Of a DNA stretch of 64,000 nucleotides, positions 1 through 64,000 are shown one piece after another; the first letter of the stretch is position 1, and the number at the start of each line of letters is the position of its first letter. This DNA is from a virus. The position numbers and the translations under genes are program-made. The notes beneath the pieces were generated by a model, which was not told where the DNA came from, ran no database searches, and was given only the letters and a program-made list of their open reading frames with translations. Location of the stretch: the IMG/VR virus record IMGVR_UViG_3300025789_000020, one strand, 5' to 3'.

Positions 1-3000
1 GGAACATACGACAGCAATGGTACATTCCCAGATTTAGATTTTCCTCAGTTTATTCAAACAGCCGACTACGTAACTACAATTGCATTTGACATTAACACGT
101 CAACATATTCTAGTACTGATGATGTGCAGATATTTGTTGAAGATCCGGTAACTCGTACACGCCCGTATGACTTTGGAACAGATGCTATTGAACGCCAACG
201 TACAGCTAACCCGCAATCAATGATTGATGCTGACTTTGAGTACGGACTACAACCTACCAAGTGGCAAGCTCTTGGAATAGCAAGAGGATATCCGTCAATT
301 TATGAATTGCCTGGAACAGATATTGCTGTTAGCACAGTCCAAACAGATGCATCAACAGGTACTAGTGGTGTTGGTGCAAGTTTAATTACTGTAACCACTG
401 TAAGTGCGCACGGACTAACAGTAGGTCAACCATTTACAATTTCAGCATTTGCTAACTCAGTAGCAGGTTTTGCTCGTGCAGAAGGATCATTTATTGTATT
501 TGCTACACCTACAATAACTACATTTACCTATTATGCTACATCAAAAGTAGGTGCAAACAACGGCGATGTTCTAAGTAGTACCTATACTCAATTACGCAAA
601 GGTCAATTTTATACTGGAGCTTCAATCGGATCTCCAACATTCAGTGTGTACTCAAATGGTACTACTGGTACAATAACTAGCAAATTTATTACATCCACAG
701 GCACTCAACAGATAGCATACACTGGAACATTACCACCAGCAGGTGTGCCAATAACTGGAACTGGAATACCATCTGGGGTTCAGGTTAGCGGTACCATAGG
801 ATCAGGTGGCTTAGTTACTACTGCCACTGTACTTACAGATACAAACATTGGTGATAACAACTTTACAGTTGTTGACCCAACTGGTATTATAGAAGGACTT
901 GGTATTGATAATGGTTCTGGAACTGCGGTGTTTGTCAACGCGGTAATCGGTAGCACAATTTATGTTAATAATCCGTTAACTACTGCAAGAATTGGGTCTG
1001 TGGCAACATTTACCAACGTAGGTGGAACTAATATTGTAGGTGTCGGTTCAGGTGCAGTATTTACAGTTACACGTACCTCTGGAGCATACGGATCAGTAAC
1101 TCCAACTACAGCTGGTACAGGATATGTTGTTGGTAAACAAATTATTATACTTGGTACAAGTTTAGGTGGGACTAGTCCTGCTAATGATATTACTGTAGTT
1201 GTTGCAACTATTGATGGCAGCGGCGGAGTAGCAACATTAACTTATAGTGGAACTAGTATCAGTGGTGAATTGTCATTTACCAATGTTGGACAAAGTAGTA
1301 CTACTGGTTCAGGTATAAATGCTAAATTTTCAATTAGCACCAGCGCAACAACTTATAATGTTTTAGAAAGTGCCATTGGTTCTGGTTATGTACTAAATGA
1401 AGTACTTACTATATTAGGTACAAGTTTAGGCGGAACTACTCCAGGAAATGATTTATCAATTACAGTTACTTCAATAAATGGCGCAGGCGCAATTACAAGT
1501 TTTTCATCATCCGGCGTTGCCATTAGTCCTAATGCAACATTTACTAATATAACTAGTACTAGTTCTGTAGGCACTGGCACAGGTGCTACATTTGACATTA
1601 CTAGAACTAGCGGAGTGTATTCAGCTGTACAAAATCAAACTGGTACTAATTATCAAATTGGCGATAGAATTAAAGTTTTAGGAACTGTACTCGACGGAGC
1701 TACAACTGCTAATGATGTGACAATTACTATTACTGCGGTCACAGGCACAGCAGTAGGCGGCTTTACAATATCAGGAACAGCTACTAGCGGATCTAGTGTT
1801 GCATTTTATTCTAGTGTTTCATTAAGTGATTTTACAACAGCAAATATTCCAGATAGTACTACACTAACTACAGCGGCAATTTCAAAGATTCAAATCGCAT
1901 TTGCTAGTAATCATGGACTTGTTCCTGGAACTAGTATGTTAATTAATATTAGTTCAACTGGTACTAATCACACATTTGCTAAAGGTCCATTCTTTGTTGA
2001 ACAAGTACCTACACCAACGACTATAATTTATACTGCTAGAACCGCAGGAGCAATTGACACTGGAACAACATTAATTGGTTCAGTATATGCTCGACCAAAC
2101 AGCTTCTTTACACACAGACCATTTGATGGCGGTGTACAATTAGGTACTGGCGGTCCGCAACACTCTGCGCAAGCAATTCGTATGAGTAAGAAATATATTC
2201 GTTATCAGTCTGGTAAAGGTATTATGTTTACTACAGGTGCATTGTTTGCACCTAGCTTTGATATTCAATCTTTAACGGCAACTGGGACAGCAGTTGGATC
2301 ATTTATTAGTTTAACAACAGATGATACTGACCACGGTTGTCAAACAGGCGGATATATTAAAATTGTTGGAGTTGATACTCCAGGTTACAACGGGACATAT
2401 ATTGTTGATAGCATAACTAGCGAACGTGTATTAGTCGTTAGAGCTATTACTGTATTAAGTAATGTCTATGCAACCATTACTACTAGTGCGCAAATGACTG
2501 TATTAAGATGGTCAGGCGCAACTGTACGTTCAGGAACATTTGATGACCAAAATGGATTATTTTGGCAGTACGATGGACAGTATCTAAGCGTTGTGAAACG
2601 ATCTAGTACATTTAAATTAGCTGGTACAGTTAATATTTCCCCTGACAGTAATCTAGTAACTGGATTGAATACTCGATTTAGAGATCAAACTAAAGCCGGC
2701 GATAGAATTACAATTAAAGGCATGACGCACGTAGTAACTAACGTACAGAGTCAGACTTCAATGACTGTTGCTCCTGACTATCGAGGTAACACTGCTTGCG
2801 TTTCTGGTAAAGCATGTTTGATAGTAGACACTATTGTACAACAGAGTCAATTTAATATGGATCGAATGGACGGCACAGGTCCTAGTGGATATAACGTTGA
2901 CATTGGTAAAATGCAGATGATTGGGCTACAATGGTCATGGTACGGCGCTGGATTTATTGACTTTATGATGCGAGGTAGTGATGGCAATTTTATTTTTGCG

Positions 3001-5505
3001 CACCGTATTCGTAACAGTAACGTAAACACCGAAGCTTATATGCGTACAGGTAACATGCCTGTGCGTTATGAAGTTATCAACGAAAGTGCTATAGGTAAAC
3101 TGGCCAGTAGTATTACTGCTTCACAAACAACAATCCCATTATTGGATGCTACTTACTTTCCAACTGGTGCTGGTCAAGTGTATATTGACAATGAACTGAT
3201 ATCATTTAGTGGAAAATCAGGCAATACATTAATTGGCTGTAATCGTGCAAGTGCTATGTTAAACTTTGTTGGCGGCGATAACAGAACTTTTACAGCTGGC
3301 CCTGCAACTACGCACGAAGTTAGTACTGGGGTCATATTAGTTAGTAATACAATTAGTCCAAACATTAGTCACTGGGGTAGTGCGTTTGTAACAGACGGCG
3401 GCTTTGACTTTGATCGAGGATATTTGTTCAGTTATGCTTCGACAGGTATTGCAGTGTCAACTACTGTAGCCACTGCGTTCTTAATGAGACTAGCACCTAG
3501 CGTTAGTGATGCTATTGTTGGAGACTTAGGCGATAGAGAGCTACTCAATCGTGCGCAGTTATTATTAAAACAGATTCGAGTTACATCTGACTCAGGAACT
3601 GGTGGTATCGTTATTCAAGGTATTATTAATCCTAGCAATTACCCAACTGACCCAGGATCCGTTACATGGGCTAGCTTGTCATCTCAGGCTGCTGGCGGAC
3701 AACCTAGTTTTACTCAAGTAGCACCAGGTGGTTCTGTTAACTGGGCAGGTGGTGGATCAACTACTACTAGTACGGCTACTGTAATATCAGCACCAACCGG
3801 TAATGTAACTATGCCATCTAGTGCATTGTTTAATCAAACTATTGGATCATATACGGTGTACGTGTCTAAAACTAGTTGGGATACATTAGGAGCGCAAGCT
3901 GGTTATTCTTTATCATCAGCTGAAGCTAAATTTCCATCTGGTACAACAATATCTACAGTGGTTGCAAACCCAAGCTCAATCGCTACAACATTGACTCAAA
4001 TTACTGGCTCGGCAACAATACCTACTAGTGCATATTTTAAAACAGCAGTTGGAGCAACAACCATAGCAATGCTACAAACTAGTTGGACAACCTTAGGCGG
4101 TAGTGTTGGAGTTGGCGTTTACAGTTCAGATTTTCCAGCTAATACAACTGTAACAGGTGTCACTGGTCCGTTTAGCTCGGCTGGATATTCTTATTACAAC
4201 GTAGCGTTTAGTGCTGGCGCTTCAACAGCTCATAATCCGGTAGTAACTACGTTAACAATTACTTCAATAGTTTATTCTAATCCAACAGTGACATTTGGAT
4301 TTACCGCACAAACTTATACACCTTACAGTAACGGCGATAGTATTACTGTATCAGGACTAACAGGTACTGCGGCAGGTTATAATGGTACGTACACGGTAGT
4401 ATCTTGTTCTACAACAACAGTACAAGTAAATCAAGCAACTAACTATGGTACTACTGTAGCTGGCACACCTCGAGTTGTTAACAATAATAGTCTAAGTACA
4501 ATTACATTTGCAGTAGGCGGCACAGCCGCAAGTACAACTAGTACATTGATTTTTACGCAGGCTTCGTGGAATTCACTACCAATCGGTACAGCAGTTGTTG
4601 GCAACACAGTTAACGATCCGTTTAAACTTTCTGCCGGTACTGTAATTAGTACAATTAGTAATATTCAAACATTTAATAACGTTAGCTACTACACAGTAAC
4701 ATTTAGTAATCCATTATTGATAAATGTACCCGGTGGAACTGCTGTAACATTTACCTACATACCTTACTATACGTTAACTATGAGTAAACCATCAAGCGTT
4801 GCAGTTACCTATGCTACAGCATCAAGTTGTAGTTTTTCAGGAACTACATTAACTTTAGGTGGAACTGTTGTGGGCACGTTCTCAATAGGAATGACATTAA
4901 CAGGTTCTGGGGTTTCAACTGGCGCAGTTATAACTGCAGGTAGCGGAACAACTTGGACTGTATCGCCAAGTCAGTCTACACTGTCAGGGGTTGCAATTAC
5001 AGCTACTCCATATTTGTCAGTAACACCTGCAATTGTGTCATCAACATCAAGTTTCCAATACTTTTCTCAAACTACTTGGGAAACATTAGTTGCAAGTTAT
5101 GGTGCAACTGTTGGTACACTAGTTGTAACCCCTACATACTTTCCAGCTAACACTACTATATCAAGTGTAAGCTCATTAAGTTCATTTGGTGGTACTAATT
5201 ATTATAGACTTAACTTTACACAGAGTGCGTTAAGTACTATACCAAACAGCACTGCAATTACATTCTCCTTTGGTTTACCGGCATATGCACAGCCGGGAGA
5301 AACAGTATTTCAGTACATTGCGGCGCCTGGTACAGAAGCGGTGTTAGATTTAAATGAATTGAAAGAATTAACTAATACTACGTTAGGCGGTAGAGGATGT
5401 TTCCCAAATGGTCCAGACGTTCTATGTATTAACTTGTATCGACCATCAGGTTCTGGAACTATTAATGCCAACGTGTTAATACGTTGGGGTGAAGCACAGG
5501 CTTAA
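1..5505 (+). CDS. Very large Gly/Thr/Ser-rich virion structural protein (tail fibre/adhesin-like), 5'-truncated by the window
   Basis: Frame is open from base 1 (GTYDSNGTFPDLDF...), so the GTG at 124 is not the true start; internal repeated beta-rich modules; adjacent to neck/tail genes. Confidence 0.7.
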   Translation, partial: GTYDSNGTFPDLDFPQFIQTADYVTTIAFDINTSTYSSTDDVQIFVEDPVTRTRPYDFGTDAIERQRTANPQSMIDADFEYGLQPTKWQALGIARGYPSIYELPGTDIAVSTVQTDASTGTSGVGASLITVTTVSAHGLTVGQPFTISAFANSVAGFARAEGSFIVFATPTITTFTYYATSKVGANNGDVLSSTYTQLRKGQFYTGASIGSPTFSVYSNGTTGTITSKFITSTGTQQIAYTGTLPPAGVPITGTGIPSGVQVSGTIGSGGLVTTATVLTDTNIGDNNFTVVDPTGIIEGLGIDNGSGTAVFVNAVIGSTIYVNNPLTTARIGSVATFTNVGGTNIVGVGSGAVFTVTRTSGAYGSVTPTTAGTGYVVGKQIIILGTSLGGTSPANDITVVVATIDGSGGVATLTYSGTSISGELSFTNVGQSSTTGSGINAKFSISTSATTYNVLESAIGSGYVLNEVLTILGTSLGGTTPGNDLSITVTSINGAGAITSFSSSGVAISPNATFTNITSTSSVGTGTGATFDITRTSGVYSAVQNQTGTNYQIGDRIKVLGTVLDGATTANDVTITITAVTGTAVGGFTISGTATSGSSVAFYSSVSLSDFTTANIPDSTTLTTAAISKIQIAFASNHGLVPGTSMLINISSTGTNHTFAKGPFFVEQVPTPTTIIYTARTAGAIDTGTTLIGSVYARPNSFFTHRPFDGGVQLGTGGPQHSAQAIRMSKKYIRYQSGKGIMFTTGALFAPSFDIQSLTATGTAVGSFISLTTDDTDHGCQTGGYIKIVGVDTPGYNGTYIVDSITSERVLVVRAITVLSNVYATITTSAQMTVLRWSGATVRSGTFDDQNGLFWQYDGQYLSVVKRSSTFKLAGTVNISPDSNLVTGLNTRFRDQTKAGDRITIKGMTHVVTNVQSQTSMTVAPDYRGNTACVSGKACLIVDTIVQQSQFNMDRMDGTGPSGYNVDIGKMQMIGLQWSWYGAGFIDFMMRGSDGNFIFAHRIRNSNVNTEAYMRTGNMPVRYEVINESAIGKLASSITASQTTIPLLDATYFPTGAGQVYIDNELISFSGKSGNTLIGCNRASAMLNFVGGDNRTFTAGPATTHEVSTGVILVSNTISPNISHWGSAFVTDGGFDFDRGYLFSYASTGIAVSTTVATAFLMRLAPSVSDAIVGDLGDRELLNRAQLLLKQIRVTSDSGTGGIVIQGIINPSNYPTDPGSVTWASLSSQAAGGQPSFTQVAPGGSVNWAGGGSTTTSTATVISAPTGNVTMPSSALFNQTIGSYTVYVSKTSWDTLGAQAGYSLSSAEAKFPSGTTISTVVANPSSIATTLTQITGSATIPTSAYFKTAVGATTIAMLQTSWTTLGGSVGVGVYSSDFPANTTVTGVTGPFSSAGYSYYNVAFSAGASTAHNPVVTTLTITSIVYSNPTVTFGFTAQTYTPYSNGDSITVSGLTGTAAGYNGTYTVVSCSTTTVQVNQATNYGTTVAGTPRVVNNNSLSTITFAVGGTAASTTSTLIFTQASWNSLPIGTAVVGNTVNDPFKLSAGTVISTISNIQTFNNVSYYTVTFSNPLLINVPGGTAVTFTYIPYYTLTMSKPSSVAVTYATASSCSFSGTTLTLGGTVVGTFSIGMTLTGSGVSTGAVITAGSGTTWTVSPSQSTLSGVAITATPYLSVTPAIVSSTSSFQYFSQTTWETLVASYGATVGTLVVTPTYFPANTTISSVSSLSSFGGTNYYRLNFTQSALSTIPNSTAITFSFGLPAYAQPGETVFQYIAAPGTEAVLDLNELKELTNTTLGGRGCFPNGPDVLCINLYRPSGSGTINANVLIRWGEAQA

Positions 5506-5951
5506 ATTAAAGCTATCAAATCAAAAACTGTTTGCAACTTTGTTCGAATGGTCTTATTTGAAAAACTATTTCTTAAACCTTGATGTAAGGGCTTAGGTGC
5601 ATGGTCAATTCCAGACCATGCCCAAGCACAGTGCTCATCACTTAATGTAGGAATAAACTCATCTTCAATTACACACAAATACGTGTGGAAATTAAACACA
5701 TTATCATTTGATACAAATGTTTCTAGAGGAATTGTTTTAATAATAGGAGGCATATGTCCTATTTCTTCTTGGACTTCTCGTTGTAGTCCCTGCCATGGGG
5801 TTTCACCGCTAACTGTTGTACCGCCTACTAGTCCCCATGTACCAGTATGCTTGCCGTGAGCTTTTTGTAAGAGTAAAAAACGTCGTGTAGATTTAGCATA
5901 TAGTAGTGCTCCGCTACATACAATCTGTTCTTTTATAGTTCTATTCTCCAT
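5502..5951 (-). CDS. NUDIX hydrolase
   Basis: Nudix box-like GGTTVSGETPWQGLQREVQEEIG. Confidence 0.9.
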   Translation of the reverse strand: MENRTIKEQIVCSGALLYAKSTRRFLLLQKAHGKHTGTWGLVGGTTVSGETPWQGLQREVQEEIGHMPPIIKTIPLETFVSNDNVFNFHTYLCVIEDEFIPTLSDEHCAWAWSGIDHAPKPLHQGLRNSFSNKTIRTKLQTVFDLIALI

Positions 5952-7423
5952 GATCCTGGCCCGTAATCACCTTCAAAGCTCTTGACCCAGGAAACTCCGT
6001 TCCATAAGTATTGAACTCCAGTGTATATATTCGTCTGCCATATCATGGTGTTGCTTTCCTGAGTGCTGTGAAATATAACGTTCCATACAGATCCTGTATA
6101 TTCAATGATATCATTAGTATTAGCAATTAATGGACCCCATGCACTAGCATAGGTACTGTCAGTATTGTTTATTGCTGACCCAATGTCTTCTATAATTAAA
6201 AATCTTGTTCCTGCCGCAATTGCTTGATCTGTTTCTTCAGTACCAGTTGGACGTTTAGGATTATATGTTTGTGGATTTACAATGGCGTCGATAGTACCAG
6301 GACTTCTTGCTCGATAACTGCCTGCTCCGTTATACTGTTGATCAGTATCTAATAATCCAGTGCTATCAATGCCAGTATTAGTTACTAGCGTATCTACGTT
6401 CCAATTAACATGTAAAATAGAATGATCTAGAGGGTCAACTGCGATAGTTCCAATTACATCAGTGCCATTAGGTTGTGTTAAAAATATTCTACTCGACCCA
6501 GCAGTATATTGTCCTGGGTATAAATTAAAAATACTATCCCAGTTAATTGCAGGTCCATTACGGATTGCAATATCTAAAGTAGGTTCTCGAGGTATAACAT
6601 TTTCAGTTGGCGTCATTAAGTACGCTTTACCGGCATATACTTGTATTTGATAATCGGTAATGGTTATAACATCTCTAGTAAGAATATTTGACAAAGTAAC
6701 ATCAGGATCTGCAAGATCATTGCCCAGCCCTTCGATGTAACCGGTATTAGCAACTGATGATCCAGAATACATACTGGTAATAATTTTTGTGATAACTCCT
6801 AGGTGTTTAACTTTAGCTGGAGGACTAATCCATATTGGAGTTTCTAAAGTTAGAGTGCCAATCTCAATAGGTGTATCAGTGCCTACTGGAACAGTTCTAC
6901 TTGACCATGAAATGTCATTTAAATTTAATACAGTTAAGCTAGTCCAATCTACAAAATTGTCAGTAGTCTGTAACTCTAAACTAGGATTAAACAATACTAA
7001 TACTTGCTCTAGAATTTGTAATTTTTGTTCAGTACTTGAACTCCATATATCTACTTTCATAGTAAGTTTAAACGGAGTTGGCATTATGCGCTCAACTGTA
7101 TAGTTTCTACCTGAAGTTTGATTATATGCACCACTGTCATCAATACCGCGTTCTCTAACATTTACCTTGCCAATGTATGTACTATCACTTAGACGATCTC
7201 TGTCTAAAGCTAGTGCTGTAACATATACTGAAATGCGAGGTACAGAATTTACTTTATTCTCGCTGTTGTTACGTATAATACTAGCCACTTGTCGATCAGC
7301 ATCTCCATACATAACTGGAATACGATGCAAACTTCCATCACCGTATCGCACTACAAAATTGCTGAATACACGCACTACTTGTGTAATGTATCGTCTGATT
7401 TGACCATCATAGAAGAACTGCAT
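5933..7423 (-). CDS. Tail completion / sheath stabilizer, T4 gp15-like, with C-terminal extension
   Basis: N-terminal FFYDGQIRRY...F...IPVMYG, PRISV, QILEQVLVLFNP pattern typical of gp15-like proteins; next to neck genes. Confidence 0.7.
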   Translation of the reverse strand: MQFFYDGQIRRYITQVVRVFSNFVVRYGDGSLHRIPVMYGDADRQVASIIRNNSENKVNSVPRISVYVTALALDRDRLSDSTYIGKVNVRERGIDDSGAYNQTSGRNYTVERIMPTPFKLTMKVDIWSSSTEQKLQILEQVLVLFNPSLELQTTDNFVDWTSLTVLNLNDISWSSRTVPVGTDTPIEIGTLTLETPIWISPPAKVKHLGVITKIITSMYSGSSVANTGYIEGLGNDLADPDVTLSNILTRDVITITDYQIQVYAGKAYLMTPTENVIPREPTLDIAIRNGPAINWDSIFNLYPGQYTAGSSRIFLTQPNGTDVIGTIAVDPLDHSILHVNWNVDTLVTNTGIDSTGLLDTDQQYNGAGSYRARSPGTIDAIVNPQTYNPKRPTGTEETDQAIAAGTRFLIIEDIGSAINNTDSTYASAWGPLIANTNDIIEYTGSVWNVIFHSTQESNTMIWQTNIYTGVQYLWNGVSWVKSFEGDYGPGSWRIEL

Positions 7424-8853
7424 TATAGATCCGCCTTTGGTTTAAGAGCATTTGACAAACTTTGTCGTTGTTCTTCTCTATAGTTGTACAAAGTAATAGT
7501 CCAAGATCCATCAGCTGGTAATACTTGTTGTACACTGTTTATTATAGGTAGTGTTATTCTTAAGCACGAACTCATTACACCAATAGGACTAGTATAGTTG
7601 TATGAACTTATCATTGACGGATAGTCAGCTAATGCGTAATCAACGATTGTTGTATTTTGTTTTAGTACAATATACAAGGCAGTTGTATAACTAATTCTTG
7701 TATTGATTACAGATGTTCCTTGGGTAAGTGTTAAAATATCCACAGCAACTTCTTCGTTGTATGTATAAGTTGTATTGTTAATAAACCCAGTTTTTAAAGT
7801 ACTTCTAGTATCATTATTAGTCATGTTCATTCTAACGGCATCTTCAACCATTACCCATCGGGTGTTGTCAAAGCGGTACAGTCTATTAGGTAAAAAATCT
7901 GTTCGTAAAAAGAAATCATTGGTTGCCGGAGCCGCCGGGAATTGAATGCCATGACCAAATTGATATCCGTTAACTGGATATCCGTCTCCGACTAAGTATC
8001 CGCTATACCCAGATCTTACTGGAACACCGTCAACATCACCTGCATTTAAATTAGTATCACTGGCAAGGTTAGGACTTTCTGTAGTTTCTAAAACAGGTTT
8101 ACCATTACTGTCAACAGCCAAACTCCAGAATTGTCTAGTTTCGTATCCACTCTTCGGAGCATCTGCTTCAGCTTGAGCAACTACTGCATCGTTAATTTGC
8201 AATTCTTGATTACGAGTACTTAATAAATCTCTTAGTGTAGTATCTAAAACAGGATCGCCATTAGAATCTAATGCCGGTTGATTTAGTATGTCGGCAAACT
8301 GTTGACTGTCAGTTACTTTTTTGCATTTCAATCTGTACAAATGCGGGAACCAAGTTACTGAAAATCCTTCACTAGCACGACCTACATCTTCAATTACATA
8401 GTATCTAGGCAAGCTAAAGTCAAAATCATTAAGAGCAAAGTCATCACGTAGGTGTGGGAGTTCAAACACATCACCACTTATAGGTTTACGTCCGATAGTA
8501 TTGATAATATCATTGATATGCACAGTTAGATAAATTGTATCATTATCAATAAAAAGACCAAATTGACTTAGATTAAAATCAATATTTGCAACATTATACA
8601 TACCTCGAAGTCTATAAATCTCAGTGTCATATTTTCTATCGCGATTTTCTAAAAACAATAAATCTTGAATATTTGTTGGACTTAATGCACCGTAAACTGG
8701 TTGATCAGCAGTCCCTGAGGTTTTAAGTGTTGGCCCCATATATTTGTGCAAATACACATCTGTACCGCCAGCTTGAAACATCTCGCTAGCTTGGCGATCA
8801 ATGAACTTATAGTCATTGCCTTTTTCTGGTTTATATAGACTTAATCTTGGCAT
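7423..8853 (-). CDS. Neck / head-closure protein, T4 gp14-like, extended
   Basis: Likely start MPRLSLYKPEK at 8853 after a TAAATA box; LSQFGL...GDVFELP pattern; divergent from gp13-like gene. Confidence 0.6.
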   Translation of the reverse strand: MPRLSLYKPEKGNDYKFIDRQASEMFQAGGTDVYLHKYMGPTLKTSGTADQPVYGALSPTNIQDLLFLENRDRKYDTEIYRLRGMYNVANIDFNLSQFGLFIDNDTIYLTVHINDIINTIGRKPISGDVFELPHLRDDFALNDFDFSLPRYYVIEDVGRASEGFSVTWFPHLYRLKCKKVTDSQQFADILNQPALDSNGDPVLDTTLRDLLSTRNQELQINDAVVAQAEADAPKSGYETRQFWSLAVDSNGKPVLETTESPNLASDTNLNAGDVDGVPVRSGYSGYLVGDGYPVNGYQFGHGIQFPAAPATNDFFLRTDFLPNRLYRFDNTRWVMVEDAVRMNMTNNDTRSTLKTGFINNTTYTYNEEVAVDILTLTQGTSVINTRISYTTALYIVLKQNTTIVDYALADYPSMISSYNYTSPIGVMSSCLRITLPIINSVQQVLPADGSWTITLYNYREEQRQSLSNALKPKADL

Positions 8854-8897
8854 AGTAACATATTTATCGATAGCTAAATATACTAGGAGAGTAAAAT

Positions 8898-9683
8898 ATG
8901 GACGATTTACCATCAAGTACGCAGAGCAATTCTACTATAGAACGAAATAAGGTTTTTGAATACATAAAAACCATGCTTGGTGACGGCATGATTGATGTTG
9001 AGCTTGACCCTAAGCACTATGAAAATGCGCTAGATCGTGCATTAATTCGTTATCGCCAAAAAAGCTCAAACGCTGTAGAAGAAAGTTATAGCTTTCTAGA
9101 ACTTATACAGGATCAAAATGAATACAGATTACCTGATGAAATTATCACAGTCCGTCAAGTTTTTCGTAGAGCTATTGGCTCAAGAACTGGTATGGGTGCA
9201 GGTGGTACTTTATTTGAGCCGTTTAACCTAGCATACACAAACACCTATTTGATGTCAGGTAGCATGATGGGTGGCCTAGCAACATATGACATGTTTGCAG
9301 GATATCAAAAGTTAGTAGGACGTATGTTCGGTAGTTATATAGAATTTAACTGGAAACCAACTACTCACATTTTAAATATTTTACAACGTCCGTTTGCACA
9401 AGGCGAGCAGATCCTAATTCAAAGTTACAATTTCCGTCCAGACTGGGTATTGCTACAAGATATCTATGCCAAACAATGGCTTAAAGATTATGCCTTAGCT
9501 ACTGCTAAAATGTCTCTAGGACAAGCACGTAGCAAGTTTGGTAGTATTGCTGGCCCTGGATCACCTATTACGCTTAATGGTACTGCATTAATTGGTGAAG
9601 CTAAAGAAGAACTAGTAAACTTAGATAAAGAATTAGATAACTTAACAGCAGGCGGCACCGGGTATTACTTTATAATTGGTTAA
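8898..9683 (+). CDS. Neck protein, T4 gp13-like
   Basis: YIKTMLG...IDVELD, WLKDYALATAK...LG..RSKF..I.GP...ITLNG motifs; AGGAG RBS. Confidence 0.8.
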   Translation: MDDLPSSTQSNSTIERNKVFEYIKTMLGDGMIDVELDPKHYENALDRALIRYRQKSSNAVEESYSFLELIQDQNEYRLPDEIITVRQVFRRAIGSRTGMGAGGTLFEPFNLAYTNTYLMSGSMMGGLATYDMFAGYQKLVGRMFGSYIEFNWKPTTHILNILQRPFAQGEQILIQSYNFRPDWVLLQDIYAKQWLKDYALATAKMSLGQARSKFGSIAGPGSPITLNGTALIGEAKEELVNLDKELDNLTAGGTGYYFIIG

Positions 9684-9740
9684 AAATATTTTGACCTTGT
9701 AACAAAACTGTTATATAATAGCATATCGTTAGGAGATGCT

Positions 9741-10397
9741 ATGATTATAGGTGTGTGCGGTTTTATTGGTTCTGGCAAAGATACTATTGCCGATTATCTT
9801 ACTAACTTTCATGGATACCGACGAGAGTCATTTGCTAACAGTTTAAAAGACGCCGTTAGTGCAGTATTTGGCTGGGATCGCACTATGCTAGAAGGTCGTA
9901 CAACACAAGCTCGAGCATGGCGAGAAGAAGTTGATGCTTGGTGGGCAGAACGCTTGAACATGCCTAATCTAACTCCACGCTACATCTTACAATACTGGGG
10001 TACAGAAGTATGCCGTAATGGATTCCACGATGATATGTGGATTGCCAGCTTAGAGAATAAACTACGCACTAGCAAAGACGATATTGTTATTAGCGACTGC
10101 CGATTTCCTAATGAAATTAAAAGTATTCGAGATGCAGGCGGCATTGTTATTCGTGTAAAACGTGGTGCTGAACCTGAATGGTATCGAGATGCCGCTGATA
10201 TGAACGCCGGCGATAAATGCATGAATTGGATGTTGGCTAAAACTCGTATGGAAAAACTAGGAATTCATGCTAGTGAAACAGCATGGGTTGGAACCAAGTT
10301 TGACTATGTATTAGAAAATAACAGTACTATTGACGATTTGTATACACAGGTATTGTCAGTTATAGGTCAGGGACAAGATCTCCCTGTCTCCACTTAA
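9741..10397 (+). CDS. Deoxynucleoside monophosphate kinase (T4 gp1-like)
   Basis: P-loop GFIGSGKDT, SFANSLKD, PRYILQYWGTE, ISDCRFPNE, HASE. Confidence 0.9.
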   Translation: MIIGVCGFIGSGKDTIADYLTNFHGYRRESFANSLKDAVSAVFGWDRTMLEGRTTQARAWREEVDAWWAERLNMPNLTPRYILQYWGTEVCRNGFHDDMWIASLENKLRTSKDDIVISDCRFPNEIKSIRDAGGIVIRVKRGAEPEWYRDAADMNAGDKCMNWMLAKTRMEKLGIHASETAWVGTKFDYVLENNSTIDDLYTQVLSVIGQGQDLPVST

Positions 10398-10686
10398 CTC
10401 CTTCTTTGTGTAGGACTCGTGTGCAGTTAGCACAAACTGTTTTTAAATTTGTATGACGGCAATTGTTTAGATCCCCGTCCACGTGAAACACTGAAAACAC
10501 ATCGGCATGCGGGCTTCTAAACCCGCATTTATCACACGCTGATTTCATTCTATAACCACTAGTAAACCACCGTGGTAGCTTAACTCCTCTATTACATGCA
10601 CCGCATTGGCTTCTGTAATAGGGATTTCCATTTTTATAGTAGTTAACAGCAACAGGGTTGCGCCCGCACGAACATAAAGGTCTCAT
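10360..10686 (-). CDS. Small Cys-rich HNH-like protein
   Basis: CDKCG...FHVDGDLNN...NLKTVCANC resembles HNH nuclease fold; TAAATA box just upstream. Confidence 0.65.
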   Translation of the reverse strand: MRPLCSCGRNPVAVNYYKNGNPYYRSQCGACNRGVKLPRWFTSGYRMKSACDKCGFRSPHADVFSVFHVDGDLNNCRHTNLKTVCANCTRVLHKEGVKWRQGDLVPDL

Positions 10687-10792
10687 ATTTTATTTAAGCC
10701 TTTTTACAGCCTTTTCAAATAGGTGTATTAGCTATAAATTATCCAAAACCACTAAATACATACAAGAACATGTACTCATTGGAGATAAAAAT

Positions 10793-13700
10793 ATGGCTCA
10801 ATTAAGTTCACCAGGCGTAAGCGTAACAGTTATAGATGAATCATTCTATACCCCAGCAGCCCCAGGTACCGTACCACTACTAGTAGTTGCTTCAGCAGAA
10901 AGCAAAATGAATGGCGCAGGTACTGGTATTGCACCGGGCACATTAAAAGCAAATGCTGGTAAAGTTTATTTACTAACAAGTCAAATGGACTTGTCAAACA
11001 CATTCGGTATTCCAAAGTTTTATACCGATGCAAACAATAACCCAATCCATGCTGGCGAACAGAATGAATACGGTTTAGAAGCTGCCTATAGCTTTTTAGG
11101 TGTAAGCAATCGAGCATATGTAGTACGTGCAGATTTAGATGTATCACAATTAACAGGCGAAACATCTGCTCCAGCAGGATTGCCAGCAGATGGCACATTC
11201 TGGTTTGACACAGCTGACAGTAAGTTTGGTGTGTTTGAGTGGAATTCAGCTGCCGCTACAGTAACTGGTGGCCAGACATTCCAAGAACAACAAAGCGTTG
11301 GCAGTCTATCTGTGATTACAGATAGCACTAAAATTAATAGTGGCACTGGTGCTCCTTTAACTAGTTACGGTGCAGTCGGTGAGTATGCTATCGTAGCAAC
11401 TACTACATTAAACAAATTATGGTTGAAAAAGTATCAAACAGATACAGCTGCCGGCACATGGGTTGCTGTTGGTTCTAGCGCATGGGCCGCAAGCTGGCCA
11501 GCTGCCACAGGTACTACATCAAGCCCAACATTGCTAACCAGCGATGCTATGGTAATCAATGGTTACTCTGTGACAGGTGCTACATCTTTAGCTACGTTTG
11601 TTACAGCAGTTGCCTCTCATGTAACTGGCGTTACTGCCGCAGTGATTAATGGTTACTTAAATCTTTATTCAACAGGTGTTGATATTGTTATTAGTGGTTC
11701 AACTTGTGCTAAAGTAGGTTTAACAGTTGGTACATATAAAGCTCCAGCAGTTACGTTAGCTCCACACTTTAACGTTCCATTATATCGTGCAAGCGATGTT
11801 CCATCGTCTGTTAACGGATACCCAACTGGATCAATTTGGGTTAAGACTACAGCAGTTAACAATGGTGCAGATTGGTTCATTAAGAAATACAATTCAGCAA
11901 CTAGTTCTTGGATTCAACAAACTGTTAAAATGTATGCTAACGGCCAAAGCGCATTGGCAGCATTAGATCCAACAGGCGGTGGTTTAAACCTAGCAGTTGG
12001 TGCAACTTATGTAAAATACAATGACGATGAACAAAGTCCAGCTTATGCTGATTTTAAGATTTATGGTCGTAGCGGCGTTGGCCCTACAAACATTACATCG
12101 TCTCCAATCGGAACTGGTACATTTACAGCAGGGTCTAACAGCTTTACTATACAAGAAAGTCTAGTAGGAAGCAGTACATTAAACAATGCAATTACTGTAA
12201 CATTTACAGCAGCCGGTACTACAGCAGACGTTAACACAATTTTAGGTGCAATTAACAGTGCGCTTGACTCAAGTGGTAACCCATTTGCTAATATTATTGC
12301 TACTAGCAATGCATCTGGTCAAATTACAATTACACATACTAAAGGTGGTGATTTCCGTATAGTAGACGGTGCAAATATGCCAATTGGTAAAGTGTTTAGC
12401 ATTGGTGTTACAGCTAACTTGTACGCTAATCCAGCTGGTACATCAAACGCATATGTAGCTAGTTTATGGACTCCAACAGTTAATGGTAGCGCATTTGCAG
12501 CCGCAAGTGATACACCTCCAACAACAACTCCAGCAAATGGCGTGTTGTGGTTTAACAGCTATCTTGATGATATTGATATCATGGTTAACAATGGTACTAC
12601 ATGGGTTGGTTACTTAAATTATAATCAGACATTAGGTAGTCAAAGTACAACCACTGATCCAATGGGACCAATGGTAACAGCTACACAACCAACAGTACAA
12701 AGCGATGGCACACCATTAGCTAATGGCGATCTATGGATTGACCCTAGCGATACTGAAAATTATCCACGCATTTACAAGTTTAACTTCTTGACTAAGAAAT
12801 GGGTATTGTTAGACAACAGCGATCAAACTACAGAAAACGGCGTATTGTTCCATGATGCACGTTGGAGTGTAGATGGTACAACTGGAACCCCAGCTAGTAT
12901 CGTTAGCTTGCTATCAACTAACTTTGTAGATTTTGACGCTCCAGATCCTGCATTATATCCAAAAGGTATGTTGCTATGGAACCTACGTCGTTCAGGTAAC
13001 AACGTATTGCGTTATGTATCTGGTTATGTTGATGTAACTGCACGTAACTTACGTTTTGGTAATGCATTGATGAACACATACTATCCAGATCGTTGGGTTA
13101 GCGATGCCGCTAATCAACCAAACGGTGCTGGTACATTTGGTCGTAAAGCACAACGTCAAGTTGTTCTACAAGCTCTTGGTGCAACAATTCAAAGCAACCA
13201 GCAGATTCGCGACACTGACAGCAGAATATTCAACTTAATTTCATGCCCTGGATATCCAGAAATGATGGCCGATTTAGTTGGATTGAATACTGATCGTGGC
13301 GAGACAGCATTTATTGTAGGTGACAGTCCTGCACGTTTAACACCAGATGCAACTTCATTAAGCAACTGGGGTAACAACGTTAACTCAGCAGTAGGTGACG
13401 GAGATCAAGGTTTAGTTACAACTAACGCATACTTAGGTGTTTACTATCCATGGGGTTACACAACTGATTTGATCGGTAATAACATTGTTGTTCCTCCAAG
13501 TCACATCATGTTACGTACAATCGCATTAAGCGACAACGTTTCTTATCCATGGTTTGCACCAGCTGGTGTACGTCGTGGTGGAATTACAAATGCGGCTTCA
13601 GTAGGTTATGTTGATCCAGTAACTGGCGAATTTAATTCAACAGCATTGAACATTGGCCAACGTGATACATTAGCTAGCATCCATGTTAATCCATTAACAT

Positions 13701-14089
13701 ATATTGGCGGAACTGGATTAGTATGTTACGGACAATACACACGCCAATTAGTGGCAAGTTCATTAGATCGTATTAACGTAGCACGTTTAGTAGTATATCT
13801 ACGTAGACAGTTAGCACAACTAGCTAAACCATACGTATTTGAACCAAACGACACAATTACACGTAATGAAATTAAACAAGCGGCAGAGGCATTACTATTA
13901 GAACTAGTAGGTCAACGTGCATTATATGACTTTATCGTAGTATGCGATACTTCAAATAACACACCAGACAGAATCGACCGCAACGAGCTATATCTAGATA
14001 TAGCGATTGAACCAGTTAAGTCAGTAGAATTTATTTACATTCCACTACGCTTAGAAAACACCGGCGCAATCAAAGGCCTTGGAAAATAA
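10793..14089 (+). CDS. gp18: Contractile tail sheath protein (gp18-like), unusually long
   Basis: Start MAQLSSPGVSV after GGAG; C-terminal YYPW, WFAPAG..RG, LDRINVARL, FEPND, EFIYI sheath motifs. Confidence 0.93.
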   Translation: MAQLSSPGVSVTVIDESFYTPAAPGTVPLLVVASAESKMNGAGTGIAPGTLKANAGKVYLLTSQMDLSNTFGIPKFYTDANNNPIHAGEQNEYGLEAAYSFLGVSNRAYVVRADLDVSQLTGETSAPAGLPADGTFWFDTADSKFGVFEWNSAAATVTGGQTFQEQQSVGSLSVITDSTKINSGTGAPLTSYGAVGEYAIVATTTLNKLWLKKYQTDTAAGTWVAVGSSAWAASWPAATGTTSSPTLLTSDAMVINGYSVTGATSLATFVTAVASHVTGVTAAVINGYLNLYSTGVDIVISGSTCAKVGLTVGTYKAPAVTLAPHFNVPLYRASDVPSSVNGYPTGSIWVKTTAVNNGADWFIKKYNSATSSWIQQTVKMYANGQSALAALDPTGGGLNLAVGATYVKYNDDEQSPAYADFKIYGRSGVGPTNITSSPIGTGTFTAGSNSFTIQESLVGSSTLNNAITVTFTAAGTTADVNTILGAINSALDSSGNPFANIIATSNASGQITITHTKGGDFRIVDGANMPIGKVFSIGVTANLYANPAGTSNAYVASLWTPTVNGSAFAAASDTPPTTTPANGVLWFNSYLDDIDIMVNNGTTWVGYLNYNQTLGSQSTTTDPMGPMVTATQPTVQSDGTPLANGDLWIDPSDTENYPRIYKFNFLTKKWVLLDNSDQTTENGVLFHDARWSVDGTTGTPASIVSLLSTNFVDFDAPDPALYPKGMLLWNLRRSGNNVLRYVSGYVDVTARNLRFGNALMNTYYPDRWVSDAANQPNGAGTFGRKAQRQVVLQALGATIQSNQQIRDTDSRIFNLISCPGYPEMMADLVGLNTDRGETAFIVGDSPARLTPDATSLSNWGNNVNSAVGDGDQGLVTTNAYLGVYYPWGYTTDLIGNNIVVPPSHIMLRTIALSDNVSYPWFAPAGVRRGGITNAASVGYVDPVTGEFNSTALNIGQRDTLASIHVNPLTYIGGTGLVCYGQYTRQLVASSLDRINVARLVVYLRRQLAQLAKPYVFEPNDTITRNEIKQAAEALLLELVGQRALYDFIVVCDTSNNTPDRIDRNELYLDIAIEPVKSVEFIYIPLRLENTGAIKGLGK

Positions 14090-14103
14090 TTAGGAGATAT
14101 TAA

Positions 14104-14727
14104 ATGTCAATCGCAGCCTTATCAAGATTTACAGTACCATTAGCGTCTGATCAAAGCGCCGCTTCACAAGGCCAATTAATGCCTAAGTTGAAGTATCGCT
14201 TTAGATTAAACTTTGAAAACTTTGGTGTAAGTGGTAGCACAACAGAGATGACTAAGCAAGTTGCAGAAGCGGCTCGCCCAAGTGTTGAGTTTGAAAATCA
14301 AACCATTGATGTCTATAACAGCAGAATTTACTATGCTGGTAAGACTAAATGGGGTCCAATTACTATTAAACTACGTGACGATGTATTAGGTAACGTTAGT
14401 AAATTAGTTGGCGAACAAAATCAACGACAGTTTGACTTCTTTGAACAATCTAGTGCGGCATCTGGTGGTGACTATAAGTTTACACTACGTATTGAAATGC
14501 TAGACGGCGGTAATGGTGCCGAAGCTCCTAACGTATTAGAAACATGGGAACTATATGGTTGCTATCTACAGAAAACTAACTGGAATGATATTAAGTATTC
14601 TGATCAAACTCCAGTAATGATTGACCTAACTATTCAGTATGACAATGCTGTTCAGAAGGGTGCAACAGCTGGTTTAGGTACCCCAGGATTTGTACAAACA
14701 CGTGGCACAAACTCACTAGGTTCTTAA
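14104..14727 (+). CDS. gp19: Tail tube protein (gp19-like)
   Basis: Follows sheath; PKLKYRFR, YYAGK..W..ITI, ETWELYGC, LTIQYD. Confidence 0.85.
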   Translation: MSIAALSRFTVPLASDQSAASQGQLMPKLKYRFRLNFENFGVSGSTTEMTKQVAEAARPSVEFENQTIDVYNSRIYYAGKTKWGPITIKLRDDVLGNVSKLVGEQNQRQFDFFEQSSAASGGDYKFTLRIEMLDGGNGAEAPNVLETWELYGCYLQKTNWNDIKYSDQTPVMIDLTIQYDNAVQKGATAGLGTPGFVQTRGTNSLGS

Positions 14728-14732
14728 TAATA

Positions 14733-14754
14733 AAAACCCACTTAGGTGGGTTTT
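14733..14754 (+). terminator. Intrinsic terminator
   Basis: AAAACCCAC-TTAG-GTGGGTTTT hairpin after tail tube. Confidence 0.8.
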
Positions 14755-14804
14755 ATTATAGATGATCATTAAGTACGTAGTTTATTTTTTTAATAAATAT
14801 TATT

Positions 14805-15797
14805 ATGGCCTTTACCGCAACTAATAATTTAAAATCTGATCCTGTTATCAATCTTAGAGATTGGCAACATGCTGCCAAACTGTTTGCTGATAATCAGTTT
14901 AGGCTTGCCCCTAAACTTGACTTTCAGTTCCATGTAGCATTTAGTGTAAACAAAGCGGCACTAAGAAATCCAGAGCTTGTACAAAGATATTCTAACGAAA
15001 TTAATATGTTGGTTAAGAATGTAACTTTACCTAAATTTTCAGTTAGTGTAGATAGTGTAAATCAATATAATAGAAAAAAGAACGCACAATTTCATATTAA
15101 TCCCGAAGATGTTACTATTGCATTTCACGATGATAACATGGGATTAATTAATCAGTTGTGGCAAAATTACTATACCTATTACTACGCAGATCCAACTAGT
15201 GCATCAACAGCAGGAGCATATAATCGAAATGCTACTCGTAGCAGTGATTATATTACTACACCCTATGGCTTAGATAATAAAAGTACAAATCCATTTTTTA
15301 ATTACATTACAATTTATCAAATGGCAAGACACGAGTATATTAGCCTTAAATTAATTAATCCTATTATTAAAACTTGGAATGGAAACAGTTTAGATTATTC
15401 TAAAACTACTACACACGATTTTACCATGCAACTTGCATATGAAGCAGTAACTTATGGTAATGGTGTTGTGACTGCAGGAGATCCAGAAGGATTTGGTTTA
15501 GAACACTATGACACTACTCCTAGTCCATTGCAAGGTATTAATCCTGACCCAACAATAATTCATCCAAGTTTTGTTAATAATTTAAATTCAACAAGTGTAG
15601 CAGTATCAACCCTTAATAATACTATTAACACTATAAACAGCTATCAAAATACACAAGTTCCCCCAACTGCAGGAACTCCCGGACTAACAACTGCCTCTCA
15701 ATTGCAAACTATTAGCGGTGTGCCTGGCGTAGTTTTTCCAGTAGCAAGTAATTCTACAAATACAACAGTAGCCACACCTACAAAATTAGGGGCATAA
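14805..15797 (+). CDS. Tail-tube-like baseplate protein (gp48/gp54-like)
   Basis: LVKNVTLPKF, VTIAFHDD, LINPII, LAYE tube-fold motifs; position after gp19. Confidence 0.55.
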   Translation: MAFTATNNLKSDPVINLRDWQHAAKLFADNQFRLAPKLDFQFHVAFSVNKAALRNPELVQRYSNEINMLVKNVTLPKFSVSVDSVNQYNRKKNAQFHINPEDVTIAFHDDNMGLINQLWQNYYTYYYADPTSASTAGAYNRNATRSSDYITTPYGLDNKSTNPFFNYITIYQMARHEYISLKLINPIIKTWNGNSLDYSKTTTHDFTMQLAYEAVTYGNGVVTAGDPEGFGLEHYDTTPSPLQGINPDPTIIHPSFVNNLNSTSVAVSTLNNTINTINSYQNTQVPPTAGTPGLTTASQLQTISGVPGVVFPVASNSTNTTVATPTKLGA

Positions 15798-15800
15798 CAC

Positions 15801-16172
15801 ATGAGCATTAGTATAAATTTACCTCCACCACAAAATACAACAGTTCAAGATGTAAGAACATTTTTTGATAATTATTTTGTTGCGCCTGTTAGTTTTCCAG
15901 CAAATGAAATTGACAGCACAGTTGCATTTTTTACTAAACGAGGATTTGATAAGTCAAGCGCATCTAGTACAACTATTGTAATGTTAAATCAAGCAAGGAT
16001 TGACGGAGTTAGTGTATTTCAATTGTTAGACATGTTGAAGTCATTAACTGATATTCAGCTTGGGCAAGTAGTAGCACAAATTTTAAATAGCTATAGAGAA
16101 AAAACAAGTATCCTTGGTTACAAGATAGCAACTGTTGAAAATAGTTACGAAGCACGTAATATTTTAGTATAA
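15801..16172 (+). CDS. Hypothetical protein (probably structural)
   Basis: Clean ORF coupled in the late operon. Confidence 0.6.
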   Translation: MSISINLPPPQNTTVQDVRTFFDNYFVAPVSFPANEIDSTVAFFTKRGFDKSSASSTTIVMLNQARIDGVSVFQLLDMLKSLTDIQLGQVVAQILNSYREKTSILGYKIATVENSYEARNILV

Positions 16173-16173
16173 C

Positions 16174-16602
16174 ATGGCTAAGTTTGCACGGGGAAAGTTT
16201 GTGATGAAAAACCCAGCAAAGTATGTTGGGACAAAACTTCCTACATACCGAAGCAGTTGGGAGTGGACATTTATGAGATTCTGCGATGAAAATGATAGAG
16301 TACATAAATGGGCAAGTGAAGCTATACAAATACCCTATAGAGATCCGTTAACTGGTCGTCAAACGATATACGTTCCTGATTTTTTCATACAATATCTTGA
16401 CAAGTTTAACAAATTAATTGTTGAATTAATTGAGATTAAACCTGCTAGCCAAACTATTTTAGAACGTGTAGGCAAGAACAAATACAACCAAGCTCAGTTT
16501 GTCAAGAATCAAGCTAAATGGGCTGCCGCTAATATATGGTGTAAACAGCAAGGCATCAAGTTTCGTATTCTTAATGAAAATGATATATTCAGCCAAACGT
16601 AA
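16174..16602 (+). CDS. gp4: Head completion nuclease (T4 gp4-like, TnsA-type PD-(D/E)xK)
   Basis: NPAKY.G, YRSSWE, WASE...IPY, YVPDF, IEIKP, NQAKW.AA. Confidence 0.88.
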   Translation: MAKFARGKFVMKNPAKYVGTKLPTYRSSWEWTFMRFCDENDRVHKWASEAIQIPYRDPLTGRQTIYVPDFFIQYLDKFNKLIVELIEIKPASQTILERVGKNKYNQAQFVKNQAKWAAANIWCKQQGIKFRILNENDIFSQT

Positions 16603-16616
16603 GGCTAAGTAATGTT

Positions 16617-17102
16617 ATGACTAAGAAACTTGAAGAACTATTAAATCTTCCTGCTAGTAAAGAAGTTATTAAGCAAGAAGAAAAAAAGAAGAAAAAAGAG
16701 CTAGTTGATGCACAGCCGTTGCTTCGCGACATTAGCGAATTTGATAAAATATCTGCTGCCTTACCTGCTGTAAAAGGGTTAGGTGATATGGCTGACAGCG
16801 AGCTTGATGATCTAGCTAAACGTGCGGTAGATGCCTACGAAGATATTATGGATCTAGGTATGAACGTAGAAGCTAGATACAGTGGACGATTGTTTGAAGT
16901 AGCCGCAAGTATGCTAGGTAATGCTATTACTGCCAAGACTGCTAAATTAGACAAAAAACTAAAAATGATTGATCTACAGCTGAAAAAACAGAAATTAGAT
17001 CAGGATGCCGCAGGTATAGATGATAGTGTTAACATTCATGGTGATGGTGTTATTATTACTGATCGTAACAGCTTGTTGGAAAAATTAAAGAATTTAAAAT
17101 AA
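16617..17102 (+). CDS. Hypothetical helical protein, possible terminase small subunit
   Basis: Size, helical composition and RLFEVAA.ML pattern; upstream of large terminase. Confidence 0.4.
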   Translation: MTKKLEELLNLPASKEVIKQEEKKKKKELVDAQPLLRDISEFDKISAALPAVKGLGDMADSELDDLAKRAVDAYEDIMDLGMNVEARYSGRLFEVAASMLGNAITAKTAKLDKKLKMIDLQLKKQKLDQDAAGIDDSVNIHGDGVIITDRNSLLEKLKNLK

Positions 17103-17123
17103 ATACTACATCAGGAATTGACT

Positions 17124-17786
17124 ATGAAATCATTTAAACAATACTTAACAGAAAATCAAAAACGCTACGAATTTAAGATTAAAATTGCTTGCGATTGCCC
17201 TAAGGATTGCCCTAGCAAGATCAAAGGAGCACTAGCAGAGTTTGGCGTACAATCTGTATCTAGTGGCAAGTCATCTCCTATCCAAGCAATGCACACTGAA
17301 TTTCCAGAACATAAAAATATTTCTGTAACAATTTTTGATGCTGTTACTAGCTACCCTGCAACTAGCAAACAAGTGCATGATAAAGTAGCTCATTTATTAA
17401 ATATTCCGCAAAGTGATATACGTGTTCATAACGAACAAGAGCAAGCAGAGATTGAACTTAATCATGCAAATGACGAACCAACAGGCGATGCAGTTGTTGG
17501 TACTGATTACGAAAAAGTTAATCATCAAGATTTAGTAGGCGAGAAAAGAAAGTTTAGTTTGTTAAAAGACTTAGGCAAAGCAAGACACTTACCTGAGCAG
17601 TACAAAGGGGTTAATGATCCTCTGTTCCCAAAAGCAAAAAAATCTAAAGAACAACCAGAACAACCAAAAGTTACACAAAAACAAGGAATGACAAGTCCTG
17701 TTGGAACTAAAAAGGTTAAATTAACCCCATACGCTGACAGCGTACATAACAGCTTAAATGTCGCTGCCAAAGGAAAAGTAAAATGA
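17124..17786 (+). CDS. Hypothetical protein, putative internal head protein
   Basis: N-terminus MKSFKQYLTE resembles a T4 capsid-targeting peptide; TAAATA late box upstream. Confidence 0.5.
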   Translation: MKSFKQYLTENQKRYEFKIKIACDCPKDCPSKIKGALAEFGVQSVSSGKSSPIQAMHTEFPEHKNISVTIFDAVTSYPATSKQVHDKVAHLLNIPQSDIRVHNEQEQAEIELNHANDEPTGDAVVGTDYEKVNHQDLVGEKRKFSLLKDLGKARHLPEQYKGVNDPLFPKAKKSKEQPEQPKVTQKQGMTSPVGTKKVKLTPYADSVHNSLNVAAKGKVK

Positions 17787-18763
17787 ACTTTACAGACTTA
17801 TATGCAAAAATTCGTGCGTTAGATGAGAATTTAACAGTACATCCAGTACCAGCTGGAGCAAGCAGTCCAGAAGAAGCTAAACGCCTAGGCGCCTTAGAAC
17901 CTCAATCTGCAGAAACTCCTCCTAAAGCTCCTGAGCATACTGACGGACAGCCTGCTCAAGAAGAAATTATCAGCTTAGGCGGCCCAATGCCAAGCGGAAT
18001 GATGGGAATGCCACATCATCAAGAAGATTCGGTGACAATGAATGTAAGTATGAACGGAAGTGGCCCCGGCGGCATTAGTGACTTGATGAAAATTTTGCGC
18101 AATATCGAAAGCGGTGAAGAGCATGGTCATGAACCAATTGTTAGCGAGCCACATTCAGCAGATGGCGAAGTTGACATTGAACTAGATGAACAGCACGGTG
18201 ATGCTATTGATGCGGACAAAGGTACTCGTATTAAAAATAGACCACATCGTGTTACCTATGGCATTGATGCTGTTACTAAACATGGTAACGACATGCATAG
18301 CAAAGGTGATATTAGAAGCCGAAAAGTTAATGGCGGTGAAAACCCAATGCACGAGTCATTAGTAAATCGTCTATCACAAATGTATGCCGCTATTAAAGAA
18401 GAGCGTACAGAAGAAAAAGACGAACACGGTAATGTTACAAAGTGGAAAGAAGAAACTCCATGGCGCAAAGCACAAGACAAAGACGGTCGCGGTAAAGTAA
18501 CTAATATGAGCGATAAAGCTCGTCGTGAAAGTGAAAAAATGGCCAAGAAAGATGTAAAAGAAAACGCTCATCACGATGATGATGAAGAGAAAAAGATTCG
18601 TCACCTAATGCGAAAATACGGCTGGAGTCGTCAAGAGGCATTAGAGTACTTCCACTATGAAAAACATGACCCTAAAGATTATGAAAATATGGAAGAATCA
18701 TCTGAAAAACGTACTATAACTCGTGCCGCCAAAGGTGTTATGAAGTATAACAAATATGATTAA
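17783..18763 (+). CDS. Hypothetical acidic/His-rich protein, putative internal head or scaffold protein
   Basis: Low-complexity, charged; coupled to previous ORF. Confidence 0.5.
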   Translation: MNFTDLYAKIRALDENLTVHPVPAGASSPEEAKRLGALEPQSAETPPKAPEHTDGQPAQEEIISLGGPMPSGMMGMPHHQEDSVTMNVSMNGSGPGGISDLMKILRNIESGEEHGHEPIVSEPHSADGEVDIELDEQHGDAIDADKGTRIKNRPHRVTYGIDAVTKHGNDMHSKGDIRSRKVNGGENPMHESLVNRLSQMYAAIKEERTEEKDEHGNVTKWKEETPWRKAQDKDGRGKVTNMSDKARRESEKMAKKDVKENAHHDDDEEKKIRHLMRKYGWSRQEALEYFHYEKHDPKDYENMEESSEKRTITRAAKGVMKYNKYD

Positions 18764-18798
18764 GTTTCGTCGCAGTTAGCACTCTGTCCGATAGTGCC

Positions 18799-18826
18799 AA
18801 ATAGACCCTCCGGGGTCTATTTTTTT
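18799..18826 (+). terminator. Intrinsic terminator
   Basis: AAATAGACCC-TCCG-GGGTCTATTT followed by T-run. Confidence 0.85.
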
Positions 18827-18840
18827 GAGTAAATAACATT

Positions 18841-20436
18841 ATGGCAAAATCACTAGACGGCGTCTTAACTAAAAAGGCGCACACTAAAGAATCGTTCACT
18901 GAAGAACAAGTACAGCACTTGTTAGCGTGTGCTGACCCCGCCACGGGGTACTTGCACTTTGCCCAAAACTTCTTTTACATACAGCATCCTGTTAAAGGCA
19001 AAATGTTGTTTGAGCCTTATGAATATCAAATAGGGCTACTTAACAGTTATCATGATTTTCGATTCAATGTAAACATGCTACCGCGTCAAAGTGGTAAGAC
19101 AACTTGTGCTTCAGCATATTTGCTATGGTATGCTATGTTTCATCCAGATCAAACTATTCTAGTTGCCGCACACAAATACACAGGCTCACAAGAAATTATG
19201 CAACGTATCCGTTACGGATATGAACTATGTCCTGATTATATACGGTCGGGCGTGGTTAACTATAACAAAGGGAGTATTGAATTTGACAACGGATCTAGAA
19301 TTGTATCAGCTACTACTACTGGTAATACCGGTCGTGGTATGTCCATATCCTTATTATATTGTGACGAGTTTGCCTTCGTACAGCCTAACATTGCTGAAGA
19401 GTTTTGGACTTCAATATCACCAACACTAGCAACTGGTGGACGAGCAATTATTACTTCAACACCTAACTCAGACGAAGATACGTTTGCTATTATCTGGAAA
19501 GAGTCACAGGATTTGTTTGACGAGTTTGGTAACGAAAATAAAGAAGGAACTGGGCGTAATGGATTCCACGGTTATCGTGCCGAGTGGGGCGATCATCCAG
19601 ATCGTGATGAAGCATGGAAGAAAGTTGAATTAGGTCGTATCGGAGAAGAACGTTTCCGTCGTGAATACGGCTGCGAATTCTTGGTATACGATGAAACACT
19701 GATCAACAGTATTAAACTTGCAGAGCTTGTAGGAAAAGAACCATCATTCCGTATGGGGCAAGTACGATGGTATAAAAAACCCACACCTGGAAACTTGTAT
19801 GTAGCGGCACTTGATCCTAGTTTAGGCACAGGTGGAGATTATGCGGCAATTGAAGTATTTGAATTACCCAGTATGATACAGGTAGCAGAATGGCAACATA
19901 ATTTAACAATCATACAAGATCAAGTAAAAATATTTAAAGATTTATTAAAATACATTCAAGACGAGCTTGGTCAAGATCACCCTAACAGCATTTATTGGTC
20001 TTGTGAAAATAACACAGTTGGTGAGGCGGCACTAGTTGTTATTAAGGATTTAGGAGAAGAAAACTTCCCTGGATTGTTTGTATCAGAACCTGTGCGTAAA
20101 GGGCATGTTCGTAAATTCCGTAAAGGATTTAACACTACATTTGGTAATAAAATATCAGCATGTTCGAGAGTAAAGTACTTAATTGAGGAAGATAAGATGA
20201 AAATTCACAGTCGACCTTTACTAAGTGAACTTAAAACATTTATTGCTTCGGGTACTAGTTTTAAAGCAAAAACAGGGCAACATGATGACCTAGTTTCAGC
20301 GTTATTGCTAGTTATACGCATGACTGTAGTATTATCAGAATGGGATCCTAGAGTATTTGAAACTCTCAGCATAAATTCACACTTAGAAGAAGATTGGGAA
20401 GCTCCGCTCCCGATATTTGTTTCTAGTAATATCTAA
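18841..20436 (+). CDS. gp17: Terminase large subunit (gp17-like)
   Basis: Walker A PRQSGKTT, Walker B LLYCDEFAF, TSTPN, nuclease ALDP and HDDLV. Confidence 0.95.
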   Translation: MAKSLDGVLTKKAHTKESFTEEQVQHLLACADPATGYLHFAQNFFYIQHPVKGKMLFEPYEYQIGLLNSYHDFRFNVNMLPRQSGKTTCASAYLLWYAMFHPDQTILVAAHKYTGSQEIMQRIRYGYELCPDYIRSGVVNYNKGSIEFDNGSRIVSATTTGNTGRGMSISLLYCDEFAFVQPNIAEEFWTSISPTLATGGRAIITSTPNSDEDTFAIIWKESQDLFDEFGNENKEGTGRNGFHGYRAEWGDHPDRDEAWKKVELGRIGEERFRREYGCEFLVYDETLINSIKLAELVGKEPSFRMGQVRWYKKPTPGNLYVAALDPSLGTGGDYAAIEVFELPSMIQVAEWQHNLTIIQDQVKIFKDLLKYIQDELGQDHPNSIYWSCENNTVGEAALVVIKDLGEENFPGLFVSEPVRKGHVRKFRKGFNTTFGNKISACSRVKYLIEEDKMKIHSRPLLSELKTFIASGTSFKAKTGQHDDLVSALLLVIRMTVVLSEWDPRVFETLSINSHLEEDWEAPLPIFVSSNI

Positions 20437-20446
20437 TAAATATAAG

Positions 20447-23086
20447 ATGGACATTAACTTAGACAAAATCGCACAAGAATTATACGGTAAAATCTGTACC
20501 CGTTTTTCTGACGTCACTTTTGGTGATGAAGCAGGTAAAATATTAAGCCGTGAAGAAGATATCCCCGATGCACGATTCTTTGAATTTGAATACAAAGAAC
20601 AAGGCGAAGTGTTAGGTACTATTACTATTACACTTAGTCAAAAGAAGGGTGTATTTGTACAGTTAAGCGGAGACTTAGTTGACTCTAAGCATCCCAGAGC
20701 TTTTAAATTTATACGTTCTTTGAGAGATTTTGCTCGATCAAGATTGTTGAATTATGATGAAATAAATATAGGGAAGAATAATTTAGATAAACGAGATTAT
20801 CATTTCCAGACCAAATCCAAGGAAGAACCTATGATGGAAAGTAAAATGTACGGTACTGCTAAAATCAGTTACCAAGATTTAGGCGAAGCCCGACTTGTTA
20901 TTAAACACAGTCAGCCAGTTAACACTGATTTAGCCGCTGGACGTACAATGCATATTGAAAGCATTTATGTTGAAAACGCCGCAGGTGAACGTTTCAAATA
21001 TCCATTCAAACATTTAAGTGGTGCTAGAGCATTAGCAGAACATTTAAAACATGGCGGTATTCCTTATGATGCTATTGGTAAACACATTACAAGTCTAAGT
21101 GAAGAACTAGCACAACTACGTAAGTTTAAAGGTTATGTTGGTCGTAATGAATCTTTAGCAGAAGCTATGGGCGAAATCACAAATAAAGTATTTGAACGTA
21201 TTGAGCAAGTTAAAAAAGAAGTAGCAAGCCTTTCACGTAAATCATATTATGAGCAATTTGCAGAAGCATTTGAAGATCGTGAAGATCAAATGATTCCTGA
21301 AGACATTATGAGTGACTGGATTGATCGATTAACAATCCGTACATTTAATGAAGATTTAAAAACAGCATTTCCTTATATCTTCCGTTTAGTTGATGAAACT
21401 AGTATACCGACTAAAGAATTAGGTCCTGATGATATCCTAAGTGATGCATATAATCCAAACAATGTAAGCGCACAGCACGAAAGAGAAATGAGAGCAGGCC
21501 ATAAGGCAGAGCTTAAGAAGAAAGCAGATGCAGGTGACGAAAGTGCTAAAAAACGTTTACAAGCGATACACGATAAAGAAGAAGCTCGCCGTGATGAATT
21601 TAATGCTCGTATGGAACGTGAAAGCTACGATCCTATCAACGCATTTGAAAATTTCATGGACAGCATAGTAAACGAGGACGACGAATCAGAACCTCGTGAT
21701 AATTTGTTTAGTGACAATTTAACAGTACAGAAACAAGCAGTAGAAGATTTAAATGCAATCATGGGTGCTGAATTAAAAGTTGGCACAAACGGTGACGATG
21801 TTATTGGCAGTTTGACTAACAAGCATATTATTGATGATCCAGAATTTTTAAGTACATTTAAAGAATTAGATCCAGACTTAGATGCACGAGCAATTATACA
21901 ACAATATGTATTACAGCGTGATCCTAGTCTTGAAAACCAATTAGATTTTAGCGGTGACGGACAAGTTGGTGGCGCAGATACTGCACCTCCAGCAGAAACT
22001 CCGCCTCCAGCACCTGCTCCAGAAGCACCTCCAGCACCTGCTCCAGAAGCACCTCCAGCACCTGCTCCAGAAGCTGGTGCCCCACCAGTAGCACCTCCTG
22101 AGGCAGCGCCTGCTCCTGTAGCAGAAAGTTCTGGTGCGCCTCATCCTAAAGCTAAAATGATTAGAGCAATTCATAAAGCTAAAGAAGCCGGTGCTAAATT
22201 AGATACTAAATTAGACTTCGGCCATAAAGAAATGACCTTGCATGATTGTATTCGAGAGTGCGGAATGGATCCGCAAGAATTTGGGTTTGATCATGAAGAG
22301 CACGAAGATCCAGTTCACGGTATATTAAAATCAATCAGCGGTTTTTGGAACCCACAAGAAAAGAACTTTACTCTAGGTGGTACACGCACTAAGATTAAAG
22401 TATTGAAAGATTTTAAAGATGGTGCATTTCCGGGCGCAAGACCTGAACACGTTAAACACGTAATGGACATGATTGAAAAAATGGATCCAAGTAGTAGTGT
22501 TCACCAAGAGATGGATCATATTACACGTCTAGCCGGTGTGCATCATGATCATACTATTGACGAAGCTGGACAAGATGATGCTAAACAAGATTTTAATGCA
22601 CTAATGCAACAGTTTATGCAAAATCATCAGGGCGCTGATCCAGCGGCAATGTTACAACAATATCAGAAAGATAATCCAAACGCTACAGTTACACAAAACC
22701 ATACAAGCACAGGATCAATTGACGGCAAGCCTGCTAGTTATGATGATGCTATGGCTAAAACTAAAGGCATGCATCTTAAATTGCCAGCTATGGGTGATGG
22801 CGACACTGAAGATGAAATGGACTTTTCAAACCCACAAGCTATGTTTCAAAAGATACAAGGTAAAGTAGGTAAGATGGCTGGAAATATGCCTAATCAAACA
22901 GTTAGTATGCCTGGTGCTACTATGAATCCAAAAGACATGATGAATGGTATTATGAGCAAGATGCCACAGGGTGCAGGTCAAGGTGGAATGCCAGATATGG
23001 GTGCTATGATGAAAGGCATGAATATGCCTGGAATGAATGAAGACGCTGAACTAATGGCTATGCTTAAAATTGCAGGACTAAGATAA
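20447..23086 (+). CDS. Large hypothetical virion-associated protein with Pro/Ala linker and Met/Gly-rich tail
   Basis: Likely start MDINLDK right after TAAATA; ends in ELMAMLKIAGLR motif. Confidence 0.6.
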   Translation: MDINLDKIAQELYGKICTRFSDVTFGDEAGKILSREEDIPDARFFEFEYKEQGEVLGTITITLSQKKGVFVQLSGDLVDSKHPRAFKFIRSLRDFARSRLLNYDEINIGKNNLDKRDYHFQTKSKEEPMMESKMYGTAKISYQDLGEARLVIKHSQPVNTDLAAGRTMHIESIYVENAAGERFKYPFKHLSGARALAEHLKHGGIPYDAIGKHITSLSEELAQLRKFKGYVGRNESLAEAMGEITNKVFERIEQVKKEVASLSRKSYYEQFAEAFEDREDQMIPEDIMSDWIDRLTIRTFNEDLKTAFPYIFRLVDETSIPTKELGPDDILSDAYNPNNVSAQHEREMRAGHKAELKKKADAGDESAKKRLQAIHDKEEARRDEFNARMERESYDPINAFENFMDSIVNEDDESEPRDNLFSDNLTVQKQAVEDLNAIMGAELKVGTNGDDVIGSLTNKHIIDDPEFLSTFKELDPDLDARAIIQQYVLQRDPSLENQLDFSGDGQVGGADTAPPAETPPPAPAPEAPPAPAPEAPPAPAPEAGAPPVAPPEAAPAPVAESSGAPHPKAKMIRAIHKAKEAGAKLDTKLDFGHKEMTLHDCIRECGMDPQEFGFDHEEHEDPVHGILKSISGFWNPQEKNFTLGGTRTKIKVLKDFKDGAFPGARPEHVKHVMDMIEKMDPSSSVHQEMDHITRLAGVHHDHTIDEAGQDDAKQDFNALMQQFMQNHQGADPAAMLQQYQKDNPNATVTQNHTSTGSIDGKPASYDDAMAKTKGMHLKLPAMGDGDTEDEMDFSNPQAMFQKIQGKVGKMAGNMPNQTVSMPGATMNPKDMMNGIMSKMPQGAGQGGMPDMGAMMKGMNMPGMNEDAELMAMLKIAGLR
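22005..22075 (+). repeat. 24-bp tandem repeat x3 encoding PPAPAPEA
   Basis: cctccagcacctgctccagaagca repeated in frame. Confidence 0.9.
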
Positions 23087-23095
23087 GGAATTATT

Positions 23096-24100
23096 ATGAA
23101 AAAAATGATCAATGAAACAGAATTAAGAAACCGTGTAAATGGTTTACGTGAGTATCTAGCTATTGTTGAACAACAAAACGAAGATGCTCAATCAGCTGGA
23201 CAAGCAATTGGCAACGCCATTGGAACAGTTGGCAATTATGGCAAACAAGCTGTAAATGCAGTTGGTAATGCTGCCGGAGCAGTTGGTAATGCTGTTGGTA
23301 ATGCCGCAAGTGCAGTTGGTAATGCGGCTAGTGGCGCAGTCCAAGGTGTTAAAAACTTTGCAGGTGGTGTAGCACAAGGTGCTCAACAAGCATATGCGGG
23401 TCAACCAGCAGGAGGTGCAGGTGCATCACCTACAAAACCAGCGGCTAAATCAGATCCAGCTGTTATGAAAATTCAACAAGACTTAATTGCTAAAGGTGCA
23501 AAAATTAAAGCTGATGGTATTATGGGGCCAGCTACTCAAGCGGCTCAGAAACAATTTGCGGCAGCACCGGCAGCGGCAGCACCGGCAGCGGCACCAGCAG
23601 GCGATGCGGCAAAAAATCCTGTTGGTACTACAAATGCGGCAACCGCTATCCCAACAGGCGGACTAGAGAATCCAGCTAATCAAGCAAAACCTGCGGCAAC
23701 ACCTGCGGCGGCTCCAGCCGGCGCACCTGCAAATGTTACAGCACAAGGTTCTGAATTTGGAACTGATGCGACATTTGCCAAACCAGAGGCAACACCTGCG
23801 ACAGGCCAAGCGGCACAAAAACGAGTTTATAATGGTCCGCGTGACACAGTTGGACATATGGCGACGGCACCTGCGGCAGCACCTGCGGCAGCACCTGCGG
23901 CAGCACCTGCGGCAGCACCTGCGGCCGGCCAGGGTGCATCTCCAGCGGCAGCACCTGCGGCTTTTGATCCTACTGGAAAAACTCCAGCAGAAATACAAGA
24001 TGCTCGTAATAAGGGACTAATTGATGAATCAACTAGCAACCATGTAGTATTTGGTCAAGAAGAAAGTTTGGCTAGAATTATCAGTTTAGCAAGAGGTTAA
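23096..24100 (+). CDS. Ala/Gly-rich protein with peptidoglycan-binding (PG_binding_1-like) motif
   Basis: DPAVMKIQQDLIAKG...ADGIMGPATQAA. Confidence 0.7.
   Translation: MKKMINETELRNRVNGLREYLAIVEQQNEDAQSAGQAIGNAIGTVGNYGKQAVNAVGNAAGAVGNAVGNAASAVGNAASGAVQGVKNFAGGVAQGAQQAYAGQPAGGAGASPTKPAAKSDPAVMKIQQDLIAKGAKIKADGIMGPATQAAQKQFAAAPAAAAPAAAPAGDAAKNPVGTTNAATAIPTGGLENPANQAKPAATPAAAPAGAPANVTAQGSEFGTDATFAKPEATPATGQAAQKRVYNGPRDTVGHMATAPAAAPAAAPAAAPAAAPAAGQGASPAAAPAAFDPTGKTPAEIQDARNKGLIDESTSNHVVFGQEESLARIISLARG
23867..23925 (+). repeat. 12-bp tandem repeat (~5 copies) encoding APAA
   Basis: gcacctgcggca array. Confidence 0.9.
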
Positions 24101-24101
24101 C

Positions 24102-24923
24102 GTGAAACTAATTGACGTACTATATGAAGAAGGTGAGATAACAACAAAATCGTTATCTCCTGAAGAATACACAAAATGGTATGCCGATCACGGACTCACT
24201 CCTCCTAGTACGCCTGGAGGATATGCAACTCCAACTGACAACAGATATGCGGCTGGAGAAGCAGAATACCAAAAATTAGTCAAAGGTGGACAGGGAGCAA
24301 GTCCTACACCTAAACCAGCGGCTAAATCAGATCCTAAAGTATTAGCATTGCAACAAAAATTAATTGCGTTAGGTGCAAAAATTAAAGCTGACGGCATCAT
24401 GGGACCAGCTACACAAGCCGCAATGAAACAATATGGTTTAGATATCAATGGTAATAGTACTGCTAAGAATGTTGCGGCCGATGGCCAACCTCCAGCAACA
24501 TTGATGAAAGATACACCTGCTGGTCAATTACAAACACAAGCCGCACAACAAGCTAAAGCCGCTTCGGATAGAAGTGCTACAACAACCGATCCAGGACGAA
24601 CAAGTTTAAATGCAAATATTACCGTGGCACAGCCGACAGGACCTATTGCTCCAACAGCAATTAATAATGGTAGCGGAGTTGGTAAAAATGCAACCTTAGA
24701 TCCGGCACAAGCAAGTGCGGCTAAAGATGCAATGAGCGATCCAAATGTTAGTGCAAGAGATAAGGCATTTTTAGCTCAAATGCAAGGAAACACACAAGCG
24801 GCCGCACCTACTGCACCTACTGCACCTGTTAGTGCTAAGGCACAAGCTAGAGCAAGAGGACAAGCGCAACCTGTTCAAGAAAGTTTAGACAGAATTATCG
24901 ATTTGGCAAAATATCTGAAATAA
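24102..24923 (+). CDS. Second protein with PG_binding_1-like motif (partial paralogue of 23096-24100)
   Basis: DPKVLALQQKLIALG...ADGIMGPATQAA; DNA-level similarity to 23425-23545. Confidence 0.7.
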   Translation: MKLIDVLYEEGEITTKSLSPEEYTKWYADHGLTPPSTPGGYATPTDNRYAAGEAEYQKLVKGGQGASPTPKPAAKSDPKVLALQQKLIALGAKIKADGIMGPATQAAMKQYGLDINGNSTAKNVAADGQPPATLMKDTPAGQLQTQAAQQAKAASDRSATTTDPGRTSLNANITVAQPTGPIAPTAINNGSGVGKNATLDPAQASAAKDAMSDPNVSARDKAFLAQMQGNTQAAAPTAPTAPVSAKAQARARGQAQPVQESLDRIIDLAKYLK

Positions 24924-25075
24924 TATCACATTTAGAGCAAGAAATCTCTTGCAATGATAAATAAAAGCGTATACAATAACATGTATGCGCTTTTTCTTTA
25001 AGTAGATCTTAAAGGAATACAGGCAAATAAAAACGCAGAAATGCAAACACAAAGGCTATTAATAGGAGAACAATT

Positions 25076-26071
25076 ATGGCATCTTTAGCAGAAATCAGAG
25101 CAAAACTTAAGGCAGCAGAATCAAAAGGTTCAGACAACAACAGAACAGGTGGAGACAATTCCATTTATCCGTTCTGGAATCTAAAAGAAGGCGATGAATC
25201 CGTACTGCGATTCTTACCAGATGGTAACGCCGATAACACATTTTTCTGGGTAGAACGTGCAATGATCAAATTGCCATTCGCCGGAATCAAAGGTGAGTCA
25301 GAAAGCAAACAAACTATTGTACAAGTACCATGCGTAGAAATGTATGGCGATACTTGCCCAATCCTATCTGAAGTCCGTGCATGGTTCAAAGATCCAGCAC
25401 TAGAAGATATGGGTCGTAAATACTGGAAAAAGCGTAGTTACATTTTCCAAGGATTCGTTGTTGAAGACGGTCTAAAAGAAAAAGAAACTCCAGCAAATCC
25501 AATCCGTAGATTTATCATCGGACCTCAAATCTTTACAAGCATTCGTGCCGCGTTGGTTGATCCAGAGTTGGAGGATTTGCCAACTGACTTTGTACATGGC
25601 TTAGACTATCGTATGAAGAAAGGTTCAAAAGGCGGATATGCTGACTACTCAACATCAAGTTGGGCACGTCGTGAGCGTCCACTAAGTGACGAAGAAAACG
25701 CGGCAATTAAAGAACATGGCTTGTTTAACTTGTCAGACTTCTTGCCTAAGAAACCAGGCGAAGTTGAATTGAAAGTTATGAAAGAAATGTTTGAAGCGTC
25801 AGTTGACGGCGAGCCATATGACATGGAACGTTGGGGTCAGTACTTCAAGCCTGCAGGCATGAGCCAAAACACTGGCGACCCACAAAAAACATCATCTCCT
25901 AAGGCAGCACCTGCACCAGTACCAGCGGCAAGTGATGACTATGATGACGAACCAGCTCCAGTAGCTAAGACAGCACCTGCCCCAAAAGCTGAAGCAAGCA
26001 CAGATGCACCAGCAGGCGACAGCCGTGCTCAAGACATCTTGGCAATGATTCGTAACCGCCAAAAAGCGTAA
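25076..26071 (+). CDS. gp32: Single-stranded DNA-binding protein (gp32-like)
   Basis: LRFLPD, PCVEMYGDTCPI, YWKKRSY, ADYSTS, acidic tail; upstream of uvsX. Confidence 0.88.
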   Translation: MASLAEIRAKLKAAESKGSDNNRTGGDNSIYPFWNLKEGDESVLRFLPDGNADNTFFWVERAMIKLPFAGIKGESESKQTIVQVPCVEMYGDTCPILSEVRAWFKDPALEDMGRKYWKKRSYIFQGFVVEDGLKEKETPANPIRRFIIGPQIFTSIRAALVDPELEDLPTDFVHGLDYRMKKGSKGGYADYSTSSWARRERPLSDEENAAIKEHGLFNLSDFLPKKPGEVELKVMKEMFEASVDGEPYDMERWGQYFKPAGMSQNTGDPQKTSSPKAAPAPVPAASDDYDDEPAPVAKTAPAPKAEASTDAPAGDSRAQDILAMIRNRQKA

Positions 26072-26141
26072 TTAAAAACACGGCTCGGGCCTCTATGACT
26101 TAGTCATACGCCCGGGTTATCTATAATTTAGGAGAAATAAA

Positions 26142-26333
26142 ATGAGTAAATTAAGCAAACTAGCAAAAGTAAACGAGTCAATCACTATCAATCGTTATGA
26201 CAACGGCTATATGGTCGAAGTTGGCGGACGTGATGAAGAAAGCGAATGGAAAACCGCTAAGATTCTTTGTAACTCTGAACAAGATATGCTTGACGTAGTA
26301 CAAGAATGGACTACAATGGACTTGGATAACTAA
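26142..26333 (+). CDS. Small hypothetical protein
   Basis: AGGAG RBS, coupled to uvsX. Confidence 0.65.
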   Translation: MSKLSKLAKVNESITINRYDNGYMVEVGGRDEESEWKTAKILCNSEQDMLDVVQEWTTMDLDN

Positions 26334-26334
26334 T

Positions 26335-27390
26335 ATGGCTACTAAAGCGTTTGATTTATCAAAGTTTAGAAAAACTTTGACCAAGTCTATTGACGGCTTA
26401 GGTATTGGGTTTAATGACCCAACAGATTGGGTTAGTACAGGTAACTTTGCGTTGAACTACCTAATTAGCGGCGATTTTAATAAAGGTATTCCGCTTGGTA
26501 AAGTTACTGTATTTGCTGGAGAATCAGGTGCCGGCAAGTCGTATATCTGTTCAGGCAATATTGTTAAGAACGCACAAGAGCAGGGTATCTATGTTATCCT
26601 TGTAGACAGTGAAAATGCGTTAGATGAAAAATGGTTACACGCACTAGGTGTAGATACTAGTGAAGAAAAACTTCTCAAGTTGAACATGGCTATGATTGAT
26701 GACGTGGCAAAAACAATCCACGAATTCATGACAGAATACAAAGCTATGGAACAACGTCCTAAGGTTTTATTTGTCATAGACTCATTGGGTATGTTGCTTA
26801 CCCCTACCGACATCAACCAGTTTGAAGCGGGAGATCTTAAGGGCGACATGGGTCGTAAACCTAAAGCATTGACAGCATTGGTTCGTAACTGTGTAAACAT
26901 GTTTGGTAACTATAACGTAGGTATGGTTTGTACTAATCATACATACGCTAGTCAAGACATGTTTGATCCAGATGATAAAATCTCCGGTGGACAAGGTTTC
27001 GTTTATGCAAGTTCTATCGTAGTTGCTATGAAGAAGTTGAAATTAAAAGAAGACGAAGACGGTAACAAAGTTTCAGAAGTCAACGGTATTCGTGCCGCTT
27101 GTAAGATTATGAAAACTCGTTACGCAAAGCCTTTTGAAACATTACAAGTTAAGATTCCATACGAAACAGGTATGAATCCTTACAGCGGTCTAGTTGACTT
27201 GTGCGAAAAAGCCGGCTTGTTAAAGCAAGAAGGTAATAGACTCAAGTGGGTTGACCCAGAGACAGGTGAAGAGTTCAAATTCTACCGAAAAGAATGGAAA
27301 GATGATAAATTAGATATGTTAATGAGTAAATTTCATATCAAACCTTTAACAACAACCATTCCTGAGGAGACAGAAGAAAATGCTGAATGA
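26335..27390 (+). CDS. uvsX: RecA-like recombinase UvsX
   Basis: Walker A GESGAGKS, DSENA, VIDSLG, NHTY, SGG. Confidence 0.93.
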   Translation: MATKAFDLSKFRKTLTKSIDGLGIGFNDPTDWVSTGNFALNYLISGDFNKGIPLGKVTVFAGESGAGKSYICSGNIVKNAQEQGIYVILVDSENALDEKWLHALGVDTSEEKLLKLNMAMIDDVAKTIHEFMTEYKAMEQRPKVLFVIDSLGMLLTPTDINQFEAGDLKGDMGRKPKALTALVRNCVNMFGNYNVGMVCTNHTYASQDMFDPDDKISGGQGFVYASSIVVAMKKLKLKEDEDGNKVSEVNGIRAACKIMKTRYAKPFETLQVKIPYETGMNPYSGLVDLCEKAGLLKQEGNRLKWVDPETGEEFKFYRKEWKDDKLDMLMSKFHIKPLTTTIPEETEENAE

Positions 27391-27622
27391 AACCCAAGTA
27401 GGCGACATCTGGTTAAATTTTGTTGAGTATATTGACAAAAAACAATTAGAAACTGTTGCAGAACGATACATCGATTTACTTGCAGATTTTGGAGTAACTG
27501 ACCGTGTATTGCAGGCAGCCACTGGCGTTGACGAAATTCTTGACCAAGCAATTTCATATTACTTAAACGAAGATGAAGACGCTGAACCAGAAGATGAAGA
27601 CTTTAGGGAACTAGACTTTTAA
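27380..27622 (+). CDS. Small acidic hypothetical protein
   Basis: Overlap-coupled between uvsX and uvsY. Confidence 0.65.
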   Translation: MLNETQVGDIWLNFVEYIDKKQLETVAERYIDLLADFGVTDRVLQAATGVDEILDQAISYYLNEDEDAEPEDEDFRELDF

Positions 27623-28074
27623 TGTGGTATAATAAAATAGCCAAGGATATTTCTTATATCCCCGAAGCCGTTGAGTTCTATAATGCTGAACTAGATGAAG
27701 CAAGATTAGAATGTCGGATCGTTGGGAATATTGAAAAAGCCTCCGCATCAATGCCAGGAGTTGTTGAACAACGATTTAGCCAACTCCAAGAAATTGAGGC
27801 TATTTTAGAATATTTAAATATTGAACTTCGACGCCTAAAAAGCCAACATTTTCGAAAATATTTAGAGAACTATCAACGTGCTCTAAGTAGTCGAGACTGT
27901 GAACGATATTGTGAAGGTGAAGCAGACGTAGTTGACTTTGAAAAAATTATCAACGAGTTTGCTTTACTTCGCAACAAGTGGTTAGGTATTACTAAAGCCC
28001 TTGATCAGAAACAATGGCAACTTACTAACATTGTAAAATTGCGTGTTGCCGGTATGGAAGACGCAACCTTATAA
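27622..28074 (+). CDS. uvsY: Recombination mediator UvsY-like
   Basis: ~150-aa helical protein ending KQWQLTNIVKLRVAG; position in uvsX-uvsW cluster. Confidence 0.75.
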   Translation: MWYNKIAKDISYIPEAVEFYNAELDEARLECRIVGNIEKASASMPGVVEQRFSQLQEIEAILEYLNIELRRLKSQHFRKYLENYQRALSSRDCERYCEGEADVVDFEKIINEFALLRNKWLGITKALDQKQWQLTNIVKLRVAGMEDATL

Positions 28075-28098
28075 CTAATTTTGCCAAAAGGTAGACTG

Positions 28099-28131
28099 TA
28101 GGCCTTAAATAATATTGAGGCCTATTTTTTT
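28099..28131 (+). terminator. Intrinsic terminator
   Basis: TAGGCCTTA...TGAGGCCTA stem plus T-run. Confidence 0.7.
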
Positions 28132-28177
28132 GTCTAAAAGGTTGATTTATAAAATACATTAGTGTATACTTACTACT

Positions 28178-29380
28178 ATGATAACTGTTGATAATCTTCT
28201 ATTACAAATTGTAAATTGTTCTAGCCCATCTGTTGACTCTTTAGTTTCTAAAAAAGATTTTAAAGTACTAACAAGCCTAGCATCTTCATCAAACAGCTTT
28301 CTGTTTATAACAGAATCACAATCTAATTTATTATTAAAAATACTCAATGATAATAAGGAAAAATTAGTAGCAATAGAAACTGATATTTCTAAAATTTTAT
28401 CAACTCCTGAGTGGTCAAGACCATTTAGAAAAATTGAGCAAATAAGAAAACTGAATATTGTTAAAAATCTTGAAGATGAATCTGTACTTCAATTAGAAGT
28501 AACATCATCTGGTAGAATTCGTAAAATTTTGTCAGATGCTGGTAAGGTTATTGAAAACTTAACTCAGCTGTCTTCTGGAAAATATTACCAGGCTGACCTA
28601 ACTGAGAAAAATATTATAGCTCTAGTTGACCTGCTAACACCTCTTAATTTTGATATTTCAGAAAATATCAAAAATCACTATAAAACCATAAAATCATGGT
28701 CAGAAACTGAAATTCGTGATCAGTTGTTATTGACCAAAATTGAGCATCCAAACTTCCATAAAGCAATTACTGCTGACCTCGGAATAGAAACAGCCATTGA
28801 TCAAAATATTATAAATGACCGTAGTATGCGGTATCAGTATTTCACAGAAAATGTGAAAAATCCTGGTGAAAATTTGGTCGAATATGTGGCTAACAGATCA
28901 AGCACACGAATTTGGGTTGACAAAAATCAACACACACTAACAGAAGTCATTGCGACTTTAGTAAAATTAAGGCGTCTACCACTACTAGTAGTGTTTGATG
29001 GAAACGCTCCTAATAAATTCCAAGAAAATCTGGAAAATTTGTCAGATGCCCTGGAAAATAATGGAATTTTTGATCACGTAGGTGTTTACTTCAGACTGGC
29101 TAATGATGACGCTGGCAAAAAATTTAATTCTTTCATACAAGATAAATCATACAACTACAATCTAGATGACACAACTATAGTGGCTTCTTTGTTAGGTGGA
29201 AAAATACCGAAATTTTTCCTAAAAAATCCATGGAAGCCTATGAGTGTAATTGCACTTGATACTCGTATGGGTATGCGTCATGGAAAAACTTCAGTGTATG
29301 CTAGTTGTTGTGATTTAATAATTGAGTATGCAGATCAACCAACAATCCTTGAATCGAGTAAATCACAAATATGTCGGTAA
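28178..29380 (+). CDS. Hypothetical protein
   Basis: 400-aa ORF coupled to uvsW; no recognised motif. Confidence 0.65.
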   Translation: MITVDNLLLQIVNCSSPSVDSLVSKKDFKVLTSLASSSNSFLFITESQSNLLLKILNDNKEKLVAIETDISKILSTPEWSRPFRKIEQIRKLNIVKNLEDESVLQLEVTSSGRIRKILSDAGKVIENLTQLSSGKYYQADLTEKNIIALVDLLTPLNFDISENIKNHYKTIKSWSETEIRDQLLLTKIEHPNFHKAITADLGIETAIDQNIINDRSMRYQYFTENVKNPGENLVEYVANRSSTRIWVDKNQHTLTEVIATLVKLRRLPLLVVFDGNAPNKFQENLENLSDALENNGIFDHVGVYFRLANDDAGKKFNSFIQDKSYNYNLDDTTIVASLLGGKIPKFFLKNPWKPMSVIALDTRMGMRHGKTSVYASCCDLIIEYADQPTILESSKSQICR

Positions 29381-30837
29381 AATTAGTAATCCGAGACGAA
29401 GTTAATATAAAACTTGAAAATTTGCCACTAGATGCTCGCAAAAAATTAGCCGCGGCATTTAAGTATGAAATTCCTTACGCCCGTTATCATCCTGCGTATA
29501 AATTAGGACGTTGGGACGGAATGGTTAGTTTATTTGGACTTGGCGGAAATGGTTATTTGAGCCAACTAGAGAAGATTTTAGACATTTTATCTAAACAAGG
29601 TATTGATGTTGATGAAGTAGATGATTTGCGCACTACTCCTAAGATTAATTTTATTCCTGTCACTGAATCTTATTGGGCAGACTTAGGAAAAGTATGGCCT
29701 AGAGGACATCAGCAAGAAGGCCAGCCTATTATGCTTCGAGATTATCAAGTAGAAGCAATTAATAAATTTCTAGAAAATACACAAGCCTTACAAGAAATTG
29801 CTACAGGAGCAGGCAAGACAATTACTACTGCAACACTAAGTCATCTTGCAGAAAAATATGGACGTACAATTACAATCGTACCTAATAAATCACTTGTAGA
29901 ACAAACAGAAGAAGATTTTATTAGCGTAGGATTAGACGTCGGTGTATACTACGGTGATCGTAAAGATCTTAACAAAACTCATACTATTTGTACATGGCAA
30001 AGTCTTAACATTTTAGATAAAAAAAGTAAAAATCACGAGTACGACATTGTATCACTAGCTGAATTCCTTGACGGAGTTAAGACAGTCATTGTTGACGAAG
30101 TACATATGGCCAAGGCTGAAGTGTTGAAGAATTTGCTCACACAAAACTTGTGCAATGCGCCAATTCGTTGGGGATTAACTGGTACAGTGCCTAAAGAAAA
30201 ATTTGAATCAGAACAAATTTTTGCAAGTCTTGGACCTGTAGTTGGGGGCATCAAAGCTCACGAATTACAGTCAATGGGTGTACTTAGTGATTGTCATGTA
30301 AATGTTGTGCAGATGATCGATCTTCCAGAATTTACCAGTTACTCCGATGAATTAAAGTATCTTGTAACAGATGATGATCGAATGATTTATATCAGCAAAC
30401 TTATTAAGAAAATATCGCTTACTGGCAACACACTAGTTCTAGTTAATAGAATTGATTCGGGTAAATTTATTATTAATGAGTTACCAGAAGCAGTATTTGT
30501 ATCAGGTGAAGTTAAGACCAAAGACCGTAAAGAAGAATATGACGAAATTAAAACTAGCGATAATAAAATTATCGTCGCGACCTATGGTGTTGCGGCTGTT
30601 GGTATTAATATACCTCGTATCTTTAACATGGTACTTCTTGAGCCTGGCAAATCGTTTGTCAGAGTTATTCAGTCGATAGGTAGGGGCATCCGTAAGGCAG
30701 AAGATAAAGATTTTGTGCAAATTTGGGATCTAACTAGCACTTGTAAGTATGCGAAACGGCATCTTACTGAAAGAAAGAAATTTTACAAGGACGCTAAGTA
30801 TCCGTTTACTATTGAAAAAGTAGACTGGCAGAAATAA
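29371..30837 (+). CDS. uvsW: SF2 DNA helicase UvsW-like
   Basis: LRDYQ, ATGAGKT, DEVH, GLTGT, QSIGRGIR. Confidence 0.92.
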   Translation: MSVKLVIRDEVNIKLENLPLDARKKLAAAFKYEIPYARYHPAYKLGRWDGMVSLFGLGGNGYLSQLEKILDILSKQGIDVDEVDDLRTTPKINFIPVTESYWADLGKVWPRGHQQEGQPIMLRDYQVEAINKFLENTQALQEIATGAGKTITTATLSHLAEKYGRTITIVPNKSLVEQTEEDFISVGLDVGVYYGDRKDLNKTHTICTWQSLNILDKKSKNHEYDIVSLAEFLDGVKTVIVDEVHMAKAEVLKNLLTQNLCNAPIRWGLTGTVPKEKFESEQIFASLGPVVGGIKAHELQSMGVLSDCHVNVVQMIDLPEFTSYSDELKYLVTDDDRMIYISKLIKKISLTGNTLVLVNRIDSGKFIINELPEAVFVSGEVKTKDRKEEYDEIKTSDNKIIVATYGVAAVGINIPRIFNMVLLEPGKSFVRVIQSIGRGIRKAEDKDFVQIWDLTSTCKYAKRHLTERKKFYKDAKYPFTIEKVDWQK

Positions 30838-30839
30838 TT

Positions 30840-31559
30840 ATGTTCTTTAAAAAACAAAAACCTATTAAAATAGAGTTTTATACGCATGTTGGACAATTAA
30901 TGGAATTATTTCCACCAACATTGGCAACAGAAGCACTACCTAGCTGGTTTGAAAAGTTACCATCAAAAGCTGGTAGAAACGTCAAACATTGTGTTGGAAT
31001 AAAAGATTTATTCAGTAAAGGAATAATGATTCCATTATGGTCAGATTATACAGTTGACTTAGATTCTCGTAAAGCACCTGCTGTAAATTGTCCAGCCACA
31101 AAGCAATACCCATTATATCCACCAGCAGAAGCTCATAATTTATCAGAGCAAGCACCCGGTGCGTGGCCTGGTTATCAGAATGTTAAATTCACTAGTCCTT
31201 GGTTAGTATACACATCCGAGCCTATTAAGTGGGCATGTGTACAACCTGTGTGGAATCAACATGATCCACAACAATATACTGTAGTGCCAGGGGTTATTGA
31301 ATTTAAATATCAAAATCAACTTAGTGTTAACACATTGTGGAAAAATAGTCCAACCCCTCGTACTGAAAAATTAAAAGCTGGAGATTCAATACTACAACTA
31401 ATTCCAGTTACAGATAAGCCATTTGAGATTGAAGTAAAGTTTTTAAATCAAGAAATATTTTCACAAAAATTTACTAGATGGGAATACTCCTTTGATCTAC
31501 AATACCATAAAATAAAATCATTATTTGAAAAAAGAGAAAATAAAAAATGCAAATATTAA
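30840..31559 (+). CDS. Hypothetical beta-rich protein
   Basis: Clean ORF; KHCVG, IPLWSD, KFTSPW, LQLIP. Confidence 0.6.
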   Translation: MFFKKQKPIKIEFYTHVGQLMELFPPTLATEALPSWFEKLPSKAGRNVKHCVGIKDLFSKGIMIPLWSDYTVDLDSRKAPAVNCPATKQYPLYPPAEAHNLSEQAPGAWPGYQNVKFTSPWLVYTSEPIKWACVQPVWNQHDPQQYTVVPGVIEFKYQNQLSVNTLWKNSPTPRTEKLKAGDSILQLIPVTDKPFEIEVKFLNQEIFSQKFTRWEYSFDLQYHKIKSLFEKRENKKCKY

Positions 31560-32053
31560 CATTAGATAACAAAACGTTCTCACTGAACAATTTACCGGAT
31601 GAGGTTGACGATAGCACAAGATTTGCAGTACTTGATAATTCGAATCCTAACGATCCAGACTTTTTCTTTATGCCATTAATCTTTCTAGAAAGTTTCAATG
31701 CACCCGCAATGGTATTACGAATTGGTAACGATGAGATTGCTATGCCTATTGATTGGTCAATTGCTGTAGGAGATAGTTCGGCAGCTAGTGATATTGAAAT
31801 TCTACCTTTAACTAGTTTGAATGACAGAGGATTTGAAGCATTAATTTTTAATCCATTAAGCTCGTTTAGGGTAGAGTTTAAAAAGATCGAAATTGTAAAT
31901 TTTTATAACGATGTTAAATGGTACTTTCCAAAAATGAAAAATGGACAGTTACTAGCTAGTCCTACAAGAAACGGCGAGAAGCCAGATTGTGCATATTTTG
32001 TCAAAGAAATTAGTCGACAAAGTGAAATTATACAATTAGATAAAATATTATAA
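31547..32053 (+). CDS. Hypothetical protein
   Basis: Clean ORF in replication operon. Confidence 0.65.
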   Translation: MQILTLDNKTFSLNNLPDEVDDSTRFAVLDNSNPNDPDFFFMPLIFLESFNAPAMVLRIGNDEIAMPIDWSIAVGDSSAASDIEILPLTSLNDRGFEALIFNPLSSFRVEFKKIEIVNFYNDVKWYFPKMKNGQLLASPTRNGEKPDCAYFVKEISRQSEIIQLDKIL

Positions 32054-32062
32054 GGAATTATT

Positions 32063-32719
32063 ATGACATTAAAAATTGCCTACTTCCAACCGGTTGTTAT
32101 TGCTGTAGATCATGTGCCACCCGTTGAATTCAGTAAACTATATAATCTAGTAGAAGAACTACATAGCCATTCAGAATTAAATGATGCGTTGAATCCGTTT
32201 CTTAGTATTCGTGGCGGTCAGCAAATACAAGTTTATCCAAATAATCTAAACTTAGATGTAACTTGGTTAATCAAATGGTTGGAAACTGTCTGCGAAGGTT
32301 ACATGGAAATCATTAACCAGCAAAGCGGCACTGATGATTTAAAATTATGCAAACCTGTAATTATTAGCATTTGGACCATTAAACAAGGTCCGGGAGATTA
32401 TCAAGAAATGCACACTCATCCAGCTGGAAATTTTAGCGGGAACGTATACGTTAAGGCTCCTGATTTTGATCCAGACAGTAATGCAACTGATGGTCAAATA
32501 TTATTTAGAATGCCACAAACTCGTGACATTAACAAGTTTATAATGAATGACACTTGGAAATATACTCCAACTCCTGGAACAATGTTAATGTTTCCAAGCT
32601 ATTTGCCGCATACAGTTTATCCTTGGAACGGTACCGGCGAACGAACAGTTTTGGCATTTGATGCAAGACTAGTTCCAAAAGATGATGTGTTAGCAGAGTT
32701 TAATAATGGGCAATCTTAA
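32063..32719 (+). CDS. 2OG-Fe(II) oxygenase-like protein (TIGR02466-type)
   Basis: HTHP..FSGNVYV...FPSYLPHTV...RTVLAFD. Confidence 0.8.
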   Translation: MTLKIAYFQPVVIAVDHVPPVEFSKLYNLVEELHSHSELNDALNPFLSIRGGQQIQVYPNNLNLDVTWLIKWLETVCEGYMEIINQQSGTDDLKLCKPVIISIWTIKQGPGDYQEMHTHPAGNFSGNVYVKAPDFDPDSNATDGQILFRMPQTRDINKFIMNDTWKYTPTPGTMLMFPSYLPHTVYPWNGTGERTVLAFDARLVPKDDVLAEFNNGQS

Positions 32720-32999
32720 ACCAGGTGCAACGTACATCTATGAACGCAGTGGCGGTACAGTTTACGCACGAGAATTTGGTTCCAATCCAAGTAATCGACA
32801 AGTAGTTGGTTGGGACTATGATCCTAAAAGTCCCACCTTTACACCTGAAATTGATCCTGCAAAATCTGGTAAGGCAGAATTGGATGACCATAACGAATGG
32901 ATTAAAATAAGATTAGCAGGAAAGAGCAACCCCGCCTTGCAAAAAGCCATCGATCGTGTTAAAATGTTATATAAACTAAGCATAGAAAAATATGAGTGA
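32706..32999 (+). CDS. Hypothetical protein
   Basis: Overlap-coupled ORF. Confidence 0.6.
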   Translation: MGNLKPGATYIYERSGGTVYAREFGSNPSNRQVVGWDYDPKSPTFTPEIDPAKSGKAELDDHNEWIKIRLAGKSNPALQKAIDRVKMLYKLSIEKYE

Positions 33000-33471
33000 A
33001 AAAATAGAACTTAAAGAAAAACTTGCCGCAGTAGATCAAAATGTTCGAGAACTATGGGATGCCATGGATGCTGAACAACAAAAGGCATTGAAGCAAGAAT
33101 TCTTTATTCTCAACAGATATATCAGCAACGTGCAAGGACAAAGCAGAGACGTTCAAGAACATTTTGTTTTAGCGGTTAATGAATATTTCAACAAGCATTG
33201 GAACAGTCTACAAAAACATCCTAAGTTAATGTGGCAACTTCTATGTATGTGTAGCTACAATGGTGAGAAAGTATTTTTCCATCAATGGTTAGGAAATAAA
33301 AAGAAAACTGGTAATGCTGGTAAGAAGATTAAATTTTTAGAAGAGCTTTATCCAGATCGTAAAGATGATGAGCTAGAATTACTTGCAGAATTAAGTACTG
33401 ATAAAGATCTAAAAGAACTTGCTAGAAATTATGGCATGGACGAAGCAACTATTGCAAAAAAACTTAAATGA
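32992..33471 (+). CDS. Clamp loader small subunit (gp62-like)
   Basis: FILNRYIS...VNEY...HPKLMW.LL...HQWL..KK; replication context. Confidence 0.6.
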   Translation: MSEKIELKEKLAAVDQNVRELWDAMDAEQQKALKQEFFILNRYISNVQGQSRDVQEHFVLAVNEYFNKHWNSLQKHPKLMWQLLCMCSYNGEKVFFHQWLGNKKKTGNAGKKIKFLEELYPDRKDDELELLAELSTDKDLKELARNYGMDEATIAKKLK

Positions 33472-34163
33472 TGTCGTTAATTACTCAACCTTATGTATGT
33501 GGCTATTGCAATAAGGGTTTCATGCAGGAAAAAACTTTGTTTGTACACGTATGCGAACAAAAACGTAGAGCATTGGCTCGAACTGAGAAACATGTAGTTA
33601 TTGGGTATGATGCTTTTAATAAATTTTTTAAAAAAGCTCAGCCTCAACTTAAACAAAATAAAACTTATGAAGAATTTGCTAAAAGTCCTTACTATAACGC
33701 TTTTGTTAAGTTTGGCAGTTTTGTTAGTAATGTTAATCCTTTATATCCGGACAGATTCATTGACTGGGTTGTTGTCAGCGGCATCAAATTGGATCATTGG
33801 TGTAGAGACGAACTTTACGAAAAGTATGTTGGAGATCTTATTAGGTCCGAATCGGTAGAGACTGCATTGCAACGTAGTATTAGTCACATGATGGATTGGG
33901 CAGAAGTTAACAACGCACAATGGAATCATTATTTCTTGTACGTTAGCCTAAGTCGTGCTTGCTATGATATTAAAGATGGCAAAGTTAGCCCATGGGTAAT
34001 ATTGAATAGTAAAAATGGAAAAGACATGTTGCGAAAATTCAATGATGAACAAACTAATGCAGTATTTGGAATCATTGATCCGTCATTCTGGTCATCAAAA
34101 TTTAAGAAGATGCCTGCTGATTTAGAATTTGTCAAACAAGTTATTAAAGAGAGTAATTTATAA
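33468..34163 (+). CDS. Hypothetical protein with N-terminal zinc finger
   Basis: YVCGYCNKGF....TL..HVC. Confidence 0.65.
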   Translation: MMSLITQPYVCGYCNKGFMQEKTLFVHVCEQKRRALARTEKHVVIGYDAFNKFFKKAQPQLKQNKTYEEFAKSPYYNAFVKFGSFVSNVNPLYPDRFIDWVVVSGIKLDHWCRDELYEKYVGDLIRSESVETALQRSISHMMDWAEVNNAQWNHYFLYVSLSRACYDIKDGKVSPWVILNSKNGKDMLRKFNDEQTNAVFGIIDPSFWSSKFKKMPADLEFVKQVIKESNL

Positions 34164-34741
34164 TGCCTGATATTGATATTGATTTTGCAGATAGAAGTAT
34201 TGCTCTAGAAAAATTTAATCATGTAGTTGCTTCTATAAAAGAAGATGACACTTTTAAAAAACACAACACTGGTGTATATTGTACGTCTATCCCGTACAAT
34301 CCATTTACAAAATTAAGCACTATTGATTATAAAGAAGCAGAAGATCGAGGATATTTTAAGATCGATTTTTTAAATGTTAGCGTATATGATAAAGTACGTG
34401 ACCCAGCACACTTAAAACAATTAATGGAGACTGAACCACTATGGGATCTACTACAACAGGAGGATTTTGTAAATCTGCTCTTTCACGTGAACGGGCACGT
34501 GAGTATAACGAAATTAATGAAGCCATCGAGCGTCGAAGAGCTCGCGGCATTGATAGCGGTTATTCGCCCAGCAAAACGACACTTAATAGGAAAAGACTGG
34601 CCGACAGTACTCAGCGAGGTATGGTTGAAACCTGCGACTGACGAGTACTATTTTAAGAAAGCGCATGCTATTGCATACGCTCATGTAATTGTTGTGCAAA
34701 TGAATTTAATTTGCGAAGAGCTATCTAACCTTTCTAACTAG
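34163..34741 (+). CDS. Minimal DNA polymerase III alpha (family C) catalytic core
   Basis: MPDIDIDF, KHNTGVY, FKIDFL, LAALIAVIRP, FKKAHAIAY are DnaE motifs in the correct order in only 192 aa. Confidence 0.85.
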   Translation: MPDIDIDFADRSIALEKFNHVVASIKEDDTFKKHNTGVYCTSIPYNPFTKLSTIDYKEAEDRGYFKIDFLNVSVYDKVRDPAHLKQLMETEPLWDLLQQEDFVNLLFHVNGHVSITKLMKPSSVEELAALIAVIRPAKRHLIGKDWPTVLSEVWLKPATDEYYFKKAHAIAYAHVIVVQMNLICEELSNLSN

Positions 34742-35095
34742 TTGAACACTTTTTCGTTTAACACGCTTGAGTGTTAGATTCATTAAATTAACCACCGGTC
34801 CTAAAATTACCCTAGCATCTTTACTATTAAATGTTTTAATAGCATAGGAAAAGGGTTGTATTTCATCTCTGCAAAATATATTAATAGGAAATTGGCGGTT
34901 ACTTTCCCACCACCAAGTTTCGCCTATTTCTAAAAATATTGCAAGTTCTTCAGGAGTTTTGATTGAATTAAGATCATAGAAGCTTGTGACAAATTGATCC
35001 TGATTAATAATGATTCCTACATATTCGTTATCACCGTAGTTTAACACACTGATAAAGGGTAGATTTTGTTCTATGTTGTCTCTTAGTTTTGCCAT
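34721..35095 (-). CDS. Hypothetical protein
   Basis: Likely start MAKLRDN; WWWESNR motif. Confidence 0.6.
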   Translation of the reverse strand: MAKLRDNIEQNLPFISVLNYGDNEYVGIIINQDQFVTSFYDLNSIKTPEELAIFLEIGETWWWESNRQFPINIFCRDEIQPFSYAIKTFNSKDARVILGPVVNLMNLTLKRVKRKSVQLVRKVR

Positions 35096-35119
35096 AAATA
35101 GTATTAAAGGTCCTGCCAG

Positions 35120-35986
35120 ATGCAAAAAATTTCAAGTTATTTATATCCAAATCGAATCATACTAACAGCTGATCTGGCAGGATTTACTACGGAGTATACA
35201 AACGTGTATCAGAGACAAGTAAAAATTTATAAAGGCGTTCCTAACGTCCTAGAGTTCGACATTAAGAATGCCGATCAAAAGCGCATTGACTTAACGACCG
35301 TATCTAGTATTAGTCTTAACGTTATGGATGCCAGCGGTAAAGCACTACCTAATAGTCCATATACTGTTACACCAAATGCTCCAATTACAGGAATATGCAG
35401 TATTAGTATTCCAGCCGCAGATGTTGCAACTTTAGAGAATCAATATCTTACTTATAGTGTAACTGCTGTAATTAATAGTGTACCTACTCTAATGTATGCT
35501 GATAGCAAATTTAGTGCAACTAGCACACTAGAACTTGTTGGTTGGGCTACCCCGCATACTAGAAGCAATCAAATATTTGATACATTTACCGGAGAAATTG
35601 ACTTTGCTGGTAACGTACAAAATCATAGTTCAGCTGTGCCGGCAAAGTTTTATGAAGCAGTGCCTACAGCCAATTTAACATTTGCTGTTATTATTAGTAC
35701 AGGGTTTTTAGGCAAGGTATATTTGGAAAGCACTACTGATATGACAGTATCTGTTAACAGTTGGCTCAATGCCGCGCAAACTATAATCTTTGATAATACA
35801 TCTACTAACATTCCAACTACAGCCCAAAGTACTGTTACAGTTACAGTACCAGTTAGTAATTATAACTATTTCCGATTGACTTATGGTTGGCCATTAACTT
35901 CATCAATTTATTCAAACATGGATATTTATGGTGGATATGGCGCAACAAATGGGCCCGGAAAGGTTGTATCTTTCACTGTTTCGTAG
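35120..35986 (+). CDS. Hypothetical beta-rich protein, possibly virion structural
   Basis: TAAATA late box upstream; Thr/Ser-rich. Confidence 0.5.
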   Translation: MQKISSYLYPNRIILTADLAGFTTEYTNVYQRQVKIYKGVPNVLEFDIKNADQKRIDLTTVSSISLNVMDASGKALPNSPYTVTPNAPITGICSISIPAADVATLENQYLTYSVTAVINSVPTLMYADSKFSATSTLELVGWATPHTRSNQIFDTFTGEIDFAGNVQNHSSAVPAKFYEAVPTANLTFAVIISTGFLGKVYLESTTDMTVSVNSWLNAAQTIIFDNTSTNIPTTAQSTVTVTVPVSNYNYFRLTYGWPLTSSIYSNMDIYGGYGATNGPGKVVSFTVS

Positions 35987-35997
35987 TATAATTAGGC

Positions 35998-36966
35998 ATG
36001 GGCCTAATATCAGAAACATTACTTACACATCTACCTGGTAAACGTAAAACTACTCCAAGTGGTTGGATCAGTTTCAATGCGCCCTGTTGTGACGACAAAC
36101 GCCAGCGTGGTGGATTTATTGTCAATGGTGGAGATGCAGTAAGTTATCATTGTTTCAATTGTCAATTTAAATGTAGTTGGCAACCAGGTAGACCTCTGAG
36201 TCAAAAAATGCGTAAGTTTATGCGAGACTTAAACTTACCCGACGATCTAATCAACAAGTTGGGTCTAGAGGCGATGCGCCTTAATGAAAGCTCATCGTTT
36301 GAAGTAAAGAGTATTATACCTAAATTCGATACTCGTGCATTACCAGACGAATCAGTACTCATATCAAGTTTAGATCAAATTCCAGATAAACTTATCTCGG
36401 TGTTAGAATACCTTGCTAGTAGAAGTCTTTTCTTAGAAGATTATAAATTTTATTGGACTCCTAAAATTGGTTTTAGTAACAGACTTATCATACCTTTTTA
36501 CAAAGACAGTATTTGTGTAGGATATACGGCTCGTGCTATTAATGATTCTAAACCTAAATATCTATCAGAACAGCAACCGGGCTATGTTTTTAATCTTGAC
36601 CGTCAACAAAACAATCGCCAATTCGTGATTGTTTGTGAAGGACCGTTTGACGCGATAAGTATTGATGGATGTGCTTTACTCGGAGCAGAGATTAAGGACA
36701 GTCAAAACTGGTTGTTAAAACAACTAGGTAAAGAAATAGTGCTAGTTCCAGATAGAGATCACGAAGGTCCTAAGACAGTAGAACAAGCATTAGAATATGG
36801 CTGGTCAGTAAGCATGCCAGACTGGCCCGAAGGCATTAAAGACGTTAATGATGCTATAGTTAAACTAGGAAGACTAGCAACACTATATCTAATTACGTCA
36901 GCAAAAGAATCAAACTCGTTAAAAATACAACTACGAGCAAAGAAATGGTTTAAGGACATAACATGA
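35998..36966 (+). CDS. gp61: DNA primase (gp61/DnaG-type)
   Basis: N-terminal Zn motif (PCC...HCFNC), TOPRIM CEGPFDA and PDRD, KDVND. Confidence 0.9.
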   Translation: MGLISETLLTHLPGKRKTTPSGWISFNAPCCDDKRQRGGFIVNGGDAVSYHCFNCQFKCSWQPGRPLSQKMRKFMRDLNLPDDLINKLGLEAMRLNESSSFEVKSIIPKFDTRALPDESVLISSLDQIPDKLISVLEYLASRSLFLEDYKFYWTPKIGFSNRLIIPFYKDSICVGYTARAINDSKPKYLSEQQPGYVFNLDRQQNNRQFVIVCEGPFDAISIDGCALLGAEIKDSQNWLLKQLGKEIVLVPDRDHEGPKTVEQALEYGWSVSMPDWPEGIKDVNDAIVKLGRLATLYLITSAKESNSLKIQLRAKKWFKDIT

Positions 36967-37076
36967 AAAAACTATTAGATATACTATTAAGCCCTTGGAG
37001 AAAGTGGAAAGAAAATCGTGAATGGAAGAAACGTATTGAAGAACTACGTAAACGTGATCCATTTATTTACAAATGA
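36963..37076 (+). CDS. 37-aa basic microprotein (not in ORF track)
   Basis: AAGGA RBS; MKKLLDILLSPWRKWKENREWKKRIEELRKRDPFIYK; ATGA overlaps with both neighbours. Confidence 0.65.
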   Translation: MKKLLDILLSPWRKWKENREWKKRIEELRKRDPFIYK

Positions 37077-38017
37077 TACTCTGGGGAATAAACGCTCTTA
37101 ATCACGGTTCTAGTCTCGCCGTGTTCAAAGAGGGTAAACTAGTATTACAGACTACTAACAAAGAAGACACTCTAGAAAGTAGTCAAACTGTACAGGCTTT
37201 AAACTACGGCAGTCCAGATCGTATATTCTGGTATGAGCGTCCGTGGGTTAAGAAAGCAAGACAACTCTACGCAGGTCAATATAAGACTGCATTAGATATG
37301 TCTACATTACCAAATCGTCATCTTAAACAATTCAAATATGCAAAAATTTCTTATACTCCTCATCATGGCAGTCATGCTGCCGCTGGTTATTATACAAGTC
37401 CGTTTAATCATTGTGCGATTGTTGTGCTCGATGCAATCGGAGAATTTGAATGTGCTACCATATGGCAAGGGCTCCACGGTGAAATGAAGAAAGTGTGGAG
37501 TAGAAGTTATCCACATAGTTTGGGATTATTCTACTCAGCCTACACACAGTATGTCGGGCTAACTCCAATCAAAGACGAATACTTGCTACAGAAAATGGCT
37601 GAGCAGGGCAACAGTGATAGGTTCCTACGTTCTGTGCGCAATCATTTTGCTGAGGGTATATTAAATCTAAAAACAAACTTTCATCGCGGACTATATTGGG
37701 ATGATAATCAACTGACTAGCCTACAAGAACAATGTGATTTGGCGGCCGCAGTACAACAGGTATTCAAAGAGCAAGTATGTATGGTAATGAAGAAGGCTAA
37801 AGAATTAACTCAGGCAGATTGCCTAGTCTATATGGGCGGGTGTGCTATGAATAGTGCTACTAATCAAGCAGTAGTAGAAGACAAATTTAAATATATATGG
37901 TCATTGCCTAATCCAGGAGATCCTAGCAGTAGTATAGGTGCAGTACTATATCATACCAAACAGAGAGTATGGGATTATCGATGGGATCCTGTCAAACACA
38001 TTGAAATAAGAGTTTAA
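37073..38017 (+). CDS. Carbamoyltransferase N-terminal (Kae1-like) domain only
   Basis: MILWGI...H.SS, HHGSHAAAGYYTSPF, VLDAIGE, HSLGLFYS, GGCAMNS, PGD. Confidence 0.85.
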   Translation: MILWGINALNHGSSLAVFKEGKLVLQTTNKEDTLESSQTVQALNYGSPDRIFWYERPWVKKARQLYAGQYKTALDMSTLPNRHLKQFKYAKISYTPHHGSHAAAGYYTSPFNHCAIVVLDAIGEFECATIWQGLHGEMKKVWSRSYPHSLGLFYSAYTQYVGLTPIKDEYLLQKMAEQGNSDRFLRSVRNHFAEGILNLKTNFHRGLYWDDNQLTSLQEQCDLAAAVQQVFKEQVCMVMKKAKELTQADCLVYMGGCAMNSATNQAVVEDKFKYIWSLPNPGDPSSSIGAVLYHTKQRVWDYRWDPVKHIEIRV

Positions 38018-38035
38018 CTAGCGTATAATACAAAT

Positions 38036-39460
38036 ATGAAACAGAATACAGATTACGGTTACGACATACAAAAAGTATATTTAGAAATGATGCTAGCAGA
38101 TGCGGCAACATTTAGTAGATGCCAAGGTATCTTTGATCATACACTTTTTGATCGCAAGCTACAGACTGCGGCTGAGTTTATGAGCCAATATATCGAAGAA
38201 CATAATGTAGTGCCCACAGAAGAGATTATTAATGCCGCTACCGGTACTAATTTGAAAGTACCCCACGATCTTCGAGATGAACACTATGACTGGCTACTTA
38301 ATGATTTTGAAACATTCATTCGACATAAAGGTTTGGAAAAAGCAATCTTAGAAAGCGCCGATTTGTTAGAAAAAGGTGAATATGGTTCAGTAGAGGAAAA
38401 GATTAAACTAGCTGTACAAGTAGGTTTACAACGTGACTTAGGTACAGACTATTGGCTAGATCCTCGCGCACGTCTAATGAAGATTAAAGACAAAAACGGA
38501 CAGGTAAGTACCGGTTGGAAGAGTGTAGATGACAAGTTGTTTGGAGGATTCAACCGTGGGGAGTTGAATATCTTTGCAGGTGGATCAGGTGCAGGTAAGT
38601 CATTATTCCTTGCTAACTTGGGCATTAACTTTGCCGAGAAAGGCATGAATGTAGTTTACTTGACACTAGAACTTTCAGAAGAACTTGTGGCCATGCGTAT
38701 GGATGCAATGGTAACAGGAATGGCAACTAAGGATGTGTTTAAGAACTTAGATGATGTTGAGATGAAGGTTAAAATGGTAGGTAAGAAGTCTGGTACATAT
38801 CAGATCAAGTATATGCCTAGCGGTAAGACTACAAACGATATTCGAGCTTACTTGAAAGAATATGAAATCAAACTAGGACGCAAAGTTGACGTTCTACTAG
38901 TTGACTACCTAGACTTGTTAATGCCAATGGGTAAGAAGATTAGTGCTGAAAATCTGTTCGTCAAAGACAAGTATGTGTCAGAAGAATTGCGTAACTTGGC
39001 CATGGAAAAGAACTGTGTGTTTGTGACTGCGGCACAGTTGAATCGTGGCGCTGTAGAGGAAGTTGAGTTCGATCACAGTCATATTTCAGGCGGATTAAGT
39101 AAGATTCAGACTGCGGACAACGTGTTTGGTATCTTTACAAGTCGCGCTATGCGTGAACGTGGACGCTATCAAATTCAGCTGATGAAGACTCGTAGTTCAA
39201 GCGGTGTTGGCATGAAAATTGATTTGGAATTTAACATCGACAGTCTACGTATTACTGATTGTGAACAAGAAGATGGTTATGGTAATCACAACAGTCAATC
39301 AGCTGGTAGTAGCTTGTTAAACTCAATTAAGAATAGACAAACAGTTAATAGTGACACTGGAGAGATTGTTGCAGGACTAGGAGTACCTAAAGTTAAAGCA
39401 CAGGTAGAAAGTTCAAAGCTCAGAGAGTTACTCAACAACTTGCCCGGCGATGACATATGA
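38036..39460 (+). CDS. gp41: Replicative DnaB-like helicase (gp41-like)
   Basis: GGSGAGKS, TLELSE, VDYLDL, TAAQLNR, QLMKTR. Confidence 0.93.
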   Translation: MKQNTDYGYDIQKVYLEMMLADAATFSRCQGIFDHTLFDRKLQTAAEFMSQYIEEHNVVPTEEIINAATGTNLKVPHDLRDEHYDWLLNDFETFIRHKGLEKAILESADLLEKGEYGSVEEKIKLAVQVGLQRDLGTDYWLDPRARLMKIKDKNGQVSTGWKSVDDKLFGGFNRGELNIFAGGSGAGKSLFLANLGINFAEKGMNVVYLTLELSEELVAMRMDAMVTGMATKDVFKNLDDVEMKVKMVGKKSGTYQIKYMPSGKTTNDIRAYLKEYEIKLGRKVDVLLVDYLDLLMPMGKKISAENLFVKDKYVSEELRNLAMEKNCVFVTAAQLNRGAVEEVEFDHSHISGGLSKIQTADNVFGIFTSRAMRERGRYQIQLMKTRSSSGVGMKIDLEFNIDSLRITDCEQEDGYGNHNSQSAGSSLLNSIKNRQTVNSDTGEIVAGLGVPKVKAQVESSKLRELLNNLPGDDI

Positions 39461-40047
39461 ACCCTGAACAAATCCTGTTATTCCCCACGGTGATACATGA
39501 GCATACACTGCCTAATGATCGGCACATGCAGACCCTAAAACAGGTGATTGATGCCACGCCAGTGAAGGCTCACGGCAAAGTTGGCACTAGCAGTTACAGT
39601 GGCCGCGATAAGGGCATACTAGCTGATCCTACGGTCACGGTAATTGCTGATCGACTACAGGCCTGTGTGGACAAATGGGCCGAGACCATGGGCTGTGATG
39701 AACTGATGATTACCAACAGTTGGATCAACATACTAGGACCCGGCGATAGAATTGAACATCACCGACATGAACTTAGTGTATGCAGTGGTGTTCTGTATGT
39801 GGATGTAGATCCGGGCTCAGTGGGCTTAGACCTGCACTCGCCTCTAGAACAGTTACGTATGTTTGAACACAGTCGGACTCCTAATTTCTTCAATGCCAAT
39901 TGGATCACCACAGACTGTAGCCCATGCAGACTGATTTTATTTCCCAGTTGGTTGGCCCACAGCAGTAGACCTAATGAAACCAATCGACGAGTGAGTCTAG
40001 CCTTTAACTCAATCTACAGACACACTATTAACAAGATTTTTGACTAA
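39457..40047 (+). CDS. 2OG-Fe(II) oxygenase-like protein (TIGR02466-type)
   Basis: HRH..SVCSGVLYV...LFPSWLAH...RVSLAFN. Confidence 0.82.
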   Translation: MNPEQILLFPTVIHEHTLPNDRHMQTLKQVIDATPVKAHGKVGTSSYSGRDKGILADPTVTVIADRLQACVDKWAETMGCDELMITNSWINILGPGDRIEHHRHELSVCSGVLYVDVDPGSVGLDLHSPLEQLRMFEHSRTPNFFNANWITTDCSPCRLILFPSWLAHSSRPNETNRRVSLAFNSIYRHTINKIFD

Positions 40048-40085
40048 TTAGATAAGTACGTATATAATACTAGCCAAAGACCGCC

Positions 40086-40535
40086 ATGGAACTACACCAC
40101 ATCACAGACATCACAGATCCCCTAGTCCGATTGATCAAGGACGACCCAGTACGACCACACATACCCCTGGAACAGCGTATCAACGAAGCCGCTGAAATCC
40201 TAGTACTCAAAGCAGGAGAAGAAATCCTGGCAGCTACCTGTATGCAGTGGCTCAGTGACATACCAACTAGCGAAGAAGATCTCGTAGCCATGAGCAAAGA
40301 TCGTAAAACTGCGGTATTCTACACTATATGGAGTTATGCACCTGGAGCAGGAGCTGAACTGATCAAACAGGCAGCGGCTTGGGTACTGGGCACTAATAAA
40401 GAAGTTGAACACATTGTTACACTCAGCCCCCAGACCAAGATGGCTGAAAGATTCCACCTAAAGAACGGTGCCAGTGTACACAAGACCAACGAAACCACAG
40501 TAAACTACAAATACTACTCAAAACCCAAAGGCTAA
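40086..40535 (+). CDS. Hypothetical protein, possible GNAT-like fold
   Basis: AVFYTIWSY..GAG..LI...VTLSP....A.RFH.KNGA. Confidence 0.5.
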   Translation: MELHHITDITDPLVRLIKDDPVRPHIPLEQRINEAAEILVLKAGEEILAATCMQWLSDIPTSEEDLVAMSKDRKTAVFYTIWSYAPGAGAELIKQAAAWVLGTNKEVEHIVTLSPQTKMAERFHLKNGASVHKTNETTVNYKYYSKPKG

Positions 40536-40536
40536 C

Positions 40537-41190
40537 ATGCAAGAATTTAAAAACATCGGTTATCATCTATGGCAAATGGATGAAGGGCTGATACAGGCAG
40601 TTGAAGAGGAAGTTGAAGAAGTACGTCAAACTATAGATTTTACCACGCCCAATGGCTTGGTTAATCACAAGGGTTTCCTCAAGCGTACAGTACCACATCT
40701 AGAGCAGGCCATCGGTGAACGCATCAAGAGCTATAACCTAACCTATGGATATCCGCATAGCCTACGTGTGCTAGAGCATGGGCGTAGCCTCAAGCTGGAT
40801 CAGGTCTGGGTCAATTGGATGAGCAAGCATGAGTACTATAACATGCACTCACATGGTGGTGTAATGAGCTGGGTTATTTGGCTCAACATACCCTATACTC
40901 GTGCTAGCGAAATTGCCGCCCGTCCCTATGTACCACCTGAAGTTAACTATGCTGGACAGTTTGCTTTTCACTATACCAATGCACTGGGGCAACAGGCCTG
41001 TGAAATGCTCAATACCTACAATGATTGGCGGGGTGTCTTGTGCATATTCCCTTCGGCACTAAACCATTCAGTTATGCCCTTTTACTCTAGTGATGATCTT
41101 AGAGTTAGTATAGCGGGCAACTTTTACTTTGATTTGGGTGCAGAAGACCTGATCAAAACCCGACCAGAGTCAAAGAACATACTGGGCTAA
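40537..41190 (+). CDS. 2OG-Fe(II) oxygenase-like protein
   Basis: WVN...MHSHGG.MSWVIW...FPSALNHSV.PF...RVSIAGN. Confidence 0.82.
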   Translation: MQEFKNIGYHLWQMDEGLIQAVEEEVEEVRQTIDFTTPNGLVNHKGFLKRTVPHLEQAIGERIKSYNLTYGYPHSLRVLEHGRSLKLDQVWVNWMSKHEYYNMHSHGGVMSWVIWLNIPYTRASEIAARPYVPPEVNYAGQFAFHYTNALGQQACEMLNTYNDWRGVLCIFPSALNHSVMPFYSSDDLRVSIAGNFYFDLGAEDLIKTRPESKNILG

Positions 41191-41220
41191 CAGACTGCGG
41201 ATATTTCTATAAATATCTGC

Positions 41221-41478
41221 ATGCCCACATATAACAACTGGGATTATGTTCCGGTACTACATGATTTTGAGTATATAGCCGATATACGCTGGCCTGGGCG
41301 AGTGGGTGAGCAATTGGATTGGATCATAGGCATTACTCACGTAGAATTCTGGCTACTCAAGTACGCAGGCGCCAAATACCAACGTTGGGCTTGGAACATG
41401 GCCACAGAGTCATACCACATATCAGTGGCTTTCAAATACGACAAACACAAGATGCTGTTTCTGCTCAATTATAGCTAG
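41221..41478 (+). CDS. Small hypothetical protein
   Basis: ORF directly after TATAAATA box. Confidence 0.55.
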   Translation: MPTYNNWDYVPVLHDFEYIADIRWPGRVGEQLDWIIGITHVEFWLLKYAGAKYQRWAWNMATESYHISVAFKYDKHKMLFLLNYS

Positions 41479-41568
41479 ACAACCGCGGAGCGCAGAAAAT
41501 TTATAATCGCGAAGCGAGCGCAGATTTTTTATGCTACGAAGTAGCGAGCGGTAAAACACGATCTAGTG

Positions 41569-41796
41569 TTACCGGTCCTGCGCCTCAACCCGAGCACCCA
41601 ACGTGTTAGCACATATGCCCGAGATTAAGGCATTAGGATTCGCACTACGAGCATTAATACGTTCAACGTCCTCTAGAGCCAATTCTAGAGTTTCTATGCG
41701 TGATGACTGTAGATACATCCTGTTACGCAAGTCTGATGCTTGTAGGATGCTTAACAGAGCTGTAATAGCTCTAGATAACCATAAGTGTGTGTTCAT
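41569..41796 (-). CDS. Small hypothetical protein
   Basis: Likely start MNTHLW; weak support. Confidence 0.35.
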   Translation of the reverse strand: MNTHLWLSRAITALLSILQASDLRNRMYLQSSRIETLELALEDVERINARSANPNALISGICANTLGARVEAQDR

Positions 41797-41817
41797 TATG
41801 TATATAGTAAATACACA

Positions 41818-41931
41818 ATGTATCAACTACTAATGCGAATAGCGGACAACAGTCTGCACTATATACTGGCTCTAGTACTTACAGGTATGATGGCTTTTAT
41901 GCTTGGCTTGTTAATCGGTTACGTGTGGTAA
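41818..41931 (+). CDS. 37-aa single-pass membrane microprotein (not in ORF track)
   Basis: MYQLLMRIADNSLHYILALVLTGMMAFMLGLLIGYVW after TAAATA. Confidence 0.45.
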   Translation: MYQLLMRIADNSLHYILALVLTGMMAFMLGLLIGYVW

Positions 41932-41952
41932 ATACACAAAGAGGAATAAAAG

Positions 41953-42669
41953 ATGGGACGACCACTAAAAAAAGCACTATTTGGCAACACTAACTTTGGA
42001 CAAGCTGGTACTACTAGCGATGACGGTTTAGGTGGTGGCTATATAGCCAGTATTACACAGTCTAGTAAAGGCTCACCAAACCTAACGGGTACGCTTACAG
42101 TGGTCGTAGATGCACCACAAGAACCAGGTGGTGTACAGGCCACAGCAACAGCCACAGTTGCCAGTGGTAATGTTACATTTGTAGTGACTAATCCAGGTAG
42201 TGGTTACAGATCAAGTGTGTTTGCCACAGTTACTAGTGATAGTGGACAAAATCCAACCGTGCTGGGTTATGTATTTCAAGTGACTATTACTGGTGGAGTA
42301 GAACACTTGAGAATTACAGCTAACATATTGGGTCTAAGCAATAATAAGGCTGACGTCGTTAAACAAATTAATCCACATAGATACTTGGTTAAAAACGCCA
42401 ATGGTACAACAGCCGCACAAGTAGATCCTAATGGACAGTACTACTATGGTAACTGCCCAGATGGTTACATGTTCTTTTACTGTACAGACAATAACTCAGC
42501 TAGATACGTGGTGGGCAAGATTTCAGGACATAGCCTGACTCTATTCCAAGATCCTACAAGCTCAGGATGGTTATTTGCAAGTGGTACTAGTGTGCCGTGG
42601 ATACGTGCTAGTGGAGTAGACGGTGCTCGTAACAACTCTAATGTAACATTAGACACTATACTTAACTAA
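41953..42669 (+). CDS. Putative virion structural protein
   Basis: MGRPLKK start, G.QATATA...TNPGSGY motif, TAAATA box and GAGGA RBS. Confidence 0.6.
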   Translation: MGRPLKKALFGNTNFGQAGTTSDDGLGGGYIASITQSSKGSPNLTGTLTVVVDAPQEPGGVQATATATVASGNVTFVVTNPGSGYRSSVFATVTSDSGQNPTVLGYVFQVTITGGVEHLRITANILGLSNNKADVVKQINPHRYLVKNANGTTAAQVDPNGQYYYGNCPDGYMFFYCTDNNSARYVVGKISGHSLTLFQDPTSSGWLFASGTSVPWIRASGVDGARNNSNVTLDTILN

Positions 42670-42689
42670 CGACTATAAGGTGAATAAAG

Positions 42690-42716
42690 AATGGGTCCTT
42701 AGGGACCTATTTTTTT
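42690..42716 (+). terminator. Intrinsic terminator ending the plus-strand block
   Basis: ATGGGTCC-TTAG-GGACCTAT plus T-run. Confidence 0.8.
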
Positions 42717-42947
42717 GGCTGTAAAAAAAATGTGTCAAGTACTTAGCTGACGGTGCGGGGTGAATTTTTAGCTAGTTTGAGGCCCCCGATTGGGTCCTGT
42801 GCTTCGCACTGAGATTCGCGTAAAAAAATATAGAGAAGTACTTTTAGATTCATCCAGGTGATTTCTACTCGGTGGGTGAAATTTGCATGCGCTGTTGCGT
42901 TTTAGCAACAGTCATTTTGTTTATATGCCCCCCACCCCTCGCAGAAA

Positions 42948-43280
42948 TTATCTTTTCGGTATCCGGTAGCTGACGGCTTGTGCTGTGACAGTTTTCTCAA
43001 TGCCTTCCCGCTCATACTGTTCTTCTAGCTTGCGTAGAGTGTGTCTGCAACGCACACGGGCACCTTCTAGCTTGACGACTACGAACTTCTTACGGTATGT
43101 AATGTACTGCGCTGTACTCGTGTAGGCTAGCTCTAAGCCTAGCTGTGTACGCTGTGCTCTAGTACGCTCTTCTAGTGTGTATCGTGTAGAGCATGCATAG
43201 CTCTTCATGCTAGCATCTCTAGCTGCCGCATACGCATAGAACCCTGCAGGCTTAGTGTCTAGTTCTTTAGCTTGTAACAT
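42948..43280 (-). CDS. Hypothetical early protein
   Basis: Own sigma70 promoter and AGGAGCGAA RBS. Confidence 0.7.
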   Translation of the reverse strand: MLQAKELDTKPAGFYAYAAARDASMKSYACSTRYTLEERTRAQRTQLGLELAYTSTAQYITYRKKFVVVKLEGARVRCRHTLRKLEEQYEREGIEKTVTAQAVSYRIPKR

Positions 43281-43318
43281 AGTGTTCGCTCCTGTGTTGT
43301 GTGTATGTGTATATTATA

Positions 43319-43564
43319 CTAGAAGGTGTCGCTCAAGTCAACTACACGACCTTCTGCATCATAGGTCGTGTCATCGATCTCGTATGCGTTTAGGCAGTCG
43401 TTGATGTAGAGTACAGGACCTTCGTCGTACTCACGAACACCTACCATGCTGGCATCTACTTCGCACTCGTATTCTTGATTCATAGCCATCTTTACGGGCA
43501 GGCTAGGGTCTACCTTGTTTAAGATACGGATTAGGTCTGCTACTGTGATTGTGTCTGATCTCAT
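43319..43564 (-). CDS. Hypothetical early protein
   Basis: Own promoter, AGGAA RBS. Confidence 0.7.
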   Translation of the reverse strand: MRSDTITVADLIRILNKVDPSLPVKMAMNQEYECEVDASMVGVREYDEGPVLYINDCLNAYEIDDTTYDAEGRVVDLSDTF

Positions 43565-43644
43565 TGTGTTTCCTTTGTTTCTTTGTTGCTATGTATCTAT
43601 TATACTGCCAAATAATAACCCAGTCAACTGGCGGCTCTTTGGTC

Positions 43645-43784
43645 AAAAAAAAAGCCCTAAACATGCCGGGAGCGAATCGGGCTTACGAGTTTAGGGCTAA
43701 GAAACCTTTGCCGTAGGGACTTGGGTTTCTTGGTGGACTAGTTGCCGGGAGCGAATCGTTGGCTAGTCCATACTACAACAGTTC
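43645..43784 (-). ncRNA. Candidate 3'UTR-derived sRNA: three hairpins plus terminator, two loops antisense to the early-gene RBS
   Basis: Stems TGGACTAG/CTAGTCCA, AAGAAACC/GGTTTCTT, AGCCCTAAAC/GTTTAGGGCT followed by T-run; 16-nt repeat CGATTCGCTCCCGGCA in hairpins 1 and 3. Confidence 0.7.
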
Positions 43785-44648
43785 TTAGCGACTGCCTTTC
43801 ATACATGTTACTTCTGCTACAGCTTCCCACTTGCTAGGGAATGTCATGCGCAGATCTGCAATCTTCAATACCATACGCAGGCTCAGCTCGCGCATCTTAG
43901 CGGCATTAGTCTGTACAAAGTCTACAACCTGTTGCTTGGCAACTTCGTCTAGTTCGTACTCGTCCAACATACCACAGTCACGTACTACCTGTTTGATGCG
44001 GAGGATCTTCTCACGCTCTGTGTCGATAGTAAGGTCCAAATAGTGACAACGTGACTCGATAGCTTCCAAGTGATCCTTCAGCTTCTTTGAGCGCACGTGC
44101 TCGAACTTGATGTTGGTAATAAAGATAGCACCACCTTTGAACTCGAATGAGTTTGGTACGCCTTGATCCTTAAGCAAACGGCTATCCGTATTCCAGTGGA
44201 TCATACGCTTCTTACCTGAGTCCAGAGCAGCCTTTAGAATGTTCAAGCTCAAGTCATCTAACAGTACTGAGTCACAGTCATCGAACACTAGGATACTCTT
44301 CTTGTCTGAGTATTCATACAGCTTTGAGTACAAGCCAAGCGCACTCATTGCACCTTTAACCACTTGATACTTCTTCAACTTGCCGTCTTGCGCAACGTTG
44401 GCAAATACGTCATGCTTTGACAAGACTTTCTCAACACCAAAGCTCTTGCCTACGCCTGGGGGGCCTGTTACGATCATAGCCTTGACATCGCCCTTCTTAA
44501 CAGCACGTGTCATGTCTTCTAGAATCTCAAAGCGATCAGCAAGTCTCTGCATGATCTCTTCATCTGTTTCTGTAAGTACTTTGGTCACTGGCGCCTGCTC
44601 TAGGCTCTTAGTTGTTCCCAAATCCAATGCATTAATAATTCTGCTCAT
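43785..44648 (-). CDS. AAA+-type P-loop ATPase
   Basis: Walker A GPPGVGKS, Walker B LVFDDCD, LKAALD, IFITN, SRC. Confidence 0.85.
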   Translation of the reverse strand: MSRIINALDLGTTKSLEQAPVTKVLTETDEEIMQRLADRFEILEDMTRAVKKGDVKAMIVTGPPGVGKSFGVEKVLSKHDVFANVAQDGKLKKYQVVKGAMSALGLYSKLYEYSDKKSILVFDDCDSVLLDDLSLNILKAALDSGKKRMIHWNTDSRLLKDQGVPNSFEFKGGAIFITNIKFEHVRSKKLKDHLEAIESRCHYLDLTIDTEREKILRIKQVVRDCGMLDEYELDEVAKQQVVDFVQTNAAKMRELSLRMVLKIADLRMTFPSKWEAVAEVTCMKGSR

Positions 44649-44696
44649 AAGTTACGCTCCTATGTGTTGTGTTGAAGTAGTAATTATACTGTCTAA

Positions 44697-44828
44697 TCAT
44701 TGGCCTGTCAACGCCATTTGGACTAATGCCAAACCCGCCAACACTGCCATAAACAAGGCTGTTTCACTGTCAGTGGCCAAATTGACTAGGGATCCTATCA
44801 CAGCGGCTATGATGTAGATCGTCTTCAT
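44697..44828 (-). CDS. Small membrane protein
   Basis: Likely start MKTIYII; hydrophobic; overlap-coupled. Confidence 0.5.
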   Translation of the reverse strand: MKTIYIIAAVIGSLVNLATDSETALFMAVLAGLALVQMALTGQ

Positions 44829-44998
44829 TTTACTAGACACCAAATGACTACACCTACGCCAAATAAGATCTTCATCCACAGGAACGGTCCCATGAATATG
44901 ATCAAGCCAAAGAACAAGAGAGCAAACATGCCTACCAGTTCGATCATCATGAGTCCTAGACCCACGATGACCATAAAGCCTAGGACCGATGCAAACAT
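44825..44998 (-). CDS. Small membrane protein
   Basis: Likely start MFASVLGF coupled to upstream stop; two hydrophobic segments. Confidence 0.5.
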   Translation of the reverse strand: MFASVLGFMVIVGLGLMMIELVGMFALLFFGLIIFMGPFLWMKILFGVGVVIWCLVK

Positions 44999-45321
44999 TA
45001 GTCTAACCTGCTTCCTGCGTAGGCCTTCAAGCCTAGTGCCTGCAGGTATGTGGCCATAGCGTCTGCACCCGCTTCTTTGATGTCTACATTCTGCACACCA
45101 AGTCCACCTGGGTTCCACATGCTCAAGCACTTGGGCTTATAGTCCTTGCGGAAACCTGCGGCAATCAACTCTTTGGCCTGCTTTGAGTTAGTACGATCCA
45201 CATAGACGTCTACCCAAGCAAAGCCACATGCGTACATGTCGCCGCCCATCTTTTGGTAAGCGGCCAATGAAGCCTGCTCTGCCAACTCTTTGCCCTTTGC
45301 AATCTGTTCTGCTGTAATCAT
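44998..45321 (-). CDS. Hypothetical early protein
   Basis: CGFAWV...Q..KEAGA.A...L...G..AY..SRLD; own promoter and RBS. Confidence 0.75.
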   Translation of the reverse strand: MITAEQIAKGKELAEQASLAAYQKMGGDMYACGFAWVDVYVDRTNSKQAKELIAAGFRKDYKPKCLSMWNPGGLGVQNVDIKEAGADAMATYLQALGLKAYAGSRLD

Positions 45322-45365
45322 AAGTTTCGCTCCTATAATGTGTTGTTGAAGTAGTTATTATACTG

Positions 45366-45656
45366 TCAAGCCAGCTCAGCGTCAACCACTGTAAGCATAT
45401 TGGCCGGAACTTTCCACAAGCCCATGCCTGTGTTGACTGTGACGTATTTAATGGCAATTTTGGTAACGAAACCGCGCATGGCACGTCCGGTCTTTGAGCT
45501 GGTAAACTCGACATTATCGCCTACGCAGATTGATGCTTTGGTGCGCTCAGCAAGGCGTCCGCGATTCCATTTGACTGCATCGATCATGCTGGACAATTCA
45601 GTGTTGGTCCAATTGCCAAACATGATAGCTTGGTTAACTTCTTGAATGGTTTTCAT
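45366..45656 (-). CDS. Hypothetical protein with SH3/KOW-like C-terminus
   Basis: VGDNVEF...G.V.KI..K.V.V....WKVPA.ML; own promoter and RBS. Confidence 0.7.
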   Translation of the reverse strand: MKTIQEVNQAIMFGNWTNTELSSMIDAVKWNRGRLAERTKASICVGDNVEFTSSKTGRAMRGFVTKIAIKYVTVNTGMGLWKVPANMLTVVDAELA

Positions 45657-45699
45657 CTTCGCTCCTGTGTGTGTTTAAGCCTTAATTATACAGCCAATC

Positions 45700-46029
45700 T
45701 TACTCAGTGTCAACCTCTTCGTTGAGGTGATCAAAGCAGTCTTGCACCCTGCTGGACTCAGTAGTGAAGAAAGTGTAATCCCCACAAGTCTTGCGACCCT
45801 CGTCCTCTTTGATGTATTCGAAGCCACCATAGTAGTCGATGGCGCTGGAGTGGCTCACAGCAATCACTTCCTCATCCCTGTCAATGTACACAGGACCACA
45901 GCGCACATCCAAGCCCAGCTCGGTAGGGCTCGAGCGTTCCATCTTGCGTACATGACGCTCCACAACTTCATTCACACAATCAATCATGTCCAGTGTTGAA
46001 TCAAAATCACAATCTGTAAAATAACCCAT
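45700..46029 (-). CDS. Hypothetical early protein
   Basis: Own promoter and RBS. Confidence 0.7.
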   Translation of the reverse strand: MGYFTDCDFDSTLDMIDCVNEVVERHVRKMERSSPTELGLDVRCGPVYIDRDEEVIAVSHSSAIDYYGGFEYIKEDEGRKTCGDYTFFTTESSRVQDCFDHLNEEVDTE

Positions 46030-46065
46030 GTTTCGCTCCTATGTGTTGTTTAAGTCTTAATTATA

Positions 46066-46206
46066 CTACCAAAGGGTAGGGTTGTCAATAACCCTACGAC
46101 GATAGTGGGTAATGCCTTCTTCTACAATGATGGCCACAAGTAGTAGCACTAGGAACGCCCATAAGGGCCATGTGTATAAGAACGCCAGTGTAAGTTGATC
46201 AATCAT
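46066..46206 (-). CDS. 46-aa membrane microprotein (not in ORF track)
   Basis: MIDQLTLAFLYTWPLWAFLVLLLVAIIVEEG...; GGAGG upstream; overlaps previous stop. Confidence 0.5.
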   Translation of the reverse strand: MIDQLTLAFLYTWPLWAFLVLLLVAIIVEEGITHYRRRVIDNPTLW

Positions 46207-46423
46207 AATCTTTCTTGCCTCCAAATTGTTCGTTATACTGATAGCCTGCTAGGTATGCCTGCACTTCAGCAGGTGTAAGCTCTGTGATGCGTGGGCCACT
46301 GTCGCCACCTACGCCACCCCTGTGTGGATTGCGAGGACGTGAGTACCAACTGTCTGCTGAGCCACGATCAAATGGTGAACCATGACTGGTATCATAGTTA
46401 TCACGGGTTTCTTGTGTAATCAT
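46199..46423 (-). CDS. Hypothetical early protein
   Basis: HGSPFDRGSADSWY.R...AYLAGY; AGGAG RBS. Confidence 0.75.
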   Translation of the reverse strand: MITQETRDNYDTSHGSPFDRGSADSWYSRPRNPHRGGVGGDSGPRITELTPAEVQAYLAGYQYNEQFGGKKDYD

Positions 46424-46797
46424 ACTGTCTCCTTATTGAAGTAACCATAGGGCAAGCCCTGAGTGAAACAGAAATACTCGTAGTCGCCATTGGCGCCTTC
46501 AGCATCCATCAGCCATGCAATCACTCGCTGACGGTTGGTGCTGGTGTGCATGAGGTTAGTGACACGATCTTCAAATGCCACAACGGCACGAGCTTCGGAC
46601 TCTAACTGGTCCTTGTAGTTGGCTTCAATAGTCCGGCTCAACTGAACGAACTCAGCTTCAAACTCTGCTTCAGTCCAGTTGGTGGTATCGATACCGCGTG
46701 GGCGAACGCCATAGGCATCCTTATACATATCCCAGTATTGGCAGGCATATTGCTCTAGCACGGACATCTCTTCCCAGCTCTTAAATTCGTTGCTCAT
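46420..46797 (-). CDS. Hypothetical early protein
   Basis: True start MSNEFKSW after AGGAGCGAA; WDMYKDAYGVRPR. Confidence 0.75.
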   Translation of the reverse strand: MSNEFKSWEEMSVLEQYACQYWDMYKDAYGVRPRGIDTTNWTEAEFEAEFVQLSRTIEANYKDQLESEARAVVAFEDRVTNLMHTSTNRQRVIAWLMDAEGANGDYEYFCFTQGLPYGYFNKETV

Positions 46798-47050
46798 AGT
46801 GTTCGCTCCTATTTGCTGTTTGTATGTGTATATTATACTGCGGTTTGGGCTGGGCGTCAACCAGTTTTGCCAGTTCTTCAAGGGTAGTAACAAAATGAAA
46901 ACGCCGGGTGTTATTGTAACATTGTTCATAGCCTTGAACGCTGAATTCATACTTGAACAAACGAATGATGTAGTCGTCACCAATGTCCTCGGCAGAGAGC
47001 AAAGGGTAGTCGTACTCTTTGCCAAAATATGTGATAATAACTGTTTTCAT
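46781..47050 (-). CDS. Hypothetical early protein
   Basis: Own promoter and AGGAG; 3' end reads through the next promoter cassette. Confidence 0.6.
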   Translation of the reverse strand: MKTVIITYFGKEYDYPLLSAEDIGDDYIIRLFKYEFSVQGYEQCYNNTRRFHFVTTLEELAKLVDAQPKPQYNIHIQTANRSEHYEQRI

Positions 47051-47247
47051 TTTGGACTCCTGCTTTGTCTTGCTATGTCATTATTATAACTGAATCTAGC
47101 CAAACTGTCAATAACCCTAGAGGATGAAAGGGTATTATTGGTATGCCCAGCGATGCCGTCCATCCCGTCGCCTTCGAATCATAATTATAAGGCATTTTGG
47201 GGATCTAGTCAAGAGAAAAGGTGTTGCGTCGCCACAACACCTTTGAA

Positions 47248-47324
47248 TGGTGGGCCCACCTGGACTCGAACCAGGGACCAAAGGATTATGAGTCCTCTGC
47301 TCTAACCAACTGAGCTATAGGCCC
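47248..47324 (-). tRNA. tRNA with CAT anticodon, most like tRNA-Ile2 (lysidine); Met not excluded
   Basis: GGGCCTA TAGCTCAGTTGGTTAGAGC...CTCATAA...GGTTCGAGTCC...TGGGCCC ACCA; 77 nt with encoded CCA. Confidence 0.93.
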
Positions 47325-47500
47325 TGATATCGCCTTACTTCTTTAAGGTCATCATCCGTGTCTTCCAGTATGTAAACCTCATCGCAGAACTCTCGTTCAA
47401 CTTCTGCGATCTCTTCTGCTTCTTTTAGGGTAGGAACGCACTCGATCAGCTCTTCATGCTGATCGGTGATCCCCCATACTTCGTACTGGATAAACGGCAT
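47315..47500 (-). CDS. Small acidic hypothetical protein
   Basis: Clean ORF; stop lies inside tRNA 5' end. Confidence 0.6.
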   Translation of the reverse strand: MPFIQYEVWGITDQHEELIECVPTLKEAEEIAEVEREFCDEVYILEDTDDDLKEVRRYQGL

Positions 47501-47503
47501 AGC

Positions 47504-47857
47504 TTAGAAAGGAGCGTTTTCGTCCTCAGTTACAGCAACCTTTGCAGTTGCCTTAGCCTTAGGTGCTGTGGCCTTAACAGCTTTAGCAGGAGCCTTTGCT
47601 GTAGTCTTAGGAGCCTTCTCGTCCAAGTACTCTGCAATCGCTGACTGAGCACTTGCATCAGCAAACTCAGGCCATGTAGCGATAGTCTTAACAGCATCGT
47701 ATTTGGTCATTGCTGAATCCAGCTGTACCAAACGAGTGTCTTCGTGACCGTGCTTCTCAAGAACCTTGACACGCATTGTATCATTGGCAAAGCGAACTTT
47801 GTACTCGCCAGCGAGTTTAGATACACCAACAACTGTAAACAATTTATCTGTAGCCAT
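47504..47857 (-). CDS. Hypothetical protein with Lys/Ala-rich tail (possible DNA binder)
   Basis: KAPKTTAKAPAKAVKATAPKAKA; GAGGT RBS, own promoter. Confidence 0.7.
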   Translation of the reverse strand: MATDKLFTVVGVSKLAGEYKVRFANDTMRVKVLEKHGHEDTRLVQLDSAMTKYDAVKTIATWPEFADASAQSAIAEYLDEKAPKTTAKAPAKAVKATAPKAKATAKVAVTEDENAPF

Positions 47858-47955
47858 TTTAAAATACCTCTTCTGTGTGTGTTAAAAATATGCATTAGAG
47901 CCAATCTCTTCTGCATGTCCTAATTATACAACTATTATGGTTAGTTGTCAACCAT

Positions 47956-48207
47956 TTACTTCTTCTTTTGGCGAACCAAAGTTTGTGGCTTTTTCACAAC
48001 AGTTCCGAACTCTTTCTCAGTGTAGAATTTAATTAGAGTTCGCTGAATCATTGTAACCAAATCCCCGTGATCTTCGTCAACTACGAATCGAAACGGGCAT
48101 TGCCCCCAGGATCCGGTTTGAACGAAGTTATGGTAGTGTAACCTATGGGTTTTGTTACTGGGATCAAATACAACCCAAGGCCTACCAAATAGGTTCAGCT
48201 TACTCAT
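47956..48207 (-). CDS. Hypothetical protein
   Basis: RPWVVFDPSNK.HR...W..CP.RF. Confidence 0.7.
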   Translation of the reverse strand: MSKLNLFGRPWVVFDPSNKTHRLHYHNFVQTGSWGQCPFRFVVDEDHGDLVTMIQRTLIKFYTEKEFGTVVKKPQTLVRQKKK

Positions 48208-48331
48208 GCGCCTTTACCCATTGTCTAATTACTGCTTCTAGGGCTGTGAAATCATACTCGGACTGTTTAGGGCGCACTCGATCAGTCTGCTTCTGATCGT
48301 GCTCAGTGTTTAGTTCTTTATTCGTTTTCAT
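48200..48331 (-). CDS. 43-aa microprotein (not in ORF track)
   Basis: MKTNKELNTEH...YDFTALEAVIRQWVKAHE fills gap and overlaps both neighbours. Confidence 0.45.
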   Translation of the reverse strand: MKTNKELNTEHDQKQTDRVRPKQSEYDFTALEAVIRQWVKAHE

Positions 48332-48896
48332 TTTCTTCTTCTTCGTAGTTAGCAATCGTTTCTGAAATTCCAAACATCTCGTCTAGGACCTCTGGGATAG
48401 CGTCTTTGACTGTTTCACTAGTCAGTCCGCCGATGTCATAGCAGTCATCGCCATTCTCGTCAAAGATGCCAGCAAAGGCCATGCCGGGCTCGTAGTAGTA
48501 GAGCCTGACTGTGAACCCTTGGTCCATCAAATACTCCATAGCACCTGTAGGTGGACTCCATGCTGAGTCAAATCCAAAGGTAATGTGATCCACATCCCCT
48601 TCTAGTTCAATAGTTTCAATGGCATTGACATCCCATTTGGTGCCCCATTCATTCACACACCAGTCGTACCAATTGGCATAACCATAGGTGCTGAGATTGT
48701 GCATGGTCTGCTCTTGCAGTTTGATCTGCTCAGGGTCTGCGTCATCACCAACTCGCCCTGCTACAATCTGTAGGGCTTCTGGCACTGGCTTGCAGTAGTT
48801 CAAGAACTTGCCTTCATTAACCGCCGCAACTAACTCACGAATCTTGGCAGGGTCGCTGTGACCAATCTCTACTGTGTTATTGCACCAATTTGGCAT
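48318..48896 (-). CDS. DUF1281/YubB ferredoxin-like family protein
   Basis: MPNWCNN, WYDWC...WGTKWD, FDSAWSPP, YYEPG. Confidence 0.8.
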   Translation of the reverse strand: MPNWCNNTVEIGHSDPAKIRELVAAVNEGKFLNYCKPVPEALQIVAGRVGDDADPEQIKLQEQTMHNLSTYGYANWYDWCVNEWGTKWDVNAIETIELEGDVDHITFGFDSAWSPPTGAMEYLMDQGFTVRLYYYEPGMAFAGIFDENGDDCYDIGGLTSETVKDAIPEVLDEMFGISETIANYEEEENENE

Positions 48897-48897
48897 A

Positions 48898-49164
48898 TTA
48901 AACTCCCATTTCGCTAAAGGTTACTGAAGGATCAATGCTGAGCAATTCCTCAGCACAACGAGTAAGATTACGCATCTTTGCACGAACCACTGACGCAGGC
49001 AGTTCGCCATCGCAGGTCAAGTTCTCTGGGCTCATTTCGCTGTCAATGCCATCAGCAATGGCTTGGCGATCTGCACCGTTTAACAGGCTCAAAGGCTTTT
49101 GGTTGAATACGGCACGCCACTTGTTCTTGTTTTCTACATACTGCTCTAATGTTGCTATGTTCAT
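48898..49164 (-). CDS. Hypothetical early protein
   Basis: SPENLTCDGE motif; own promoter. Confidence 0.7.
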   Translation of the reverse strand: MNIATLEQYVENKNKWRAVFNQKPLSLLNGADRQAIADGIDSEMSPENLTCDGELPASVVRAKMRNLTRCAEELLSIDPSVTFSEMGV

Positions 49165-49199
49165 CTCTGCTCCTTTTGTGTCTGTAAGTAAGTATTATA

Positions 49200-49436
49200 C
49201 TAGAGTTTCCGGATCCTGTCAATAACCCTATTTGCTTCAGGGTAATTACTTTCCAACGTCATTTTGCACTCAATTTTGAGGGCCAAAGCCTGTTCGCGTA
49301 GTTCGAGAGCAAATTGGTTTAGAAGCTCTTGGGCATACTCAATGTCATCAGCTTCTACCTTGCTTTCCCAATCCTTAATCACATCAGGACTGGCGTTGAG
49401 CAAGAACTCTAAGTTGCTACGATCATGTTCATTCAT
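49200..49436 (-). CDS. Hypothetical protein
   Basis: DRSNLEFLL...W...DDIEYA.EL. Confidence 0.65.
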   Translation of the reverse strand: MNEHDRSNLEFLLNASPDVIKDWESKVEADDIEYAQELLNQFALELREQALALKIECKMTLESNYPEANRVIDRIRKL

Positions 49437-49572
49437 AGTCGCGTCCTTTGTGCTTGGGCTTACGCTTGTAGGCCAACTTGTTCTCTACCCGTTTAGGCTT
49501 AAATGGTGTATCCTTGCAGAACAGGACAATGTGTGCCCTAACCTGCTTTGGAACTTTAATTACAATCTTCAT
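49429..49572 (-). CDS. 47-aa basic microprotein, ArfA-like (not in ORF track)
   Basis: MKIVIKVPKQVRAHIVLFCKDTPFKPKRVENKLAYKRKPKHKGRDYE; own promoter and AAGGAG. Confidence 0.6.
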   Translation of the reverse strand: MKIVIKVPKQVRAHIVLFCKDTPFKPKRVENKLAYKRKPKHKGRDYE

Positions 49573-49620
49573 CTCGCTCTCCTTACTATAGTTCTATTAT
49601 AGCAGGGCTAGCCCAAAGTG

Positions 49621-49839
49621 TCAAGCGCCGTTATAGGGGCTGTAGATCTCGTTCTGTGGCTCTTCTACAACATCTTCTTCAGATGTAACACCGTTGGATT
49701 CGATCCAATCGTAGACCATGCTCAAAGGAATCTCTAGTTGGACAGCGATTGATTTAGGCTTATAGCCCTCAATGTATAGCTGTTCAATGTCGTAGGCTAC
49801 ATCACTCATAGAGTATCGTTCAGTCGTCATATGCTTCAT
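49621..49839 (-). CDS. Small HTH-like protein
   Basis: IEQLYIEGY....IAVQLEIP.SMVYDW. Confidence 0.6.
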   Translation of the reverse strand: MKHMTTERYSMSDVAYDIEQLYIEGYKPKSIAVQLEIPLSMVYDWIESNGVTSEEDVVEEPQNEIYSPYNGA

Positions 49840-50035
49840 CTCCTAGTTCTGTTACTTCTTCGGTTAAGACACCCAGATCAACGATGCGGGCTGTTTGATC
49901 TTCGTTGCTCACACCCTGGAACGCTGTGCGGAATGATTGGAACTCGGCAAGGAAGTCATAGACTTCTTCACGACCCCAATCCTCTGGGACTTCAAGTTCC
50001 TGAACAATCAATGTTTCAACTTTGACTTTTTTCAT
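49820..50035 (-). CDS. Small acidic hypothetical protein
   Basis: Own promoter, AGGAGCGCAA RBS. Confidence 0.65.
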   Translation of the reverse strand: MKKVKVETLIVQELEVPEDWGREEVYDFLAEFQSFRTAFQGVSNEDQTARIVDLGVLTEEVTELGDEAYDD

Positions 50036-50068
50036 GTTGCGCTCCTTTGTTGCTAAGTGTTAATTATA

Positions 50069-50272
50069 CTACTCTTCTTCAGAGTCGTCAACTTCGGGCA
50101 GGTAGTGTCTCATGGCTGTTTCGTTGCAATAAACCAACAGTTCTTCAATCGCTGAGAGGTCACCGTCATTCACATCCTTAACGATCTGCTCTAAGACTTG
50201 ATCGCGTAGTTCAATCCACTCTGTATCGAGCTTGTCAAGGGCCGAAGCCCTCTTTGATTCAAAACCTGTCAT
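50069..50272 (-). CDS. Small acidic hypothetical protein
   Basis: ATGA-coupled to upstream gene. Confidence 0.65.
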   Translation of the reverse strand: MTGFESKRASALDKLDTEWIELRDQVLEQIVKDVNDGDLSAIEELLVYCNETAMRHYLPEVDDSEEE

Positions 50273-50757
50273 GCTACTTCGTCTTTCTTAAACTTCTTAA
50301 GGGCTGTTTCCAAACGCTTCCAACGACCGTTTTCGCGTGTACGATAGTACCAGTTGCCTGTTTCCAAGTCTTCATCGTACTTGAACAGATAGAAGTACTC
50401 GCACCAGCTGCCGTCATAGTGTGCTACTGCCTCTTTGGCTGACTCAAAACGCTTATAGTCTGCACCCGTCTCGCCTCGGTCACGCTTGTAAAAGGTACAC
50501 ATATCGCCGTAGAGCTCGTCCCATTCAGCGTCTGTCATCTTAGTATCTATGCGACTAAAGGGATGCTCTGACCCAATCTCTGGACGCAGGCTAGACAAGT
50601 CACCAAATGCAATCAGGTTGTTGACCTTAGGGCTTGCTGTGTAATGCTTGTTGAGGATAGAGCCATTGTGCTCCAAATAACCATCCCAGTGGCAGTAGAT
50701 AGCCTTAACCACTTTGGTATTTGGATTTTCAATAGCAATCATTGATCGTGTACCCAT
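50269..50757 (-). CDS. Phage hypothetical protein (MGTRS...YCHWDGY type)
   Basis: MGTRS.IA, IYCHWDGY, GDLSSL, EYFYL; own promoter and RBS. Confidence 0.8.
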   Translation of the reverse strand: MGTRSMIAIENPNTKVVKAIYCHWDGYLEHNGSILNKHYTASPKVNNLIAFGDLSSLRPEIGSEHPFSRIDTKMTDAEWDELYGDMCTFYKRDRGETGADYKRFESAKEAVAHYDGSWCEYFYLFKYDEDLETGNWYYRTRENGRWKRLETALKKFKKDEVA

Positions 50758-50819
50758 TTTTCGCTCCTAGTGTGTTTGTGTAAGTCTTAATTATACAGGC
50801 TTTTGGCTAGGCTGTCAAC

Positions 50820-51020
50820 CTATTGGCAAAAGATTTCTTTAGACAGGATCTTGTCCTCTACGAGCTTGTTAGACAAGTTAAGAGCCATCATTGCCACAGT
50901 CATTGCCACTGTACGCTCTGCACCCGACATAGAGTTGACGTAGGCAAACAAGTCTTCTAGGCTGTCTGGAGTTGCAAAGAATCCGCTACGGGGAATTGGG
51001 TTGTTTACGATATCATACAT
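50820..51020 (-). CDS. Small hypothetical protein
   Basis: Own promoter and RBS. Confidence 0.7.
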   Translation of the reverse strand: MYDIVNNPIPRSGFFATPDSLEDLFAYVNSMSGAERTVAMTVAMMALNLSNKLVEDKILSKEIFCQ

Positions 51021-51077
51021 AAGTTTCGCTCCTTTTGTGTGTTGATGTTAGTATTATACTAGATCCATGGTGGCCTG

Positions 51078-51302
51078 TCAACCAAATGCTTTATATAACC
51101 CTATAGCGCATATGGTGATTGACACGCAATTTGTTAGGGTTTGGGGCCAGTTGCGCACTCGCAGGCTCCATACCATGTACAGCGTCCCCCCACAGAATCC
51201 TGCTAGGATGCTGTAGCTGTTATAAGCAGGGAAGAAGCTCATTATAGTGTACATGCATAGGAAGCAGGCAGTGCCTGCCCACTGCACTAGGCTGTTAAAC
51301 AT
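51078..51302 (-). CDS. Small membrane protein
   Basis: Three hydrophobic segments; GGAG RBS. Confidence 0.65.
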   Translation of the reverse strand: MFNSLVQWAGTACFLCMYTIMSFFPAYNSYSILAGFCGGTLYMVWSLRVRNWPQTLTNCVSITICAIGLYKAFG

Positions 51303-51637
51303 ACTTCTCCAAATTTAGCTTCCCAGCTAGCAATAAAGCCGCCTGTAACGTCTAAGCTAACATAATTGTCGCCCTGCATACCCTGTTCGCTGTAGTCTAC
51401 GTCTGTGTTTAAATTATGCTCTGCTAGGAATGTACGCAAGTCTTCTATAAATGCGCTGTCTGTGTAAATAAGTCCGTCTGTGTTAACGTCCCAAGTACTA
51501 GTGTTAAAGTACACGCACAGCTCGCCAAAATCTTTGTCGTCTGCTACATAGCCTAGTTGCATGTCTACAATCTCTACTGCTTTAGCTGTAGTAGACCAGT
51601 AGCCGTCTCCGCTAGTGTTAAATGTTACTGTTTGCAT
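51287..51637 (-). CDS. Acidic hypothetical early protein
   Basis: GDGYWS, GLIYTD, YSEQGMQG; own promoter and RBS. Confidence 0.75.
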   Translation of the reverse strand: MQTVTFNTSGDGYWSTTAKAVEIVDMQLGYVADDKDFGELCVYFNTSTWDVNTDGLIYTDSAFIEDLRTFLAEHNLNTDVDYSEQGMQGDNYVSLDVTGGFIASWEAKFGEVCLTA

Positions 51638-51723
51638 AGTTTTCGCTCCTATTGCTGTTTAAAAATTAATTATAACATAGAGAGCACGTAAAGTCAAAGA
51701 CCCTACGCACTCTAGTGTTGTTT

Positions 51724-51987
51724 TTATTCCACAAATTCTACACTGTTTGTGCGTATTGTTTTGTAGACATTAGGTAATACTTTAGCTAACTCTACAGACA
51801 AATTTTCTGCAAGTAAGTCCCCGCTAACATATGCACATTTAGATTGTGTAGGGAAGTTATATTTTATTACTTCTGTATTACCTACTTTTTTAATTGTTTT
51901 GTGTGCATTAAATGCGACAACTAGTTTGTAGGACTGTAGTTTTTTATTAAAAACTAGTTTAGCTTTAGCGACGCAGTTTGTTAACAT
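51724..51987 (-). CDS. Basic hypothetical early protein
   Basis: Own promoter and AGGAG RBS. Confidence 0.7.
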   Translation of the reverse strand: MLTNCVAKAKLVFNKKLQSYKLVVAFNAHKTIKKVGNTEVIKYNFPTQSKCAYVSGDLLAENLSVELAKVLPNVYKTIRTNSVEFVE

Positions 51988-52043
51988 ATAGGCTCCTGTT
52001 TGTGTATGTGTTTATTATACTGCATTTTGGCTAGCCTGTCAAC

Positions 52044-52527
52044 AACCCTACGCCGCATAGGGTTATGCCATGAATTAGATTGGACTTACGACTCAGGGTC
52101 ACTTGGCCTGAGCTGCCTTAAACTGTTACAGTGAAATGCACTGGAGCTTCCCTTTGTCCAAAGTCTCTGATCGCTCGACACATGAGACTCCACTTCTTGG
52201 CATCTTTTGGAATGGTGTAACTAACAGAACGTCTCCATTAGCCATTTACCGCCGGCGCTACCGTGCTATCCTCACCAAGTTTTGGGCAATGCCTTTCACT
52301 CTAACAGTTAGGAAAAGGCTAAAGGAACCATTGTAGATCTATCTCTACCACAGGGCAACGTCTGCCACTGGGCCTCTACGGTCATTACTGCCTACATACT
52401 CCGCCGCTTCTCCAACACGTCTTAGGTGCCTGTTTCATGCCCCATCCTCAAGCGTATCCGTCGATACTGTCCTCTATCTGGGCGCCTAACGGTGTAGGTA
52501 ACCTTTAACTCTTTCCTAACTGTCTAT
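52044..52527 (-). ncRNA. Candidate large structured non-coding RNA (~480 nt)
   Basis: Consensus promoter with no RBS/ORF behind it; ~22-bp long-range helix 52502-52523/52304-52325 and many nested stems. Confidence 0.7.
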
Positions 52528-52574
52528 GTGCTTATTATAGCACATAGACCTAACCCTGTCAATAACCCTTCAAT

Positions 52575-52781
52575 TTAGTCTGCTAATACAGGCCCTAAAG
52601 ATTCAGGTAATGCAATGCCTAGGATCTCGCAGACACCTTCATAGTTGCATTGGGCTTCTGTCCCGATCCACTCTATGTCTTCTGCTTCTAGGGTCTCAAA
52701 GCCAGCTCCGCGTTCTGCACGGAAATCTAGGACTTCGTTAGCTAGTTCTATGACATGCTTGATTCTGTTATACTTTGCCAT
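52575..52781 (-). CDS. Small hypothetical protein
   Basis: Own promoter and AGGAGCGAA RBS. Confidence 0.7.
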   Translation of the reverse strand: MAKYNRIKHVIELANEVLDFRAERGAGFETLEAEDIEWIGTEAQCNYEGVCEILGIALPESLGPVLAD

Positions 52782-52847
52782 TTTTCGCTCCTTCTTTGTG
52801 TGTCTATGTGCTTATTATAGCACATAGACCTAACTCTGTCAATACCC

Positions 52848-52940
52848 CTATGCTTTGAAAGGAGTCTCTTTTGGCGCACCCGGTACATTACATGTCTCTA
52901 CGCCTTTAAAGTGCCATTTTCTGCAATGTGTACATTCCAT
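52848..52940 (-). CDS. 30-aa Cys/His microprotein (not in ORF track)
   Basis: MECTHCRKWHFKGVETCNVPGAPKETPFKA behind its own promoter and AGGAG. Confidence 0.6.
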   Translation of the reverse strand: MECTHCRKWHFKGVETCNVPGAPKETPFKA

Positions 52941-52985
52941 CTTCTGCTCCTTTGTTGCTAAGTGTTAATTATACTACCTAATCGC

Positions 52986-53216
52986 TTAGGCGTCAACCGG
53001 TGCAAACAAGGCCTGCATATCTTTCATAAAGCGTCTGTAGGCCACCTTCTGGATCGTAGGTAGCTCGTCTAGTGCTACCCTGTCACCCATCTCCATTACC
53101 GCTTCTAGTACACCAGGATGACCGTTGACCCTTTTGTAGGCTTCTACGATCTCAATGGCTTCTGTAATGTCCATTTGGTAGATGTTACCGTTGTTCATTG
53201 TAGTGATAGTTCTCAA
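52986..53216 (-). CDS. Small hypothetical protein (TTG start)
   Basis: AGGAGCGAA directly upstream of TTG. Confidence 0.65.
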   Translation of the reverse strand: MRTITTMNNGNIYQMDITEAIEIVEAYKRVNGHPGVLEAVMEMGDRVALDELPTIQKVAYRRFMKDMQALFAPVDA

Positions 53217-53260
53217 GTTTCGCTCCTTTAGTTAACTGTCTATGTGTCTATTATACTGCC

Positions 53261-53944
53261 TTATGCTACCTCTGTCAAGCGGATTACGAATCCACTGTAG
53301 TCTTTCTTAGCACGACCCTTGGCCTTCAATCCTAGCATAATGCCCTTAGGGTCCAAAAAGCGCAAGTCAGTTTCGTCTGCACTCGGAACACCCTCTGGGA
53401 TCTTGTCGTAGACAGCAACCACGCTCATGCCCTGCATTAATGCTTCTGCAACATCAGCATCGTTACCGTCTGCCTTAGAAAATGTAAGGTGATAGTTAGG
53501 CAGATGCGCAACCTTGCGTCCTAAGACCTTAGTGTAGTCATAGAACTGTACTGTAGGGAACTTCTCAATGATGCCCCATTTTTCTACAGATAAGTCACTA
53601 GTACCATTCAAACGGAACACGGGTGTCAAGCCTTGCTTTTCAGCGAACTTGATAGCCTTGCGGATGTCTGCTTCTAATGTAGCAAGGAACAGATCTCTTT
53701 GCTCAAAGTACATCTTTGTCTTGCGGATACGAGCCTGCTGAATCATGTTAGTATTCTCGCCCCGTTTGAACATACCACCACGCCCGGCAGTGTTAAGGCA
53801 AGCGGCAATGCAACCCGGTGTAGCCTTAGGGCAAGTGTTCTTGCCGCTCAGTGTACTAGGTGCAAGGTGTAAGATGAAGCTAAGATAGCCCATCTTAGTG
53901 CCCTTTTGGATCTTAGGGTTGGCAGTACTTAATAGTTTAAACAT
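53261..53944 (-). CDS. Gene product 88 (GP88)-like protein
   Basis: CPKATPGCIAACL..AGRG, RLNGTSD, QFYDYTK, NYHLTFS, DLRFLD. Confidence 0.75.
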   Translation of the reverse strand: MFKLLSTANPKIQKGTKMGYLSFILHLAPSTLSGKNTCPKATPGCIAACLNTAGRGGMFKRGENTNMIQQARIRKTKMYFEQRDLFLATLEADIRKAIKFAEKQGLTPVFRLNGTSDLSVEKWGIIEKFPTVQFYDYTKVLGRKVAHLPNYHLTFSKADGNDADVAEALMQGMSVVAVYDKIPEGVPSADETDLRFLDPKGIMLGLKAKGRAKKDYSGFVIRLTEVA

Positions 53945-54006
53945 GGTTCGCTCCTTGTTAATATGTCATAATTATAACACGATCTTGTGAGGCTGTCAAT
54001 AACCCT

Positions 54007-54327
54007 TCAAAGATACTGGTCATTCAGTTCAGGTTGTATCTGCTTGACCAGCTCACGCTCGTAGGCATAGGCTTCAGCACGACCGCGTATGACGTCTAAG
54101 ACAGTATGAGTCCATCCGTCCCAGTTCCCACTCTTAATATAGCGATAGAGCTCCCAGTCCCTGTCTTCGTGTCTAGCTCTGCTTATATGCTTACGCCACC
54201 GTTCTTTGACAGCCTTTGTGACTGTAGTAGATCCCTTGCGAGTAAGCCCTATGTAGGCTAGTCCATTGTGAAATGCACAATAGATAACGAAATTAGAATC
54301 TTTACGAGCAGTTCTTTTTGTCTTCAT
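54007..54327 (-). CDS. GIY-YIG nuclease family protein
   Basis: VIY......AYIGLT...RW.KH...E..L...LN; likely leaderless start MKTKR. Confidence 0.8.
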   Translation of the reverse strand: MKTKRTARKDSNFVIYCAFHNGLAYIGLTRKGSTTVTKAVKERWRKHISRARHEDRDWELYRYIKSGNWDGWTHTVLDVIRGRAEAYAYERELVKQIQPELNDQYL

Positions 54328-54396
54328 GTTAGTATTATAGCGCACCCTGCTCAAAACGTCAAGTGGCTAAAAGAACACGACCATTCTGTAGGGGTG

Positions 54397-54425
54397 TTGA
54401 CGAACTAGCCAAAAGGCACTATAAT
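54397..54425 (+). promoter_or_regulatory. Divergent sigma70-type promoter with no obvious ORF downstream
   Basis: TTGACG-N17-TATAAT. Confidence 0.7.
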
Positions 54426-54604
54426 TAGACTATCGAACAGAGGGGGGTGGACGTCACCGCTGTCTCACCGATTCTAAGTTGGTAAGCGCCAACTAACTGT
54501 GGCGAAAAAACAACACTGTGGCAGAAATACAACAAAGACCTGGTTGACAGCAGGGTTAATAACATTTGATTTGACTTTTGGATTCTAGAATAAAATGCCA
54601 AAAT

Positions 54605-54630
54605 AAAACCTGCTGAACCAAGCAGGTTTT
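54605..54630. terminator. Bidirectional intrinsic terminator
   Basis: AAAACCTGCT-GAACCA-AGCAGGTTTT. Confidence 0.75.
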
Positions 54631-54664
54631 AGCAGGACTTTTCCGGCCCTTAAAAGACTATTAA

Positions 54665-54877
54665 TTACTCATCTTCCTCGGGAAAACTAACCTTATAGTG
54701 TGTAGAGGGCATTAATTCAAGAATATAATCACATGCATCATCTTGATTATCAAACACGGCAAAGTCACAACAACGATCACTATGCTTGAATACTCGTATA
54801 TGATGATCCTCAGTTACTGTTATATGTACAGCATGAGTAGCGAACTGTATAAAACTCTTACTAGCCTGCATGGTCAT
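54665..54877 (-). CDS. Small hypothetical protein
   Basis: AGGAG RBS. Confidence 0.55.
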   Translation of the reverse strand: MTMQASKSFIQFATHAVHITVTEDHHIRVFKHSDRCCDFAVFDNQDDACDYILELMPSTHYKVSFPEEDE

Positions 54878-55240
54878 CTCCTAATGAGTATATAGTATAT
54901 ATCGGTTTACTAGTCTTTACAAGTGTTTAGGCAGACTTCTCACCGTACAGTCGAGTAGAGAGTCTTCTAGAATGTGGAAAAGTGTGATCTAGATCATGAC
55001 CCCTAGCGTAGTGATCAATCTAAGCAAGGTGTCAAGCTAAAAATGTCTAGAAAAGTGTGGAAAAGTGCAATAAAGTGTGGCAGATTCTTGATCGTAAGCC
55101 ACTATCAAGGTTGACACTTTGAGCATACGGTAGTAAGAATTTGGCGGCTCGTGGGCGAGAGGGGCATAGTTTAAATGGTTACTCGCAATTCTCCGCCAAA
55201 AGCCCTCAATCTAGATATCCCCCAGCATGTATAGACCTTC

Positions 55241-55474
55241 TACAGCGGGGCCTATCCTACATGCATAGTGTGCGCACGTGACCGTACAGCGGGGCCTAGT
55301 GTAGATCTAGCGAGTATACTCAAACGTCTTGCACTGTGCATCTATAGACTCTATACTCGAGCTATACAGTAAGTAATAAGGTTCCGCCCATTATGTTTAC
55401 TCGTGTGTAAGTCTAGCTTCCATTAGGGATACAAGCAGTTCTTATACATGTGCTATACACCTACAGCGGGGCCT
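55241..55474 (+). repeat. 13-bp direct repeat TACAGCGGGGCCT x3
   Basis: Copies at 55241, 55285, 55462 in a non-coding tract. Confidence 0.9.
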
Positions 55475-55559
55475 TGCTATACATACTGTAATAGTATATA
55501 GATCGCTACCCATAATGTCGTTGCTACTACTAGTGCTAAGGCTATATGTAGTGTGTTCA

Positions 55560-55748
55560 TTATTGATTCCATCCATATACTCGCTCATGTGCTAGTATAG
55601 CGAGTTTAATAGTGACTAGTTCATCTATGAGTGCGTAGTATGCGTTTAGATCACTAGCCAGCTTGTAGGTAATATATAGACGACTATACAGATCTATACG
55701 TGCTTGTATAGCCAATATGTTCGTATGATAACGTTGTCGCATGCTCAT
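55560..55748 (-). CDS. Small hypothetical protein
   Basis: ORF only; weak support. Confidence 0.35.
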   Translation of the reverse strand: MSMRQRYHTNILAIQARIDLYSRLYITYKLASDLNAYYALIDELVTIKLAILAHERVYGWNQ

Positions 55749-55865
55749 ACAAGTATATATGAGTTTGACTACTATAAAGCGTTATGGATACACCAAATGA
55801 TTGCGGCTTCTAGTGTGCCCAATATTAATAGCAATGAGTAGACTACCATGTGAAGTCTAGCGTTC

Positions 55866-56138
55866 TTACTCATTAGGAGTGTGTTGACTGCCAGCTTCTA
55901 TGCTAGTCAGACCGTTATATCCAGGTAGAGTAGTAATACCTGTTTCACACCATTCTATACTGCCTACCCAATCTGTATGACCCGCAGTACCTAATCGGTT
56001 ATGCTCGTCTGCGTATGATTCAGCTAGCCGTTGTGCGTAACCTGCATCAGTAATTGGTGCGTTTTCAGTGGTTAGATCAATCTTCTTTTGTCTATGTCCT
56101 TGACTGCTGGTTGCTATAATTGCGTATCCTTGTGGCAT
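55866..56138 (-). CDS. Hypothetical protein
   Basis: TAAATA box and AAGGA RBS upstream. Confidence 0.6.
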   Translation of the reverse strand: MPQGYAIIATSSQGHRQKKIDLTTENAPITDAGYAQRLAESYADEHNRLGTAGHTDWVGSIEWCETGITTLPGYNGLTSIEAGSQHTPNE

Positions 56139-56167
56139 ATTGTGTCCTTGGTTATATGTATATTTAA

Positions 56168-56395
56168 CTAGAATGGATTGCGATTATAGGTTTCTGCAAT
56201 GTCACGAGTTTCACAGTAGTAATCAAGTCCTTTTAGATAGTTGAGCACGTTGCAGTCACTGCCTGTTCCAGTACTTAGTGCGTGATCACCTATACCCTTG
56301 CCTGTAAAGGCGGTTGTGGCTGTACTTGCTAGAGTATAAGCGCATGAGCTGAATAATAATGGGGTGATCAGGGCAATAATGAGTCTTGTGTGCAT
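56168..56395 (-). CDS. Putative small lipoprotein
   Basis: Likely start MHTRLII; lipobox-like FSSC; own promoter. Confidence 0.6.
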   Translation of the reverse strand: MHTRLIIALITPLLFSSCAYTLASTATTAFTGKGIGDHALSTGTGSDCNVLNYLKGLDYYCETRDIAETYNRNPF

Positions 56396-56497
56396 ACTAC
56401 GATTATACACTGTTTGTAGCCCAGAGTCAAGTCCGGCGGGCTTGCGAATGGCGTGACGCAACTAGCTAAAAATTTTTGCCGCTACCGCTTTGCGGAC

Positions 56498-56701
56498 TTA
56501 GGAATTTATGTGGGGGTGGTAACGGGCCAGAAATGCATCTAATCTGCAGGAGTAAACGTGTCCTGTTGCCTTGTTCTTGTACTCTACCCAAAGGTCATTT
56601 TCACTGTCCGGAAACCATGTTTTGAGTTCGTGGAATATGGTGCCGTTGGGTGCTGAGTATTCTTTGGCTAGGTTTTGAACCATTTGTTGTTCTTCTGTCA
56701 T
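56498..56701 (-). CDS. Small hypothetical protein
   Basis: Overlap-coupled; YSCRL.AF..R. Confidence 0.6.
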   Translation of the reverse strand: MTEEQQMVQNLAKEYSAPNGTIFHELKTWFPDSENDLWVEYKNKATGHVYSCRLDAFLARYHPHINS

Positions 56702-56919
56702 AAGTATTGTCCTGGATTACTTTGCCCTAATTCATCTAGCTTTTCCCATACGAATTTTAGTAGTCCTTTACCCGTTTCGGTATCGGCACTCATTAGGAGC
56801 GTTACTCTACTCAGTAGAACTCCTGCTATATTGTGGGGTTCAAAGTCATCGTAATTCATAATCACTTGATCTAGGTCATTGACCAGCTGTTCTAGTCGGG
56901 CGTCGTTTTCGTCTATCAT
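56698..56919 (-). CDS. Small hypothetical protein
   Basis: Likely start MIDEND just after a -10 box. Confidence 0.55.
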   Translation of the reverse strand: MIDENDARLEQLVNDLDQVIMNYDDFEPHNIAGVLLSRVTLLMSADTETGKGLLKFVWEKLDELGQSNPGQYL

Positions 56920-56978
56920 ATGTGTAATTATACAGGAAATAAGTCGTGGGGTCAAGATCTTGAATAAATATTTTCCTT

Positions 56979-57569
56979 ATGTGGTATACTCAACTATCTT
57001 TATCCTATGACCCGCAACAGCTACAACGGGCTGTGAATCTCCTACTGGTGCGCCTAAACACCAACTGGAACTATATACAGACTAAGCACGTGCCTGAACA
57101 GTACGAAAAGACACGTGACCTAGTGGGTATTAATCTAACACACCCTCTGGATGTAGATGCAGATAAACGCATATGGGGACTTAACGCACCCATGGACTGG
57201 ATCAAGGTCAATAGGGGCTATGGTGAAGAGCATTATACTGAGTTTCTATCCGAAGCCAAGGGCACATACCTTGAAGGTGTGGTTAACGATCTACGTGCGC
57301 TCAGCCCCCAGGGTCAAGCTCGTATACAGCTCAGCTGGCTACCCGTGGGTGTAGAGACCTTTTGGGGGCGCAGTGACATCACAGGACATGGTCGTGTACA
57401 CATACCCATATATGCCCCCAAGGATGCTTATATCCTGGGCCCTGATCAAAAGGCCTATCATTGGCCCGCAGATGGGCAGGTATATCAATTTAGCAGTCGC
57501 CAGGATCACAAGATGGTCAATGCTGACACTGAACCGCAACTACATCTAATAGCCTACTTGGCTGACTAA
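56979..57569 (+). CDS. Asp/Asn beta-hydroxylase-like (2OG-Fe(II) fold) protein, possibly degenerate
   Basis: RVHIPI, HWPADG.VY, HKMVN...HLI; expected HxD reads RSD. Confidence 0.65.
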   Translation: MWYTQLSLSYDPQQLQRAVNLLLVRLNTNWNYIQTKHVPEQYEKTRDLVGINLTHPLDVDADKRIWGLNAPMDWIKVNRGYGEEHYTEFLSEAKGTYLEGVVNDLRALSPQGQARIQLSWLPVGVETFWGRSDITGHGRVHIPIYAPKDAYILGPDQKAYHWPADGQVYQFSSRQDHKMVNADTEPQLHLIAYLAD

Positions 57570-57573
57570 CAAC

Positions 57574-58152
57574 ATGCTACATTCATACCCAGTAACCATA
57601 AGAGATTTATCCGCAGTCAGCACATGGCTAGAACAGCAGGTCGCACCCCCTGATGTACGTAGGGGCTATGTGGGTCGTATACCCATGTTGAATCAATGGG
57701 CCATACTAGAACGTCTGGGTGTGGACATGAGTGTGAATAAAAACTTCAATGTGCTACAAGCATGGTTCCCCAGTCTAGACCCTATAGAGATACACTCGGA
57801 CAGCAGTCCATTTAGCGGGCATGTACAGCGCAGTCTAATCATACCCATTAAGAACTGTGGGCAGTTGACATGGTCATGGTATAAGTGTACAGATGAGTCA
57901 AAGATGTTTCAACAGGATGCCAAGGGTCAATATAATACTGTACCCATGCTACCCTTTGATGCCGCTGAAGTCATAGAGACCAGGCTGTGTGATCAACCCT
58001 TTGTAGCCGACATAGGCACATGGCATAGTCTATGTAATGCCAGCGCAGAGCCAGCACAATTGATCAGCATACGTATACTACCGTGGGCCACTCACAGCTG
58101 GGATCAAGAGCCCACCCTACCCCCTCTGGGTTCTAGTGTGATATCATTCTAA
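57574..58152 (+). CDS. Cupin / 2OG-Fe(II)-like protein
   Basis: IHSD...LIIPI...WHSLCN...ISIR. Confidence 0.6.
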   Translation: MLHSYPVTIRDLSAVSTWLEQQVAPPDVRRGYVGRIPMLNQWAILERLGVDMSVNKNFNVLQAWFPSLDPIEIHSDSSPFSGHVQRSLIIPIKNCGQLTWSWYKCTDESKMFQQDAKGQYNTVPMLPFDAAEVIETRLCDQPFVADIGTWHSLCNASAEPAQLISIRILPWATHSWDQEPTLPPLGSSVISF

Positions 58153-58429
58153 TATAGGCCACTAGGTCGATAGTGGTTATTAACGCATAGTTGGCTACCA
58201 TACCCGTTGATCCTCGAGTCCAAGCGGCCCAAGCAAATATCGAGCACTGTATCATAAACAGGGGGTACAGTATAATAAAAGGTGGGTTAGGTAGGGTAAT
58301 GCCCATTACAATGGTACATCCAATGCTCATAAACCATGCTAGAAGCTCTAGAAAGAATCGTATAGGGTTCTCTGCGTAATCGTTCTTGATCCACGTGATA
58401 GTAGGTTGGGCCAGTTGTTTAATATTCAT
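58133..58429 (-). CDS. Small membrane protein
   Basis: Three hydrophobic helices. Confidence 0.65.
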   Translation of the reverse strand: MNIKQLAQPTITWIKNDYAENPIRFFLELLAWFMSIGCTIVMGITLPNPPFIILYPLFMIQCSIFAWAAWTRGSTGMVANYALITTIDLVAYIRMISH

Positions 58430-58483
58430 ATGGTATAATAGCATAAATTTTACCCTCAGTCAAACTCTTTGATAATTATCTAC

Positions 58484-59236
58484 ATGCGAATAATTGTATC
58501 AGGATGCTCAATGGCCACAGGCTACGAATGTACACGTTTGGGCGAACAAAACTCAGAAGATTGGCAATTGGCTTGGCCTGCGGCTTTAGGACGACAACTT
58601 AAGGCCACTGTACACAATGTCAGCGCAGTGGGCGTGGATAACGATACCATATGGCGTAACGCTCAAAATGAACTGTTCAAAACAGGAGTTGAAGATACTC
58701 TAGTTGTTATAGGATGGACTGAGCATAGCCGTGAATGTTATGTAGATCCCACAGGGGTTTACTTTCTCAATGCTTGGTTTGGACTAGCTGGTTACAAGGA
58801 TCCACGTACTCCGGAAAGTGTACGTTTGGCCTATCGAGCATGGCTAGCACGTGACATAGACGGGTGGCTCAATGCGCAGGCTTGGAGAGCATGGTCAGCG
58901 CATGTGATCTTGCAGGCTCAGGGTGTTCCGCATGTGTTCTTTAACGCTGTGGGTGCGTTAGCTGGTGTAACGTCGGATAAACTACTGCATAGCAATCTAC
59001 GTCAACCTAGTACTGATATATGGAACAGCATTGAGCATGACGGCTACTACATATCGCCTACTGATCAAACACAAACACAACTGGGCTGGCTCAGAGCCAA
59101 TTGGCCCAATGATCAAGTGTCTCTAACTAGCCCTAGAGATCGTCGTGAGAATCATCTGCACTGGAATCAACATGCTTTAAAAGGCTGGGCTGAACATCTA
59201 GTGCCATATATTACAGCCGTAAAAAAACCCACCTAA
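58484..59236 (+). CDS. SGNH/GDSL-like hydrolase
   Basis: IIVSGCSMATG, AWP..LG, NVSA.G.DN, VIGWT...R, C-terminal H. Confidence 0.7.
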   Translation: MRIIVSGCSMATGYECTRLGEQNSEDWQLAWPAALGRQLKATVHNVSAVGVDNDTIWRNAQNELFKTGVEDTLVVIGWTEHSRECYVDPTGVYFLNAWFGLAGYKDPRTPESVRLAYRAWLARDIDGWLNAQAWRAWSAHVILQAQGVPHVFFNAVGALAGVTSDKLLHSNLRQPSTDIWNSIEHDGYYISPTDQTQTQLGWLRANWPNDQVSLTSPRDRRENHLHWNQHALKGWAEHLVPYITAVKKPT

Positions 59237-59246
59237 AGTGGGCTTT
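59224..59246. terminator. Bidirectional terminator between convergent genes
   Basis: A-run, CCCAC-CTAAA-GTGGG, T-run. Confidence 0.65.
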
Positions 59247-59265
59247 CTTACTGAGTTAGCTCTAA

Positions 59266-59538
59266 TTAAAGAGTGATACCCATAGCCTTAGCCTTGTAGC
59301 CCAATGCGATGATTTCGCGGCTAGCATTGCCCATTTCATATTCTGTTACAGTAACACCGTTACCAGCAGTACGGGTCTTGCTATAGATAGCGTAACCTGA
59401 CTGACGAATACGACTTGCTTCAGCGGCAATGTTCTTGATACCAAAACGCTTATTGGCTTCAGCGGCAGTTACTTTCTCGCCGTTGTACAGAGCATTGAAC
59501 AACTTGTAAGTCTTAGTTTCTTTAGAAATAAATTTCAT
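59266..59538 (-). CDS. Small winged-HTH-like DNA-binding protein
   Basis: L..G...TA......FGIKN..A..S.IR..GY.IY. Confidence 0.65.
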   Translation of the reverse strand: MKFISKETKTYKLFNALYNGEKVTAAEANKRFGIKNIAAEASRIRQSGYAIYSKTRTAGNGVTVTEYEMGNASREIIALGYKAKAMGITL

Positions 59539-59607
59539 TTTGTGTTTCCTTTAGATTATGCTGTAATTAAACAGCTATGACTAGTATAACAAATGTATGC
59601 TATAATC

Positions 59608-59964
59608 TCAAGCTGTTTGAGTATCTTTCTTTAGTTCAGGATGCCAAAATGTCTTGTTCGGATAGCGTTGACGTGCTATTCTAGCGGCCTGCTCAATATC
59701 ATGTGCTTGCGCCAGAAACTCGCCAGTTGTCTTGCTATAAGCATAGACATAACCATTAACTTGTTCAATTTCCAAAGGAACAGCATCTTCGGGCATTTCT
59801 TCTCCGGCAATGGCTTCATCTTGATTAATGGCTTTTAGCTTGTTGATCAACTCAATCATGTCATCTGGACGGCTGATTAGATTCTGCATGACACGATAGG
59901 CTTTCCAGTGTCCGCCAATCCAAAATGCCACTACTGCCACAATGATATATGAAATATATTCCAT
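59608..59964 (-). CDS. Membrane-anchored hypothetical protein
   Basis: N-terminal hydrophobic segment; EFLAQ motif. Confidence 0.65.
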   Translation of the reverse strand: MEYISYIIVAVVAFWIGGHWKAYRVMQNLISRPDDMIELINKLKAINQDEAIAGEEMPEDAVPLEIEQVNGYVYAYSKTTGEFLAQAHDIEQAARIARQRYPNKTFWHPELKKDTQTA

Positions 59965-59991
59965 CTTTTGTCCTAATTGTAAGTTATTTAA

Positions 59992-60294
59992 TTAATCTTT
60001 AAGCGATTCTAACATGGCAATTTTAGCGATCTTTTCGCCAAAGTTTTCTTCTTTGCCAATGATATAGATATCATGGAAGCTACGATCCTTTTGACGATCA
60101 TAACGGCTGAACTCCACAACCTTGCCGCCAATAGCATTATAAATCTTAAACTGTAGTGTAGGCTCGCTATTAACATCACGACCACTAATAGCATTAGCAC
60201 TTTTCAACTGGGCAGTACTATATCGACTTTCGTCAATACAGATATCTTGTTCACTGTCTAACCAGCGGCGGATTTTACGTTTTAACCAATTCAT
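59992..60294 (-). CDS. Hypothetical protein
   Basis: AGGAAG RBS; FKIYNAIGGKVVE. Confidence 0.65.
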   Translation of the reverse strand: MNWLKRKIRRWLDSEQDICIDESRYSTAQLKSANAISGRDVNSEPTLQFKIYNAIGGKVVEFSRYDRQKDRSFHDIYIIGKEENFGEKIAKIAMLESLKD

Positions 60295-60297
60295 ATT

Positions 60298-60522
60298 TTA
60301 CTTCCTAGGTGCTGTACAACTATCATTCCAAAGCTCTTGAGCTTGCTTCTTGTATGCCTCTAGATCAGCATCTTTGCGCAGTTCTTCTTCTAGCCAAAGC
60401 ATCTTAGCATGAGCATAGCCTTCTTCTGTTAGACCATGCCAACCAATACACTTGCCATTTGGGCTACGACCACAGCCGCATGAACCAAACTCTTCTGGAT
60501 TCTCTTTAACTCTTACTTGCAT
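60298..60522 (-). CDS. CDGSH-like iron-sulfur/zinc-finger small protein
   Basis: CGCGRSPNGKCIGWH (3Cys-1His). Confidence 0.65.
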   Translation of the reverse strand: MQVRVKENPEEFGSCGCGRSPNGKCIGWHGLTEEGYAHAKMLWLEEELRKDADLEAYKKQAQELWNDSCTAPRK

Positions 60523-60534
60523 TTTCCATCTCCT

Positions 60535-61449
60535 TTATTTGAATTTAAATCCCATTAATTTAAAAAAATCACCTACTCGATTTTTAGATATTGTAATTCT
60601 AAATCGTTCAACTAATCGCTGTACAAATGTAAAATTCTCTTCATGATACCCAGCTTGAGCAATAGCATTAGCATGCCACTGATTATAATCCCCAAGATCA
60701 GCTATTCCTTGTATAGGCGTATATTGCCCAAAGTGTAGTATAGATGAAGTTGGCATTCTGGGTTTGATTATACCCCACGCAGTCTTTGAAGTATCTGGTA
60801 TACCTATAGCCATACCGAATATAGGCATGCATCTGTATGGGATGTTGTATTGTTTTTGTACATGCTCTGGATTTATTTGCCTAATTGCACCCATATACAT
60901 AGTACCGTATCCATAACTTTCAGCAATCATTACAAAACTCTGGGCAACAATGGTTGTATCAACGATAGCCTTAACATTATATTCAGCTATGTCCAATTGG
61001 TTAACACACGCTGGATCATGCAATAGATTATTAGTCAATGCTTCATTCATCAAGGCTTTAATTTTACTTAGATCAGCAAGCCAAATTAGAAATACAGGAC
61101 ATTCATAGTAGATGCGCATATTGTGACTGTCAGTACCACCTATAACATCAATGTTAGGTTGGTGTACAAATAACTTATCTTTATCTTCCTTAGTAGTTAA
61201 GGCCAATACACTATAAGTCTGTAGCATACCACTAGTAGCACTACCCTGTGCTCCTGCAATCATTAATTCTATAATTTCAGGATCGATTGCAACATCAGTA
61301 AAGTTCCTACAGGTTTTTCTAGAAAGCTGTCGATCGATTAAACCATTGTACATCATTTTTTCGTCGATAGACGGCATTTGGCTATTAGGACCAAACCTCT
61401 GCTGATATTTTTCGTTGGTTATCAACGTTTCCGGCATGTCTTTACTCAT
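60535..61449 (-). CDS. Nitroreductase / flavin oxidoreductase (NfsA-like)
   Basis: RKTCRNF, ATS..LQ.YS, AESYGYGTMYMGAIR, FGMAIG.P, KPRMP. Confidence 0.85.
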   Translation of the reverse strand: MSKDMPETLITNEKYQQRFGPNSQMPSIDEKMMYNGLIDRQLSRKTCRNFTDVAIDPEIIELMIAGAQGSATSGMLQTYSVLALTTKEDKDKLFVHQPNIDVIGGTDSHNMRIYYECPVFLIWLADLSKIKALMNEALTNNLLHDPACVNQLDIAEYNVKAIVDTTIVAQSFVMIAESYGYGTMYMGAIRQINPEHVQKQYNIPYRCMPIFGMAIGIPDTSKTAWGIIKPRMPTSSILHFGQYTPIQGIADLGDYNQWHANAIAQAGYHEENFTFVQRLVERFRITISKNRVGDFFKLMGFKFK

Positions 61450-61457
61450 ATCACTAT

Positions 61458-62405
61458 TTAATTTAATACTCCATTGACAAATTCTTTAATTCTTGTATGC
61501 ATGTCATCTGTAACAGCGTTGTTTCTACAAATAGTAAAATGATTAAGGACATTAGTTGCTGTGGTACACTCGCCATCAACTGACGGAGTTCTAGCGCCAC
61601 GATTACTAATATCCCATCCGTGTGTAGCTTCTGGATAATGTTTCCAAACAGTTGCAGACTCAAATGTTGATGACTTGCATTGACTAACAGGACTAGCATC
61701 ATCTCGTCCTCCGGTGAATACAATAACAGGACTGTGATATGCACCTAGTCTAGGTTTGTAATCGCCACCACTGCTTTGACATACAGGATATAAACTTATC
61801 CCGGCACGAAACAATGGTTTAGCTTCTGTTTGATAAAACGGTTCGTCAGTCATTGTACGTAGTACAGACCAGCCACCTTGACTATCACCCATTAGAAATA
61901 TCTTATCAGGATCAACACCTTGTGACTTAACCCATTGCCCAGCGGCAATTGCATCTAGTGCTCGAGCATTGGCTCCTAATGTATTATAAGTTTGCCAATT
62001 TTCTGATCGTCCACGACTCCAATAACTGTCTAGCACTAGTACATTCGCATTTAAATTATCACGTACCCAAACAGCTTCAGCCCAATCTGTAGTAACAATA
62101 CCATGTCCACCATGCAGTATAACTACAGTAGGGCGACCTTTAATGCCGGATTTGTTTGGAGTCCAACTGGCCATAAGCAGGCCTTTGTGATTAAATGCAG
62201 GTACGATTGGTAATACATCGCCTAGTCCAACTAGAGTTGTATTATTGTACAATGAGTATGCGTTGAGTGGTCTTTCAGGAGCCTGGCTAGATACAATAGG
62301 AGGTTGAAACGTGTCTACATCTGACGATTTAAAATCGCCACCCCAAAACCCTGCTTGCGCAGATACTGACCAACAGAGTAAACTAACCAATATAGTTTTA
62401 TGCAT
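61458..62405 (-). CDS. Secreted alpha/beta hydrolase (dienelactone hydrolase-like)
   Basis: Signal peptide; HGGHG, nucleophile GDSQGG, GGRDD, HGWD. Confidence 0.82.
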   Translation of the reverse strand: MHKTILVSLLCWSVSAQAGFWGGDFKSSDVDTFQPPIVSSQAPERPLNAYSLYNNTTLVGLGDVLPIVPAFNHKGLLMASWTPNKSGIKGRPTVVILHGGHGIVTTDWAEAVWVRDNLNANVLVLDSYWSRGRSENWQTYNTLGANARALDAIAAGQWVKSQGVDPDKIFLMGDSQGGWSVLRTMTDEPFYQTEAKPLFRAGISLYPVCQSSGGDYKPRLGAYHSPVIVFTGGRDDASPVSQCKSSTFESATVWKHYPEATHGWDISNRGARTPSVDGECTTATNVLNHFTICRNNAVTDDMHTRIKEFVNGVLN

Positions 62406-62441
62406 GACATTTCCAAACTAGTTGAACACATAGTTATTATA

Positions 62442-62771
62442 CTATAATTTTCCTTTAGAGTCAAGTTCATGTCCCCATTTGATCCACCAATATGTATAAT
62501 GTTTTGGAGACAGTTCTGCTTCAATGGAGTAGGTCCATCCAAAGTAACTAGGATGAACCCTTCTATGCCATATAGGTTTTTGGACAGCGTTTTCCATAAC
62601 CCAATTACCCATTTCAGTTTGTTGCCATTCCCAAATAGGTTGTGCTACAAATAAATCTGGATCTTCGACATCGCCCATTCGGATTTTATGCACGACTACT
62701 GTCAGTGAACCGTGAGTTTCTACGTACTCTGATGTGGTAAAGTCTCCGTTAGGCAATGGTAGTATGTTCAT
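62442..62771 (-). CDS. Hypothetical protein
   Basis: MGDVEDPDLFVAQPIWEWQ..E.G.WVME. Confidence 0.7.
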   Translation of the reverse strand: MNILPLPNGDFTTSEYVETHGSLTVVVHKIRMGDVEDPDLFVAQPIWEWQQTEMGNWVMENAVQKPIWHRRVHPSYFGWTYSIEAELSPKHYTYWWIKWGHELDSKGKL

Positions 62772-63580
62772 AACGGCAAGTCAAATATAATTGGATCACC
62801 GCGTTCTACTTGTATAGGCTTCGGTGGTAATGGTGCAGTAGTAATTAATTCGTTAGCAATCTCACTGCGTTGTTTAACATTTTTCTGACCTAGAACTAGT
62901 ACAGCGTATTCTCTATGATCCTTTTCTACCAGCATGACTACACAACGACCTGCTGGATTAGTAAAGCCTGTCTTGCTGATTAGAATGTTATCAAACTTAA
63001 AGATACTAGGATTGGTATTATGCAGTCTAATGTGAATAAACTTTTTACCCTTAGGTACAAGTATATCTGCAGCCTTATCATCTGCATAGTTTTTTAATGC
63101 TTGATTGCCTCTAATGTCTCCAATGAAACTAGTCAACTCTACGGCTGTGCTAACATTGTTGCGTGATAAGCCTGTAGGCTCTTCTATGTATGTGTGAAGG
63201 AGTCCCCTACCACGGATAAAGTCATTAGTATCACTAATAAACTTATCAAACCCTCCGGGATATGTATTAGCCAGTGTTTCAGCCGCACGATTGTCACTAG
63301 ATATCAACATGGCCTGCATTAGGTTATGCCTAGTAACCATCATGCCGTTTGGAAAGTGTCCCGAACTTCGTCCTTGCACACGGACTCGTTCATCTAGGTC
63401 TGCACCACTGCGAAGTATTGTATTAGCAGTGAATAGTTTGCTGATACTAGCAATAGGACGTTGCTCATCTATGTTAAATGCAACTTGATATTCGTTGCGT
63501 TCGTAGTCATATAGAGCAAAGCTACCTTGTTCAGCGTGTGCAGATGCACAAAATAATACGAGTAATAATAGTTTTTTCAT
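62768..63580 (-). CDS. Peptidase S11 (D-Ala-D-Ala carboxy/endopeptidase, PbpG-like)
   Basis: Signal peptide; SxxK (ASISK), SxN (SDN), KTG. Confidence 0.9.
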   Translation of the reverse strand: MKKLLLLVLFCASAHAEQGSFALYDYERNEYQVAFNIDEQRPIASISKLFTANTILRSGADLDERVRVQGRSSGHFPNGMMVTRHNLMQAMLISSDNRAAETLANTYPGGFDKFISDTNDFIRGRGLLHTYIEEPTGLSRNNVSTAVELTSFIGDIRGNQALKNYADDKAADILVPKGKKFIHIRLHNTNPSIFKFDNILISKTGFTNPAGRCVVMLVEKDHREYAVLVLGQKNVKQRSEIANELITTAPLPPKPIQVERGDPIIFDLPL

Positions 63581-63858
63581 TCTGGGAACATCATCCTATA
63601 CATAGTATATAATTTATCATCGCGGAACATGAACACAAATTGTCTTTTAGGTGTAACCCCGCCGGCTTGGAATGGTAGCTCTGCTCCGTACCATTTACCG
63701 CTCATAGTTAAATCGTTATACATACCACCAAATGTTTCCCTACACCAGTTAGCACGTTCCTGACATTCCTTAACTGATAAGTCATACATGTCATGCACCC
63801 ACCCATCTCTTTTGAGCATTTGGGCTGTGCGCATCTCTTGTCGTTCGGTTACTGCCAT
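63577..63858 (-). CDS. Small hypothetical protein
   Basis: WCRETFG...W...F.FRD. Confidence 0.6.
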   Translation of the reverse strand: MAVTERQEMRTAQMLKRDGWVHDMYDLSVKECQERANWCRETFGGMYNDLTMSGKWYGAELPFQAGGVTPKRQFVFMFRDDKLYTMYRMMFPE

Positions 63859-64000
63859 ACTATGTTCTCAATTCAAACCACATCCAATCTTGTTCATCTC
63901 TGAAGTATATCTTATTACCGTTACAAAACCAACGCTGTCCTGGACGACCAAATGTTTCTACTAACCAATTGTGTATAAGTGTGCGGTCATTAACTTCTAC

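Follow-up and report, generated by a model that had tools for sequence, protein, structure and literature searches.

The 3′ untranslated region (3′UTR) of an AAA ATPase gene in an uncultured, freshwater T4-like jumbo phage contains three adjacent hairpins, two of which carry the octamer UUCGCUCC, the complement of an extended Shine-Dalgarno (SD) tag, GGAGCGAA, that is present in early leaders of the same phage. In related phages, the loop sequence and the early ribosome-binding-site (RBS) consensus co-vary in at least two, probably three, clades. Judged from sequence comparison, the RNA most likely controls early-gene translation, and the reading favoured here, with somewhat better than even confidence, is that a 3′UTR-borne anti-RBS RNA pairs with the tagged early leaders, including that of the ATPase itself, and blocks initiation.

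The ATPase gene and its 3′UTR hairpins

Within the window, i.e. the whole analysed stretch of 64 000 nucleotides, an ORF at 43785–44648 on the minus strand encodes an AAA ATPase similar to T4 NrdC.10, with a TAA stop codon at 43787–43785. Matches of the protein to Pfam AAA families were weak and below the curated cut-offs, and tblastn queries returned nrdC.10 of Aeromonas T4-like phages with 37% identity and PA5oct-like phages with 48% identity. A nucleotide search with the window produced no match among deposited phages. The gene is preceded by a promoter at 44683–44711 (minus strand, TTGACA-N17-TATAAT, 12/12 consensus positions), and the hairpins have no other promoter upstream, the element lacking one of its own.

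The element is located between the stop codon and the intrinsic terminator of the mRNA, and consists of three adjacent minus-strand hairpins and a terminal U9 tract. Hairpin 1 (43734–43770) begins 14 nt past the ATPase stop, folds into an 8-bp stem with a 21-nt loop, CCAACGAUUCGCUCCCGGCAA, and scored 64.9 bits with the covariance model (CM) R1; the first seed, UUCGCUCC, is at 43748–43755. Hairpin 2 (43699–43731) is seedless. Hairpin 3 (43653–43698) is the terminator stem, with an inner mini-hairpin CCG-AUUCGCUCC-CGG and the second copy of the seed at 43669–43676, and the nine U residues of the terminator tail follow at 43644–43652. This arrangement agreed with the original prediction in all coordinates, as did the presence of an identical 16-mer, CGAUUCGCUCCCGGCA, which was counted twice, once in hairpin 1 and once in hairpin 3. 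The further claim that the seed is loop-exposed in both hairpins was upheld in part: the minimum-energy fold of hairpin 3 pairs three seed bases (GCU) in a weak inner helix of 3 bp, which leaves hairpin 1 as the only one with a fully open seed.

The next early promoter is situated directly past the terminator at 43599–43627 (minus strand, TTGACT-N17-TATAAT). The gene that it precedes, starting at 43564 and thus immediately downstream of the element, is one of a small number of early genes whose RBS (AAGGAAAC) lacks the tag, and the duplex energy of this leader with the loops is only -3.7 kcal/mol.

A ribosome-binding-site tag on early leaders

The octamer GGAGCGAA has 13 matches in the window against 0.73 expected, a count reached by none of 100 shuffles. 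Two of these are plus-strand matches in the hairpin loops themselves, and the remaining 11 are on the minus strand in early leaders, at 43285–43292, 45326–45333, 45658–45665, 46032–46039, 46802–46809, 50760–50767, 51025–51032, 51642–51649, 52784–52791, 53219–53226 and 53947–53954. All 11 sit 2–5 nt before an ATG or, at 53219–53226, a TTG start codon, and each is found about 20–25 nt past a consensus sigma70 promoter, TTGAC(A)-N17-TATAAT, with a CA-rich leader in between. The motif search thus returned exactly the list of leaders that had been predicted, and the four expected variants were also present: GGAGCGUA at 44653–44660 (minus strand) as the ATPase's own RBS tag, with a 7/8 match to the seed, GGAGCAGA at about 49167 and again at about 52943, and GGAGCGCA at about 50038. 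The exact complement of the loop sequence (G)AUUCGCUCC(C), AGGAGCGAA, constitutes the extended SD tag, and it is carried by most sigma70-driven early leaders, that of the ATPase included.

Two promoter classes are distinguished, sigma70 early promoters and TATAAATA late promoters. The early block contains about 26 consensus promoters, with GGAGC in 16 of their leaders, whereas none of the 38 large ORFs outside the early block of the window had GGAGC within 24 nt upstream of the start. Counted by strand and by position relative to start codons, the tag was confined to early leaders, in line with its predicted specificity for this block. Most of the tagged genes have no recognised function, and host takeover is their putative role.

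Several features of the early block stand apart from the tagged leaders. Early promoters without a tagged leader occur at 54334–54362 (minus strand) and at 56430, 56955 and 62464; at 54362 the ATG follows the -10 box by only about 6–7 nt, which suggests a leaderless mRNA. The promoter at 52562, in the region 52044–52562 (minus strand), is identical over about 40 nt to the cassette at 52842 and is followed by neither a tag nor an obvious ORF for about 480 nt, making it a candidate source of a long non-coding RNA. A tRNA-Met (CAU) gene at 47248–47324 (minus strand) is located inside the block, and an adjoining consensus promoter at 47184–47212 (minus strand) precedes a G+C-rich, tag-less transcript starting ...GAUUCGAAGGCGACGGG, which may be another small RNA. 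Finally, at 46060–46095 (minus strand), the loop of a PeSL-like stem-loop (GUAGGGUU...AACCCUAC) contains an early promoter's -35 box.

Conservation, folding and strand of the hairpin RNA

Relatives were collected from IMG/VR as uncultured phages with an orthologous ATPase, in records of up to 383 kb. The exact 16-mer was found in 97 viral contigs, and about 60 loci had one to three hairpins 3′ of the orthologous ATPase, with wholly different stems and with loops that retain GAUUCGCUCCC. When 36 distinct homologues of hairpin 1 were aligned without gaps (A1), six stem pairs were paired in 36/36 sequences with 7–18 double changes each, and the covariation score was 0.671 against 0.20 for shuffled alignments (reached in 0/500 shuffles) and at most 0.19 when the partners were slid. 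Loop columns 20–40 (21 nt) were invariant except for one C/U position. The stems hence covary in relatives around a conserved loop, as the original prediction had anticipated. The terminator-type (hairpin-3) units comprised 77 distinct sequences, but the stems were out of register in their MAFFT alignment (A2), and pair counts were taken from A1 only. The inner mini-stem has a compensatory variant, GUG...CAC in place of CCG...CGG.

Of the 185 distinct units in the relatives, 171 had the motif within a stem, for which 156 different arms were counted, and in 135 of these 171 at least six of the eight seed bases were unpaired. When 3′ flanks were swapped as a control, 333/508 combinations still formed at least 6 bp, a figure to which the resemblance of the stems to each other and the inner mini-stem both contribute. 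A loop like that of hairpin 2 (CCAAG..CGGCAA) recurs in a subset of loci (L001, L007, L013, L020 and L037); its form in relatives, CCAA(G/C)(N)CC..(A/C)GGCAA, resembles a seedless copy of the hairpin-1 flanks CCAACG...CGGCAA, and this recurrence without the seed suggests that the flanks may matter by themselves.

Each genome has the element at one locus only. In three large relatives (185–383 kb), the 10-mer ATTCGCTCCC had only two early-strand copies per record, both in the ATPase 3′UTR, and GGAGCGAA was clustered within the roughly 10–12 kb upstream of the element on the same strand. In the loci L062-65 and L070-71, an inserted ORF separates the ATPase from a single seed hairpin, and the tag of their leaders is still that of the window's clade (clade A, see below). 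In L041, L045-L052 and L058-L060 of clade A and in L175-L182 and others of clade B, the ATPase stop codon overlaps with the first seed or directly adjoins it (UAAUGCCCUC; CUGAUUCGCUCCCAG), an arrangement in which a terminating ribosome would cover the first seed hairpin. The element was absent from the cultured distant relatives Aeromonas phage 25 and PA5oct. PA5oct has an ordinary hairpin. Aeromonas phage 25 has at the position of the element, after nrdC.10 (L233:2325-2355, plus strand), a perfect palindromic hairpin, GAGCUGGAGGAAUUCCUCCAGCUC, in which an SD-like GGAGG is paired to an anti-SD-like CCUCC and which is not the element.

The strand of the structure bears on a group of alternatives: a plus-strand RNA whose GGGAGCGAA loops mimic the RBS and act as a decoy, either for a repressor or for the 30S subunit, an operator in double-stranded DNA that works in either orientation, or simply a terminator/promoter recombination cassette of the PeSL type. 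The reverse complement of the hairpins folds about equally well, and neither the folding energies of the two strands (-16.3 vs -17.2 kcal/mol) nor the G-U counts of the minimum-energy stems (242 vs 201) discriminate between them; the succession of terminator, promoter and SD is also that of a PeSL cassette (PMC4122927). The covarying stem, in turn, is informative, since the six inner pairs of A1 include 12 G-U/U-G cells and no A-C cells, which places the structure on the ATPase-sense strand. All 58 covariance-model matches were on the ATPase strand, the U-run is on the minus strand, and no plus-strand promoter for the element was found in the window. Neither an operator nor a cassette requires that the motif be always inverted relative to the leaders and loop-displayed in covarying stems, and PeSL stem-loops do not have a conserved loop. 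These alternatives are therefore highly improbable, and the preference of the original prediction for the minus strand over a plus-strand decoy was borne out.

A scan of Rfam 15 at E≤10 gave sub-threshold matches only and no matching family. The best match, mmgR/suhB (RF00519), reached 20 bits (E = 0.15) against a gathering threshold of 41 bits.

Concerted change of loop and tag between clades

In clade A, the freshwater clade of the window, the tag GGAGCGAA goes with the loop UUCGCUCC. Among 55 non-redundant loci of this clade, TCGCTCC was present one to three times in the 3′UTR and GCCCTC not once, and the leaders had GGAGCG and never [GA]AGGGC. Clade B, which was reached via the ATPase of L079 and is represented by 36 non-redundant loci, is the exact reverse: the tag is GAGGGCA and the loop UGCCCUC, with (A)GAGGGCAA in the leaders and one to five copies of (U)GCCCUC in the 3′UTR. 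No crossing of tags and loops was found among the 36 and 55 loci. All 105 distinct GCCCUC units of clade B had at least four of the six bases unpaired, and 104 were stem-enclosed, by 104 different arms. In clade C, a hairpin with covarying stems comes right after the ATPase stop and displays a 19–28-nt loop of C and U only (e.g. CUCCUCUCUCCUCUCUCCUCC), and the small genes upstream have an RBS of the GGAGAGA type, giving the pair GGAGAGA/UCUCUCC. The prediction that the loop would change in step with the early RBS consensus of each genome was thereby supported, although the number of independent specificity switches is small, i.e. two to three clades with several compensatory positions in each.

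The same correspondence was recovered by an unbiased scan of 46 loci, in which the 3′UTR 7-mer with a complement in most leaders overlapped the loop seed in 46/46 cases. In half of the loci, 0 of about 95 control windows reached the observed count.

A separate feature was seen in the clade B locus L206 (3258-8533, plus strand), where a small hairpin (CAGUGAGCGAACAGCUC) is conserved in every leader and a CU-rich tract precedes the GGAG site. The ATPase 3′UTR of this locus is short and different.

The joint change of loop and tag is the pattern that base pairing predicts, and neither a protein-binding site nor chance resemblance predicts it. A protein of the phage or the host that binds the invariant loops, with the RBS complementarity unused, would explain why the 21 invariant nucleotides outnumber those needed for a seed and why hairpin 2 retains the flanks (CCAA..GGCAA) without one. 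Such a protein would not be expected to follow the RBS consensus through three clades with different loops, each complementary to its own consensus, and we give this explanation very little credence. In the favoured reading of an anti-RBS RNA, the same excess of the 21 invariant loop-1 nucleotides over an 8-nt seed and the loop flanks kept in the seedless hairpin 2 hint at a further partner, either a protein or a special loop geometry, for which this model does not account.

The co-variation also bears on the range of the pairing. The ATPase leader has GGAGCG in 40 of 44 non-redundant clade A loci, and in most cases its clade B counterpart has the B tag. Seeds and target are found on one transcript, and the 3′UTR loops could bind the SD tag at the other end of the ATPase mRNA in an autoregulatory circuit to which the remaining tagged leaders are incidental. 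Such a purely cis-acting element is nevertheless unlikely, as every genome retains the 8–9-nt tag in no fewer than 10 further leaders and, in clade B, it was switched together with the loop on all of them, a change for which a self-directed element has no need. In the window, moreover, it is the ATPase leader whose tag, GGAGCGUA, is imperfect. With its tagged leader, the ATPase may at the same time be self-regulated in cis, by a self-limiting contact of the icaR type that may coexist with pairing in trans.

Pairing energies and proposed mode of action

Predicted duplexes of the loops with leaders were stronger for early genes than for late genes, with median energies of -14.7 and -9.4 kcal/mol, respectively (p = 8e-6). 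RNAduplex gave -15 to -23 kcal/mol for pairing of the loops with the entire octamer, in comparison to -6.5 to -8.6 kcal/mol for the 4–5 nt matched by the 16S anti-SD. The anti-SD sequence of 16S rRNA pairs only with the GGAG core of the tag. Pairing to 16S rRNA as the cause of the CGAA extension was rejected on the basis of these duplex energies and the known anti-SD sequence, in accordance with the original claim that the extension reaches beyond anti-SD pairing. As the octamer pairing exceeds the 16S match in strength, the element is read as an anti-RBS RNA that forms the tail of an early mRNA.

In the proposed course of events, early transcription would yield the ATPase mRNA with the element as its tail, or a tail fragment freed by processing, and a structured, terminator-ended RNA would build up. 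The (G)AUUCGCUCC(C) loops of two hairpins would then pair across the SD of single-stranded, CA-rich early leaders and keep 30S subunits off, upon which the tagged early genes would lose translation together, possibly with faster mRNA decay. A discrete, stable or processed small RNA, pairing in vivo and repression as the sign of the effect are each putative parts of the model. The stoichiometry is unfavourable to it: one locus with two seeds would have to serve at least 15 leaders that are strongly transcribed from near-consensus promoters, and the model hence needs either high stability of the RNA or catalytic decay. Since the regulator and its targets share early promoter timing, any delay must stem from accumulation of the RNA.

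The pairing may also be real with another outcome, in which the SD is shielded from a RegB-like nuclease and early mRNAs are stabilised, or in which a nuclease is guided to them. The pairing evidence is identical for this reading, and early SDs of T4 are known nuclease targets with the extended consensus GGAGRAYARAA (PMC3014915). No homologue of regB (PF10715) or regA (PF01818) was found in the records of three relatives (G001-G003), one of them rated 100% complete, which is weak evidence for absence given that the positive controls were unmatched as well. To our knowledge, occupation of the SD blocks initiation in every characterised case, and an outcome other than repression is accordingly considered quite improbable.

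A wider generalisation of the anti-RBS model is put forward tentatively, with confidence that falls a little short of even. According to it, aquatic T4-like jumbo phages would combine a private SD-extension tag with a multi-seed 3′UTR RNA that silences the early class in trans, in at least three mutually orthogonal pairs (GGAGCGAA/UUCGCUCC, GAGGGCA/UGCCCUC and GGAGAGA/UCUCUCC), as an RNA-only replacement of RegB and RegA. If this is true, a large group of abundant, uncultured aquatic phages bases the timing of its gene control on an RNA reading a phage-private ribosome-site tag, a regulon can be defined in a new way at translation initiation, and the clades offer a natural case of many cis sites and one trans RNA switching specificity together. 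A resident phage could then also silence the early genes of a superinfecting relative with the same tag. The proposal offers a testable account of how the early phase is ended in T4-like phages in which neither RegB nor RegA is detectable. It also supplies orthogonal tag and anti-tag pairs that could serve in synthetic control of translation, as well as a new RNA family with which viral metagenomes can be annotated.

Comparison with known systems

Full-text literature searches returned no description of the element, and its features were compared with those of known RNAs and regulators. The closest architecture is that of the cuckoo RNAs of Alphaproteobacteria (alpha-r14/CcsR/RSs0680), which have two to four adjacent hairpins with highly variable stems and a shared pyrimidine-rich, anti-SD-like loop motif (PMC4615179). 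The phage element similarly has three hairpins, two of them with an identical loop motif, and stems that covary, and the loops of clade C (CUCCUCUCUCC) look especially similar. The cuckoo loop motif is CCUCCUCCC, whereas clades A and B have GAUUCGCUCCC and UGCCCUC, respectively, and CU-only loops are found in clade C alone. Moreover, the cuckoo RNAs are bacterial chromosomal genes, whereas the element is phage-encoded, resides in an mRNA 3′UTR and matches a private extension of phage early SDs. The cuckoo/alpha-r14 family was not among the Rfam 15 matches at E≤10, and the same was true for c4 RNA (RF01695).

In the c4 system of phages P1 and P7, the RNA and its target differ by matched changes between the two phages, and in the element, too, phage RNA loops are complementary to an RBS region and RNA and target change together in relatives. 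The c4 antisense RNA prevents translation of a phage mRNA through short, loop-exposed sequences that pair around its RBS (PMC12197685). It is, however, processed from the same transcript as its single target, icd-ant, upstream of which it is located, and acts in immunity, whereas the element is in a 3′UTR and would be directed at more than 10 promoter-leader units, separate from each other, in place of one co-transcribed operon.

In its logic, the proposed system resembles that of T4, where RegB cuts GGAG in early SDs, including its own SD, and RegA represses initiation (PMC3014915), in that early mRNAs are marked at the SD and inactivated together after the early period. The T4 effectors are proteins, whereas the effector here would be an RNA.

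Among bacterial small RNAs, RsaE/RoxS of Firmicutes have C-rich loops that pair with the SDs of many mRNAs, and 3′UTR-derived RNAs of the CpxQ and SroC type share the terminator of an mRNA and have no promoter of their own. The element is like the latter in being placed between a stop codon and an intrinsic terminator without its own promoter. Whereas these bacterial RNAs address the generic SD of host genes, the seed of the element is directed at an SD extension that is private to the phage and co-evolves with the seed.

In T4-type phages, PeSL cassettes are composed of a stem-loop, a near-consensus sigma70 early promoter, an SD and a start codon, and are repeated in hyperplastic early regions (PMC2839356, PMC4122927), where they have been interpreted as recombination modules. 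The order of hairpin 3, the promoter at 43599–43627 and the gene at 43564 is comparable, as is the array of about 26 promoter-leader cassettes in the window. The PeSL loop is variable and not complementary to the SD, unlike the loop of the element, which is invariant over 21 nt in 36 homologues.

An anti-SD motif in the 3′UTR of the Staphylococcus aureus icaR mRNA pairs with the SD in its own 5′UTR. That is a cis circuit of a single gene, while in the phage the same tag is present on many other transcripts. Assignment of the element to the cuckoo, c4 or PeSL families is precluded by the differing loop motif, the lack of agreement with the Rfam models, the single co-transcribed target of c4 and the non-conserved loop of the PeSLs, and the element is a new variant among base-pairing anti-SD RNAs.

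What the first reader, a model, noticed from the sequence alone, without database searches (positions are those of the whole stretch)
52044..52527. ~480-nt ornate non-coding RNA expressed from its own consensus promoter
Seen: a consensus TTGACA-N17-TATAAT promoter (52534-52562, minus) is followed by no RBS and no credible ORF for ~480 nt, in a block that is otherwise tightly packed with genes. The 5' end (ACAGUUAGGAAAGAGUUAAAGG) pairs with CCUUUAGCCUUUUCCUAACUGU ~200 nt downstream, enclosing nested stems (CCUACA/UGUAGG, UUAGGCGCC/GGCACCUAA, GUAUC/GAUAC). The 3' half has AAUGG/CCAUU, CUUGGU/GCCAAG, AGUCUC/GAGACU, UUGGAC/GUCCAA, CAGUG/CACUG and CUCAGG/CCUGAG. UCAGAGACUU...AAGUCCA also resembles the group I ribozyme P7 elements (AGAGACUA/UAGUCC) with a compensatory change, yet no interrupted exon is evident. 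I see no RNase P or tmRNA signature. Inference: a large phage ncRNA (comparable in kind to GOLLD/ROOL-class RNAs) or a free-standing group-I-derived ribozyme.
Basis: partly seen in the sequence, partly recalled or inferred. Interest (0 to 1): 0.8.

Follow-up and report, generated by a model that had tools for sequence, protein, structure and literature searches.

The report
New folded RNA of lake phages
The first 220 bases behind this perfect promoter are a real gene for a tightly folded, non-coding RNA that occurs once per genome in uncultured giant freshwater phages, often inside their tRNA gene clusters. It matches no catalogued RNA family and its job is unknown, and the remaining 260 bases of the reported stretch are not part of it.

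Summary
Partly confirmed. The consensus promoter, the lack of an ORF and the long 5'/3' closing helix are real. Only the 5' part, window 52523..52304 (minus strand, 220 nt), is a conserved structured RNA. It matches a covariance model built from 57 non-redundant relatives at 204 bits. Of 61 modelled pairs, 53 show compensatory changes (89% paired, against 73% when shuffled and 36-46% when slid). It folds better than all 200 shuffles (z -3.65). I also find a loop-loop contact between the P5 loop (L5) and the P8 loop (L8), and the two loops change together.

The 3' 260 nt has no homologue in about 190 related loci and folds no better than chance (z -0.98). It contains one P8-like hairpin and a small terminal hairpin module shared with about 9 loci. 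No group I, GOLLD, ROOL, RNase P, tmRNA or SRP match appears in Rfam 15.

The family is absent from 185,579 prokaryote species genomes (motif scan) and from deposited phage genomes (blastn). Five near-complete ~350-kb phage genomes each hold one copy, in three of them 3-6 nt ahead of a tRNA.

This scan found the same family earlier on other genomes. Function is not shown. Most likely it is a stable trans-acting RNA cut out of early or tRNA-operon transcripts.

The parts
52534..52562 (-). Sigma-70 consensus promoter of the RNA: -35 TTGACA at 52562..52557, 17-nt spacer, TG-extended -10 TATAAT at 52539..52534. The inferred transcription start is about 52528..52526.
   Evidence: 12 of 12 matches, TG before the -10; coordinates. 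In about 36 of 86 related contexts a promoter of this type ends exactly where the RNA match starts. The start site is inferred from spacing, not measured.
52522..52549 (-). 10-bp inverted repeat GTCTATGTGC / GCACATAGAC flanking the -10 box. In transcripts read through from upstream it would form a hairpin directly 5' of P1.
   Evidence: A spurious mir-355 hit marks the hairpin. Relatives carry GTTCATGTGC / GCACATGAAC, with two positions changed on both arms. Its function is not tested.
52304..52523 (-). The conserved structured RNA (220 nt).
- P1: 52523..52502 with 52325..52304.
- P2: 52498..52493 with 52396..52391.
- P3: 52492..52488 with 52405..52401.
- P4-P5 arm: 52484..52439.
- P6 hairpin: 52430..52412.
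- Junction CAGUAAUGA: 52390..52382.
- P7: 52383..52375 with 52337..52326.
- P8 hairpin: 52374..52347.
   Evidence: Covariance model R2 matches window 52299..52525 at 204 bits, E 2.7e-59. Covariation is shown. Fold z is -3.65. Conserved G-U pairs (for example UG in 87 of 87 sequences at columns 39/275 and GU in 83 at 302/438) fix the minus strand as the RNA strand.
52459..52462 (-). L5, the GACG tetraloop of P5. Proposed partner of L8 in a loop-loop contact.
   Evidence: L5 GACG or GCCG goes with L8 GACGK. L5 GGCA always goes with L8 AGAUGCG. L5 GAUG goes with L8 AGACAGA.
52357..52363 (-). L8, the 7-nt P8 loop AGACGUU: GACGU closed by an A-U pair.
   Evidence: Of 66 such hairpins in 1.84 Mb of related loci, 65 are the P8 of this RNA.
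52066..52303 (-). 3' tail of the transcription unit. It is not conserved, has no credible ORF and folds no better than chance.
   Evidence: There is no nhmmer or tblastn match in about 190 loci. Fold z is -0.98. A local alignment to the RNA itself is not significant, with 140 of 500 shuffles scoring as high.
52218..52244 (-). Extra P8-like hairpin: an 11-bp stem with an A-U-closed GACGU loop, starting about 60 nt downstream of the RNA.
   Evidence: Local match to model positions 144-175 at 8.2 bits. It is the only hairpin of this kind outside the RNA family in 1.84 Mb.
52072..52119 (-). Small terminal hairpin module AGGCAG-CUCAGG...CCUGAG-UCGUAAGUCCAAUCUAAUU, which closes the unit.
   Evidence: The same module, with covarying inner stems, follows the RNA or its companion tRNA-Asp in L025, L003, L067, L020, L064, L096, L120 and L105.
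52014..52064 (-). Hairpin AACCCUAUGCGGCGUAGGGUU (52064..52044) followed by the next 12/12 consensus promoter (52042..52014), which drives the 87-aa ORF at 51987..51724.

Best explanation
Window 52523..52304 (minus strand) is the gene for a stable, compactly folded, non-coding RNA of a new family carried by uncultured large freshwater myoviruses.

Shown:
- It has its own consensus sigma-70 promoter.
- Its ends are sealed by a 22-bp helix, P1.
- Two multi-helix arms rise from a highly conserved junction: P2-P3-P4-P5, and P7-P8.
- The tips of the arms (L5 GACG, L8 AGACGUU) are complementary and change together.

Inferred:
- The RNA is made early and released from longer transcripts. The 5' end comes from its own start site or from cleavage at the helix base. 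In relatives, the 3' end comes from RNase P cutting the tRNA that starts 3-6 nt downstream.
- It folds into a fork whose arms are clamped by the L5-L8 contact.
- It acts in trans by presenting its invariant junction (GGUUACC, UAGG, CAUGAA, GUAAUGA) to a partner. That partner is most likely a host or phage factor of the tRNA or translation apparatus.

The 260-nt tail in this window is an add-on of the transcription unit, not part of the RNA.
For: - Family and structure: 112 IMG/VR stretches carry the 19-nt core motif, and the model finds 91 matches, 90 of them distinct sequences. On 57 non-redundant sequences, 61 pairs are 89.2% paired (73.1% shuffled, 36-46% slid), 53 pairs show double changes, and the covariation score is 0.424 against 0.173, reached by 0 of 500 shuffles. 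On 90 sequences, 91.9% are paired against 72.3% shuffled.
- Not coding: about 5 stops per frame, and the median sense-strand ORF is 22 codons.
- Strand: conserved G-U pairs fix the RNA strand.
- Promoter: one abuts the RNA in about 36 of 86 contexts and lies 76-134 nt upstream in about 40 more.
- Copy number: one copy in each of five 342-356-kb, 95-100% complete phage records. Each record carries 27-33 tRNAs.
- Position: the RNA ends 3-6 nt before tRNA-Asp or tRNA-Ser in three of those records and directly before tRNA-Asp in L186, L168 and L064. In about 20 contexts the next promoter starts within 10 nt of P1, so the RNA is a self-contained unit.
- Loop contact.
- No protein family is consistently adjacent.
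Against:
- No partner is identified.
- The L5-L8 contact rests on two nearly invariant pairs plus a few variant classes, which may be as few as 1-3 evolutionary events. Its third pair is complementary in only about 57% of sequences.
- The long P1 is shortened to 5-6 bp in some members, so end-sealing or RNase III processing cannot be universal.
- A cis role on the downstream tRNA or gene is not excluded.
Confidence: 0.55

Rival explanations
1. It is a cis-acting leader or sensor: an aptamer-like fork that governs processing or yield of what follows it on the same transcript (a tRNA in the giant phages, the tail and next cassette here).
For: It is the first element after the promoter in many tRNA operons and abuts a tRNA by 3-6 nt. 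A P1-closed junction with clamped arm tips and invariant junction bases is typical of ligand-binding aptamers (the comparison is my own knowledge).
Against: In about 20 contexts the RNA is followed at once by a new promoter, so nothing downstream depends on it. P1 is 20+ bp in most members, too stable to switch. What lies downstream varies: tRNA-Asp, tRNA-Ser, a promoter, an RBS, or odd modules. No terminator or RBS-sequestering alternative was seen.
Confidence: 0.12
2. It is a self-assembling RNA: L5 of one molecule pairs with L8 of another, building dimers or larger closed assemblies as shown for ROOL, GOLLD and raiA.
For: The loops are complementary and co-vary. The genomic context (phage, next to tRNAs) is that described for GOLLD and ROOL (PMC5737381). 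RNA-only multimers of such RNAs are reported in bioRxiv 10.1101/2024.12.08.627333 (listed). This window carries an extra L8-type hairpin, and L174 carries two tandem copies with different loops.
Against: A 2-3-bp contact is weak for an intermolecular link. The sequence data cannot distinguish an intramolecular from an intermolecular contact. The RNA is three to four times smaller than ROOL or GOLLD and has no homology to them.
Confidence: 0.1
3. It is a ribozyme, either self-processing or acting on tRNA precursors.
For: It has invariant unpaired nucleotides in multi-helix junctions and a clamped tertiary fold. It sits inside tRNA clusters, where processing takes place.
Against: There is no match to any ribozyme family in Rfam 15, including RNase P types and group I/II introns, even at E<=10. 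The P4-type RNase P signatures are absent: the AGGAAAG in P1 is variable among relatives. No conserved cleavage-site context was seen.
Confidence: 0.1
4. One reading: one ~480-nt ornate RNA, possibly a free-standing group-I-derived ribozyme.
For: No terminator separates the two halves, so a ~480-nt primary transcript ending near the hairpin module (52119..52072) is plausible. The tail holds a P8-like hairpin.
Against: The 3' half has no homologue and folds at chance level. There is no group I hit. Relatives end the RNA at P1.
Confidence: 0.03
5. It is not an RNA gene: a small protein gene or a DNA-level signal.
For: None beyond its intergenic location.
Against: All frames have multiple stops and no ORF is conserved. 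Substitutions preserve base pairing, including strand-specific G-U pairs.
Confidence: 0.02

Closest known systems
Phage T4 rnaC and rnaD (species 1 and 2 small stable RNAs in the T4 tRNA cluster)
   Same: Both are phage-encoded, non-coding, stable-looking RNAs of unknown function. Both sit inside or at the head of a phage tRNA gene cluster and are presumably released by the tRNA-processing machinery (T4 annotation; tRNA adjacency).
   Different: There is no homology: the T4 rnaC/rnaD region scores no better than noise with model R2 (<=5 bits). The T4 RNAs are 119-139 nt, and rnaC ends in a tRNA-like T arm. This RNA is 200-245 nt with a different architecture, and in this window it is a free-standing promoter cassette 5 kb from the nearest tRNA.
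GOLLD (RF01998) and ROOL (RF03087) RNAs
   Same: All are complex-folded RNAs of unknown function found in phages or prophages and often next to tRNA genes (PMC5737381). All have peripheral hairpins of variable length and many covarying helices.
   Different: No Rfam match to either family at gathering score or at E<=10. This RNA is about 220 nt, against about 580 and 800 nt. It was found only in uncultured freshwater phage contigs, never in cellular genomes.
Fork-shaped junction RNAs clamped by a loop-loop contact (purine riboswitch L2-L3; tRNA D-loop/T-loop elbow; SRP Alu domain loops). Comparison from my own knowledge.
   Same: Two arms leave a conserved junction closed by P1, and their terminal loops pair through 2-3 Watson-Crick pairs that co-vary.
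   Different: The arms are much longer, and one contains a second three-way junction. No sequence or model similarity to those families. No expression platform. The invariant GUAAU segment only resembles the SRP Alu UGUAAU turn and was not testable.
phi29 pRNA (packaging RNA). Comparison from my own knowledge.
   Same: Both are early phage RNAs with a long 5'/3' helix, a central junction and two loops whose complementarity is preserved by covariation.
   Different: No Rfam pRNA match. The host phages are large myoviruses with an ordinary large terminase, not phi29-like podoviruses. Whether the loop contact is intermolecular is unknown.

Membership tests
The ~200-nt folded RNA of giant lake phages (uncatalogued; defined here by model R2) | Full-length match to the covariance model built from 57 non-redundant members | tested here: met
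   Window 52299..52525 (minus), 204 bits, E 2.7e-59, model positions 1-225 of 225. It is the only copy in the window.
The ~200-nt folded RNA of giant lake phages (uncatalogued; defined here by model R2) | Invariant junction motifs GGUUACC, UAGG, CAUGAA and GUAAUGA, and helices P1-P8 | tested here: met
   All are present at the coordinates. The invariant columns are listed.
The ~200-nt folded RNA of giant lake phages (uncatalogued; defined here by model R2) | Sigma-70-type promoter upstream, on the strand of the neighbouring early genes | tested here: met
   (every clustered neighbour that is a plausible gene lies on the same strand).
Group I intron (RF00028) | Match to the P3-P9 catalytic core model, with flanking exons | tested here: not met
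   No hit at the gathering score or at E<=10 over 51900..52700. No interrupted gene is present. The supposed P7 segment lies in the non-conserved tail.
GOLLD (RF01998) / ROOL (RF03087) | Match to the family covariance model | tested here: not met
   No hit in the window or in 16 relatives.
RNase P RNA (all Rfam types) | P4 pseudoknot with conserved regions CR-I and CR-V, and a model match | tested here: not met
   No Rfam hit. The AGGAAAG in P1 is not conserved among relatives.
tmRNA / tRNA | tRNA-like domain detected by ARAGORN or Rfam | tested here: not met
   Between 43 and 58 kb ARAGORN finds only tRNA-Met at 47248..47324. Rfam finds only that tRNA.
T4 rnaC / rnaD | Sequence and structure similarity to the T4 RNAs | tested here: not met
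   Model R2 run with filters off over the T4 tRNA region gives only noise.
Y RNA / YrlA with Ro60 | Rfam match, with a TROVE-domain protein (and often RtcB) encoded in the same genome | tested here: not met
   No Rfam hit. No TROVE or RtcB in any of five near-complete carrier genomes.
Candidate structured RNAs of the IMG/VR catalogue (Fremin et al. 2023, PMC10690425) | Listed among the 8,495 IMG/VR candidates | not testable with these tools
   The supplementary tables are not held. The main text does not describe a motif of this kind.

The most novel reading that the evidence does not exclude
The RNA is an oversized elbow RNA. Its two arms are clamped by a D-loop/T-loop-like contact, and it is embedded once per genome in the phage's tRNA cluster. 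It either (a) works as a decoy or sensor for host machinery that recognises tRNA shape, such as anticodon-nuclease defences, RNase P or modification enzymes, or (b) links L5 to L8 between molecules to build an RNA-only assembly like ROOL or GOLLD. Under either version, the extra L8-type hairpin in this window would be a built-in competitor or cap.
Probability: 0.15. Interest if true: 0.85.

Novelty: new variant of a known kind. Interest (0 to 1): 0.6.

Why it matters
Complex-folded RNAs with invariant junction nucleotides are rare in bacteria and phages, and those characterised so far have mostly turned out to be ribozymes, riboswitches or RNP cores. This one is a single-copy, deeply conserved gene of a whole lineage of ~350-kb freshwater phages. 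It sits where the phage invests in its own translation apparatus (27-33 tRNAs), and it is absent from cellular genomes and from every deposited phage genome searched.

At 220 nt, with a consensus E. coli-type promoter, it is small enough for chemical probing, crystallography or cryo-EM, and for expression in E. coli. That makes the open question of what tRNA-associated phage RNAs (T4 rnaC/rnaD, GOLLD, ROOL) do more tractable.

For annotation, it shows that about 220 nt of 'empty' early-region DNA in these phages is a gene.

Tried and rejected
- Rfam 15 at gathering score on the whole window and on 16 relatives, and at E<=10 on 51900..52700: only tRNA plus chance-level hits to eukaryotic families.
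- blastn against 50,697 deposited phage genomes, with the window region and with the best family member at E<=10: only chance fragments.
- A gapped core motif against 185,579 prokaryote species genomes: no match.
- Homologues of the 3' half by nhmmer, six-frame tblastn and two IMG/VR pattern scans: none.
- The tail as a decayed second copy of the RNA: the covariance model finds only the P8-like hairpin, and the pairwise alignment is not significant.
- A conserved neighbouring protein as partner: the commonest neighbour is a 74-91-aa membrane protein present in 35 of 86 contexts at varying positions and on either side. The 68-aa ORF upstream in this window is a singleton.
- Ro60/RtcB partnership: absent.
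- Homology to T4 rnaC/rnaD: none.
- The 15-nt tail motif GTAAGYCCAATCTAA as a family marker: most of its 112 IMG/VR matches lack the hairpin and look like chance.
- The IMG/VR catalogue of candidate structured RNAs could not be checked, because no supplements are held.

Full report
**What is in the sequence.** On the minus strand a perfect TTGACA-N17-TATAAT promoter lies at 52562..52534. It is one of eleven perfect ones on that strand between 47 and 58 kb. The next ORF with a ribosome-binding site starts at 51987, behind a second perfect promoter at 52042..52014. Between the two promoters no minus-strand ORF of 30 codons or more begins before 52245, and none has an RBS. The window belongs to a large myovirus-like phage with tail sheath, large terminase and helicases. 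No whole genome is held for it, and no deposited phage genome is close to it.

**The conserved unit is 220 nt, not 480.** Proteins flanking the region led to 83 related IMG/VR loci. In those loci, blastn and nhmmer matched only window 52535..52295, over its full length, in 26 distinct loci. The segment 52305..52040 matched nothing. It still matched nothing after the locus set grew to about 190, either as DNA or as six-frame peptides.

- A 19-nt core motif occurs in 112 IMG/VR stretches.
- I aligned 57 representatives, none more than 92% identical to another, and built covariance models R1 and R2.
- R2 finds 91 matches in 90 sources and exactly one in the window, at 52299..52525, 204 bits.
- The 5' domain alone folds at z -3.65, with none of 200 shuffles as good. 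The tail folds at z -0.98 and the whole 484 nt at z -1.72.

**Structure.**
- P1 pairs the two ends. In this window it is 22 nt on each side (52523..52502 with 52325..52304).
- From a junction with the invariant GGUUACC, one arm runs P2 (CCUACA/UGUAGG), then P3 (CCGUU/GGCGG), then a second three-way junction (AGG, CAUGAAACA, GGAGAAGC). That junction bears the P4-P5 arm and the variable P6 hairpin, which is capped by GNRA or UUCG loops in relatives.
- The other arm, after the invariant CAGUAAUGA, is P7 (GACC-GUAGA with UCUAC-AAU-GGUU) topped by the P8 hairpin.
- On the MAFFT alignment, 61 pairs are 89.2% paired, against 73.1% after shuffling and 36-46% when the partner is slid. Fifty-three pairs show changes on both sides. 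The covariation score is 0.424 against 0.173, and none of 500 shuffles reaches it.
- On the model-based alignment of 90 sequences the figures are 91.9% against 72.3%. That alignment leans towards the model.
- Conserved G-U pairs fix the strand.
- All three sense frames carry about five stops, and the median sense ORF is 22 codons.
- Two arms exist in alternative versions that are mixed among members, so the family evolves by module swapping.

**A loop-loop contact.** L5 is usually GACG or GCCG. L8 is a 7-nt loop, AGACGKU, whose first and last bases pair. In one register, L5 positions 4, 3 and 2 face L8 positions 4, 5 and 6.
- All six or seven sequences with L5 GGCA have L8 AGAUGCG, turning G-C into A-U and A-U into G-C. 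No other sequence has that L8.
- The single sequence with L5 GAUG has L8 AGACAGA, turning C-G into U-A.
- L5 GCCG goes with GACGG in 15 sequences and with GACGU in 8.
- Written as a pseudoknot, this helix is 79.8% paired.
- On a tree built without the loop columns, the GGCA/AGAUGCG sequences form three small groups in an unresolved part of the tree, so the number of independent events is between one and three.
- The contact is therefore supported but not proven, and sequence alone cannot say whether it forms within one molecule or between molecules.

**Context.**
- A promoter of the same type ends exactly at the RNA in about 36 of 86 contexts. In about 40 more it lies 76-134 nt upstream, with a leader of small hairpins in between.
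- Downstream, about 20 contexts have the next promoter within 10 nt of P1. Others have an unusual tRNA-Asp directly attached, as in L186, L168 and L064, or small RNA-like modules.
- Five 342-356-kb records, 95-100% complete, hold exactly one copy each and 27-33 tRNAs each.
- In three of those records the RNA lies inside the tRNA cluster and ends 3-6 nt before tRNA-Asp or tRNA-Ser.
- No protein family is consistently adjacent.
- None of the five genomes encodes a TROVE (Ro60) or RtcB protein.
- The gapped core motif has no match in 185,579 prokaryote species genomes, and the family has no match among 50,697 deposited phage genomes.

**The tail in this window (52303..52066).** It has no relatives and no significant fold, but two pieces stand out.
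- 52244..52218 is an 11-bp hairpin with an A-U-closed GACGU loop, the same design as P8. Of 66 such hairpins in 1.84 Mb of related loci, 65 are the P8 of the RNA, and this is the only other one (local model hit).
- 52119..52072 is a small hairpin module ending in GUAAGUCCAAUCUAAUU. It also closes the RNA unit in about nine other loci, with covarying inner stems.
- The rest is not demonstrably a decayed copy of the RNA.
- A primary transcript of about 450-480 nt is therefore plausible, but the functional conserved RNA is its first 220 nt.

**Comparison with known families.**
- Rfam 15 gives nothing for the window or for 16 relatives. There is no hit to group I or II introns, RNase P, tmRNA, SRP, 6S, Y RNA, GOLLD, ROOL, raiA, HEARO or any riboswitch.
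- T4 rnaC and rnaD share the setting but not the sequence or fold.
- GOLLD and ROOL share the phage and tRNA context described in PMC5737381, but not homology or size.
- A 2023 catalogue of 8,495 candidate structured RNAs from IMG/VR (PMC10690425) may list this motif. Its text does not describe it, and its tables were not available.
- This scan has already reported the same family on other genomes: e1-5407049, e1-5407062, e1-5375691 and e1-5319954. My independent tests agree with those notes. They add the L5-L8 co-variation, the absence from cellular genomes, and the dissection of this window's tail.

**Mechanism.**
- Shown: a promoter-driven, single-copy, strongly covarying RNA with a conserved junction and co-varying loop tips.
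- Inferred: it is released from early or tRNA-operon transcripts, with RNase P making its 3' end where a tRNA follows. It folds into a clamped fork and acts in trans through its invariant junction on an unidentified partner (confidence about 0.55).
- Rivals: a cis-acting leader or sensor (0.12), a self-assembling multimer (0.10), a ribozyme (0.10), the original 480-nt group-I-like reading (0.03), and not an RNA at all (0.02).

Noticed in passing
window 52522-52549 (minus): A 10-bp inverted repeat (GTCTATGTGC / GCACATAGAC) brackets the -10 box of the RNA's promoter. Relatives have GTTCATGTGC / GCACATGAAC, so two positions changed on both arms. It could be a hairpin in read-through transcripts just 5' of P1, or an operator.
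   Followed up: partly
L025:1402-1476, L186:9010-9084, L168:7609-7684, L064:3761-3835, L103:7826-7900: An unusual tRNA-Asp(GTC) with an encoded CCA end follows the RNA directly in several relatives. ARAGORN finds it, but the Rfam tRNA model at gathering score did not report it in L025 or L064.
   Followed up: partly
L025:1330-1400, L003:8036-8105, L067:7410-7480 (approximate): A tRNA-like module without a D arm lies between the RNA and the next element: GUCCC...CUGAG-UUCGCAA-CUCAG...CAGG-UGAGACU-CCUG..GGGAC-GCCA. It has an acceptor-like stem, a 7-nt anticodon-like loop and an encoded CCA.
   Followed up: no
L003:8125-8240, L007:1335-1450, L027:6460-6570, L066:1650-1760 (approximate): A further conserved, non-coding-looking module of about 110 nt (CGCUGAGGGACAAGUGCG...GACCCGGGUGAGACUUCCCAAAACCCUCCCGG) recurs downstream of the RNA in several loci.
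   Followed up: no
L023, L054, L017, L005, L066, L095, L168: about 95 nt upstream of the RNA: A conserved ~95-nt leader lies between the promoter and the RNA in one subgroup (AAGGCGAUCCUCGAAUGUAAGAACCCA...GGGUUGGAACCAAGGGAUAC...CGAGUUUGUAGACUCG). A second, AT-rich subgroup instead has a hairpin AACCC-GCAA-GGGUU directly before P1.
   Followed up: no
window 47000-58000 (minus): Eleven perfect TTGACA-N17-TATAAT promoters, about one per 0.5-1 kb, each head a small ORF cassette of mostly unknown function. The promoters often carry a TAGGGTT(A/G)T extension upstream of the -35.
   Followed up: partly
window 54007-54354 (minus): A 115-aa ORF with a weak, sub-threshold GIY-YIG nuclease domain match (20.4 bits against a cut-off of 22.6). 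It is possibly a small homing-endonuclease-like gene in the early region.
   Followed up: partly
L174:74-530 (minus): Two tandem copies of the RNA with different loops: copy a has L5 GCCG and L8 GACGU, copy b has L5 UCGAGAG and L8 AAGGU. The loops of copy b are not complementary to each other.
   Followed up: partly
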